Source of the DNA: Styela clava
Lineage: Eukaryota
Assembly: GCF_964204865.1 (NCBI RefSeq)
Contig: NC_135256.1
Coordinates: 18,786,001-18,850,000, forward strand
DNA length: 64,000 nt
Reading direction: 5' to 3'
Shown here piece after piece: positions 1 through 64,000 of this stretch. The notes beneath the pieces are model-generated. The model ran no database searches, was not told the DNA's origin, and was given only the letters and a program-made list of their open reading frames with translations. The number at the start of each line of letters is the position of its first letter. The first letter of the stretch is position 1. Made by a program: the position numbers and the translations under genes.

Positions 1-300
1 ATTTTTTCCTGGTTTGGTTTGATTAATGAAAGCAGAGCGAAGTTTCAACCCATTCCACAAAGACCACTGGCTTATTTGATGGAATATTCTTGACAAACAG
101 ACCTAATGATACCTTCGCGGGAATAGCGCTAAAGTCATAATATCATAATTTTTTCCCGTAGAAATCACAGTTGAAGGCAGTCTCAGAAACAACCAATACT
201 TTATGTATAGTATTTATCCGAGGATAGTAGTATGATGATAAGAATGACAGTGAGATCTATATATTCGGCGAGGTATCTCCTTGCAAGTTAGTTTTCAAAC

Positions 301-1242
301 TGATGAAACGCTGCTGTTAAACATTCTGTAGTTTCAATTCAATTGTGCTCAATTGCCAAGAACAGCGATATATATGTAAACTCAAAAGTCAGTTACATTT
401 TTCAATAGACCCATCGACTTACATGAACATTGTTTTATCAGAAAGCGCTTTTTGAATAATGCAAGAAAGATTGACACCACCATTGATAAGAACCATGGGA
501 ATGAATTCTTGGGATATGATCGAAAGAAGTTTTTTTTCGGTTCGTTTTCAAAAAGTGATGAAATGAATGTCATTCGTGGGTCACTGTTACTTAACATTTG
601 TTTAACAAAAACGTGATGAAACGCTGCTGTGAAACATTCTGAAGTTTCAATTCAATTGTGCTCAATTGCCAAGAACAGCGATATATATGTAAACTCGAAT
701 GTCAGTTACATTTTTCAATAGACTCATCGACCTACATGAACATTGTTTTATCAGAAAGCGCTTTTTGAATAATGCAAGAAAGATTGACACCACCATTGAT
801 AAGAACCATGGAAATGAATTCTTGGGATATGATCGAAAGAAGTTTTTTTTCGGTTCGTTTTCAAAAAGTGATGAAATGAATGTCATTCGTGGGTCACTGT
901 TACTTAACATTTGTTTAACAAAAACGTGATGAAACGCTGCTGTGAAACATTCTGAAGTTTCAATTCAATTGTGCTCAATTGCCAAGAACAACGATATATA
1001 TATTATGTAAACTCGAATATCAGTTACATTTTTCAATAGACCCAACGACTTACATGAACATTGTTTTATCAGGAAGCGCTTTTTGAATTGTGCAAGAAAG
1101 ATTGACACCACTATTGATATGAACCCTGGGAATGAATTCTTGGGATATGATCGAAAAAAAAAATATTTCGGTTCGTTTTCAAAAAGTGATGAAATGAATG
1201 TCATTCGTGGGTCACTGTTATTTAACATTTGTTTAACAAAAA
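301..1242. repeat. Tandem repeat, 3 copies of a ~313 bp unit
   Basis: The unit start TGATGAAACGCTGCTG occurs at 301, 614 and 927 (period 313). Copies 1 and 2 are nearly identical and copy 3 is slightly diverged. This explains the repeated short ORFs in the ORF track. Confidence 0.95.
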
Positions 1243-2627
1243 CTTGCGAATTTTACTTTACTTTAAAATACGAATAATATCTATATATTTGACGTTCCCC
1301 AATAACCCTATACAAGAATCAGCTTTGAGACTTAAATAACATAGATATTCTTTCAAAAACCTAGCATGATAGAAGTTTAAGACATTGGCAAGGTAGATTG
1401 CAATGTTTGCCCCACACCGATACAATGCTCAATCGATACAATGCTCAATTGACTTGCTGACAGGTAGCTAAAAAATCTTGCACATATTTATTTTTTGTCA
1501 CTATTGAAGAAATAAAAACTGTTTCATCACGGAACAAAAATTGTTTTTCAAAAGGTAGTGTCGATCGAACAAAACTGAAGTATAGGCCACCAATATGCGA
1601 TACCAACACCCGTAAAGTATTGTCAATGTTCTGATAATTTTTCTCGGCTACTTTAAAACGCATCATACAGTCAATATGACTTCGACAAATAATATAAACC
1701 AAATATGTTAATTAATTTCCCATATTTATACATAAATATACATTCCTATTAAAATTTTCGATTAGGTTCTAATCATTTACAAAAACCTAACGAACTTGAG
1801 CATGAATGAATTATTGTCATTATTATTGATGAAAAACCAAATTCTTCAGTGATAGAAGTCTCCATTGTGTCGTCTGTTTGTGATATTATGATCATAACTG
1901 TTTTCTTTGTCAGAGTTGGACGAAACGCTACTACATCTACGTTTCCAAAGCGGGAGGACTTTATCTACAGAGAGGAATTTTGCTTTGTAATTGCTATAAA
2001 GTATTAATAATGTTTGTTTGTTTTCACGATTACTATAATACTTATTTATACGCACGTTATAATCTATTCAAATGAGGAAAGGAAAAATAGAAAAAAAAGC
2101 GGGCCGTTGCTTTACACATACTTCGTCTTTGTATATTATATATGACCCAAAAACGTTGATGTGGTTCAAGATTGGTAAATAAAATTGGTAGTCTAAGAAA
2201 AAGTAAAATCAAGGATAGCGATAAATAATAAACTACAAAATAAATATGCATATTTTAAAATACAATAACTTGTAATAAGAAATAAAACGGATCAATATAA
2301 ATACAACAATTTCTAAATAGCATATTGTCAAAAGGGTAAATATAAAAGATATTCAACATATAATACGTAAGTACAACATATAATACGTAATTAAATGAGT
2401 ATTCGGGTGTAGATTTTTTTTTCTTTTTTGGGGGGGGGGGGGGGGGGTATTCTGGCTATTTACGCCGGCGTATAATTATTGATTTTAACCCAGGTCACGA
2501 GGATCGTTGTTTTAATTAGTAAGAAATAGACACAACGTAATTGTGCGAAAAGTTGAAAATAATATCATTCTTTTATTGTAGAAATCACGGTGAATTGGGT
2601 CTCAGATATGAAAAATATTTATCGTAG

Positions 2628-3731
2628 TCATCCGAAAATAGTAGTATGATGATACGAATGACTGTGAGGTCTATCTGTGATTGTAGCTTGAACTAATGTT
2701 ACGTGCCTAGCAAATGGAAACAGCCTCAGTTTCCAATCATCAATAGAAGCTATGACACAGATAGTTGCAATTAGGATTACAAATTCCATTACAAGCGTAT
2801 CGGCAATTTTCAACCGCAGGTACAGTTGGGAAATTAAAGGGCCGAGGAGCATGGAAAGTATAGTAATTGCTGTAGCAATCAAAGACCGTTTAATTCGTTT
2901 CGTTAATCTCCTGGCATGCGCATTAAAATTGTTTCTAAATTTTCATAAAGGATAAACAAAAAGAAAAACTAGTGCTAATTCAGTAAGTGCCAAAAGTATA
3001 TACGCAAAAACTGTTTGCAATCGCATAATAGATTCTGGAAGATATGCTTGAAATGCGCAACCTGTTAATGTATTGCTATACTTGCCTCGAGAGAGGCTCA
3101 TGAGTAAACCCGTAAGCACACCAATGATCATAAATGCTAAGACAAGCCAACTCAATACTCGCATAAATTTGTTGCATAGTGGCTTTAGTAAATCCGACTT
3201 GTAAAATAGTCTCTGACGCATCCAGTAAATCAAAAACGGTATGAAGAGACAAATTGCGACTAAAACACGCTTCACATATCGCAGGTTTCTACATAGATCC
3301 ACTTCATCGTCATAAGAATAACGTAATTCAACAGCATCAAGGCATCCGAGAACAACGAACAAAAACGTTATGATCAAGTATCTCATAACGTCAATGGCTA
3401 TATGTTTCCTCATTCTTGAATATCGATCCTTCTGACGAATTCGATCCATGATCTCTCTGTTCTCCTTTTGTACTTTCCATTCATATATCAAAGTTACGAC
3501 CAGGACATAGATGTTCAATAAAAATGTAAAAGACGCAAAAATCACAGCCGCCAGCCATTGTCTATATACTATGGCACTGTCGTAGAATAAATTGGTATCA
3601 TTGGTCGAAAGATTTTTGTTACTTTGTAGAAACCACATATTGTAGAAACTCAGAAAACGTCTAAGCAAACTAATTTTTTTTAATATATACCCTTTGAAAA
3701 CAAAATTAGGGTAAAAATAGTGCAGCGCCAT
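2628..3731 (-). pseudogene. Intronless orphan 7TM/GPCR-like gene with one in-frame TGA at 2943-2945 (null allele, young pseudogene or sequence error)
   Basis: ORFs 2943..3731 and 2628..2882 share a frame and the 60 nt between them are open (KFRNNFNAHARRLTKRIKRS). Together they give about 7 hydrophobic segments, N-terminal N-glycosylation sites (NLS, NDT), Cys before TM3 and in the loop after TM4, and WMRQRLFY at the DRY-equivalent position. The likely start is the Met at 3638. Confidence 0.7.
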
Positions 3732-5594
3732 TTCTCACAAAATGGCTTTTATTTTTATGTATTTATTTGGCTATATTTGTCGAGTGAAATTTCATACTCC
3801 ATTCCAATGTTCCTCAATTTACTCTTATGTTTTCAAGTGCATGTTTATACTTGATACATCATCTAAAACTCCTGAACTAAATTCTGTAAAATTTTTGAAA
3901 TAGCTTACGACAAGAATAAAAAGGCAACTTGCGTACAGACTCATGCTCCTACACGAGTTTTACAAATATTCTTATAAACAATTGCGGCCCTGTCCAATTT
4001 AGCGAAAAATTACAGACCATATTCCACACCCATTCCTCAACAGCAAGATATCACTAGTTCATTGCAGATTATCATTATTGATTCTAAACGCTTGAAAATA
4101 TACAAAACTATTAGTGCACCAGGGAGCGTGGAGATTCTTCAGAAAATGTTTTTTTGATGTCTATTCAGTCTCTAACTGCTGAAAAGTTGAAATCGATTTG
4201 TATCATATATTGTTAAAGAAAGGGCTATTTTTTCGCTATGCCCAAATTTGGTATAGATTGTTTGGGTATTTCCTCAAAGCACTGACACCAAGTTTCAAGT
4301 GAGTAAAGCGTTGGTGCAGCGTTTAATCCTCCGTTTGTTAAAGCAAACTGCCAGATCAGTGAATTTTTTCAATAGATCCTTTGGCTCACTTAACACTGTG
4401 TCACAATCAGGAAACGTCATGGAGCAACATGCAAAAGAATCTCTCTCAGCGAATGATCAAGCACAAATTCTTCCTGGCCGTAATAAAAAGATAGAACAGT
4501 GGTTCTTTGTGGCTAAGCGTAATGTATCAGTTGCATACAAAATCTTGGAAATTTTACTTCAATAGAATAGAAAGCAATCAGGAAATATATGCGAACACTG
4601 AAATCAAGGGATTAACCGCAGTGGAGTGGAAGCCTAGGCAACCCATGTATGAAACCGATCATTCAATCCTTTGAATCAAATATGCATGACCGTAGAAACC
4701 TAAACCACTACTGCTCCTTAGCTGAGCACCGGATTTGGCGGAAAATGCGAATTAGCATGACGCGATTCCACGTGGTGGCGCAATATACGCAAAATATGGG
4801 TGAACTATCGATTTAGTATCTTTCATAAGATTCAGATAAAATTCGGAAAATAAATAAAATAAAAGTATTAGCTTTCTAGCGCTCTCTCCCATCTTTTCGT
4901 ACTAAAATTTAAAGTCGATTGGTTCATAAGTTATGGAGAAAAGTCATTCCTTGACTACAACAACAGCATGGACAACCACAGCAGTTTTATAATTAATCCA
5001 TAGGTGCAATGTTTCAAAAAATTTGAGTTAGTGGCGCCTTTGTCTTTTTTCGACAACCCTACACAAGATTCAAACTTGCGATCTAATATTTACAGTCTTC
5101 CATACATCTACATTCTTTATTGCTTATATCAAAATAAAATAATACGAGGTCCTTTTGTCTCTTAAATAAATAAAAATATATGAATTGAAAAATTATTCAA
5201 CTGCGAGTACTTATATAACAATGTCAGTAATGAGCGTGGCTCAGCCCAGAGTTAAATGTACGCTTCGACTCCGAATACAGACATCCGTTTTTTTGCTTCA
5301 AGCAGGTGCTCGACCGCGCTAACACACTTGAGGTTTATGAAAACAGGGGGCATCAAATGTGACATAACAATAGAAAACTTCATAAGCGACGTTATTAAAA
5401 TATGGGATCACGATGGTAATTTAAATTGCGAGTGCTTTTAAGTACGACAGTGCTGGACGTCTCATTATTAAAGAAAGATTCTCAATTTTGATTTCACGCT
5501 AAAAAATTGGAAAGCTAAAATACAAATTTGACATTGCAACAGCATTTAAAGTTCGTTTAAGTTAGTGTTTGTTCATAGTGACTCACAGTATTAT

Positions 5595-8500
5595 TTACAA
5601 TCCCTCAAGTAATGAAGAAAATTGATATTCACGAACAGGTTTAAACTTTTCAATTTTTTTCATTTTTGTTCTGTTCTTTGCTGATAAAAGTTCACTTCTC
5701 ATATACACTAAATCTTGAAAACCAAACAACGCCAATCTGGCTCCTGCCCCGTATGTAGAATCAAACGTTCTTAACTCCTCTTCACGATATTCTAATAAAA
5801 CTTTCGGGTCTTTCAGTAAACTTTTCTGTGGGTGAATGTGAAGAGCATAATTCTCTGATATATCATATGAAGAGTGAGAAATGCAAATTCGTCCATCTAT
5901 CCAAGGGTTGGGCCGTTGCAGAGAAGTTTCTTCTACGTGTGACATAAGGTCTGGTCTCATTGAGTGTAAGCGAAACGGTAATTTGATGGAAAAATCAGCG
6001 TAGTGGATGCCGCGGATTTTATGCTAAAATAAAAAATGTAATATAGATGTATTGTAACACATGAAAAATATATGATTGTGAGGGTCAAATGGCTATCGCA
6101 ATATGAAGTCACAAGAATTCATGTCATATGGATGTGTGTACTAATACGTCATAGAACTGTGTTCCAATGATTTATGAAAAATAAGATTTCTGGTAAATTT
6201 TGACTCCATGTCAAAATTAAAACTAATAGCCATCTTGTGACTTCTTCCATTTATTTCTACTAAAAAAGTGCATTACTTGCGAAGAAAAGCGATTTTTTGC
6301 AACAACAACAATTTTGTAAAAATGATCCATAGGTCTACATTAGTGAGCGGCAAACTGTGGGCCGTCTAGCATTTTCTAGTGCTCCAAAGAAGTTATGGCA
6401 GTGATACACAAAAATTCTATAAACCCAACATTACATATAAATTTTAACCATATCGAAGTTCATACATCAAACGATCATGGATTACGTTCATTTCGACGAA
6501 AGGAATTAAATGTCCTTTTATTACGTGGTTAAGTTTAAAGAAAATTTCAGGAAAATCGTTGGACCATGAAACCTTTTTATTTCACTATTTGTGCCTAACT
6601 TAAAAAACTTACCCGACCACTGGTCTAGTTCGAGTCCAATGAAATATCAATTAGCCACTTAAAGTTATTCCAGTATACTCGCTATTTTTTGTGGCGCTCC
6701 AGAAGTGTGTGTACCAATATGGAGCCAATGGTGGTAACTAATTTTGTTCGTCTACTTTACATCAAGTTGTGTGAAGGGACTGAAGCCTATGGGCAAGGGG
6801 TATATTCAGTTGACTAACACAAACATTTCCCGAACTCGTAATAGAACTAAAATAAGGGAAATCGGAATAAAATTATAGCCCAACCTTAACCTGGTACACA
6901 CACTACGGGAGTACGATTTTGGTTATACATATGTATTTATATCGGAAACCATAGGCTCTGATTCTAATGCCAGCTTCAACTCTCTTCATTAATTAACAGG
7001 TATATATATCAATAATCAGTATTGATGAAGCACGCAAAGCAATTCGATAAAGTTACAGTACTCACTTGGTCATATTTATTGAAATAACTCATCCATTCTT
7101 TAATAAATGATGAATCAGGTTCCGATAACATGACTCCGTTACCTGAAAGTATGAGAATTAAGTTGACTCAAAGATTGAAATCAGCCACAAAAGCTCACGT
7201 CGCATATATGGATTCAAGAATAAACATGCATACATATTGTACCAGAAATGTTAAATCTATTTCAGAAGATTATATAATATATCATAGAACTATTTGATTG
7301 TGTTTTTATACATACAGGAGCTTGTAAAGTTATTAGTGGACACGAAATGGACCTATGTATCAATTTATTATTATTGTTCTTGTTGGTATTTTTCCTTTTT
7401 GTTGTTATGAGAAAAATCATTTCTCTCATTAATTAATAACGGGTCAATTGCTTTGCAATTTCCAGTGATTGAAGATTGTATTTTTCGCTAGATGGGTATT
7501 ACTGTACTTTTACTTATTTCAAAGCTTCCCGTGGGCTGCATGTGATTCATTTTTTACTTCGAATAGATGACCCCTTGAACAATAATACAAATTATTTGTA
7601 GCTGTTCGTCAACCTTGGTTGGTCTTCGTGTCCATGTATTCAAGCAACACTCTCTTTTAGACATTTAGCGATGCAAAGCGGTAAATTATTGTCGATGAAA
7701 CACTCTTATATTATCATGTAACATCCTATACCCGACAAAAGTTACTTACTGAGAGAATACTCTGTTGATCGCCCGATAGTGAAAGGATATTTCCTCAACG
7801 GGTTAAACGACTTTAGTATTATGACGTCAGAGTCTAGGTAAATTCCTCCGTATTTGAGCAAAATCTGCATTCTGAAAATTAAATGGTCATTGTAGTAAGT
7901 AATGGAAAAGTTTAATGTACGCAGCGTATAAATTTCCAAATTTAAGTGATAAACTTTTGTCGGTGCTCCCGAAGTATGCAAACCAAGATGGCGTACATCG
8001 GAACGTAACATGGGTAACAGGTTAGGGTTAGGCTATAATTTTTTTCCAATTTTCCTTATTTTAGTCCCATTATCAGTTTGAAGACTAGCCAGGAGGCTCC
8101 CGTAGTATTTTTACCTAAAATTATGGCCTAACCCTAACCTAGTACACATATTACATTCCCATGTCCGCCATCTTGGTTCGCATAGTTCGGGAGCCCCCTT
8201 TTGTCTTCATTTTTTTGCTGTGGTTATGCTGTGGCAAACCAGGTTTCCTGAGTTCAATCTCACTCAATCAAAAACTACATGGCAAAACTTGCTCTTACAT
8301 ATTTGATTCTGATCTACTTTGCGCGAATCAAAATATTCACAAATAGGTAAACGAGAATATCGGTCGAAGACCGAAGACTTATCGATCGAAACTGCGGTTT
8401 CGATTCATGACTCTATACCAGTGACAACGCGTTTCCCATCACTAATTAATTAATACCTCGCTAATTATACGACATCCAAAATCAATAGGCTTCTGGTCCG

Positions 8501-11500
8501 AGATATGATGAATGCACATGCAAAATTTGGAGCAGATTCAACCTCGCTTTCGTGAGATATCGCGTCCATCTAACAGACAAACAAATACCTATCAACATAC
8601 TTACCGATCAAGATCGATAAGTAATCAAGATCGATAAGTGATAAGGGCTTGTTTACGGGGCAGAAACCTTGAATGTTTAAGGAAGTTATACGGAATGTAA
8701 TTGTATTAGATAGAGTAATTTGTAGCAAATTCAATTTCACAGATGATGGTTCTACCTGGCAACATCGGTTTGGTGCAATACGTCTGATATTTCTTTGTTA
8801 TGAATCGACGTGGGTGCTTCCATTTTGACCAAAGTAATGCAAGGAATTTCTTTTTCGACTCTTTTCCAGTATTCTCCTCCTGGCTTGGAACCGTTGATAT
8901 GAAACATAATAGCATCTGGATGCTAAATATTAATTTGCAAAGGTCATGTTGGTTATTACATTAAATAAAAACATGAATACTATTTTCCATATTCTAAGTT
9001 AGGGGTGTGCAACCTTTAATACAAGCAACTGGGCAACTACGAATGACTGGGTGAAACCGCGGGCAGCACCTTGATTTAATTAACATAGGGTTTCTGGTGG
9101 TCAGTGGTTGCAAGTAAAAAAATTTGGTTATTGATCTTTTGACATGCGTTGTTCACTTCGCATAAGCGTGCTTTTGGGGCACTGTGACGTTATAGACATA
9201 GCTAATTATTTGACTAGGCCTTGCAATGCATAGGGATTCGATTTACTCGTACGTACCAGATTAAACTAAATAAAAAACTCGTTTTGCGGCCAGCCCACCA
9301 TTCAAAATTGGCACTTATCCGCGAGACGCACAATATTTCTTCGTGGGCCGCATTTGGCCCGCAGGTCGCAGTTTTCACACCCCTATTCTAAGTTATTAAG
9401 GTTATATATGAAGCCAAATTTAAAAATCTCCAACATCTATGCGATCTTGCATTCGAAAATAATTGTAATTGAAAAAACATACATTAAAATGCATACTTTT
9501 AAATAAATTACTGCTTCTAATCTTAAAAATACTTCGATCGCAAATTCACCGATATTGTATTTTGCCCCTATTGATATCCATAAATTAATATTTCCATGTT
9601 CAAGGAATAGTTGGAATTGGAATTACCGTTCCGAGAAATTGAGATATTTCCTAGGGTGACCAAACGTCCTCCTTTTGGAGGATTTCTCCTCCCTTTTCGT
9701 TAAAAAAATTGCGTCCTCCGAGGACGCTCTAAAATGTCAACATCCTCCTTTTTTCACGGGATTAAATATTTAAAATTCTCTTACATTATCAAAAGCTTTG
9801 GATATGTCAAGAAATATCCAAAGTCAGTAGAGACTTGTAGTTATCATTATACACATGACAAGCGATGTGATAGCATGTAGACGGGTTTACTCTAATTAAA
9901 TGCACACTTGTTATGCTTACTCGTTTACTACGTAAAATCGTTTTGTTTCGCAATTAGGTTTTACGCCATTTCACCTCGTATTTCGCAATTTATGAAAATT
10001 TGGATTTGGAAAGAAAATGACGCCAATATGCCCAGTTTTACGATTTTGAAAAAAATAACCCAGCAATGTTGACAACGATTAAAGGAACTGCCAAATACTC
10101 ATGGTCTAAGAACAAATCAATCGATTGTCCTGCATATTTTTTGGTACAACAAAAATGCGTTATTTCATTGTCGTTACTTCGTTTATTGTCACTTCTATAT
10201 TTAATTCTAGGGAATTTAGTAGATATATTATAATGTAATCTCATGCACAGATGAAATGTGGTTCTACCAAACAATGTGTCCTCCTTTTAGGGTTTGGAAA
10301 TAGGGTCACCCTATATTTCCACCTTTAACACACTCAGACATTTTCCATTGCAAATTCGAATACGTTTTGAAATCCCTCTCTGTGCTGGCAATGGTAATAT
10401 AAAAAAGCATAAAATACCAAAAAATATATATAACACACTTACTTGATTTGCTGCAGCAGATCGCACTGAGAGATAATGATAATACTTGAGATTCATTTCA
10501 CCAAACCAAACGTAATGAACTATGTTTGGAACTTTATATTCGAGGGCATCTGAAGGTGAAATTTAAAAACGCTTAAAATCGAATTTGTCACTCTTCTCAA
10601 ATAGTCAAATTCTAAAATCATGAAAAATGATGATGAGGCAAATATAATTTTATTATAGGACACAATGTTGACCTATGGATCGTTTTGTTATTATGTTGTT
10701 TTGGGTAGGGAGTCAACCTACGAAACTTTTTGCTATTATGTTGTAGTTGTAATTTTCGCAAGCATTTCTTTTTTCTTCTTTTCACTTTGCTTACTGGACT
10801 TGTATTTGTTGCTCAAAGGTGACATCATGACATCATCAAAATGACATCATCAAAATTCACGATTGCCCACCTTGTGGCGTTTGCTGCTATCTGATGGCCA
10901 GGAGAAGAATGCGGTCGGTACTGGTAGTCTGCTGTGAAAGATTACCTGTACTACTTCGTTTTGGTCTTCATGTCTATTAAGCACTGTTCTTTTTTTGTGT
11001 TGTAAAAAACGTTTAAAATATATATACCTTGTTCTGATTTTCCGCAAGCTGTACTGCTGAAAGGTAGAGAATCGTTGCAAATATAGAAGGTATTGAATTC
11101 ACCAGTCTTGTAGCACGAAGCTTTTGTCGCAATATTTTCTTTGGAGGAATTTTCATTTTCAAATATTATTCTTGTTTTCTGTTGGTAAAACAATTTTGAA
11201 TGTAGGGATTAAAAGTAATACAATCTCTCTGTTTTCAGTTTTTTTTTTTAATTTACTGCAAACTTCGAGGATACTTATGGAATAAATAATTGAATGAGGA
11301 TTATAATTAATATCTCAAACTAGTTTCGCTGCAATGCAGAATTAACGAGTTATAAATACCCGGTATGTAACCAGGCATACGACACGCGACTCAGATTAGT
11401 GATTTAAAAATTTTAAATCATTGGCGTTTAAATCGAACAGCATAGAATGTAACGTTATAATTTGCTGAAAGTAAACAAACATAGAAAAACGTGTTGTTTT

Positions 11501-11936
11501 GTTTTTATACCAGAGCGACCAAAATAAAATTGATTGATTGATATGCCCAAAATATTTTCAACAATACAAGTTTGAAAAACGAATCCAAATTCAGTTTCTG
11601 TACTATCAAAATGCTACAAGAAGAGAACTTAGGACGCGGTCGTTATCAATAGCAAAGGTTTTTAGAATTTAACCTATTATAATCTAGCGCTATTCTTCGT
11701 CATATCCGATTATTATGATGCATAGAAGGAATGATTTCAGGCGTTAAATAATCTACCAAATACATATAGAACTTGATATTTGCTTAGTAAACTGCCTTTA
11801 AAAATAAATCACTTACCAGACCAACAACCTGATTAAACACCGAAGATCCCGTTTGTATGCATGCTCTTAGGTCATATAGTGAGATGAAAATCAGTCCAAC
11901 AGGTAAAACAATAAGAATTCTGTGTTTCCGTAACAT
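5595..11936 (-). CDS. GT32-family DXD glycosyltransferase (alpha-1,4-GlcNAc/Gal transferase-like), ~390 aa, 7 coding exons: 11817-11936, 11028-11178, 10443-10549, 8756-8922, 7750-7871, 7066-7142, 5595-6023
   Basis: N-terminal signal-anchor (MLRKHRILIVLPVGLIFISL) and motifs VPNIVHYVWFG, HQTDVARMQILLKYGGIYLDSDV and SNGVMLSEPDSSFIKEW. All introns are GT-AG with consistent phases; the total is 1173 nt. Confidence 0.85.
6693..6915 (-). mobile_element. GG...CC-ended MITE, same family as 22101-22309 and 42458-42671
   Basis: Reverse-complement homolog of the 22101 copy, with imperfect TIRs GGCGCTCCAGAAGTGTGTGTACC / GGTACACACACTACGGGAGTAC. Confidence 0.8.
7962..8197. mobile_element. MITE with long TIRs and 8-bp TSD (CTTTTGTC), possibly Merlin-derived
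   Basis: TIRs GGTGCTCCCGAAGTATGCAAACCAAGATGGCG / CGCCATCTTGGTTCGCATAGTTCGGGAGCCCC. CTTTTGTC is present at 7954-7961 and 8198-8205. The interior contains GGTTAGGGTTAGG. Confidence 0.85.
8350..8624 (-). mobile_element. Helentron-associated (HINE/DINE-1-like) non-autonomous element
   Basis: Subterminal inverted repeats ACTTATCGATC (8377) / GATCGATAAGT (8612), an end hairpin ACTTACCGAT-caag-ATCGATAAGT, a palindrome TCGGTC-gaa-GACCGA at the other end, and an ACAG-type microsatellite. A second copy lies at 34193. Confidence 0.7.
9000..9385. mobile_element. hAT (Charlie/Buster-like) MITE
   Basis: TIRs TAGGGGTGTGCAAC / GTTTTCACACCCCTA, with a perfect 8-bp TSD TTCTAAGT (8992-8999, 9386-9393). Confidence 0.9.
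9652..10313. mobile_element. hAT (Blackjack-like) deletion derivative
   Basis: TIRs TAGGGTGACC / GGTCACCCTA, flanking direct repeat TATTTCC on both sides, and subterminal TCCTCCTTTT repeats. Confidence 0.8.
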
Positions 11937-13864
11937 TTAAGTTGTCATTAAGACAAGCTCATGAACTAATACTGTCAGGATAAATATAAAAGATAATATA
12001 GTACGTGAAAGCTGCGCTTGGGATCATTCTGAGCTTGGATGAAAACGTCCGCCAGTCCGTGTATCCACATAATTTCTAACAATCAAAAGACTTACCGGTA
12101 CTTGCTATGTACAATTTGATGAAAATATAGGTATTAGTCAACGCACTTATTTTTCCACTAGCAGTTATAAACTACCAAAAAGTTACAGACATTGCAAGCA
12201 AAAGTGGATCAACCATTACCGATGTATAATAGCTGGTACTGCTACCGTTGCGTTGTAGATTGCCCCGGGGCACGGATTCTATAAATTCCAGCAAAGTACG
12301 TTACGTCACGATTCAGCAAGCGCGGAGGAGCGTCGGAATATACTGCCTGGTTTAACGGCCACATATAATCACGCGAAACATATATGTATAGGAATTAAAT
12401 CTGAATTATTTGCTTGCAAAATTACCTCCGAATCTTAAATAAAATACCCCCGTCTCAGAATCCAAGCTGCAAACGTTTGTCTAAAGTTTTATAGTCATAG
12501 TAATATCACCAAATCCGCTTGATCGTCCATTATGCTCGACTAGAGATGCTTCCGCGAAAATTGACTACTGACGTATTTGATATAACTTTATTAGCTTTGG
12601 ATATTCGGTGTCAAAACAAGCAGCAAAATATATATACTAACACATATGATTATGAGACAAAACAAAATTATAAAAAGAACATAACAAACATAAAATAGGG
12701 CAGTTAATGCAAATCACTGAAAAATAGGCACACTATCGATCGGTTGACAGCGGAATCAAATTTGTTACTTAAACAAAGGTAAACAAAACTAACTGAAATT
12801 TTCTTTGGTGTGTTATGTACAATACTAAAGGGCAACATTACACAATATAGCACAAACATTCGGCTTGCTTCAGAGATAATTTCTACTATTTATGCAAAAT
12901 CAATTTTCTACCAAAAATTAGTTACACCAAAAACATACATACTTCACATATAGAAAATTCCCAAAGCCTGATATGCATTGAGGCTGCGAATCAAACATGT
13001 GCAAAACACATGTCTGAAAAATGAAAATAAATTACTTGCTGATATACACATAAAATTATCCATAAAAAGCTAGCGACAATACCATTAAAATAAAAACACT
13101 TGATAAGACCTGGCGGAATTCCAATACTAAACAAATATAATATCAATATTATAATACCACTTCTCGATTAAAACCATATGCATAAGAAGTAAGAAAACAT
13201 GAAAAAGGCATGTCTATTTACAAACACTAAAAACTAGGGAAAAGCTACTCCAACAAATCTTTGCTAAAATTGGAAAAATATTTGAGTCTTAGAACAAATG
13301 AATCAAATGACAAAATACTAACTTTTCAAACAGTAAAGCTTGCATTTTCCTAAAATTTTAGCATTTCAAATAATGGCTGCGAATGAAAATTTATAAAGAC
13401 CAAAAAAAAGAAATGTCTAATTAAATTTCAACAGTAGCCTGTGATTCAGAAATTAGATTAAGAAGGAAAATGATAGTTGGGTTTGCATGGGGTGATAATG
13501 ATCAAGTAATACATTGTTACAGAGTTTATATGTGAAACTGGAGCAACTCGACATTTCAAATTTTGATTTCAATTTTTTCCGAAACATACGAATTTGATAA
13601 ATTAACGAAAATGCTAATTGACGACTGATAGGTAACTATGTTTAAATTATACATCTAGCACTAGGAAGTTTTCGAATATAAGGATCACTATACATTTAAG
13701 AAGTGTTTTATAAGTAAATAAAAAGAAGCATTGGTTGTATAAATCAACCTAAAAGTTTATCCCCTGCATTTATTTCTGTTGAAGAGTTGATATATTTTGG
13801 ATCTCTCTATTTTTCTATTACATTTCAGTTAAGATACAAATTGCTGATTTTAGAAAGATAGAAA

Positions 13865-16800
13865 CTACTGGAAGACGCTAGCCTTTGCCTTGAACTCAGC
13901 CCTCCGTACTTTCTTCAGTTCTGCCTCCTGCCTCCTTTCCTCTTGCTCTTTCTTAATTTCTTCTTCAAATTTGTTTGATTGAGATAATTGCTGAACCTGG
14001 AGGATGAAAATGTTGACAAAATAATTTTTGATACAAGGGATACTGTAATATGTTGTATTGATTTGTACATTTTGTTTACTTGCCGCCTCAGACCCGCATG
14101 TAGCACAGTTGACACACGGATGCTTAACAAGATAGTATCAAAATGATAAATGAGAATAACATATTATCCTCTCAGAAAATATCAGATATATTCATATGCT
14201 TTCATTAGAGCTACTCATGCTTTCATTTTGCCCACCTAGACTGGCGGGCCTTGTAAGTGTGACATAAAAAAGTTTTATTTTACATTTCATGAACAATATT
14301 TTGCAGTGTCATAAAAGAAAAATTGGAAACGATAAGCCTCGTGCCAAAATAAAATTTAATCGCAATCTCAACAAATTCCTTGAGCTATTATTATTAGCGG
14401 TAACATCAAAATTTGATTTTAGTTTGGTCGTGGCAGCATCAGGGGGCCAAGGTTGAATTGGCCCGCTGGCTGTAGTTTGCCCATGTCAGGCATAGAAATC
14501 TAATATCTGATTATCCTGACAAGCCCTGAAAAGTGTATGGTGTGGTTAACCATATGATAGAGACATCTTATAATTATCCTCCGCCCCCGGAATATATATG
14601 ATAATCCTATCCTGTTTTATGATGTGTGGCACATTATGTTTGTGTAGAATTGACTGCATTGGGAATAACCAGAATTTGACATGGCACATTTGTTGCAGTC
14701 AAGATGGGGTGGTTGGATCAGATAGTACCGTACATAATAACCCACCTTTGCTTCAAAAAAATTCTTGGCACCTCCGACTCCTTCCTCTGACACGTTTATC
14801 TCATCACAGTCAGCAATACTCTTCAGTCCATCAATTTGTAACTCATTGTTAGATGCTTTACGGAATATGAGAAGAAACTGAAAAAAATTGTATTTCTTAG
14901 GAAAGTCTTCTTTTATCGCACAATTACAGTGTGGTTTTTAATTTGAAATATAAACACAAAATGGACCAGATGATTAGTTCAAATCCGTTATTCAGATCAG
15001 AGCTAATTTATATATCTCATGAGCAATCTGTGGCCTTAGGTATGCAAATCACTAACATTTTCATTCCGATGATCCTCTCTACCTTCCTGGAATATTTTTA
15101 CATCAATATTCTTACAATTGAGCCATTATATAAGATCATCATAGTCTGACATATCTCACTCAACTTTGCGACAAACTGCAAAGCTTGACACTTGCTTTAA
15201 CCCATTCCTGCATTTATTATTCATGTAACAAACATTAATATTCATAACGAATTTTTCACATAGCCTCCAGATTGCATGCATTTGTAAATAAGGCTTCATT
15301 TTTGAAAAGATCATTTAAATGAATTTCAGAGAATTGTTTTACATACTAATTGTACATAGAATTGTATTAAATACTAAATTCTCTCCTTATGTGTAGAATT
15401 TAACAACGATGACTAATGTGAGGCTGTAATTTGCTATATGATTAAGCTTTCCCCATCCCTGAGACAGCTCAAGCTTTTAGAAAGAACAGGAAAAGGAAGG
15501 GTGGAGGTGTGAAACAATAAAAATCCAAATACCTGGATAGCTCAGTATTCCAGAATTATTTTAACTATGAATAATAGTCTTAGTGGAATTTTTTCACAGC
15601 AAAATCAAGATGAATAATAAATTTTATAGTAAAAAAGGTTTTCCTATGAACATAACAAACAAATTATTTTAAATAGCATTTTTGAATACCTTTATTTATT
15701 TCGAATATAAATCAAATTTGATTCTTACATGTTTAGACTAAATAATTGTTTTTTATTAAATTGTTGTACACAATCACAACAAATATGAAAAAACACAAAA
15801 ATTATTCTTTTTTCATCCCTCACCTCTCGAAAACTCATTTTACTGTCATAATCTTCATCAACTTCTTTTATCATTGCTTTTAATCCTAAATGAGTTTGGG
15901 GAGCATCGAGTTTTTCCATCATGTATTTTAATTCCATCAAATCAATAAAACCATCTCTGCCAGTGTCATACCTATTGGAAAATATTGAAATTCATTCAAA
16001 TTATAAATTGCAAGTCATTTTACAGTAATAATTTTTTTCAATCGTTTTACAGTAATTGAGATTAAATAACTAATCTCCACGGAATTCAAAATATCTTCTT
16101 GCAAAAAATGAATAGCTACAAAATTTACCTAGGTAAAAATTATGAATAATTTTGCTATTCAATTCGTAAAACCCCATCAACCAAAATTGCCTTTACATTT
16201 GAATTCTGGTTAGGGATCTCCAAATCAATATCAAAATTTGGATAATAGCCTACTTTACAAAATATAATTTAAAAATATGGAATTTCAAATATATCTTAAC
16301 TTGCAGATTTTTAAGAGAGAATTGATGTAACAAATCAATGTTTATTTAAAATGACTTGATTGAAACTACCGGTATGTGAAAATTAAGCACAATTTGGCTC
16401 GGTTATCAAAGTTCAACAGTGATCAAGAAGTCTTTTTCAAGAATATATCACATGTTATTCTCTAAAACGAGTTTTCTATGATTGTCATAATTTAGCAATT
16501 AATAAAATCTAAACACTAAACTTATATGACCAATCTATAAAATTTTTTACTTTTTGAACATTTTTTCGTATTCTTTGATTTGTTTTCTTGTGAATTCCTT
16601 GAATTCAGTATATACATTACAGACTTTCATAGAAGGCACCTCTCCTGATTCGATTCCATCGTTAATATTTGCTTGTCTAAAAAAAAATTTCACTCTGAGG
16701 ATGTAATAATTTGAAATATACTACCGGTACCTAATTTTCTATTCCAATGAACATCATATCTTAGATTACTTCAATAATATAACCACAATATTTAAAATAG

Positions 16801-18334
16801 AGTATTCATCTAGATAAGGGATGTGCAAAATATTTTGTCGATGGGCCATAATAACCAACCAGAAGTGTAGCAGAGCCACACAAAAAATTTAGTAATTTCA
16901 ATTCGGGAAAGGCAAGAGAATAGGATGCGGCTGTTGCTTAGCCTTGCAGTATTGAAGACACATGGCAAAAAGATAGAAGATTTAACGCAGCAACAATAGC
17001 AAAGAACAATATGTATGCCTATTTTACCCATGTGAGCGAATTTTTGAACATAAACTGTCAGATTAGGATTTATGCTTGGTGGGTAAATATCAGAGTGTTG
17101 ACAAGGGCCACAGTAAATGGATTGGTGGATCGGGTTATGGCCCATGGGCCCTGTTGCACACCCCTTATCTAGATGACACTGACTTAAGATACAGAGATTT
17201 GCAGATGATCATCAAAACAATGTTTCCATGAGTATAAATGGTCAAAATTGAGAGAGACTGGACATTATCGCATCCATTAAATCCAAACAAATAGACCTTT
17301 TTATGGTATTTACCATATGAGAATCAAGTAATACAAAATGGAAACTTTAATTTGAACAGAATTAAGAATCAAGGCTGTTTAAAGAGAATATCTGAATAAA
17401 TATCGAAAATAGGACACTTTCTCATTACAATCCAATATGGACTATATGTGAGACACTACAATAATATTATTAAGTCGTCTTATCAAGTTTTGCTTTTTTA
17501 GGATTGATATGAAATCTTATCACAGTTGAATCAATTAGGCTACTCAAAAAGCTTATTAATCACATTACTCAAGTGGAATAATGTGCAAGTTTATGATTAT
17601 TCAAAATTTTAAAAAGTAGTTAAGCATTGCTAAATACTAAAAAAACAATGGAGGAAAGTAAATTTGGAAGCAAATTTGCATCATATTTGCTACTGCCTCT
17701 TCTATTTAGTACACTATTCAAAATTTGAGATACAAATTGGACAGGCCTACTTGCCTCAGAGCCAAATTGCCCACCAGATTTTAATATAATACATTTTAGC
17801 TTGAAAGGAAATCGGTCAATAGAACACCACAGTCATCAATTTCCTGATATAGCAGTGTGTTACTAAATATCATGCAGAAATTGCACTTTGATAATACAGT
17901 AACAATAAAATAATAAAGTTCAATAGTATCCGTATCATATGGCACATTGATAACTACCATACTATATGGCTCAAGGTGTGGCAGAACATACTTGGAACAT
18001 AGTTTTTGATGTTATTAATTACAATACTATTAACATATATCGGGTATCACCCTTCAACGGAAAACTATCAAACTGTAGCTGACTTGATACACAATTAGAC
18101 AAAACGGCAAGATATTCACAGAAATAAGTGTTATATATGAGGTCGTACAGTAAATAACAAAACATACCTATTCAGTTTATTGGCGAGTTCGGGGAGCGCA
18201 GCATCAACTTCCGATTTGTCGCCTTCATTTGTTTGATAACCTTTCACAACTACGTTCTCTGTAGGTGCTGGCTCTTCACCTTCATTTATTTTATTCCGAC
18301 GGTTTAAAATATTGGATAATTCTGAATCAGCCAT
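13865..18334 (-). CDS. EFHD2: EF-hand domain-containing protein D (swiprosin), ~234 aa, exons 18168-18334, 16551-16676, 15824-15971, 14746-14877, 13865-13996
   Basis: Contains VYTEFKEFTRKQIKEYEKMFKKYDTGRDGFIDLMELKYMMEKLDAPQTHLGLKAMIKEVDED...FREFLLIFRKA...GVGGAKNFFEAK and a C-terminal coiled coil. Introns are GT-AG and the total is 705 nt. It is probably co-orthologous to EFHD1 and EFHD2. Confidence 0.93.
14226..14489 (-). mobile_element. Truncated hAT MITE, same family as 51650-51947
   Basis: Reverse-complement similarity to 51650-51910 (TTTTGCCCACCTAGACTGGCGGGCC...GTTTGCCCATGTC). Confidence 0.7.
16816..17166. mobile_element. hAT (Charlie-like) MITE
   Basis: TIRs AAGGGATGTGCAA / TTGCACACCCCTT, with a perfect 8-bp TSD ATCTAGAT (16808-16815, 17167-17174). 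Confidence 0.88.
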
Positions 18335-21300
18335 GTCGTCAGACCTTTGTGCGTATAGTTATTACGACAATAAAATTATAAATTTTAAAGTTATACAGAG
18401 TCCGTAGTCCAAAAGCCAATATAAGACAATCTAAACAACAAGTTAATTAAATTTGGTCAAAAATATTCAACATCAAAATACTGTACTACTAAAATAACTA
18501 CTGAAATATTGAAAAATAAGCATATATCTAACTACAATGCTAGGGGTCTCGTGTAGTTCCGTACCCCAAGTACTTATAATGGGCAATAACGATTTTTGCA
18601 CATGTCAATCCTAACCCCTACTTGACCCAATGCTAGCAGTATTACTCGACGGCGCGCCTTCCTGAAATCGACAAAAATGATCTTTGCCCAAGCGGATCCG
18701 ATTACAACCCATTTTACATGTGCAAATACGGAATGCGACATATGCTCACTCTCGAACCTAATCACTCCCACGCTACTTTCTCCCAATTTGAAAACGTTTT
18801 AAGCGAAGCAAATATCAGACAGTATCGAGAAATTCGAAAAAAATCGTCGTTGGCGAAGGACAGTCGGACGGTAAAAGTCGTCTCTGGCAAGTTACTTGTC
18901 GCGATATGTGACTCGTTTGTTATCATTTACAAATTAAAGTTACGTCGACTTACGTTCGTGCATGCGTACGAACAGCGCAAATACTGTAAGCTTTCCATTT
19001 AAACTGTCAAATGTGACTGTAGTCGCATAGGATTGATGTGCTCATTCGAAATCCCTACATGCGCCCTAAATTATACAGCGGTTATGTGGATAGTCCCGTG
19101 CGAATAAACATACACGGCCTCGCTAATTCCTAACTAATACAGATTAACCATTTGTTTACTTCAACGTTAAGCTATTATCGGCGAATGTCTCTTATCTATT
19201 TTCAATCTTTTCGTGTACTCTGTAACAACTTCTAATTAGAGCGCCAAATTATTTCCTGATCGGAGGAAATAATACCTAATTTCAAAGGCGATATTACCCT
19301 TTTAATACGAAACAGAAGCAATATCAAACACAGATAAAGTGTCTTAAAGAGTACGTGTTTTAAACTCGTATTCGTCTTTTTGAGCTTAAAATGCCTTGAT
19401 GGTATACATATATTGCTTGCCAATACAACAACCAGTCGTATATACGAAACAGGTTGCCTATTGCGCTGTTATTTATGTGTCAGATAACCGTAAGCATACC
19501 GCCTACTGAGTGTTTACTTTCGTGATACGTGAATGACGCGATAACCGGAAAAGGCCAAAAAATGTGTACAAACTAGCCCATATAACCTTACTGCGTCATG
19601 TAACAGAACAATCGATGTTCTAGTATTTTTGTGAAATAACTTATTTCATCTTCCAATAATACGGCCATGCGCCAACAACGTTAGCAGAATTTATTCTTTC
19701 TACGTACGTAAAAGATCATAAAAATATTAAACTCAAAGTAAATGAAATGTACATATATAACAAAAATTGACGAGATAACTTCAGCGCGAAATAATCGTAT
19801 GCTTCTGAATATTCCTGCAAGAAATATTTCGGCTTTCACACTTCTATATACCTTTTTTTTTAATTCTAAAAACATTCAGCATGGTATTATATATACTAAA
19901 CGTGTCTTCCTTACTTTTGACTTAACTGAATACTACTGAACTTTACTTTCCGGCGCTCAATACACGCGAAAATTTTACTGATTGCATTTCATCTGCTACC
20001 TCGAAGCTACTCGGGGCGGATATGTCAATATTTTCGACAATTTGAAGTAACTAATAATTAACAGAAGAGGGCCGTGCGTAGCTATTTAATCAGAATACAG
20101 TGAAAAAGTTTTAAATTTCTTCAAAGATTTGCTATTTACTCGCTATTCGCGGACAGACAATAAGCTATTTTACAATGTCAGCTCACACAGGGCTGACGTG
20201 ACTTTATTCCATTTCTCACTGACTGCCGGACCGCGGGCACTAGACAGATACAACCATGGCGCTTACTCTACACACAAACGCAACCAAACAGCCAAGCGAA
20301 TGGTTGGTTTAGAAGTTGCGGCGTGATTGTGAGATCAATTTTTAATAACGTGCGGTGTCATAGCTATTGGCAGAGTATTAGTGGTATTGCGTAATGCGAA
20401 CGGTATGCCGTCATGATAAACGCCGTGTGGGCTTTTCCGTATATTATACTGATGTCTAATTTTGGCTGTAGAGTGACTTCCAACTGTTCTGCTTGGTTGG
20501 TCGCCCACGAAACACATTCAGATACAATCTCAGATGATTTACCAGAGCTTTCTTGAAACATTTGATATCCAAAAGCTTTTAACTGTCTTGCGGTTGAAAT
20601 ATTTGTATACAGAAAAAACAGCTTAACCACCTCACCAATTAAGGCAATTATACATGGAGTAAAGTAACAGGTAATGCGACTTCACTCTAAATAAATATTC
20701 TTTCCATATAGTCTTACTAATTGGAGGCTGCCCGGTACGTTTAAAGTGGGTCCCCGCGAGACTGTCAACGCTACATTAAGATATGATAATGAAAGTAAAC
20801 GAAACCATAGACAGGGTAAGTCGAAACTGAAGTCAGTTTCTATCAGAGACTGTGATGAGAATATCGATTCCCCTCACAGCCATCAATTGAAATGACAAAA
20901 CAGCCCACGGCTACAATTAAAATTCCGGAAAAAATCAATTTTATTAATTAAGGATTTAAAAGTATCAAAACAGATGATCGATCTCGCCAGTGCTAAAGAG
21001 CAAAAGTCAAGGCGTCATTTGATAGTGTAAGATTATCTGCACATTAAATAACATGACACTCGCCATGAATTACAGTTTTATTTTTGTCAAATATCACGAA
21101 TGTGAATAACTGAATAATAATTCTAAGATATAAACACCATAAAAGATTATTTCTCGGGCTTGTACCAAATCTGTTTTTAGATATAATTTCCCAACTTTTC
21201 AATACGACCGACACCTTTATTCCGCGTTAGGTGATTGGTTAGTCATATTTTCGTTTTGAGCCTGCTTCTATTTATTTATTCCATTTTCACTATTGAGAAG

Positions 21301-22100
21301 AAAGCCTCACACAATTAGGTTGTAATTATTGCCGACGCAACATGCACGTGTCATTTGCCTTAGAAACGGAAACTCAACCTCAACACGTAATTTTTGTGGA
21401 CGTTTGCTATCTCTCAAGAACGAGTACCTCAAATCCGTGTTTGTCTACAGATGAGTTCAAGTTGTAATTATTCTGCATCCTCTTCCACATTGTGGAACGA
21501 ACACATAAAAATATTGAATCAAGTGTGGACTGTTGTTTCAAGTCAGTGTCCCAGAAATATACATTCCTGCAGCCTCAGGTCAGTAAACTAAAGGCAATAT
21601 GGCTGGGTCGCGTGATTGTAATATGACGTCACAATAAACAAAAATGAGTGTATATGAGCAACACCCTTTGCCTGCTCGGAAGAAGTGGCTGGTTTAACTA
21701 CAAACAGGTGGGAAAGATCGACGGAAAAAACTTCCCGCAGGCCGCACAAATTCCGCAAGTTGTCTCTGGCAGGGCTATAATCTGCACGACGATATATCAT
21801 GACAAAAGAGTTGGGCTTGAGGTTACAAATATTATTGTAGAGATTTTCTGTATTGTCCTTTATTATTTAATAAAGCATTCACCATAAAGCAGTTAGCGTG
21901 CAACAAATACAAATGAATATTATAAAAAAGCATAAGAAAAGAAAATAGTCAAGAAAAGAGTATTATTATGGTGAGAACAATATACTGCGATCAACATGAA
22001 ACAATCAGCCGAAAAAAGTCTCTTGTGTGTACAGTTGAGTATGATCAACGAAGCACAAATTTTTTCGTACATCTGATTGGAATAAAGTCGTGTTTTTTTG

Positions 22101-22309
22101 GGTACTCCCGTAGTGTGTGTACCCGGTTATTGGGGTTAGGCCATAATTTTACTCTGATTTTCCTTATTTTAGTTCTACTACGTGATCGGGGACTGTCTAT
22201 GTGAGCCAAGTGATATACCCCTGTCCATAGGTTTCAGTCCATTTACACAACTTGAAGTAGGCGACAAAATTAGTTACCTCCATATTGGTACACACATTTC
22301 TGGAGCGCC
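22101..22309 (+). mobile_element. GG...CC-ended MITE
   Basis: Ends GGTACTCCCGTAGTGTGTGTACC ... GGTACACACATTTCTGGAGCGCC. Flanks GTTTTTTTG / GTTTGTTTG match at 8 of 9 positions. Confidence 0.82.
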
Positions 22310-22917
22310 GTTTGTTTGTCCGAGAGAATATTGGCAATATTTACAAGCACGGAGGGGGATTTAATTTACGAAAAGAAGCGAAATGAATGGTCGATTGGAT
22401 GCCAATTTTATACCATTTAGAGCAGATTGTTTAGTAAATTTTATCGATCTTTATATTGGCAGAATTTCACACTTGATAATCAATACCCCATCGATAAAAG
22501 ATAAACAAATGATTTTGCCGTGTTTCAATGAATTTAGATTTCGACTTTCTCTTTCGAGTCGAAAAGTTCAAAAGTTCAAGTCTTAAATAACCCGAAATGT
22601 GAATTAAATATAATTAGCAACAGAACAGTAGACCCTGCAGTTGATACAATTCAAAAATAGAACAAAACCCGTTAAACAATATTAAAAATAATCAGAAAAC
22701 ATACCGGAATTTTTTGATATTCCGGCCTTTTGTCATAATGAAAAACGGAAAACGCTTTTGCCGCTCCTCATGGTTCACAAAACTGTAAGTGTGCCAGATT
22801 TGATAAAAATGAAAGTGTTCATTTCCTCGCTGACTTTTTTATAGTTTATCAATAATCACAGTTCGTAGGGTTGAATTCGCACTTGTTCACTTTATACCAA
22901 TGTCCTGTTTTCGTTCG

Positions 22918-25900
22918 TTAATAAAACTGCACTGAATGCATAATACATCTATTCGTTTTTTCTTCAAATTCTTGTAATAATTCATCCATATCGTTATCGA
23001 TATCATCAGATGCTTCAATCTAAAATATAAATAAAACTTGAAATGAGTTTGTTATAAATCTCTACGTGACTTACGACAAAATAAAAAAAACTCATTTATC
23101 TGAGCTTTGGCTACCGATACTTGAATTACTAGAGATATATAAAAAAATACAAAATTACTAATAAATTTATAGTATTCCAAAAACGAAACTATGTTTAGGT
23201 AATATCCCGATAACAACAGTCGTCAAATATTCTCAACAGTACAATAACCTAACTATATTGGGTTAAGCCCGATGTCTCATCCAATCTGGTGCCTACAGCG
23301 CCCCACTCATATTTCAAAATATCGTGTAGGATGTGCTGAATCGGGTCCTTACAGATCCCAATTATTTCAATGTAGACGTCACTTAGCTGCCGTTTGAACC
23401 ATATTACGTTTGATAAATATTATCGGAAATAGATATAACGATCAAATAGGTTTGGTATGTGGTTTAATTACTGTTGATGGTGACATATATTATGTCTAGC
23501 TCATTATCAGCTGACAATATAGATTGCTTTATATGGTTATGGTATCCAATGGTGCTTTATTATTATGAAAACCGTGTTTATGGACATAACGATGATAATA
23601 TTTTGGTTGCGTGAAGTGTGTTTGATTATTCAATTGTAATATATCAACTTCATACGGAAGAATGCAAAAATCTATCAATTTAGCGCCGAAAAGAAACTTG
23701 GTTATATGATTTACAGCAATGAAATTAAAAAAAAAAGTATCACATAAATCCCATTTAAGTTTTATTTTTATAATTATAACGCAAATGCACCTGTCTGCGT
23801 CAGTTCAATGATATTATTGATGGTTCAGATCAAAATAGGTGTGAGCGATAAGTAACTTGAGGTCTCTGGTTTCATATTACATCGAATTTAGTAGACAATC
23901 TAATTGGCTAGAGCTAGGCGATCGACGTTAATTAAAGCAGCACTGTGACAAACGACGGTAAAATATAATAACATTTTCCAGTAAGACGCAATAATATACA
24001 TACAAGTCGAAGTTACGACAGAAACAGCTGGACAGGAGCGAAAGGTAATACATTATATTTGATCAAGCGTATTACAGGTATAACCATGTGATGAGGTTGG
24101 TGAAATATCAAAACTTAAAAAGGAAACTTATTCTGAATAACACACCGCCGTGCAATATGACGTATTGCTGATAATTAGGCCTCGATGACAAATGAGAACT
24201 GAATGAATCATAATATTGACGTCTTAATTATGATAAACGTATACGCAAAGCAATGTTATCGTAATAAATGATTTGCTAATAGGTTGCGTTAAAAGTGAAA
24301 TTCGTCATTATATTGGCCACGTTCTATAATTTTGTTCATAATCCTACAAACGTAAACACGAATCCTACAGACACGAGTATATCTCGCCATCAGAATGTTC
24401 TATATGTCGAGTTAGTTATTTTCTGAAAATACAGAAAAAAATAAGTGTTTTTCTAAACCACGCCTGAGTCAATCGGCTTTAGAAGCCCGGAGATCAGCGT
24501 ACACAACTCGATTATCAGAGACTTTACAAATCTCACTCTATCTGGGCACCACTTTGTTTTCTGATGTGAGACATTAGGTTGAATCATTTTGGTCATATTG
24601 GACTCTGCAGCAGAAACAGTTCTCATCCCAAACAGCAACAATCCACGTTTTTGAGTCCAATCGAATTTTACTTTTTCGTTTAATTTATGTCATCAAAACA
24701 CCTCAGAAAACAGCGCCTCATCGCTATACCCATAAAAAACAATCCACAAGTCCACCTGGTGTCCAGTAATGAAATTCCCACCTTGAGCAAATTCCAGGCA
24801 ATACGCAGTCCCCGTGGTAAACGAACAATAAGTATTAGAATATATATATGATTTATACCAGAAATTGCATGTATACTCATGAGAGACGACTGACTTACCT
24901 CAACGGATGTATGGCGTACAATTTAGGAAGTCAACTCGTGTGTTGCTCACGAGGATGTAGGGTAGATTTTTTGCTGTGACAGTGTTGGCCAGTTCTATAA
25001 CTTTACTTGAAAATATAATGGAGCATTTTTCTCAGATGCGTATTTAAGATTCTATTACAGAAACTCGTTGTGGTCGATCATCAAATGTGAATGTATATTT
25101 ATGTGGTTATGTGTAATGTTTAGGTATTTTGAATTTTGTGTGTTTTTTTATTTTGTGTTGGCATGTGATCATGACAAATTGTATTGCCTATTCTCGCACC
25201 ATACGCATGGGGAAATGGCCACCTGCGACTAAATTTGATATACCCTCTCATATGATTTGAATCGAGTGCTCTCTCAGTTCTAATACAGTAGTTTATATTT
25301 ATGGAAATTTTATCTGAAGGTATTGACTCCATTTGGTTAGATACTGATACAGCAAATGTTTCAATGAAACAACACCGGTTTCGACCGGTACGAACCAGTT
25401 TCGCGAGTTCACAGACGACAAAGGCTCCTATTGTTGCTTCTTCATGATTGTCTTGAACGTCAAAATTAATGATGTGAACCGGTTCCATTGTCTCTTGCTC
25501 TCTGTTGTTAAAATCTGAAACGAGTGAACGGATATGGAATTGGTAATTAGTTTGTGGGTGTATCTTGTTTGGAAAGGTTCAAACACGAAGGGTCAAAATG
25601 GTACATTGGCCGTACACGTACTTAAGTTTAAAAAAATCGAAAACAAAACGATGAAAGAGGCAAACCTTCCATAATTTGGTCGTAAACCCTCTCTTCAACA
25701 GATACAACGACGTCAAACTTTCCATCAAAATCTTGGAATCTTTGCGGCGTTTCTTTGATTCGACGATTGCGATCCAACATATGAAGAACACCGTTTTGTG
25801 TGTATCTTTTTATAAGTATCAGTTAAGGAATTTCGAGAAAAAAAAGATGATAAAAATAATTCGATAAATAAAATGAGGGAAAAAATATTAACAGACAAAT

Positions 25901-28900
25901 CGGACAAACAACAAAAAATTTCACGACACCAGAAAAAGCAAAGCGATAATGCGGGTTTTTGGTCACCACTCACGAGCGCCCCTCGGTAGACAATAACCAA
26001 TAAATTGTATCCACATTTGAAAACCTCCATTACCAAACTGTAATAGAAATGAATCGCAGCTTCAGATTGCGTTACAGTGGGAAAATATTGAATGGATTAG
26101 TGTAACACGATTTTTGAAGCGAAACACGTAGCAGGCTGGGTGAATTCATATTTATACCAGTAAATAGTGACGGCAGAAATGTGGTCAAAGCGTGTAACAT
26201 CAATTCCTACCAAAACGCGCTCAACACATCTAATATGGTATCAAAACTAGATGCCGAAAGTCAAAGATTTTCAATGTCACAGTGGTCTATCATCCATACT
26301 TCTGCGGATACGACTCTCCAGTACAACGAGCGCCCACGTCTATCACATTTCAACATCCGCTAGATGGCGCATCAGTAGTGCGTCAAAAAATTACGTTAAA
26401 CTTTTTGCTGGATTTTTCTTCACATTTACTGATCGAAAAGCCGACACAATACAAAACCTAAATAGCGACACAGTCTCAAGTCCATTGCCGGGCGTAGCAG
26501 GGCCATCCGCTCAGCCCTAACAATTGTTTGGGTGGAGTTCTCCACTCCGCTCCCATCATTAAACACCCGAAATACATAAAATACAAATACCTCCACGCAG
26601 GGAACTTGCATTGAAATATGACGTTTTCTATTTCAACATACCTAAAACACAATACCAGTTTATTTACAAAAACAAATTCCGCACGCTGACTTCAAGTTGC
26701 CTTGCCCATCCTGTAAATACAAAATTTAGAAGTTAAAATACGAAGTGGGACACTATATGTTAAGGTCACAAGAGATCAATTTTTCCTTGCTCTATGCTTT
26801 TTCGTGGATCCGTATGCATATATTGCGAAGATGCTAAAGCGAGATTCTGTTAGTGTGTGTGTGTTGGTGCAAAAAAATTGTCGAATCAAATACTTGGGTC
26901 GATTAAGGATTTTACATATATGCCGGGAGATGAAAGACAACGAGGCCTACCTACACTTGATAGGCCAGTTTCGAAAATGGTAAAACAGTTTTTTGTCCAA
27001 CAGCTAAGAGCCCAGCAATACTCTCGCACATATTAATCCCACACAAAATACCAAACAGCGAACTCATGCAGGATGAACAGCGGTTCGATGGGAATCGTAT
27101 TCTAATACTCTCAGTTAGAAGTCGGAACTAAAGGCATTGATAACCAATCCCATTCATCGAACCATTCTGATTCCACAATTAGCTGATAAAACTTGCGCCT
27201 AACTGTCATTGCTCAATTTTAGAAGCAATTTAACGCTTAATATGTCTGATTGGCACAATACACGATTTCATTAAAGGGCGAGGAGTTTGATAAGCCGCAG
27301 AAAATGAGCACCACGCTGCATTAACCAGAATAGGGTAAATCAAAGCGGTTTTGGTCGGAAACCCCACTCTTGGAAACCATTTTCAAACCTTAGAGAAAAA
27401 GTGGGATACAACCAGCCAATTAATTATTTGTCGCTCGTCGATACATTATTTGAATGACACTTCAATGCAATTCTGTGCCACATACTTGCCTGTGAGAGAG
27501 CACTTTGTCGCTTGCGATTGCAGCGACCTAAGAATCGGAATTACACTGCTGCGCTGGGCTCGACTTAATCAGAGCAACAATTCGTCAAATATAACAATAT
27601 TCCACCAGTCCTCGTAAGTTACGCAACCACAATGCACGACCCTAGTTGCACTTCTCAGCACAAAAAATTACAACCCAAATCACAGATTAAATTTGTATTA
27701 TACATAATCACTTGTTATGCAGTCGAATGTACTCAATTATTAGAATGACGTGGAAATCATCGCCAGAGAACATTTTAAAATATAGTCCATGCATTACCGT
27801 CGGATGTATTCAGGCGCGATGATAACTACCCCGACCAATCAATAAGATTTTCATATTTATCCCGGGGGATAGGAAAGCCGAGATTAGTTAGCCAGTTATT
27901 TGTTCCCGGTAGAATGGGCTGGATACACCAAAAAGGCACAACAAATAATTATTCATAATTCGCAAACCTGATAATCCTATTCTTGTACATGGAGGGTCCA
28001 AAACAGTAAAGGGTGTGTATCAGGAATTCTTTACAAAACGTATGATCGAGTTGAAATCTGCAACAATCTTCAATCACGCTGACGTGTAACCAAACTCCGA
28101 CCAACGAAAAAGCTAAACGATATCCTACATATAAAGTATTAGCCTGGTATTTTCAGCATGATGTATCCATCAACGGGCGCAAACTTATCCATCTCTCATG
28201 GGTGAGATGAAGGCACAGAAAAACAGATCCCATACAAGACTACCTTTGGCCCAAATAATAAGTATTCGAATGAGTGACATATGAAATAATTGTGCGCATG
28301 GATGTTACGAGACTTGAAATGTATTGAAGTTACATCTTTGTATTACATTTTTTACTTTCATATACTGAGCAGTCTTTGAAACTTGTAAAAATGATCATAT
28401 CCTTGCTATTAAATCTCTCCTACGACAAAGGGTTCCAATCTTCACTAATCATTAAGGAATAGCTCAGCAGATTTTCAGATAAACTTGAATATTAAGTTGC
28501 ACGAACATGATTATGAACGTCCCCAAAGACGACTCAAGATACAGATACACTTTTATCGTATTGACTATGTGTTTAAATTCTGATTATTTAGCCATATAAA
28601 ATAATCATGGTCATATATTTGGCCAATTTTCGCTCGTTTCCCATGCGGATAAAACTAAAGGTTAATTTTTAATTTAGTTTTAATCAGACGTTAGGACTAC
28701 GATCAAGGTTTTGGTTTTGGGAAATCAAAGATGGATAATGTGCTTTGAATGACTGGAAACCACGGTCTTACCACATATCCTAGTCAAAAATAACATTTTA
28801 TTTACGAAGTATGATTCCGAGAAAGCGATGCTTGCAGTACGACCTATTCGGCTATTCCTCAATACAAATAACTCTGCCTCAATCATAAAAAAAGCGATTT

Positions 28901-31503
28901 CGTTGGTCAGAGTTGGTTGGCCGAACCTTCAGCTGTCAATGCTATAATAATTTCAACAAGGCCTACAACTGGTCTAAGAAATCTAGTCAGGCTAATCTAT
29001 AAACCACAATTTTGTTGAATAGCTAGATGACAAACAATGCTGCAGTATGGTTCCATCAAGTGAGTACAAATTCTTTGTCAGGTTTATGATCTGAAAAAAA
29101 GGATGCAGATAACAATGACATGTAAAGCAGTGAGCTGAGTAAAGCAGACCAAAACAAGTTCTCGTACAATATACCCTAATAAAACAGAACCCAGGTCATT
29201 TGGAACATATTCTAAATTAGTGTTTCCCCGGCACATGGGTGTGACCTAAAACTGGGGCGCCTAAAAATCCTGGGCACCTTGTTTTTTCAACAGTCAGTAG
29301 TCAGTTGTTGATTTTATTTTCCAGTGGATTTTAGGTATCACAGCATGAAAACTTGGCAACATCTATTTTGTTTATTAAGTGCCATGATTTCAAAAACCTG
29401 CCCATTGCAAACAAGCAATTTTCTCACTTTTCTGTAGTTTCTGGGCAATAAATGTCAAATGATCCTCTTATATTTGTCACTAATTTTGCGGCCATGAAAA
29501 CAATACATGTCGTTTAGTATGTGAGAATATCCTTGAGTAGCAAGATTTCACCAAATTTATTTATTTCTTCAAATTTGAGTGGACTGAAAAAAGGTTGGGA
29601 ACCACTGTTCTAGACAAGAGAAGACTTATCCTATAAAATAATATCCTCCATGACAAAAAAATAGGTCATTGGGAACATGGTCTAACGAGAACATATCTTT
29701 TGTACCAAGCGTCACAGATTACTGAAAATTTTGGGTTTATTCATATACAAACATAAATTCAAGTGTTGAGGTGTTAAATAAATTTTCGTAAATTTGAAAC
29801 ATTTATGGGTCGCTTTTTTCAGGTTACCAAAGATTTATCTTGATAAAATAATAAGGTGTTAGTTATCCATGACCAAAAATATATCCACTTCGACAATATT
29901 GGGCTCTCCACAATATGATTAGAACGAGACCAGAATCAAATTCAATGCCAAAAAAATACTAAATGAACGCACCAGTCTTTGCATAACAATAGATTTCAAC
30001 ATACATCAGGATGTAGCGAGTGTATGAACAACAAAACATGGAATAGCGATGTTCAAACGTATATATATACCAAAAAGATATACCGGTATATGATATAAAA
30101 GACTAATATGAATTTCTAAATTTGATAACAAGAGCAAAATCATGAAATGTCTTTGTACAAATAACAGATACTTACCTATACAAAACTATATAATTCAAGC
30201 AGAAAGTTCTAATTCAATTCGCCAAGGGCTTCCATCACATATCAATGTCACGTGGATAGTAACCGCTTCTAGTAGTAGTTCTCGTGCAAGATATTCTCTA
30301 TCTGATATTCGCCAAGATTACAAAGAACACATCTGAATTGAAATGATAAAATTTGTAACAATTATTGATAAACAATTGTAGCATATATTTTTTTTAAAAC
30401 GGCAAAACAAAAACACTCAACATTCATAAATAAACATGTAAAAAGTGAAAATAAAATACTCCAATAACATAATTAAAAAATCTTCAAAAATAAGGAAGAA
30501 ATTTAACATTATGTTATTGTGTACTTCTACGAGCATTTTTGTTATACACAATCCTTCCTGATATATCTGATAAAAACTCTGGATTCTCCGATTGTTACAG
30601 CCATAATGTGCAGAGTTGATAATATTTTAAATAAAAGGATACAGGTTGAAATCTTTGTTTGCTAATTCTTTATAGATATCGTCATATCTTGTGTCAAATG
30701 GGTAGACGTTAGGTTTGTCTGCTGAAGGTCCTGGAAGTTTCACTTGGTTACCAGTGCCGAACGACTGCACATTGAATCCCTTTTTTCTGTTAACAAGATA
30801 ATATAGTTCCTTGGTTTCTTCAAATCAATAAATAAAAATATTCGCATCATTGAGATGCTTTGTGTGGTGTACTGGCGTCACATCTAGATTTATGAGTTCA
30901 AGTAATAAATAAATTTTCTTCAATTTGTAAGTTCTGTTTGATTGATTCAACCAACGTTTAGTTTCTGGGTTACAGAATTGCTTGAAGGATAATCTAAAGT
31001 TGGTCGCTAGAAAAGCAGACAATTTGAAGGTCAGATGACATCACGAAGAAAAGTATAGGTGTGGGTTGAATTGGAATGATATCCCACAAGGTAACCTTCA
31101 AAAAGCTGCACGAGCTCGGATTTCTAGGTTAAGAGTCTTAACTTAAGACACTTTTCTGGAGTGCACGGGCAACATTTTGAGCATCCATGGGTGGAATATA
31201 ACATACGGTAGGTCTTTAAAAAACTTGGTAAAAGTTATTCTTTGCAAAAATAAAAGCTGTTGACACATTTTATGGTTAGTGATCACCCTGTATATTGGTG
31301 CTGCTGTGATCGACTAACAGTGGACATGACAATATAAAATATATATAATAATACGCTGCTAGTTTGAAAATGTAGATAGAACAATATTTAGAAGTTGGTT
31401 CAAAGACTATAACCAGGAATTCATACTTCATAAATCTGTGTGCTTCCATACTTCTGTTCATATTACTTGAACATACTACAGCAAACTTCAACTTTGATGA
31501 CAT
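22918..31503 (-). CDS. SSU72: RNA polymerase II CTD phosphatase Ssu72, ~193 aa, exons 31427-31503, 30643-30786, 25666-25805, 25396-25514, 22918-23019
   Basis: Catalytic motif VVCSSNMNRSMEAH, followed by SFGTGNQVKLPGP, YTQNGVLHMLDRNRRIK, PVHIINFDVQDNHEEATIGAF and DELLQEFEEK...VQFY*. The total is 582 nt. There is a probable 5'UTR intron (acceptor ~31560, donor ~32778). Confidence 0.95.
25806..30642 (-). other. U12-type (minor spliceosome) GT-AG intron, the second coding intron of SSU72
   Basis: 5' site GTATCCTTTT (30642-30633), branch point TTCCTTAAC (25830-25822) about 15 nt before the AG, and no polypyrimidine tract. Splicing restores ...KDFNL-YTQNG. Confidence 0.92.
29218..29607. mobile_element. 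Old hAT (Charlie-like) MITE
   Basis: Ends TAGTGTTTCCC / GGTTGGGAACCACTG. Flanks TTCTAAAT / TTCTAGAC match at 6 of 8 positions. Confidence 0.7.
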
Positions 31504-32325
31504 TTTTGTTATGTTTCTTCAGTGATCACAATGTAAAATTAGGACAATTATATATAATCTGTTGAAAATAAAAAATACTGCATCATTTAGATTTATTTGG
31601 TACAGAATAGTTTGAAATTGATGGAAACAAAATGGGAAAAATTATAATCTGAAAGCCCTGACTTGCCAATCATCTGTTTGAATTAAACATCACAAACTAT
31701 TCTATTGTGAGAGATATAAAAACAAATGTTTTTGAGGCTGCATAGGAAACAAGACAATATTATAAACAGAGCAGTTAGAGGTCAATCTGAACAAAATTTT
31801 GTGTACCAATTGTAGTATGACCAGAATGACATTTAGCATATACAAGTATCTATGAGTGAGCTGATGTATAACACTCAAGGTCTAGGTGATCGATTTGGAG
31901 GGTTAAAGTATACAAGAGCGTTGGAAAGAATGCATCAACTTGAAACTTATTGGTTATACTTATGGATTGCTATTGAATAGATCTACTGGTATTTTAGGAT
32001 GAGCGAAATTCTACAAAATTAGGTACAGTATAATAAAGTAAAAATCGTATACAAAAATTAAGTTCAATAATTCTGAATCTTCATTCAAGATAGTCTATAT
32101 CTTCACTTGTACCTGTAAAATGCCAATACAATCATATCGCAAATTTATTTATATTTTGGCCATTGTCTACATCGTCCAAATAAATTGCCTGTGTGAAAAA
32201 TGATACCCCAATCCAATAATGAATTTTTTGACATTATCAAAATAGTCATATAATGAAAAAGAATTGTGCTTAAGTTAATAATATGGTATTTATTAAGTTT
32301 TCTTTTTTTCTATGACTAAAAAGCT

Positions 32326-32690
32326 ACGGTACCGGTACCCTGGTACCAGGTATTATCCCAATTTGACCAGATCATTGTTATATTAATCAATTTTTTTGAT
32401 TCAGGGAAACTTTTACAAATAATTTTATGCAAATTCTACCATAAAAACTTTCCACTCACTACAGCACTAAGAAAGTGAAAAACCAAAACAAAAATAATGT
32501 GGCAAGAAAGTGTATATACAGATATCTGGATATATATGCACCATTCAGTCATAGCTCCGTACTAGGCTAGTACAGTAGTACGGTACAGTAATAGTACAGA
32601 ACACTGTTCAGAGAACAGTACGTACCGGTACCGGGTAACGGTATACCGTACTGGTATACCGGTACCAGTACGGTATACAGTTTCCATCAC
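32326..32690. repeat. Low-complexity GTAC/TACCGGTA palindromic tract in the first SSU72 intron
   Basis: Dense CGGTACCGGTACC, CAGTAC and GTATACCG units at 32326-32350 and 32559-32690. Confidence 0.7.
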
Positions 32691-34192
32691 CGGTTTTCTT
32701 GAATTTTGCCTTGTTTCCTTTTTTTGAAGAAAAAACAACATGACCAGTCATCGGCAAAACTCACGGTGCTAGTACTCACAGACTTAATCCGAAGTCACAA
32801 CGAAAAAAACCTAACGAATTATCGGCACTAGTACCGGTATCCCACAGTTGTCACAAAACAAATAAAACGCAATGACAGAATTAGTTTCTATCAATGTCGA
32901 CAGAGGGCCAAAATGGAATTGTGGGTAGCCTAACAAACTAACTATTTTTGCTCTCGGGCACAGGAGGTGATAACATCCACAAGAGGTCTGTAGAAAGCCT
33001 TAAAATATGTATACCGTAAGCTCTCATATAAATTAAAAATATTATTCAGGTATTCTTAACACAAAGCACCAAACGTGACCATCGAGACAAACTCTATTTT
33101 CTAAATTCCAACGGCAGATGGATGGACATGGAAGTCATCATACAAGAATAAAATATCAATCACACAATAAAACGCATATACACCAGGAAACAAAATTCTT
33201 AATAAAAAAAAGAAACAAACCTAATCATGGCCAATGAGAATATAAACGAATAGGTCGTGTCAAAGTCTGTAAAGAGCCTGAAAAACGGATTCGTTCGAAT
33301 AATACAAAAACAAAATTACAAAGTAGAGAATTACGAGATTTTCAAATGCCGGTATACGGAATATGAAAACAGATATTCATTTGCTTTTAAATAACACATT
33401 TTCATTTGAAAAAAAAACTGCTAAACATAGATTATTCAAAATTGACCATATCAACTAGGTAAAAAAAATTTCGCGCTATTGAATAGTTCTCATTTTGAGG
33501 GGAGGGCTTATATTAAAATCACTTTTAAAAGTGAAAATTTGTCACCGCAGGTCGGCACTCACAGAATACGCTTAGGATTGCAGAGCATATGAACAGCTTT
33601 AAAACCAGGTTTGAATCTCGATAATTGGCTAGTTAAATATAGATGAAGTGCATAAGAGAGAGAGAGAGAGATTTATTTCGTCAACCAGAAAAAAACAGTC
33701 ATAATAATAAATAAATAATGGCTATAAAAAAGTACGCTTTTTTCGGTATAGACTGGAAGGAGCGATACGACCATGCGGTCATCGAAGTCAGCCCCCTCCA
33801 AGTTTACGCTGATAAATTCACAGTAAAATATGATTATTAGAAATGGTTGAAGTTCACGACACAAAATTTGAAAAAACAAACAAACAAAAATGAAGTAAAT
33901 AAAAGTAATTAATTTTTTTCCGTGAAATCAATTTTTGAATGATGAGTTTTGTAAAATGAAACAGTTTGGGCAGATTTTCAACTATTACACTATTATTTGA
34001 AAGTGAGGAGTAAGACCCACAAATAAAAAAAACAATTTTGGCTATTGGACTACTATACTCAATGTAGATTTGGACACATAACAATTGTTCGAATCAGCAA
34101 GGGGCCAGCCTTACATGTACGAATGAATTTCAGGAGATAAACAACATGGTCCTCATGTAAAACAATTGTTTCAAGAGAGGAATCAACCTTCC

Positions 34193-34489
34193 AACGAGAA
34201 ATCGGTCAGAGACCGAGGAATTATCGATCAAAAGACAGGGGATCCCCCAAAAAAGCGCTCTTACTCCATAGTGACAACTTGTGTCCCATCACTTATTGAT
34301 TAATAACTCGCTAATTATACGATATACTTCGCCCAAAATCAATAGGTTTCTGGTCCGAGATATGATGAAAGCACATGAAAAATCTGGAACAGATTCAATC
34401 TCGTTTTCGTGAGATATCGCGTGCATCTAACAGACAGACAGACAGACAAATACCTATCAACATACTTACCGATAAAAATCGATAAGTAA
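34193..34489 (-). mobile_element. HINE/DINE-1-like element, second copy
   Basis: Homologous to 8350-8624, with an (ACAG)n tract and a terminal ACTTACCGAT-aaaa-ATCGATAAGT hairpin. Confidence 0.7.
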
Positions 34490-35189
34490 CAAGAAAATTT
34501 TTTGGCAAATAGGTGACTGAAAAATTATTATATACCCAAATTAAGAAACAATTTTGGTAAACATACGATCGATAGTCATATATATAAATACAATTTAGGT
34601 TGAATAACTATTATTAGTAAGCCTTTCAAACAAGACAACAACTGTGGCCTATTAAAAACTTAAACCCAATATTTAAATAGGTAAACGATGACTATTATTT
34701 GGAGCAGCAATAAATCAGCCTGACAAATAAAAGGCAGTTTCTGCAAATATACAAGTAGCCCTCATATATAAGTATAAGTGTTGAAGATTTAACATTAAAA
34801 GTGAACAATGAAATATTTGCGAGCAAGAATCAGATTGTGAGCTAGCGAAATAAAGTCTACCAAAGCATGTCGGGTATTTTGGGATAAGGCAAACACGCCA
34901 TACGTGCCCCAGTATGCATTGTGTGAATTCTAACGTAAATCAGAACTTTACTGGTATTTAAGTTTGCGACCCGCCATGATTTTACTCGTGGGAAGCGGGC
35001 TCGCGAACATAAAAAGGTTGGGCAGGCCTGCGTAGGAAAAATATTTCAATACTTCTAATCATAGCAAAAAGTTTGACTATATTGAGAGTGCCATCTTAGG
35101 TTGCGTATACAATCTGGTTCTCGCATGTTCGAAACATCATATGGGAATTACCCTTAGCCAATTTTATCCTAGTATTAAATTTTATATAT

Positions 35190-36073
35190 ATGCGGCCCGC
35201 GTCGTGTTTGAGATTTCTCCAGTAAAAAAACTAAAATAGTATGATGTCAACTATGGGTTTTATCGTGTTATTTAACATCAAGAGTCCGATACAACAAACT
35301 GTTAAAAGTAAAACAAAAATTCCCCCCGTTATTCCACTTTACCACGTTCATATTTTGTTCTATTGTAATAATCAAATTGTAAATTCAACCATTCTATTCC
35401 GCGTTTTTATTATGACGAAATAAACAAGTTTCGGTCAGATCATGGAAGTGTGCAGTTGTGAATCATTATTTGATTACGAATCACAAATTATGTGCAGTTA
35501 ACGCCAAACTAGATTATTATGAACTTATGAATCATTACAAAGGGAAAAATACCATGTTTATACTGAAACAATTTCTCACGAAAAGGTAACGGAAATAAAA
35601 TTTTCACTGATGAAACAAAGAATTTTTTTTCAGACACAAACAAAACTTGTGAAGATTCGATGAAAGCAAGCTTTGCCATGAGTGAGATGATTGCAAAATC
35701 GTCGCGTCCTTTCGTTGAGGGAAGCTTTATTAAAAAGTGTATGTTGAAGGCTTGTGAAATGATTTTTTAACAATGAGTGTTAACAAATCAGCCTTTTGCA
35801 CACGACTAACAGACGAGAGTTTTTATGCTGTCTAAAGACCAGCAAACTAACGCAAAATCAGGCCAACCATCGAGTCTCACCGCTACAAAACGGTGCCAAA
35901 TATCCAACACAAGTAAACGAATATGTTTCATGTCTCGCTTGGTGTAAGATTCAAGGGTAATCTAACAAATATATTCAGATTTACTTAGTTAATTTTTGTA
36001 TATAATTTCTTAGCCGCGTCGTCAATAAATTTCATAAAATGGCCCGCGACATATTTTGAGTTGGAGACCCCTG
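35190..36073 (+). mobile_element. Decayed hAT transposon (GTF2IRD2/Buster-type transposase relic)
   Basis: Around 35650-35770 the + strand reads CEDSMKASFAMSEMIAKSSRPFVEGSFIKKCMLKACEMI, typical of Buster/GTF2IRD2-like hAT transposases. The right TIR is AGTTGGAGACCCCTG at 36059-36073. The left boundary is approximate. Confidence 0.75.
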
Positions 36074-38518
36074 CCTTAAGAGGACCTAGTCGATAGCAAG
36101 AAATTTCTCCTACACGTTTTAAATGATTAATCTAAAGCGTGAGAGAGGGAAAGGTTCAATTACCTGAAATAACGTGAAATTACACCACGATTCATATTTT
36201 GTATATTTAAAAATCTCGTAATTCTCCACTTTGTAATTTTGTTTTTGATAAATGAAAATTAAAGACATCCCCCAAAATAAGCCCTAGTGATATTTAAAAA
36301 AAAAAGGAAAAAAGACCCTGTCTTATTTTCGAGAAAACGCGGTAGCTAGTTTGATACAAAAAAGTAAGTATCAGTGTGGTAAAAAAAAGGAACATTTTTG
36401 AATCTGTTGTAAAAAGCCTCCCCCCACCAATGCAAATATGCGAAAGTTCGAAAAAACATCCCTGTTACGTTTTAAAATAAATAAAAAAACAAGTACAGAT
36501 AGTCTAGTCCAGCGGTTCCCAACCTTTCTACCCTGGCGGATCGGTGAAATTAAATAAAATGTACTCGCCGACCGGCAAAATTAAAATAAGTGAAACAGAA
36601 AATAATAACATATATTTGCGTAATATAGTGCAATGTCGGGCACTCACTATGCTTCTAGAAAAAAAAAAGGATAACTAAAAAACATTTCACATGAAGAAAA
36701 AACTATCAAATAACGTGCTGGCCAAAATTGAAATCGGTGTAATAAAATAATAACATAAATTTGCGTAATAAAGTGCAGTGCTGGTCACCCATTGTGCGTA
36801 GAAAGAGCACACAGAAAACATCTCACATAATAAAACATGTACATGCCAAATCATGTACTGTAGTGAGAATTTTGCTGCTGCTGTTTTGTTCAAAGGGTTC
36901 ATCAAAAAAGGACATCAAAAAAGGGTTTTGCAACACGTAGGTCTGCAGCGGTTCAGTCTTTGCTCCGTTTTATTTAAAGCTAGTGATGAAAAAGTTTTTC
37001 GTACACGTAACTTGTTGAAAATTGGGACAACAGCTTGATTACTTAGCGTTGGGTATTTGTTATCAGAAGAGCTCAAGAATTGTGACAATGACTCTTTTAT
37101 TAAATCTAGACTGTAAAGTAGAGGTTTTATCGGGTTCATCATATTCATCCCTCTGCAGTTGATCGACGCCCCAAACAAAATGAATTTATATCAACCATCG
37201 AGTCTCACCGCTACAAAACGGTGCCAAATATCCAACACAAGTAAACGAATATGTTTCATGTCTCGCTTGGTGTAAGATTCAAGGATAATCTAACAAATAT
37301 ATTCAGATTTACTTAGTTAATTTTTGTATATAATTTCTTAGCCGCGTCGTCAATAAATTTCATAAAATGGCCCGCGACATATTTTGAGTTGGAGACCCCT
37401 GCCTTAAGAGGACCTAGTCGATAGCAAGAAATTTCTCCTACACGTTTTAAATGATTAATCTAAAGCGTGAGAGAGGGAAAGGTTCAATTACCTGAAATAA
37501 CGTGAGATTACACCACGATTCATATTTTGTATATTTAAAAATCTCGTAATTCTCCACTTTGTAATTTTGTTTTTGATAAATGAAAATTAAAGACATCCCC
37601 CAAAATAAGCCCTAGTGATATTTAAAAAAAAAAGGAAGAAAGACCCTGTCTTATTTTCGAGAAAACGCGGTAGCTAGTTTGATACTAAAAAGTAAGTATC
37701 AGTGTGGTAAAAAAAGGAACATTTTTGAATCTGTTGTAAAAAGCCTCCCCCCACCAATGCAAATATGCGAAAGTTCGAAAAAACATCCCTGTTACGTTTT
37801 AAAATAAATAAAAAAACAAGTACAGATAGTCTAGTCCAGCGGTTCCCAACCTTTCTACCCTGGCGGATCGGTGAAATTAAATAAAATGTACTCGCCGACC
37901 GGCAAAATTGAAATAAGTGAAACAGAAAATAATAACATATATTTGCGTAATATAGTGCAATGTCGGGCACTCACTATGCTTCTAGAAAAAAAAAAGGATA
38001 ACTAAAAAACATTTCACATGAGGAAAAAACTATCAAATAACGTGCTGGCCAAAATTGAAATCGGTGTAATAAAATAATAGCATAAATTTGCGTAATAAAA
38101 TGCAGTGCTGGTCACCCATTGTGCGTAGAAAGAGCACACAGAAAACATCTCACATAATAAAACATGTACATGCCAAATCATGTACTGTAGTGAGAATTTT
38201 GCTGCTGCTGTTTTGTTCAAAGGGTTCATCAAAAAAGGACATCAAAAAAGGGTTTTGCAACACGTAGGTCTGCAGCGGTTCAGTCTTTGCTCCGTTTTAT
38301 TTAAAGCTAGTGATGAAAAAGTTTTTCGTACAAGTAACTTGTTGAAAATTGGGACAACAGCTTGATTACTTAGCGTTGGGTATTTGTTATCAAAAGAGCT
38401 CAAGAATTGTGACAATGACTCTTTTATAAAATCTAGACTGTAAAGTAGAGGTTTTATCGGGTTCATCATATTCATCCCTCTGCAGTTGATCGACGCCCCA
38501 AACAAAATGAATTTATAT
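35864..38518. repeat. Recent tandem duplication, 2 x ~1328 bp
   Basis: CAACCATCGAGTCTCACCGC starts at 35864 and 37192. The copies differ by only a few substitutions and homopolymer lengths. Confidence 0.95.
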
Positions 38519-39062
38519 TACAATGACAAAGTCTTTGCTAATTTGGCACCAGGCTCAAAATTCTGCTGTGCAACACCTGGAAAATATCTCAGCGGCCCAT
38601 GTATTTATTGCGCGTCTCGTGACCACCTGCAGGGTCGGAACAAGTTCATATCTTGCTGGATGTCAATGCGAAGCTATGGAATATACTGTTCTTTACTGTT
38701 TTCGAGTTTAAACACGGAAATATTCATAACTTTTTATTTGGATGGTAATAATAATCAAAAAAGCATGCAGAATGGAAAAATTACTCATGCTGATTCAGGT
38801 TTCGAAATCTTGGGAGATTTGACGGAGCACTTTGGTGATGAATCGGAACCGAAAAGTGTGAATACTCGGCGTCGGCGCCACGACGTCGCCGGGCCGCACT
38901 TATCAAACAGCAATATGACGGCAGAAAAGAAATTGAGTAATAAACCAACATATGTAACTTCTTCGTCATCGGTAAAGCAGTTTAAGCAAAAATAAAAGAA
39001 AGAATTGAAATTTCTCGCAGACCGGCAAAAAAGCTTCGTGGGCCGGCGGTTGGGAACCACTG
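37837..39062 (-). mobile_element. Non-autonomous hAT (Charlie/Buster) element with a transposase C-terminal relic; truncated duplicate starts at ~36509
   Basis: TIRs CAGCGGTTCCCAACC / GGTTGGGAACCACTG, flanks GTCTAGTC / GTCTTAGTC. The minus strand carries a frameshifted relic KYPTLSNQAV..FSTSYLYEK.FSSLALNKTEQR resembling the hAT dimerisation domain. Confidence 0.85.
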
Positions 39063-39151
39063 GTCTTAGTCGACTGTCCATATATTTGAGCTCTCCTGTT
39101 ATTGTAGCTGATTAGCTTAAATGTTACAGATGGTCCGCCAACGCCATCGAT

Positions 39152-40232
39152 CAGGGTTGCCAGATCCCAGCGGTCAAAAAATGCCTAATCAAGACATATA
39201 AAAAGCCAACAATTTTACTAAGTACAAAACCCCCATGGTTTGTCCGATTTTAAGCCCTTGGCACAATACTGATGCTGATGAGGAGTGAGCCACACAAATG
39301 TCTTTTCCCATTGAAAGTTGTATTTTCGGTCGATATCATGGCGATTTCCACTTCAGTGGGATCGAAGGTTTAAAAATAATTAATTGAATGATAGCACCAG
39401 AATCTACATTTAACACAATACAGTCAAGCTGTCAACCACAATAAACAATATACAACTACGAATGTAGTAGTAGTGGTATTTATTGTATCCTACACTGGCA
39501 TCTAATATGAAAAAGTTTAAAAAATTAAAAAAACAAATAAAAAGAAATATTGAGCGGACAGCAATATTTTACCATTTAATATATACAATACAGGGTGCTG
39601 CTTCAGTATGTGATATACCTACATGTTTCTACTCAAACATGTGATATACCCATTGTAGTTATATACACCAATGGATACACCTTAAAAAATTTTACTACTG
39701 AAAAATTTTCAATATAAACCATCAATTTTATTAAAAAATTATCTAACCACGTGTCGCTTACAGGTGGTCTACTGATAGCTAATTCAGTATTTAAGCGTAG
39801 TTAATTACATCGTTCGCGAGAAAATTTTGATTACTGCAATTAAACTAAAGCTCCACATCAGGCATAATGGAAATTAAGTTATACAACTATTTTTTGGAAA
39901 CAGAACTAAAAACTGACAAATAACACGCAAAACTATAAAAAACGAGGCAATGTTTACAACCCTGCTTGAACATCTGTCTGAGCGGCTGCAGAAACTGCAA
40001 TTATTTCTTATAAGCGTTAAGGTAATAAACAAGGAAATTGATTCTCCGGAAATCCTAATGTTAAGTAGCTAAATACCGGTAACAGGCTATTGTTACTTAC
40101 TAAATATTGTATTTCATACAATTTCAATAATAGACATTAGAACAGACTTAAAAAAGCCGAACGGAAATTCCGACGCCAAACGTGTTTGAAAACTGCCAAA
40201 ATGGGCGTTAAAAAGCCAATATGGCAACCCTG
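39152..40232. mobile_element. hAT (Tip100-like) non-autonomous element
   Basis: TIRs CAGGGTTGCCA / TGGCAACCCTG, flanks CCATCGAT / CTATCCAT (6/8), and subterminal AAAAAGCC repeats at both ends. Confidence 0.75.
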
Positions 40233-41778
40233 CTATCCATGGCATAGAACAGTGGAAGTTTCCCAGACTCTTGACCCCGAAAAATTCTTCCCATTCTCTA
40301 CTACTGCAAATACCATGATTATTTTGAGCTAATTTTAGCGTAGCCTATTTCATCTTTTTCGGGAGAAATTCCTTCAACTTAAATTTTTCGGGGGACATAA
40401 TACCAAGGGAGATATTTGATTTACAGCTAATTTTTTAAAACACGACTGAAAACTGACAAATAACATGCAAAACCACGAAAACGAGGCCATGTTTACGACC
40501 ATTCTTAAATATCTGTCTGAGCAAAAAAAGTGCCCGAGCGGCCACACAAATTGCAATAGTTACGTCGTTGTTGAATTCTTACGGATCGGTCATTGTTACG
40601 AAATAAGGAATAGAATAAATAAATCAATACTCTGGGAAACATTTTTTCAATACTTCGCCTTGGTCATTTCGCTCTGCTCCGACCTATGACCTCGAAAAAT
40701 AATTTTTTTTTTGATTAGTTAACATACATTTTAGCATTTGCGATCTTTCATTGTATTGTTATGAAGTTATGTCATTGTGATCGTATGGTTTTTGAGATTG
40801 ATAGAAATTCAGAAATTGCTAAATTGATTCACTCTGACACGGTGGAACTCGCCAATCTGTCAGTTCGTTGTTCTCTGAGGATTCTGTGATTGCCGACTCC
40901 GACAATAATCAGCTTAGTCGATATATTTTAACACAAATTTTTATTTACTGATCGCTCAGTTGCTAGATTACCTGTACTGGTATAGGTTACTTTTTTAATT
41001 AGTCGTTCAATTTGGCAATCCTTAACGCTGTAACGCAATTTTTTATATGGAGTGGCAAATAATAATTTTTCACTTATTTTTTTCTGATTTTCCCTTTCCG
41101 CCTTTGGTTTATAATTAATTTATCTAAACCGCTGATTTTTTATATATCTTCCAGTCTTTGTGGTTGTATTTAACTTATGTGTTGTATACATGTATTTGTT
41201 GGTATGGTTGTAGAATATATGATGATGTGAGTGTGTATCATATTCTTAAGTGAGTGAACGGATAGTAAAAAAAATTGCAAAAGATTTATTTATTTTCAAA
41301 GCGGCAGCATCTAAAATATTCAGGGGCAAAGTAACTTTGTAATTCAGTACTTGTAGCTAAAATTTTGTTGCTAAAAGAATTACATTTGGTGGATAGTTTG
41401 GAATTTATGCCAGAAAAAATAATAACCTGTAAATAATCATTTGCAAATTTTGTCTTGAGTGATGAAAGCTTTTAAATAAAAAAAAAACCTTAGAGACGAT
41501 TATTATACCAGTATAATGCAGAATCTCACGCAAATTTCTTTATGCTATAACATATTTAATGAGTATGTGTATTTATGTTTCAGTGATCTCCATGTCTGTA
41601 TGTAGACTAAAACATTCATGGCTTTGGCAAGTACTTTTGTATTAAGCTTGTATGTGACAAAACATAGCATCAATCGGCAATTAGGTGTTACAAGTCAAAG
41701 ACACTGATTTCTGAGAGAAGAATTGTTGGTGGAGAGAGCGAATTTGTCAACAAACAATTCTAATCAGAACTTGAAGTA

Positions 41779-44700
41779 ATGGCTACTGTTTTCCCACCTC
41801 CTTCTGGGGGTCAAGCTATTATTGAACAGTCACCATCACAAAATCTTCCTGGAGTACAGAGACCTAGGTAATACAACTTTTTTTATAACTATTTGAAACT
41901 GGAGAATACCACAGATGTTGTCTGGTTGTTATCTTGAACTTGTTTTGATTCACCAAACCATTTTATTTCAGTCTGTGTGTGACCATGCTTGATCAAGTCA
42001 TAAGTCAGTTATATAATCTATACTAGATATGTTGACCCCATTATTTTCGCCTTATAAATATAATAAATTTAACAAGAGTTAATATTTTACACCTGCTCTA
42101 AGTCAACCATTGAACTACTATATTTGCACTTGAACAAAGCTAGAAAATTTGATTCTGCTCCTTATCTCTTTTATTCCTTTATTTTTCAAACAACTCCTTA
42201 ATAAAGGTTACTCTGTGTAGCCTATAGGATTTGTTTTATGCTGGACCCTCATAGGAGGTTTAAAGTTAACGCCCCTAGAAAAATTCTCATAAGATGTAAG
42301 GTGATAATATATTTATGAGAAGTTTTCAAGTAAACTCTATGTTCTATCTTTTCAAATTGTTATAAAGAGCTAAGTTATGCATTGTCATCTTTCTTGTAAA
42401 GTATTGGAACCAATTTGAAATTGTTACTGAGTGCTTATTGGTTTTGGTAGAAAATTTGGTACTCTCGTAGTGTGTGTACCAGGTTAGGGTTAGCCCAAAA
42501 TTGCATTTCGATTTCCCTTATTTTAGTTCTATTATGAGTTCGGGGACTGTCTATGTTAGCCAAGTGAATATAATCCATGCCCATAGGTTTTAGTTCCTTT
42601 ACACAACTTGATGTAGAGTATGCGAACAAAATTAGTTACCTCAATATTCGTACACACACTTCTGGACCACCGGAAATTTACTATATCTACCCTAAGCTCT
42701 ACAAATAAGTTGCTCAATATTATGCTTTTATTTTACAGGAACTACACTCCATATGTTTTTCAACCAAACTTTTTAAAGCAACAAATAAAACAAAGAGTAA
42801 ATGAACTCATTCCAATGTTACCGAATTCTGTTGCATCGGGTGCAAACAGCGCACCACTTGGTGACCCATCAGATAGATTTCGTAATATGAATTCACACAT
42901 GCCGAATCAACCTAGTAGTTCGAACCATACACAAGCTTCGAATAGTATGCAAAATTCATCTTCAGCATTACCTGATGACATCACTGGAAGGAAAAAAATG
43001 GGAAGGAAGGTGATTGATTGGACATCATCATGTGCTCTTCATTTAGAAGTAAGTTCCAAACGATAAGGTTGATTAGTTTTCAACAAAATTTGTTGTATAA
43101 AGCTGAACCCTTTGATACCTGGGGTATACTGCGATACTATAGGGTGAGCTACTTTACATATCGTGCTGCAGGACTTATCTACCATGTGAAATGAAAATAT
43201 CTCTATTTCACTATTAAGCATTTTATTCATATATTTAAAGGTACACATTCCAGATTATTATGTGCCGTTAAGGGTGGCCGCTAAAGGACCTGAAAGGTTG
43301 TTGAGCATTGCCCCAGGTCCTGAGCCCACCCGTAAATAGGTCTCTCATCTGTTGGTTCTCAATAACTGCTTCAATAAATAGTTTTATGAGTTTCTTCCAG
43401 CTTCCGGTGCTTCAGTGGTCATCTACAACTGTACTTCTATTGCACATGTAGGAGTTATGACCTCACGCTAAGCAAATATTTACAAAACAAAAATATTTTA
43501 ATTTTAATAGTGCATTAAAAATAATATTTTTTGAAATTTTCCCAGACCACTTGCAAAACAGCTGTAAAGCATTATTAGAATTCTAGCGCGTTTTAGTGCT
43601 ATATTCTTATATGTTCATTAATTAGAAGTTAGAACCCTGTTTATTACTATGAGCATTGGTAAGGATAAATTGTCTATACCTGACAAAACTATCACTGAAA
43701 TGTCTACCATGGCTTTTTGTATATAAGTCGGTGATGGAATAGATTCGAAATAGATGCGTCACAATTCTCATCTTAGCAATTGGATTTGCAAAACAAAGAA
43801 AAATCAATGGTATTTTTTGACCTGATTCATACCTACGGTAATTTCTATTTTGCTATAATATTCTTATCTATTTGAACAGAATCGAAGATTTGACCGAGAC
43901 TTCACTGATGTCCCAGAATTAATGCCAAATACTTCTTTTAATATTGAAATGCAATCTGTAATTGCTTATAGAGGAAATCCAGTTTCCAGTATAACTTCAA
44001 AATTTGTTCGGAGTGCAACAAATAAAATGAAATGTCCAGTTTATAAGGTGAGTATTTCAGTCAAAGTTTTCTTAACACGAGGCTTTGGCTCCTGATCCAA
44101 CACTTATAGTAGGAATCTTTTAGGGCAGGGGTTTGCAACCTGCGGCCCACAAGGAAAAAATGTGCAGTCCTCGTAGAAGTGTGAATTTTGAATTGTGCGC
44201 TGCCGGCAAAACAAGATTTTAATTTAGTTCATTGGGGTATGTGCGATCAACCACAATAACTTTGCGTTGCATATCCTACACCTGAGTTCAATTTATTATC
44301 TATGCCTATGACATTACAATGCTTTTTTTGTGCCTGCAAAAGGAAAAAATTGTGCAGTCCTCGTAGAAGTGTGAATTTTGAATTGTGTGCTGCTCGCAAA
44401 ACGAGTTTTTAATTTAGTTCATTGGGGTATGTGCGAGCAAAAACAATAACTTTGCGTTGCATATCCTATACCTGAGTTCAATTTATTATCTATGCCTATG
44501 ACATTACAATGCTTTTTTTGTGCCTGCAACTACCAGAAAACCTATGTCAAATAGAGGTGCAGCCCCAGTTATTTGTATCCGTCCCTGGTATTTGAGGTTG
44601 CACACCCCTGTTTTTGGGCATCAAAAAAAGGGCCAACAACTGGCACACAAACAGATATGCTATTTTGATATTAGTTTCCTGTTTTTTTTCCAAATTAAAG

Positions 44701-47700
44701 CTGTTTTATATGTTTCTTCAATGCACAACTTCTATAGAAAGATAAAATTTCAATATTGGGGTGTTGATACATAAACTATATTAATTCGGGTCAGAACTGG
44801 TATATAGACAATATACAGTCCTCTCCTTTTTTGTGAACTAAAATAGTTTCGAGTCATTACCCTCTGTTAATATTTGTCAGAAGGCATCTTGTGTCAAGCA
44901 GTATTTATTGCCACCACAATAACTTTATACAGTTTCTTGTGGCCTTCCTTTTGTGGATGTTTGCTGTTGCTTTTTTTTATACTAAATGCTTTGAATTCAT
45001 ATATCATTTAAGATAAATTAAAAAGATATTGAGACATTTTTGTTTTAATTTTAGGTTGTTTGGACTCCTGATGGTCGACGTCTCGTTACAGGATCTGCTA
45101 GTGGAGAGTTTACATTATGGAATGGAACTGCATTTAATTTTGAAACTATTCTTCAGGTAAGAGGAAACTCAAATTCTGTGACAGATTCCTAGATTAGTCT
45201 GTTGTGACGAATTTCTATTGAATTTGACTGATTTTTCATTTTAGGCTCACGATTGTCCAGTCCGTGCAATGGCTTGGTCAAACTACGATAGTTGGCTTAT
45301 TACTGGAGATAATCAAGGTTACATCAAATACTGGCAATTAAATATGAACAATGTTAAAATGTATCAAGCACATAAGGACCAAGCTTGTAGATCAGTAAGG
45401 TAAGAAACTTGACTTCTGTCAAGAATTTCTCCATTCCTCACTTAGAAGAATATTTTTTAGTGGGTCAAAAAAATGATCATTTATTTGGCACTTGGCAGAC
45501 TACTGCCTGTCATGTGTCATCATTGTATAATCTGGGTTAGGTATAGGCATAGCTTGCAGTAAAAGTTTCAAATGCATGGACGCTAATTGAAGCAAGATCT
45601 AATAAGCTGTTATGTGAACCACGTGATTCGAAAGAGTCTACAACTTCCCGAACATAATCAATATATGATGGGTTCTACTAGACACACAGCGTCATTTCCT
45701 AGCTTTTAGAAGGATACACCCGTTTCCAAAGGGGATCAGATTATTACATGACTACCGTAATCTCATTTTTCTCTAATGTACTGGTCATTATTAAGCTTCA
45801 TTGTGATAGACGATGTCCTATGTTTTCATAATGTTGGAAAATCTCAATTTTTGTTTTGAGTATAAGAATAGAAATTTTTTTTTTGGCAGGAAAATTGCTT
45901 TGGATGACTAATTAATATTGTTTGATTTTTCTAGTTTTGGACCAACCGATCATAAATTTACAACAGCTAGTGATGATGGTACAGTAAGAGTCTGGGATTT
46001 TTTACGGTGTCATGAAGAAAGAATTTTAAGAGGTCACGGTGCAGATGTAAAACAGGTTTGTTAAAAAATTTCTTCAATATAAATGATGATATTTTACAAG
46101 ATTGTATGTTTTTGGTTCGTCCATGCGGCCTAATTTTTTAGTGTGAGATAGAAAAATAATTATCAAAAATGTGTCTTCATCTTCTTACTTTGTGAATGAC
46201 TCAATGATTCAATACCATATGCATAAACCTTAACACTTTTTTCATTCAAAAATTTAGGTTGCCTGGCATCCAACTAAAGGTATTTTAGCATCAGCAAGTA
46301 AAGATTTACATACACCTGTTAAACTATGGGATCCAAAGTCAGGACAGAGTCTTACAACATTGTGAGATATTTTATGTTTTTTTAAATTAACTTTCACATC
46401 TTCTTGAACTCTTTTTGATTAAATGCACCACTTACAAACGTGATAGAAAAGTAGATTATAAAGCTGAATGGGTAAAGAGATATACTTTCTGGGCCTTGAT
46501 CCATTGTAAAAAACGAATTATATATTAGAATCAATACAAAAATATTCTCAATATTTCTAACTGTTCTTGCAAATAATTTTATTTGAGAAATCACCAATTG
46601 AAGTCTCACAGTATGATCAAGAATGGCTTTAAAAACCGTAATAATCAGAAAAATAATTAATAAATCAATGTTCATCTCTAACTTTGTTCATTTCATACAC
46701 ATTGAGTATACATTGATTTATATTTTCTCTTTGTTGAACATGTAGAATATATTGATATTCCCTGTTTCAAACTTTTATTTTAGAATGTATTCGGAATAGT
46801 AGTTTATTTGGTAGTCTATCCCCAGCTCCTGCTGTACATATATTTACAGTTGTCCGTTACTATCATCATGCGTAGTATCTTGCACTGCCTCTAACTTTAC
46901 AATCATTTTATTTTGTCAGACATGCACATAAAGGCACTGTTATGGATGTGAAATGGAATCAAAATGGCAACTGGCTTCTTTCTGCTTCTCGTGATCATCT
47001 AATTAAACTTTTTGATATTCGAAATTTAAAGCAAGAAATGCAGGTATTAGGACTTTGATTCTTGTACACGGATGCTGATCAAGTTTTTTTTCTATATTCA
47101 TCACATAAAACATGATTTGCTTAAGTAAAGTTTGGAAGAAATACTGATTTGTTTATTTTTGTCTCGCAAGTCACAACCAAAAAGGGACAAACTGGGCGTT
47201 CCAGTAATTTTTGATTTGAGTGAAATGATTTATATATAGACTTGCAATGGATGACTCGGCAGTGTGTTGAGTACCGTGCTAAGCGCTTGGAATACGCTCG
47301 CCACCGCACCCCTGATTACCCTTCACAGGTTCGAATTCTATGCGGGGATAATTATTTGTGTAACCGCTTGTCGGTTACAGCTTCCTTCACCATCGAGCCC
47401 ATGCATTTGGAAACAAATACTTGGCTACCGTAACTAATTCATACCCGACATGGACTGGTAACGGGACGAGTGGCCGTGGTTCGCCATATGAATATGCCGT
47501 CTAAAGTTTTACTCTCCCCCAGGATAATTATGTAAATCCTATCCTAATTACCGGTAATTAATTAATAATTAATTATCAAAGTTTGCTTTGGTCGATGGAC
47601 ATTAGTTAATAGTATGTTTATAAATTCCATACCTTGTGTCCCAATAAGCTAATTTATTACGGTAAAAAAAATAAAAAAAAATTTTACTAAAATGTTGACA

Positions 47701-50700
47701 AACTATTATTGTTGCTGTCAGGTGTTCAGAGGACATAAAAAAGAAGCATTTTCTGTCTCATGGCATCCAATACATGAAGATTTATTTGCTAGTGGTGGGT
47801 CTGAAGGAAGCATCATATTTTGGCAAGTTGGGTAAGTAACAGATCTATGGATCGACTGTGCTTTAAAATAATTCTGTGAAACCGAATATTTATTTCACAT
47901 GATCTGCATCTGAAATTCACATAAATTTACAGTTTGGTCATCTATAATTTCTGCCAGAATTACCTTTATTATGATCTCAAGATCTATTTTTCAGCAAAAT
48001 CCTGTAATAAACTGGGAGTTTCTTTTGATCAACTGAATTCACCAAAATGCCACCAAACACATTCACACTTTTTCAGTTTGTTTATTTTTTCATATTATTC
48101 AAATGAGAAATCAAAACAGTTTGTTACATCATACTTCGTCATTCATATTTTTATGGTTAATCGATGCACCATTGATTAATGTTGAACCTTTTTGTTACAG
48201 GGAAGAGAAAGAGGCCGGTTGTTTAGAAGGTGCTCATGAGAGCTTAATATGGAGTTTAGCTTGGCATCCACTTGGCCATGTTCTTGTTTCTGGGTCTAAT
48301 GACCACAGCACGTAAGTAGACTCTCCATTGAACAGGTCAACTTATATCACTATGTTTGACCAGCCTAGATCATTGTAGCCAAATTGCATAATTATTGCAT
48401 AATTTATCACTACTATGAAGCCACTATAAAATTAGGAGATATATCTCACTATAAAGAAACTTACTTACTTTTTGCTTTGGATCTAATATTCATCAGAATT
48501 TTTTATACGTTTAGTAATTACGGGGTTACTGAAATTTTTCTGAACCATAAATTTGGCATTGAAGTTTATCACCTCCTCATAGTCTTACAGAAAGTTTATT
48601 CCTAAAAGTTTGAATCTTTGTTTTGTCATGTTTTTTATTTTTTTTTAGAAAATTCTGGGCTCGAAGTCGTCCAGGTGACTCAATGCGAGATCGTTATAAT
48701 TTATGTCTACTGCCTCCTTCACAAGAAGAAAATGTTGCATCAATTGCTCCTGGTTCCCTGAGAGAACATCACGAACTATCAAATGAAGTGCCAGTAATTC
48801 CAGGTTAGTTATAGACTTGTAGTTTAGTTTGGGGATGAAAAATATTTTATAAGTGCCACAGCGCACTAGTGTAACGAGAGGTAATTTTGAGTGTCCGACT
48901 TGAAATATCAATCCATTTCCTGAAAATTAACTGTTCAAGTTTAAAATTTGATATCAAATGATCATATTTGTTAAAATTAACACTGTTAGAGTACGACGGC
49001 TGGCTATACTGGACATTCAGTCATTTCTCATTGTTCATGTGCATTTATTTACAACCATTGATAAAATGTGCATATATTATAAAATATTCCCATTTGTATT
49101 GAATGAGATAGTTTGATTGTTACCAGTGACATTCGTTTGGCATGTATGTCTGATTGTAGGTATGGGTGATGCTGATGTTGCTGCTGCAGATATAGCGAAA
49201 CGAGATGAGGAAGAACAGAAATCCGGAATTCCTGGACTTGACTGGTCATATGAGGAAAAGAATGAATTTGAAAGAAAGGTTAGTTTCAGCGAATTTTTAC
49301 ATGTATCTTTTTGGAAATATAAATCATATCCATTTATTTAAGAGAAGAAAGCCAATATAGCAGCTAATTCATGTGGGTGCAGTCTCATGTCCCCTCGCAA
49401 GATACTGAATACAGAGTTACCTATTTTGCAGAAAAAATTCATTATTCAGAAATTATATTGTAAGAAGAATTCTTTTAAGGATTGGATTTGAAATTTATAT
49501 ATATTTTTCATATATTGTCACTCACTTGAATCTTTGTTGAACCCCAGTTTATCCTAGATCCTAATTTTTTTACCTAAAGTTGTAGCATATTTTACTTCCC
49601 CCAGAACAATACGCTGAGTTAATATGTGGTAAATTTGTTGCAGCTTTCATCGCAGTATGATAGAAGAAAGATACCCTATGCAAGACCTGTTCCAAGAGCC
49701 TTTGTTGCAGCTTGGGAAGCTAATAAGGAAGGTGCTCCTCCAGATCGACCAAGGTCACCTCGTTTCCACGACAGAGATAGAGACTTTGGAAGACATCGAT
49801 GGCGGGACAGGTTCGATGATCGCCCTAGGGACAAACCTGGTCGTGATTTTCGCAACGGACCTAAAGACTCAGATAAAAGTGACGATGACGGTCGAATTTT
49901 TGTTGATGGTTTTGAAGTAACTGCTGATTTTGATCCTGATAAAATCAAAAGCATTCAAGCTAATTCTGAAAACAGGAGACTTAGTCCTGACAGGGGCCCC
50001 ACAGAACGCCCTGGGCATGATCGAGGTATTAGAGGTCCAGAAAGGCTCAGCCCTTATCGAGAAGGCAGGGGACCAGGGCCCTCGGGCAATGATTTAGGTA
50101 GCAGGGGGCCTGATCGGCCAGGCCCTGAATTTGATGGCCGGGGTCCTGGGCATGATTTTGGCGGTAGAGGGCCTGATAGGGGCAGCCGCAATTTTGAAAG
50201 ACCTGGACCCGATCACCTTAGACCTGACATGGGTAGCAGAGGTCGCCTTGGGCCCCCCTCCCCTGAGCGTGCAAGAGGTGAGCGTTTTGGACCAGAAATT
50301 GGTGGCCGGCGACCATCTGGGCCTCCTTCACCTGAACACGCAAGGAGAATTGGTGGAGACACGGGTCCTCCAATGCGTAGGATGTCACACGATATGCCTG
50401 ATAAAAATCGTCTGCGTGATGAATTATATGAACAGGTTAGACGTAGCGGAAATGAAGAAGATATGGCTCTCATACGAGAACTTGAGGAGTATGGTATACC
50501 TTTGGAGGGTGGTTTAGAGCCCGAGATATTTTATGATGAAAATGGAGGACCTATTGATCCACTCGGACAAATGCAGAGACCTGGTATCGATCGGCCACTT
50601 GGTGATGCACCACCTAGTTTAATGGATATGGGCGAATTACCAGCTAGAGGCCGTGGTAGAGGTTTTCGAAATAGAGAAGATAGGGGAAGAGGCCGAAAAA

Positions 50701-50762
50701 GGCGAGGTAGAGGTCGAATAACTCCTCCTAGGATGAGAAGAGGTGGAGGGCCGCCAAGGTGA
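41779..50762 (+). CDS. WDR33: pre-mRNA 3'-end processing protein WDR33 (Pfs2/FY), ~928 aa, 13 exons: 41779-41867, 42739-43048, 43880-44047, 45055-45156, 45245-45399, 45935-46055, 46258-46361, 46920-47043, 47722-47831, 48201-48311, 48649-48803, 49160-49278, 49644-50762
   Basis: Contains [55 protein letters not shown]40 repeats ([41 protein letters not shown]), GIPGLDW and KIPYARPVP. All introns are GT-AG and the total is 2787 nt. The first exon is the least certain. Confidence 0.93.
42458..42671 (+). mobile_element. GG...CC-ended MITE
   Basis: Homolog of 22101-22309. Flanks GAAAATTT / GGAAATTT match at 7 of 8 positions, and it contains GGTTAGGGTTAG. Confidence 0.82.
44126..44610. mobile_element. 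hAT MITE with an internal 190-bp tandem duplication
   Basis: TIRs CAGGGGTTTGCAACCT / AGGTTGCACACCCCTG, flanks TTTTAGGG / TTTTTGGG. TGTGCAGTCCTCGTAGAAG occurs at 44161 and 44351. Confidence 0.88.
47249..47546 (+). mobile_element. tRNA-derived SINE-like element
   Basis: B-box-like GGTTCGAATTC at 47328-47338 with an A-box-like segment upstream. The 3' tail (CCCCCAGGATAATTATGTAAATCCTATCCT) recurs in fragments at ~14530-14612 (+) and ~27845-27875 (-). Confidence 0.6.
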
Positions 50763-51185
50763 TCCCACAAAGTAGCGAAAACCGAGCTGCTTGAGTGGCC
50801 AAAATGTTCTGTTCCAAGGTATGATGACAATCTGCAGAGATGATGCCTTTTCATTGACAAGCTGGTAACTGTCCTTTCAGATGCTATCCTGCGCAAATAA
50901 TGTCTTTTTGAACAATGGTTCCACATAAAAAATGTTCCATGGTGTTTGAATATTTTGTATTTGGTACAGAGAGTTTCTTAGGAAACAGGCTTATAATTAG
51001 TTAAATACATCGTAAAAATATCTAAGCTAAGAAGTATAAACAAATAACAGGGCTCAACAAATCTTAATCCTTTAAAATTGCAGAGATCATGCATCAATAT
51101 GGAAACTTCTTCTGGCACTAACTTTAAGCTTCTTATTTTTATTTACAAACCCTGAAAAGTGAATTTGGAAATGGATGAAATTATA

Positions 51186-53107
51186 TTAAGCTTCTGTTAG
51201 GTCATCGTTAAAATACAGGTGGATGCCAGGTGTCCACTGTTCATAATCCATGCTTAGATCATAAAAGTCTCCATCTTGATCGGATATTCCATTTTCTTCC
51301 AAAGTTTTATTCATGTCCAGTGGAACTCCGTCATGTTTCCATGTGTAACTGCTGGCATGTGCGTTGTACTTGAGATACCTCTTCAATATTTCGTGCATAT
51401 TTTCTTCGGAGCATACCTGAGTAATTAAATTAAGTTTTTCTTCGCAACTATGTCTGTTTTTATGGTCTATTTAAATTAGATTTAGGACGTGGCAGAGTTG
51501 ATTTTTTTATGTGGATGTCAGTGAGCCTTATGGTTCAAGAAAGTGGAATTGATTCCCTGGGACCCTGCTTTGATTGAGTATGGAAGCAATTTTTTTTACT
51601 TATTGAGATGGTATCATAATTTAGTTTAATCAAATGATGTGGTCTATAGTAGACATGGGCAAATTGCGGGCCAAATCCGGCCTGTTTGGTGATTTAATCT
51701 GACCTGCCTGATGCTGCTGCAACCAAACTAAAACCGAATTTTGAGGTTTGATCTAAAAAATAGCTCAAAGAATTTGTTAAGAATGAGATTAAATTTAGTT
51801 TTGGCACAAGGCTTATTGTTTTCCACTTTTGCTTCAGTAACACTGTAAATATTGTTTATAAAATGTAACTTTTTACGTCACACATGGCCCGCCAGTGTAG
51901 GTGGGCAAAAACGTTGGCCCCTGGTCCAAAAACCTTGCCCACCCCGGGTCCATAGGGTAAATTATCATTACTTTTTGTAAAATATTTCCATTCCTATGAC
52001 TGGTGATAGCTTGCGCTCATTGTATATTTCGCCATCAAACCTGTTAGTTAAGTAGAATGTTTTCATACATTTGCCCTGAACAAAACTTTATTGAATAGGC
52101 ATACCTCAATAATTTGTTCCTGAGATGTTAAGGTATTAACTATTCTGATCAATCTCGTTTTTGCGCTCAACACTCCAACTTCGTATTTGTTATCTTTCCA
52201 CCAAGGTCGGCCAAAATCGTTTGCCCAGTCTGAAGCAGGACATGATGGAGGGACATGGACAAATCTGCCATGAGGAGTGTGATACTTTCGAGTTCCTGTC
52301 TTCCGGTCTATGTGCGTTCTAATCTGAATGTATCAATAATATGATTGATTTTCAGATTCAACCATTAATATAAAATGGATAGGATAAGTTTATAACTTAC
52401 CTAATCATGCAATTGAATTTGGTATGCACTTCCAAATTTGCTTTATATATTTATATAAAATATAAACTATTATTTATAAAAGTATTATGTAAACTATTAT
52501 TTATAAATTCCCCCATCCTTTGCTTGTGATATGGGTGAAACCAGTTTTTACTAAACATTGGTATAAGTGGGATACAGATAAACACACCCATTCAATAACA
52601 CCACTATGGATTAGGCATAATTTAGGAGTATTAATGAAGAATATTACTAAAAGAAGACTTGCTCAAGTCAAAGCTGTCAAGTCAGATCAATAAATGCAAA
52701 TGAAGTTGGTTTAAAATATGACGACACAAATGAATATTACACTGACTGAAAAAACAACTGTGTAGAAATTGTGTGTAGGAGTGACAAGATAAAAAAAAAT
52801 TAATGAGCTCACATCTGCTGTTTTATCATCAAACCAGTGAGAAATATCTTTCCCCGCATTGCTTATGATGGGTTTCAATAGAATATCACCTAGAAAATAA
52901 AAACAGATAATAAAAATAGAAAGTATTGAAGATGTTACGATTGATGTAATGCAGTCATGTATGGTCAGTTATCTCACCTGAATATTCTTCACAAAGCGGT
53001 GTGAGGTCGTATACTTTCCCCAAATATGATACCCAAACATCTTTTATGGTGTTGTGCAGTCCGACCTCATTTGGTGTATAAAACGATGGGCGTTTATTAG
53101 CTGGCAT
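51186..53107 (-). CDS. CYB5D1: Cytochrome b5 domain-containing protein 1, ~218 aa, exons 52978-53107, 52813-52889, 52105-52323, 51186-51416
   Basis: Contains [71 protein letters not shown] and [10 protein letters not shown]...[11 protein letters not shown]. The total is 657 nt. Confidence 0.94.
51650..51947. mobile_element. hAT MITE
   Basis: Ends TAGACATGGGCAA / TTGCCCACCCCGG. Flanks GTCTATAG / GTCCATAG match at 7 of 8 positions. Confidence 0.78.
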
Positions 53108-53502
53108 TACATTTGTTAAACTTCCAACTTGACGGATCAGAAAACCCAGTCAAATTTCTCTCAGCTTTGTTTGTCTCTATGACGATATTATTCACTAGGT
53201 GGAGGTTGGAGACAAATATTTAGATTTTTATCAAAGTTTATATGTATAGTAGTTTTATAATAATATTTACTGCAAATGCTATGAAATGAATAGTATGATG
53301 TTTTTCATCTTATGTTATATATTTTTTGCATGATTTGCATTGGCGGTATTGCATAATATATAGGGTAATTTCTACATCGGATTCAGTTTACTCGTTTTGT
53401 TGCCATGACGATAAGTGGCATCTAGCTAATGATAGTCGGCTTTCGCTCCAGTCGTGTTTGCTTGGTTCTTAGTTAGTTGATCAGTAAAAATTTGACAGCG
53501 AA
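53108..53502. promoter_or_regulatory. Bidirectional promoter between CYB5D1 and ENKUR with two X-box (RFX)-like motifs
   Basis: 395 bp separate the divergent ATGs. GTCTCTATGACGAT lies at 53173-53186 and GTTGCCATGACGAT at 53399-53412. Forkhead-like cores TGTTTGT (53168) and TGTTTGC (53455) are also present. Confidence 0.65.
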
Positions 53503-54267
53503 ATGGACGGAGGCATGGAAAGTATATATAATTTAATTCCTATGAAAATAGAAAAACCTCCTAAGCCGCCCCGATATGAGTCGAAATTTCGCACGACAGT
53601 TAAAGACGAAACTAAACAAAACAGGTCTCCGAACAAGACTATGGGACCAGCAAAAGTTGATGTTCCCACACCTGGCGAATTTCTGAAAAAGAGATCTGGA
53701 GAGCCCCAGTTACCAGATAGGAAAGATCTTTTTTTTGATGACAAAGTTGGTCGCAAGCCACCAGTTCCAAGGAAAGATGACAAGCCTTTGATGGGTATTC
53801 GCACAAACAAAAATTTTATAAATACAAATGCTGTTGAAAATATAATGTCCGTACCTAAAAAGCCTGTGCCAAAATATGTTGACACAAGGTGGGGTGATAA
53901 TGGCCTCCTCGAACACTCCGGTTTGGTTCCAAAATATACAAAAAAGAATGACTATGGCACAGTTCCTGAATATTTGAAAAAACGAAATGAAGAAACCCGT
54001 CGAGCGCAAGAAGAGTATGATCATTATATACGTGAACGGATGCGACAGGGTGCAATGAAACAATTGACTGATGAAGAACGGGATGGAATAATTGGCGGTC
54101 TGAAAAAGAACTGGGAAGAACTTCATCATCAATATCAAGGATTGTCGGTTGTTACAGACACTGCACCAAAGAAGAATCGTAAAGAACGAATGGAGGCTGA
54201 AATGAAACAACTCGAAAGAGACATTGAATTGATTGAACGGCATAAAATTATATACATTGCTAACTAA
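53503..54267 (+). CDS. ENKUR: Enkurin, 254 aa, single coding exon
   Basis: Contains ESIYNLIP..KPPRYESKFR, KTMGPAKV..P.EFLKK, KNFINTNA, SGLVPKYTKKNDYGTVPEYL, GLKKNWEELHHQYQGLSVVTDT and LERDIELIERHKIIYIAN*. Confidence 0.95.
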   Translation: MDGGMESIYNLIPMKIEKPPKPPRYESKFRTTVKDETKQNRSPNKTMGPAKVDVPTPGEFLKKRSGEPQLPDRKDLFFDDKVGRKPPVPRKDDKPLMGIRTNKNFINTNAVENIMSVPKKPVPKYVDTRWGDNGLLEHSGLVPKYTKKNDYGTVPEYLKKRNEETRRAQEEYDHYIRERMRQGAMKQLTDEERDGIIGGLKKNWEELHHQYQGLSVVTDTAPKKNRKERMEAEMKQLERDIELIERHKIIYIAN

Positions 54268-57200
54268 CTTTGGTCAGATTATTCTTACTCATTTTCTTTT
54301 AGACAACGCTCCACTAGTTGAAGTCAAATTTCATAATAACATTTAGGGATACTTTCTGTGAAATGTTATCTACAGAGTTCTATTTACTTCTACCTTTACG
54401 GGGAAACCAAATTTAAATATTTCGCACCTGGTTTAACTTTATTTACTTTTTAGGATTTGTCTCAAGTTGTTTTTAAATATCTGAATTCTTCCATGAATTT
54501 ATTACTTGTAAGAGTACTTTTATGCTTAATAAGTGCCTTAATATATGTATTCCACAATTTCTTCAAAAACTGCAAAGCTGTTTAACTATGTACAGTACTT
54601 GTCCACTGTTTTTCAAATTATATAAAGTCACCATTATTTCTGAATTATTTACAAGCTCTATTTTATTACCGAGTTTTTCTATGCTGGAAGGATAATATTA
54701 GTCAATATGCAGCACATTGACAGCCGAGATCCCAAAGTTTGGGAATTAAGTTTGTCACCATGCTTAACAACTTGTAAATAAACGTTATTTTGTTACAATT
54801 TTGGTAGTAATTCCAATTTTTTTTTCAAATATATCTTCTCAAATAAACTGAACAAATGTTGTAGGAGTGGAAGCATTGGCAACTTATGCTCAAAACAAAT
54901 GTAGGTGCAAGTTTGAAGTTGCTATTATAGGTTAAAGTAATACAATGCTCTCCTATACACCCAGGCTTCTTATAATTTCGAACAGCTATATTTTATTTGC
55001 AATTCTGACGTCGAGATAAGATTAATATCAAATTTGCTAAGTTGGATAGCCTTTGATTGGTACATTCTTGATTGAAAGCCTTAGTCTCACGAATTGACTA
55101 AATTTGCCATGCTCGAGTGCTTTAAGCAAGTTCTAGAAATGGTATTATGTCTGTCTGAAACGATTAGGTAGGCAGTTTCTTAAAGCTAACACCCATAAGA
55201 AAAATGAATCCAAATTGTGTAATTTCTCATGTTCTCTTTGGCCTTGGACTTACTCTATCATGGAAAACAAGAAGATTTATAAAACATTACAGTGATATCA
55301 TTGTGTTTAGACATTTTATTAGCACAATTACCATATACTTTCATGACCGATATGCAGAAAATAACACATTTTTCGGAGAAATTGTAATTACCAATATGCC
55401 AAATTCGAGGTTGAACATTTTGTAAAATATGTGATAACCACGATGAAACGACAAACACAAAATTGAAAGATACTGAACTAGTAATACATAACAATTATAT
55501 ATATTAAGCATAATATTAAGTGTATATAAATGAGATGCCCATTTCCACTACGGCTTTGGAGGAAAATGGAGCAGGAGGAAAATGGAGCAACAACCATACA
55601 GCAAATCAAATATTTCAATCATATGATTAACCATCCATATAACAAATGAACGTAAAATAATTTATAGGAAACAGATGGTGCTAGCTAGAGAATTCCAGAT
55701 TTTAAAAAACTTAGGAAGTAAATATTTAGTCTAGAACTAGATGTTAGTTAGGTTATGTGAGATTAACAATCTAACTAATGTTAATGACCTTATCCTCACC
55801 CAAATAACTTATCCCTCAATATTCTGTATAATTCACATATAGAAAACGATAATAATACATTTTTCTCATAAATTGCCCCCAATGGAATATTATTTATCGC
55901 AGATATTTATTCTTTCCTCAGTAAAAAGCCAAATCAATTTTTCAAAACAATGATCATTCTGTTCTCACCAACACAAATGAGAAAGCAGAGGGATGAATCT
56001 ATTATCATTTGACACCAAACCATACCAATGAACTGTTAAATGGAACTTTGTGCCAATGAGGCTCTAGCAATAAAGTGAAAGAATTATATTATAAATAGTT
56101 ACAGACAAAAGCTAAATTGTGCAAAAATGGAATTAGCTCTAAGTGGCTTCTATGAAATAGAATTACACACATTTTCAGGGTCTGTAAGTTTTCTTTGGGG
56201 ACACAAGGACGAAATATACCATGAGTTACAAGAACCCATAAATAAAAATTCCACTAGTCTCCTCATTTCACCGAGACGTATGGTAATTACTATTTAAAAA
56301 AGGTAGCTAAAAATACAGCAGGTGAAATGGATGACCAAGAACATTATCTATAAATATCATAGATATCGAGGTGAATCGGGTATAAACAATGAATTTGAAG
56401 CCCTTCTTTAAAACAGCAGCATTCAGTAATGACAAGCATTTATTGCGCCAAAATGTGGAAATGACATTGTTGAACAAAAAACTTGTTACAGCCTTCAATA
56501 AGAATTATTTTCTATTGGGATAATGATTACTTTGAAAATACAGCCCAGGTGGGAGCGAGCAGTCATTGATAAAACATTCTTGGCCAAACAAGACAAATAG
56601 AAGAGTACATCAGTTGATAAAAAATGCAGTACAGTTGACAAGAAAAGGTTGAAAACAACATCATCATATGTACACCAGAGCAAAACTTGTCTTGTTTATA
56701 TGAACAAACTTGTCGCATTCGAATGAGTCCGTTTAACACACAAAATACAGATAGATAGGTGTGTTTTAGTTCTTAACAAGAAAGAAAGACAACATTGTTG
56801 TTGGTGTTGGTTCCATCTTATACATGAAAACGTTGATTATTGGCTGGTCACTACAGAAACTGAAAGACAAAAAATTCTTTGTTAAAACGAAGCACTGGCT
56901 TCCTACAGTAGACTTATCAACATGATTTTTCTTCTGTCATCACAGCACTATAATTTTTTTTATATGCCTCAATAAAAAGTCAAAAAAACTTGAACAAAGG
57001 AGAACTAAACTCACTTGAATGGCATTTTAAGTTAACTACTGACATGCCAGAAAAGAAGATATATCAGCAGTATTTGTCAAGAATGTTATAAGATATCAGA
57101 ATTAATGCAAAAATTGACACGATAAACATAAATTATCACTGATATTGAGTGGATGAGTTAGTTTTTCAGCAAAATATGTAATAAGGTTAGACTTGGTTAT

Positions 57201-57330
57201 ACTTTAGGGAAGTAGTATTGAAATTTTTTTTAAGTGGGTTTGTATCTAGGCTAATGCAATAATCACAAAAAGCATGATTGAATGAAGAAAATTAATCCAA
57301 AACATCCAATACCTGGTCATATCACACTTT

Positions 57331-60300
57331 TCATTTGGTAGAAAAGTAAACTGAAGAAAGCAAAAGCAGCGTGAAAAGAAAAGGCAAAATGCAAATCAAT
57401 GTTGTTAGTTACATACAGTTAAACGATTAGGTGATAGTCTTTGCAGACTAGTTAATTTATGAATGGTCCGTGCCTTCTCGAACATAATATTAATGATTAT
57501 AATTCTATATCTTAGAGTGCCATGCTAAAGCACACAAAGTATATAAAAAATCCATCCCTTGATTAAGAACATAGCATACTATAATTAAATAAGGAAGTGA
57601 TACATGATTCAAAGAGGATGGAAGATGATTCGTTCATGCAACGGAAAAACGAAAGACATGCATGTATGGTGGACAGAGTGTGCAAACGTGCAGAACAGTG
57701 GTTTGCATTAACTTAATAAATTTATTTACATATGTAACCAATTTTCATTGACGTATGTATCTAAACTGGAAAACGACTAAAAATGTGCAGAATAGTATTT
57801 TCATCAGCTTTTGTGCATATTCCGGCGAAAAGATTTGTTTGATAACATATTGTATTTTCATCAAAATGTGTCATATTAATCATTTTATTAGAGTTCTTAT
57901 AAATATGCTAAAATGTATTCATGATTGAACATGCTTTATGTATCAGTTTCTAATGCTTTGCTTTCAGTCCAATATTTGAATTGCACATATTTGTAGATAC
58001 ACTCCTAACTCATTATAAAAATCAATACACTAACCAATGTGTATTATCAATTGGGAAGAGGGATTTCGGTTCCAAAATAAACCAGGTTAACGTTTTCGAC
58101 CCACGAGAAACCGCATTCCCTACTGCTATAAGAGAAAAACCTTTTGCCAATCGATGATGACCTGTCCAAAACCGGTCGATTCACATTTCAAGTCGAGTAT
58201 GAAATGTCAAATCTCGAGCGAATTGTTCAACACTCCCGGGAACGTAGAATTCTTTGGCGCGATAAGTATGAGTCACGTGTCACGTCACGATATTGAGCAT
58301 TGATCAGGCGACGGCAAGCAAGCGGGCGACGGACGATACTGTCGGTAGTTCATTACAAATTCTTAGTTGGAATTGAATGACTCAATGATAACACCGACCA
58401 AATATATTACAAATATTCTCGACGAACTCTTGCCCGTCAACTAAGATCGAAATGTCACGCGGGAGCAAACTAACCGCTTGGATTTTATATTACAAAACTC
58501 AAAATAAATTAGGTTTTTCGGACAAGATATGTTTACAAAAGTTTATCTTTTTGTCTAGATAACTTAAGTAATAAGAGCCTCGACGCAACGCCTTTCGTAA
58601 ACAAAGTTATTCATCGAATGTTTAATAGTTCTTATTCTAACAAAGTTGAACATTCCTCACCAGAGTTCAAGGAAAAAAGGATAGCGATATTCAACGAGGA
58701 GGGAAAAAACGATGAACTGCCGGGGAGGGATTGAGACTTGCGATATTGACATATTGATTTATGGGCGGATGCGTTACACCAAATGCCGACAAGCACATCT
58801 GCCGCCGGCTGCGAGCGATGTAATGCATTTTTTATTCCCAGCTGCTTTTCGCAATAAAACATCGACGGAAATGACATTGTTATTAATATAACAGCGGAAG
58901 ATAATTTACGATGGTAAGTTGTGCGGAATACAATCGACCACATCCATAGGAGTTGTGACAAATTCCGCCGAAAACGGGTTTCAGGATCGTTTGCCGTCCA
59001 TCGATAATTGTAATTTTCACCATTTATGAAATAATATGATCATTTTAAACGCACTGTCGAACATTTTATTCTCAATCGGCGTTTTCATAGCAGCTTTTGC
59101 ATGTAGCCTTTGTTTTTCACGCGAAAACAGACGACGCTGAGTCAAGTTATTGAACTGAGAATACCGACTGGCTATGAAATATTCATGTTACTCCGTCCAG
59201 TGCGCGGACCGACTGCCAGCTTAAAACAGGGTTTTATAGCAGTCGCTTTGGCTACTGCATTCAAATAGCAAATCAATGCGCTGTAATATTCGGCAACAAT
59301 TTCTGTGCCAGAACAAAAGGACAGTATTTTGGTATTACAATTCCAAAACTATTTTTCGGTTGAAACCTCTTATTCAACAATTATTGATACATTGTAAGTT
59401 GCTACATCTTCTCAATAAAATTTTGATACATGTACATAATCTACATTTATAGGCTAAATATCAGTTATATTATTAATATAATATTATTATAATATTATTA
59501 ATCATTGTACAGTATTTATGAGAGCTTTGCTCCTTACACAAAAAGATATCTTGTTTTTGGATTGTAGCACAATAATATCAAATATCTCATCCTAATAGAT
59601 GTAAAATTCATATGTTTCTACTCCGTTATTTGATATCTCTCATGTATTTCCCTGCTCGAAATACACTCATATGAGCAAGTGATGCGGGATTGAACCCAAG
59701 TATAGACTCAAACATTAAACGGCTACCTAATAAAGAAGCAGACAACGATAGAATGAGGCAGCTTGGAGGAATTGTTGTTTCTACTGGTGTGTAATATAGT
59801 GTTATACTAGAAAAAAGCATGCATGCGAAAAGAAAATAGAAAAGACACCCAAACATGCAATGAACGCCTTAATCTGCAAAATATTTAAAATTATCAAATT
59901 ACTAATATTTTTTTCTCATACTCACCTATGATAATAATAAGTATCGCTAAAATAACAACAATCAAAATGGCCCACATCTGAAAAAGACACAAAACATTTA
60001 TCAACATTGATATTTGCAAACACACAAGACAAAATAAAAAGCAAATAATGCAAGCAGAAATTTTGAAACAGTCGAATTATACAATGAGATCCAAAATAGT
60101 ATACAGTATCGATCAAAATAGGAATATACTAGCAATGGAGACTTGGCTTTAATGCACTTACACTAGTGCCTAATGTTACAAAAATTTAGAAAGGAAAGAA
60201 GTTGTTCAACTGGCTTAGATCATTCAAGATTTTGTGTAGACACAATTTGGCAAGAACAAGCCAGTCAAATGTCAGCTGTTTAAATCTATCAGTAGTTGGC

Positions 60301-61998
60301 CAAATGCTTTCAAAATTTCTGGATACATTCCCGAGCACAAATGATAGTAATTGACATTTCCTTTAAGCACTGATACATTGAAAAAAACATTGTTGATAAC
60401 AGGAGAGCTATCAACAAGAGTAAATAACTGACTAGCTTTCCATGCTCACACCACATTCACTTGGACAAATACGAATGCCACTTCTATTTGGCAATTGAAA
60501 GTACTTACTAACGATAATCGCGATAATAATTATGATAACAACTGAGAGCATGATAATCATCTGTGAAAAACAAGGGATTTTCAAAAAATGTTGGAGTCAG
60601 AACAACTGAAAATAACAGTTATTAAGCGACTAATAAGTATGGTGATATTTGCATGCTTTCTACAAAATATTCCATACTGTAGTCCTCATGAAATACTGCA
60701 ACTTGAAAAGTGAATTCACATTCTAAATGTTTAAATCATACCCACAGAAAGAGAAAATCTATGTTAAATTCACTTACACTATAGATTATTATGATATCAT
60801 ATTCTCAGAATAGTAAATTATTTGTAAAATTTAAATAAACATGTTGCGTGAATAAACAGAAGCAAATTATTCAATGAACAAATAGAGAAGTGAAACAAGA
60901 TATGGAAACATCTTATCATGTGCTTATTCATTATTCAAAATTTTTGTTTCAATGTAAAATGCTTAGTCATGTAGTATAAATGTAAAATACAGGTCACAAT
61001 CATATGATCATAAATATATTTTGATGTATGCAATTGTTTACTTTAATTGTATGCATGGTTATAATAGAATAAAAATCATATGTCATATCTTTGTTTGCAA
61101 ACTTGATAATATATGGAAATACACACGTAAAAAGCCAACTACATATTTCTGTGATAAAGTTCATGAAAAACATTACAATGTTGATCATTATTGGTCTCGT
61201 ATTTCCATCCTATGAGCAAATATGTTGTCCAAAGTAAAGACAATCTCCATTGATAACATATATTTGGTTTGCAAACTTTGTTGCTCAAATCCAGTATTCA
61301 ATTTCAGGACATACTATCACTCAACATTGATAGAAACAATTTTAGTATTTATTCGAAACTTATCAATAAATTGATTCAATATACCTTGCAGTTCTTCCAC
61401 CAATATTTTCTCTTGAGTTTTGCAGCTTGTGTCTCAAATTGTGAAGCTCCTTGTTGTAATGCATCTGCTCTGTCATCTAATTCAGATAATTTTTGATCTC
61501 TCTCCAAAACTTTGTCAACATTTGTCCTCATAATATCTACCACCTATATTAAAGATAAAACCATTATTTGTCTGTTGCTGGAAGGAAGAGTAGCAGTAGC
61601 ACAAAAATTGTGATAGTGTCCAAATGAAGTAGTTGAATCATATTTGAATAAGTCTCAAACCAACAAACCATATAAATCATGGAATAGACTTTTTTTATAT
61701 ATCAGAAAATATATTACATTTCTACTGAATTTGGTTTTAAAACCAAAACTAAAATAATATAATCTGGAGATGTTTGTTTAATCTAGCCCACCGTGAAAAA
61801 ACCACAAAATTGAAACTTGCCATATTCAGAAAACCGAAGCACGATAGAGTCAAGATAACATAAAACTTAGCATAAACACTCATATGATAAACACACTATT
61901 CTATGGCAATTCAAACCTCATCAACTTGTGCTTGAGTCTGTTGCAGCCTTTTGCTTGATGGTCCCCCTGTTGGAGCGGAGTCAGTACCTCCATACGAC
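57331..61998 (-). CDS. VAMP2: Synaptobrevin/VAMP1-2-3-like R-SNARE, partial (AT of the split start codon in an upstream exon not found in the window); exons 61917-61998, 61385-61543, TM exon 60509-60560 or 59926-59977, terminal exon 57331-57350 (alternative 56837-56859)
   Basis: Reads [13 protein letters not shown]|[53 protein letters not shown]|TM|VYFSTK*. The exon structure, including the AT|G split start, resembles vertebrate VAMP1/2/3. It is probably co-orthologous to all three. Confidence 0.92.
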
Positions 61999-64000
61999 CT
62001 TTTAATAAAGAAAAATATTTAACTCAAAAAAATATTACTAAAAATACATTACTGAATATTTATTAAGTGACCAAATTAAAATAAAATAAAATAGAATAAC
62101 TCACTGGTTAATATTGTTTGATAACATGTTTCCACTTAGGGTAGCATTGTAAGAAGGTAAGGAAACAGAAATGAAATTTCATAACAGTATAATATATAGT
62201 AATTTCAACAAATTTATATTCATTCAAATAGTTATTTTTAACAACAAATTTCCCAGGAATAAATAAATGTATGCTTCAGGAAAATTTGAAACCAATTTGA
62301 AACCGTTCGTTGATTATAGCGTAACTAAAATTGAATTACTCATTTAATCACATACGATCATAACCAAATTGTTGTCAAAAAAAAACTGAAGTTGGACTAA
62401 ATTACTCTTCAATAAAACATATAAAGTAACCCCTTTAAAATAACTGTCCTGTGATAAAGGATTTTTATTAATGAATCAATATAAAATATTACAATGAAAT
62501 TGGATTGATTATATAGATTTGTGGAAACTGCCATTGATGACATATGGAAGAGAAAGCATAATTTCAGAACTACCAGTTCAAAAATCTTTTTTCATAATCA
62601 ATGAGAATCAATACATGAAGTTATCATCATATGGGCCCAATAAAATCAATGCAATGCCAGAAGCAATCAATCAATAAGGTAATTAAAAACCTTATGATCA
62701 AAATTTGACTGCATTTGTCAAAATAAAATTTCAAAAAATAGGAATCATGGAAATGACATATGAATGCTGATACAAATCAAACTAAAACAAGTTCATATTG
62801 ATGAATGAATTATGATATTGCCTCGATAATATTACATGATGACATGTGAGCATATGTAAATATAATTGAAACATTTAGGTATAATAAACATTCAGTTATA
62901 CTTCAAAATAAAAATTCTTGGTCCAATTGAGTTAATTAACCACATGCATAGACATAAAAGACATCCTATTTCCTATATCAATTCAGATTTTGAAGCATAA
63001 TTTCAAAATTGTGTTAGGAATTGTACATTTAGCCAAATCCAATTCCAATAGTATAGCATTGTATATTGTACAATGAAAAATTTTATGCTTGATATCTGCT
63101 ATAAATTTCAATTCCATGTTGCAGAAAAGAAAAGGATCACGCACACATACATCACAATCACGTTGAAAATTAAAAAAAAATAACAAATTAAAAATTAAAG
63201 TTATCAACATCAATTTATTTTTACCTTTCACTGGGGACAGGCTGGTAGTTTGCCATTGTCTATTCTTGATATTGAATTGTGTAAGCTACCAAGTCATGGC
63301 CACAAAAATATGAAGTGTTATGGCTTGAAATAATGGTAAAAATGATATTTAAATCAAAAGGAATTCCAGAAGTGGAATTGAATCTAAATGCATCCTCACC
63401 CTTAGATGTGTATACAATGCGATAGAAGTTAAAACGGTCGCAAACTATATCCTGTGCCATACATATTTTTCTTATATAAGCATACTTCTTACTTAAGAAA
63501 TAACATGAATTCATATTACTCATACCATAAATTAAATATAAGGATATTACATAATTAAATCATAGAAATACTAATATAGTATAATATTTATGATAATGAA
63601 GGTTTTAAATGATGAAGCAATGCAGGAATAAAGTTAGTATGGATGAGATATTATATTTCATTTCACTTCAATAAATTACACCATTTTCCTTGTCCACCCA
63701 AATTTCAATTACGCTGTCCTTATGCTGTTGTCATTTTGAGAGCAATATTTATTTATGTGGTAACTAGACTATCACTAGAATCGATTACAAGAATAGATCT
63801 ACAGATCAGTATAACGAAAAATTATTTAATATGAGAATCCAGATTTTTAATTGTAATAAAGACCCAGCCATACAAATCACAACAACATACTTAGAATATG
63901 AAAGCAATCACAACTAATTGTTGAAGTTGTAAGTTCAGTTTTCTAAAATTTATTGTCACAAATTCAATTTGATACGTACCGTACCCGCTACCTACCATTC

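What the first reader, a model, noticed from the sequence alone, without database searches (positions are those of the whole stretch)
59926..60560. Synaptobrevin has two duplicated, apparently mutually exclusive transmembrane exons
Seen: after the ...KYWWKNCK exon there are two exons of exactly 52 nt, both phase 0 to phase 1 with strong splice sites. Exon A at 60509-60560 (ttttcacag|...|gtaagt) encodes [17 protein letters not shown]. Exon B at 59926-59977 (tctttttcag|...|gtgagt) encodes [17 protein letters not shown]. Including both shifts the frame, and skipping both removes the membrane anchor. Known: vertebrate VAMP2 and VAMP3 are separate genes whose TMs begin MMIIL and MWAI respectively. 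Inference: one pre-duplication gene may make VAMP2-like and VAMP3-like membrane anchors by exon switching, so the paralog difference could predate the gene duplications.
Basis: partly seen in the sequence, partly recalled or inferred. Interest (0 to 1): 0.8.

Follow-up and report, generated by a model that had tools for sequence, protein, structure and literature searches.

The report
Alternative membrane-anchor exons in sea-squirt synaptobrevin
The only synaptobrevin/VAMP gene of the sea squirt Styela clava swaps between two 52-base membrane-anchor exons and two tail endings, one combination resembling vertebrate VAMP3 and the other partly resembling VAMP1/2; automatic RefSeq annotation already lists these isoforms, but I found no paper describing them.

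Summary
The two exons lie exactly where stated on the minus strand: A at 60560-60509 and B at 59977-59926. Both are 52 nt, phase 0 to 1, with good splice sites. They are the only hydrophobic mini-exons in the 7.3-kb gene.

The window is Styela clava LOC120328415, the only brevin gene in that genome.

RNA contigs show the junctions exon3->A, A->e5 and e5->e6, and B->e6. No A->B junction appears in four runs. One sample uses only A and another uses both. The exon3->B junction is seen directly only in a near-identical relative's transcript and in RefSeq models.

A 38-nt cassette, e5 (57350-57313), carries the YFSTK stop. Skipping it gives the tail SVVTSQ from e6 (starts 56859).

The same scheme is annotated in Ciona and Clavelina. 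Ticks and a spider also have two alternative 17-residue anchors.

Exon B with e6 is clearly VAMP3-like or ancestral (12.9 of 17 identities). Exon A cannot be assigned to VAMP1/2 from its anchor residues. The VAMP2 likeness lies mainly in the e5 tail.

The evolutionary inference is therefore partly supported. RefSeq already holds the isoforms, and I found no paper on them.

The parts
63225..63256 (-). Exon 1: start codon and MANYQPVPSE plus 2 nt.
   Evidence: Sequence. tblastn of RefSeq isoforms gives 100% identity. The loose ends at 62002 in runs X1, X4 and X5 read into this exon.
62105..62134 (-). Alternative 30-nt micro-exon e1b, encoding (S)GNMLSNNIN(Q).
   Evidence: The loose end at 61998 in run X1 reads into it. 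It is present in RefSeq isoforms P0239, P0302, P0304, P0305, P0307 and P0308.
61917..61998 (-). Exon 2: (R/Q)[27 protein letters not shown].
   Evidence: Junction 61917->61543 in run X4 at depth 226. Sequence. tblastn.
61385..61543 (-). Exon 3: core of the R-SNARE motif, ending in KYWWKNCK. It ends in phase 0.
   Evidence: Translation. PF00957 match of 82.6 bits. Contig 15 of run X4 covers it.
60509..60560 (-). Exon A: 52-nt membrane-anchor exon, [17 protein letters not shown] plus A.
   Evidence: Junction 61385->60560 in run X4. Junction 60509->57350 in run X1 (depth 670) and run X4. Present in RefSeq X5 and X7.
59926..59977 (-). Exon B: 52-nt membrane-anchor exon, [17 protein letters not shown] plus G.
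   Evidence: In run X4 a high-depth contig over B carries a loose end at 59926 that is the reverse complement of the start of e6. Present in RefSeq X6 and X8. P0124 carries an identical 17-residue peptide directly after exon 3.
57313..57350 (-). Cassette exon e5, 38 nt. It completes the I/V codon, then encodes YFSTK and a TGA stop.
   Evidence: Sequence. A->e5 junction. The loose end at 57313 in run X1 runs on into e6. Frames checked.
56837..56859 (-). Start of terminal exon e6. When e5 is skipped it reads (I/V)SVVTSQ and a TAA stop. The 3' UTR continues below 56837 and its end was not determined.
   Evidence: The acceptor tttgtctttcag|TTTCTGTAG is located. It matches the loose ends of runs X1 and X4. 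RefSeq X5 and X6 have this tail.

Best explanation
This is the single synaptobrevin/cellubrevin-type (brevin) v-SNARE gene of Styela clava. Its cytoplasmic SNARE motif is constant. Its tail anchor is assembled from two adjacent alternative-splicing modules.

Module 1 is a pair of 52-nt exons, A and B. Exactly one must be included to keep the frame and give a normal 17-residue anchor.

Module 2 is a 38-nt cassette, e5. When included it ends the protein in YFSTK. When skipped the protein ends in SVVTSQ, read from e6.

In the RNA contigs examined, A is joined to e5 and B is joined to e6, and usage differs between samples. B with e6 is the ancestral, VAMP3-like C-terminus. A with e5 is a second anchor whose tail matches vertebrate VAMP1/2.

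The likely function is inferred, not shown. The gene would make v-SNAREs with the same SNARE motif but different membrane anchors for different vesicle classes or cell types. Vertebrates do the same job with separate VAMP1/2 and VAMP3 genes.

How single inclusion is enforced is unknown. The frame rule explains only why single inclusion is the productive outcome.
For: - Anatomy and frames.
- Splice junctions with GT..AG ends in RNA-derived contigs: 61917->61543, 61385->60560 and 60509->57350. The B donor 59926 and the e5 donor 57313 both continue into the e6 sequence. No A->B junction appears in four runs from three studies.
- Sample dependence: in run X1 a single intron-depth contig runs unbroken through B while the A->e5 junction has depth 670. 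In run X4 the contigs break at both B splice sites and a high-depth contig covers B.
- The run X4 intron contig starts at 59950. For 31-mer assembly graphs, that is what a branch 2 nt upstream of the B acceptor would give. Those 2 nt are the AG shared with the ...CAAG end of exon 3. Exon A ends ...GTTA and would not give this. The k=31 value is from my own knowledge, so this is an inference.
- RefSeq isoforms X5-X8 of LOC120328415 are A+e6, B+e6, A+e5 and B+e5. They map exon by exon onto the window.
- The same 2x2 scheme is annotated in Ciona intestinalis (X4-X10) and Clavelina (X1-X3). Unnamed transcripts show it too: P0124 (3-B-e6), P0252 (A-e5-e6) and P0128 (B-e5).
- MIIMLS.. and MWAILI.. 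are each conserved across three ascidian orders.
- There is one brevin gene in the genome.
- B versus VAMP3 gives 12.9 of 17 identities. The tails IYFSTK (tunicate) and IYFCT (VAMP1/2-like proteins P0031, P0041, P0042), and VSVVTSQ (Styela) and VWVVTSQQKKE (Owenia), can be compared.
- Natural v-SNARE transmembrane variants change fusion-pore kinetics (PMC7239655).
Against: - No contig in the four Styela runs shows the exon3->B junction directly. The reads tool silently drops human-like contigs, and exon 3 is highly conserved.
- All four runs are assembled contigs, which drop rare variants and give no counts. The labels 'never together' and 'A pairs with e5, B with e6' therefore rest on presence only.
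- RefSeq lists four double-inclusion models (X1-X4) and both mixed combinations (X5 and X8).
- Double inclusion would not be removed by the usual nonsense-mediated decay rule. Its stop codon lies in e5, 4 nt before the last junction, or in e6.
- The tissue identity of the runs is coded, so a neural versus non-neural assignment is untested.
- Anchors A and B have the same share of beta-branched residues in their first nine positions (5 of 9 each, my count). The published flexibility rule therefore predicts no difference between them.
Confidence: 0.8

Rival explanations
1. Exon A arose by tandem duplication of the ancestral MW-type exon within tunicates. Its resemblance to VAMP1/2 is then coincidental or convergent, and the VAMP2/VAMP3 anchor difference does not predate the vertebrate gene duplications.
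For: Ascidian A anchors are equally distant from VAMP1/2 (6.6 of 17) and VAMP3 (6.7 of 17). A second tunicate-type exon class begins with MW but has Gly at position 6 (MW[LI]ILG.., in P0155, P0176 and P0235), showing that this slot evolves fast.
Against: The e5 tail IYFS/TTK matches VAMP1/2 and cyclostome IYFxx tails. The exon length and phase appear to be the same in vertebrates. Partial VAMP1/2 models stop after exactly 17 anchor residues, or run on as SE or GE, which is one extra nt followed by gtgag (P0035, P0040, P0078, P0110). Position 6 is small (S or G) in A-type and VAMP1/2 anchors, and I in B-type and VAMP3 anchors.
Confidence: 0.4
2. The alternative anchor-exon pair is much older, dating to the bilaterian ancestor, and has been lost repeatedly. 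Tunicates and chelicerates would be the lineages that kept it.
For: Ticks have MWAILIGVIAIIIIIII and MIAIMVGIGVVVVVIII on otherwise identical isoforms (P0335 and P0334). The spider Larinioides has the same two types at one locus (P0225 and P0243). Both MM/MI-type and MW-type anchors occur in protostomes and in deuterostomes.
Against: Molluscs, an annelid, a nemertean, a hemichordate and echinoderms showed only one anchor type in the isoforms seen here, although sampling covered only 90%-identity clusters. Chelicerate MIAIMVG and ascidian MIIMLSV share few positions. Tandem exon duplication recurs easily.
Confidence: 0.2
3. The two exons are not mutually exclusive in practice. Transcripts containing A and B together are a substantial product, encoding the A anchor with an out-of-frame lumenal extension.
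For: RefSeq X1-X4 (P0307, P0303, P0239, P0306) and an old Ciona entry (P0310) are double-inclusion models. Such mRNAs would escape the 50-nt nonsense-mediated decay rule (my reading).
Against: No 60509->59977 junction is seen in four runs, while A->e5 reaches depth 670. The out-of-frame tail differs completely between Styela and Ciona, so it is not conserved. Gnomon numbers its longest coding sequences first, whatever their abundance (my knowledge).
Confidence: 0.1
4. One of the two exons is an unused pseudo-exon.
For: None beyond the lack of a direct exon3->B contig.
Against: A high-depth spliced B contig is present in run X4. P0124 and several other transcripts read exon 3 directly into B. 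Both peptides are conserved across ascidian orders.
Confidence: 0.02

Closest known systems
SNAP-25 exons 5a/5b (vertebrates)
   Same: A SNARE gene with a tandemly duplicated exon. The two copies are spliced in a mutually exclusive way to give functionally distinct isoforms (PMC2581893, found).
   Different: That pair encodes part of a SNARE motif and the palmitoylation linker, not a transmembrane anchor. The exon length there is a multiple of 3. There is no coupled tail cassette.
unc-64/syntaxin A and B anchors in C. elegans (also alternative anchors of mammalian syntaxins 2 and 3)
   Same: Alternative splicing gives one SNARE two different C-terminal hydrophobic anchors with tissue-specific use and incomplete functional equivalence (PMC4946901).
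   Different: That case uses alternative terminal exons (8a and 8b) in a Q-SNARE, regulated through intron retention by a CELF protein. Here there are two internal 52-nt exons plus a stop-carrying cassette in an R-SNARE.
VAMP1A/VAMP1B-type alternative C-termini of vertebrate VAMP1
   Same: The last few residues after the anchor exon are exchanged by alternative use of the exon that follows. This corresponds in position to the e5/e6 choice here. Lamprey (IYFSI / AVYTNK) and hagfish (IYFCV / ISQYS) isoforms show the same thing. The mammalian VAMP1A/B case is cited from my own knowledge.
   Different: In vertebrates the anchor exon itself is single in each gene, as far as the proteins seen here show.
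Vertebrate VAMP3 (cellubrevin) and VAMP1/2 (synaptobrevins) as separate paralogues
   Same: B with e6 matches VAMP3 and invertebrate MW-type C-termini. The A-with-e5 tail matches VAMP1/2.
   Different: Here the two come from one gene by splicing. The A anchor itself cannot be assigned to VAMP1/2.
Chelicerate brevin genes (ticks, spiders)
   Same: Two alternative 17-residue anchor exons at the same place in the protein, one of them MW-type.
   Different: The second type is MIAIMVG... Chelicerates also have a duplicated alternative exon for the first half of the SNARE motif. Homology with tunicate exon A was not established.

Membership tests
Synaptobrevin/VAMP R-SNARE, brevin type (PF00957) | Match to the Synaptobrevin profile above Pfam's cut-off. 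| tested here: met
   82.6 bits against a cut-off of 26.4 at G000:C8:18847331-18847546, which is window exon 3. All protein hits carry PF00957.
Synaptobrevin/VAMP R-SNARE, brevin type (PF00957) | Zero-layer arginine in the SNARE motif (..LDDRADAL..). | tested here: met
   The exon 3 translation contains [11 protein letters not shown]. Identifying this arginine as the zero-layer residue is from my knowledge of VAMP2.
Synaptobrevin/VAMP R-SNARE, brevin type (PF00957) | Short N-terminus without a longin domain, and a single C-terminal anchor. | tested here: met
   The RefSeq isoforms are 124-125 aa and map to the window. The longin-type VAMP7 is a different locus, L001.
Mutually exclusive, tandemly duplicated exons | Adjacent exons of the same length and phase, at the same position in the protein. 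| tested here: met
   Both are 52 nt, phase 0 to 1, and 531 nt apart.
Mutually exclusive, tandemly duplicated exons | Recognisable sequence homology between the two copies. | tested here: inconclusive
   8 of 17 residues and 27 of 52 nt are identical without gaps. Both copies are Ile/Val/Leu-rich, so composition inflates this figure.
Mutually exclusive, tandemly duplicated exons | Each copy is spliced on its own between the same flanking exons. | tested here: inconclusive
   For A, both junctions are seen. For B, the donor junction is seen, and the acceptor junction with exon 3 is only inferred in Styela. The exon3->B join is direct in P0124 and in the RefSeq X6 and X8 models. In the contigs the downstream partners differ: A goes to e5 and B goes to e6.
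Mutually exclusive, tandemly duplicated exons | The two copies are not found together in mature mRNA. | tested here: inconclusive
   No A->B junction appears in four runs of contigs, but contigs drop rare forms and RefSeq X1-X4 are double-inclusion models.
VAMP3-type anchor (exon B) versus VAMP1/2-type anchor (exon A) | The anchor peptide is closer to one vertebrate paralogue class than to the other. | tested here: met
   For exon B: 12.9 of 17 with VAMP3 against 6.2 with VAMP1/2. The first six residues, MWAILI, are identical to shark, frog and platypus VAMP3.
VAMP3-type anchor (exon B) versus VAMP1/2-type anchor (exon A) | Exon A is closer to VAMP1/2 than to VAMP3. | tested here: not met
   6.6 against 6.7 of 17. 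Only positions 3-6 (I-M/I-L-S/G) and the separately encoded IYFSTK tail resemble VAMP1/2.

The most novel reading that the evidence does not exclude
The two-module C-terminus ([A or B] with [e5 or e6]) already existed in the single brevin gene of the last common ancestor of tunicates and vertebrates, and possibly earlier given the chelicerate pairs. After the vertebrate genome duplications the splice forms were partitioned between paralogues. VAMP1/2 kept the A-type anchor exon and the YFxT tail exon. VAMP3 kept the MW-type exon and the ancestral tail. Cyclostome genes, with an MW-type anchor and alternative YF or other tails, would be intermediates. The synaptobrevin/cellubrevin division of labour would then be older than the genes that now embody it.
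Probability: 0.35. Interest if true: 0.7.

Novelty: new member of a known kind. Interest (0 to 1): 0.45.

Why it matters
The membrane anchor of synaptobrevin takes an active part in opening the fusion pore, and natural anchor variants change release kinetics (PMC7239655). A chordate that has a single brevin gene and makes two conserved anchors and two tails by splicing is a natural experiment. It could show what the VAMP2/VAMP3 anchor difference is for. It is also a candidate textbook case of splice isoforms being partitioned into paralogues after genome duplication. The idea can be tested in Ciona, which has the same exons and good transgenic tools. The limits are clear. RefSeq pipelines have already predicted the isoforms. 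The assignment of exon A to VAMP1/2 is unproven. Similar exon pairs in ticks and spiders mean the history may be either deeper or repeated.

Tried and rejected
1. Competing RNA structures as the exclusivity mechanism. An intron segment at 60374-60399 can pair with 60931-60956 (upstream of A) or with 59998-60019 (just upstream of B). The duplex energies of -12.1 and -10.9 kcal/mol are ordinary for this AT-rich intron, ranking 121 and 22 of 145 windows. Rejected.

2. A 27-nt inverted repeat pairs the e5 polypyrimidine region (57369-57395) with 59096-59122 at -27 kcal/mol. The 3' splice-site region is not exceptional: 19 of 82 intron windows do as well, and 9 of 200 shuffles do. Not supported.

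I report an identity matrix instead.

5. [quoted passage not shown] It is 5 of 9 in both A and B by my count, so it does not discriminate.

6. A third anchor-like exon or decayed copy within the gene. None was found.

7. Rfam families in 56000-64000. None was found.

8. Literature on alternative anchor exons in VAMP. Seven searches found nothing specific.

Searches used exon 3 by reference and proteins that the database returned. Exon combinations were translated only inside a script, to read the C-terminal frames.

10. The large representative-protein search was not used. Its 50%-identity clusters cannot separate isoforms.
Full report
**What is in the sequence.** The gene runs on the minus strand.
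- Exon 3 (61543-61385) encodes VVDIMRTN...KYWWKNCK and ends in phase 0.
- Exon A (60560-60509) and exon B (59977-59926) follow. Each is exactly 52 nt and begins with ATG directly after a pyrimidine-rich acceptor: ttttcacag| for A and tctttttcag| for B. Each ends one base into a codon before gtaagt (A) or gtgagt (B).
- They encode [17 protein letters not shown] and [17 protein letters not shown].
- A scan of the 7.3-kb gene for AG..GT-bounded open mini-exons that are at least 80% hydrophobic returns only these two.

**Which gene and organism.** A word search with the exon 3 peptide, given by reference, followed by searches with proteins the database returned, led to the RefSeq proteins of Styela clava LOC120328415.
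- These proteins map exon by exon onto the window at 100% identity within exons.
- A six-frame PF00957 search of the window's own assembly finds 14 R-SNARE exon matches. Only this locus resembles exon 3 closely. The best-scoring other locus is an intronless longin-type VAMP7.
- Styela therefore has one brevin gene.

- A 38-nt exon, e5 (57350-57313), completes the split codon and reads YFSTK then TGA.
- It has its own donor (GACCAG|gtattg) and is spliced to a terminal exon, e6, which starts at 56859.
- If e5 is skipped, e6 reads SVVTSQ then TAA.
- Four productive C-termini are therefore possible. A gives I and B gives V at the split codon, and either tail can follow.

**RNA evidence.** Four runs from three studies were laid on 56900-62100. 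All are kept as assembled contigs. They carry high-depth spliced contigs on top of intron-level coverage of about 10x, so they behave as RNA.
- Junctions with GT..AG ends: 61917->61543, 61385->60560 (run X4), and 60509->57350 (run X1 at depth 670, and run X4).
- The e5 donor (run X1) and the exon B donor 59926 (run X4) both continue with the reverse complement of the e6 start. So e5->e6 and B->e6 are real, and B skips e5.
- No 60509->59977 (A->B) junction and no B->e5 junction was reported.
- In run X1 one intron-depth contig runs unbroken through exon B, while A is strongly spliced.
- In run X4 the contigs break at both B splice sites and the bin over B has more depth than the bin over A.
- Usage is therefore sample-dependent. 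The samples are coded, so tissues are unknown.
- No contig shows exon3->B directly. The tool warns that conserved, human-like contigs are dropped silently, and exon 3 is missing altogether from run X1.
- Indirect support: the run X4 intron contig begins at 59950. For a 31-mer graph (k from my knowledge), that fits a branch 2 nt upstream of the acceptor, matching the AG that ends exon 3 (..CAAG) and not the end of exon A (..GTTA).
- Direct support comes from elsewhere. P0124 is a Logan transcript product from a very close relative. It reads exon 3, then a 17-of-17 identical B peptide, then VSVVTNNP. RefSeq X6 and X8 also read exon 3 into B.

**Annotation already holds this.** RefSeq lists eight Styela isoforms:

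| Isoform | Composition |
|---|---|
| X5 | A + e6 |
| X6 | B + e6 |
| X7 | A + e5 |
| X8 | B + e5 |
| X1-X4 | A and B together, out-of-frame tail NVGHFDCC... |

- Ciona intestinalis X4-X10 and Clavelina X1-X3 follow the same scheme. In Clavelina the two forms are even named VAMP2-like and VAMP3-like.
- Unnamed transcripts show A-e5-e6 (P0252) and B-e5 (P0128).
- The out-of-frame tail of the double-inclusion models differs completely between Styela and Ciona. That argues it is not a selected product.
- Such mRNAs would not be caught by the usual nonsense-mediated decay rule (my reading), and contigs cannot exclude a minor form.

**Conservation and comparison.**
- MIIMLS[VM]V.. and MWAILI.. are each conserved across stolidobranch, phlebobranch and aplousobranch ascidians, so both exons are under selection.
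- Exon B matches vertebrate VAMP3 anchors at 12.9 of 17 positions, the same level as within each group. It shares MWAILI with shark, frog, alligator and platypus VAMP3, with lamprey and hagfish, and with chiton, mussel and annelid proteins.
- The e6 tail VSVVTSQ resembles annelid VWVVTSQQKKE and mollusc VWAVTSQQ.. B with e6 is therefore the ancestral, VAMP3-like C-terminus.
- Exon A is no closer to VAMP1/2 (6.6) than to VAMP3 (6.7). Its likeness to VAMP1/2 is confined to positions 3-6 and to a small residue at position 6.
- The strong VAMP1/2 signature is the e5 tail: IYFSTK against IYFCT (P0031, P0041, P0042).
- Exon boundaries appear shared with vertebrates. Partial VAMP1/2 models stop after exactly 17 anchor residues or read on as SE or GE, which is one nt followed by gtgag.
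- Cyclostome genes have one MW-type anchor with alternative tails: IYFSI or AVYTNK in lamprey, and IYFCV or ISQYS in hagfish.
- Unidentified plankton transcripts with the tunicate-type MSYGG start show two anchors on identical N-terminal sequences: MW.ILI.. and MW.ILG..
- Ticks (MWAILIGVIAIIIIIII and MIAIMVGIGVVVVVIII on the same tail) and a spider also have two alternative 17-residue anchors.
- A tree could not be built on 17 columns.

**Reading.**
- Shown: the two exons exist, both are spliced, they are alternatives in the productive mRNAs, they are conserved in ascidians, and a second tail switch sits next to them.
- Inferred: A pairs preferentially with e5 and B with e6. The two anchors would serve different vesicle classes or cell types.
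- Partly supported: the vertebrate VAMP1/2 versus VAMP3 difference descends from these splice modules. The case is good for B with e6 and for the e5 tail, and unresolved for the A anchor.
- Rivals are a tunicate-specific origin of A and a much older or repeated origin, as the chelicerates suggest.
- The mechanism that enforces single inclusion is unknown. Two candidate RNA pairings were tested and do not stand out from background.

**Known relatives of the phenomenon.**
- SNAP-25 exons 5a/5b (PMC2581893).
- Alternative syntaxin anchors in unc-64 (PMC4946901).
- Alternative VAMP1 C-termini (my knowledge).
- Natural v-SNARE anchor variants that alter fusion-pore kinetics give a plausible functional readout (PMC7239655).
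- Seven full-text searches found no paper on alternative anchor exons in a VAMP gene.

**Limits.**
- The reads were contigs only, and only one read-laying run was allowed.

Noticed in passing
window 62105-62134 (-): A 30-nt alternative micro-exon between exons 1 and 2 inserts (S)GNMLSNNIN(Q). It appears as a loose end in run X1 and in six of the eight RefSeq isoforms.
   Followed up: partly
window about 62003 (-), upstream partner not located: A contig in run X5 joins exon 2 to a different upstream sequence that lies outside the laid stretch. It is probably the alternative first exon behind the MSYGG-start isoforms (RefSeq X4, P0124).
   Followed up: no
window 58100-59300: A roughly 1.2-kb block noticeably richer in G+C than the surrounding AT-rich intron (by eye) sits inside the B-e5 intron. 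Its only ORF of 70 aa or more is a 109-aa TTG-start ORF (58632-58961, minus strand), and it has no Rfam match. It is covered at intron depth in the RNA contigs. It may be an old insertion.
   Followed up: partly
window 57369-57395 and 59096-59122: This is the longest inverted repeat in the region: 27 nt, 85% complementary, -27 kcal/mol. One arm lies on the e5 polypyrimidine tract. It could mask the e5 acceptor, but it is not significant against background windows (19 of 82) and only marginal against shuffles (9 of 200).
   Followed up: yes
proteins P0331/P0333 vs P0330, P0346/P0243 (ticks, spiders): Chelicerate brevin genes also carry a duplicated alternative exon for the first half of the SNARE motif ([11 protein letters not shown].. 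versus VVGIMRVNVEK..). Some spider gene models wrongly include both copies. A tick isoform (P0340) has no anchor at all.
   Followed up: partly
L001 (G000:C1:21531851-21535111), ORF 1120-1818: An intronless 232-aa longin-type VAMP7 gene in the same genome.
   Followed up: partly
proteins P0131/P0176, P0132/P0235, P0126/P0165: Marine metatranscriptome products with the tunicate-type MSYGG N-terminus come in pairs. Within a pair the cytoplasmic part is identical or nearly so (one K/R difference in P0126/P0165), but the anchor is either MW.ILI.. or MW.ILG..VVL.III. The Gly-type matches bird VAMP2-like anchors at 13 of 17 positions (my count). The organisms are unidentified.
   Followed up: partly
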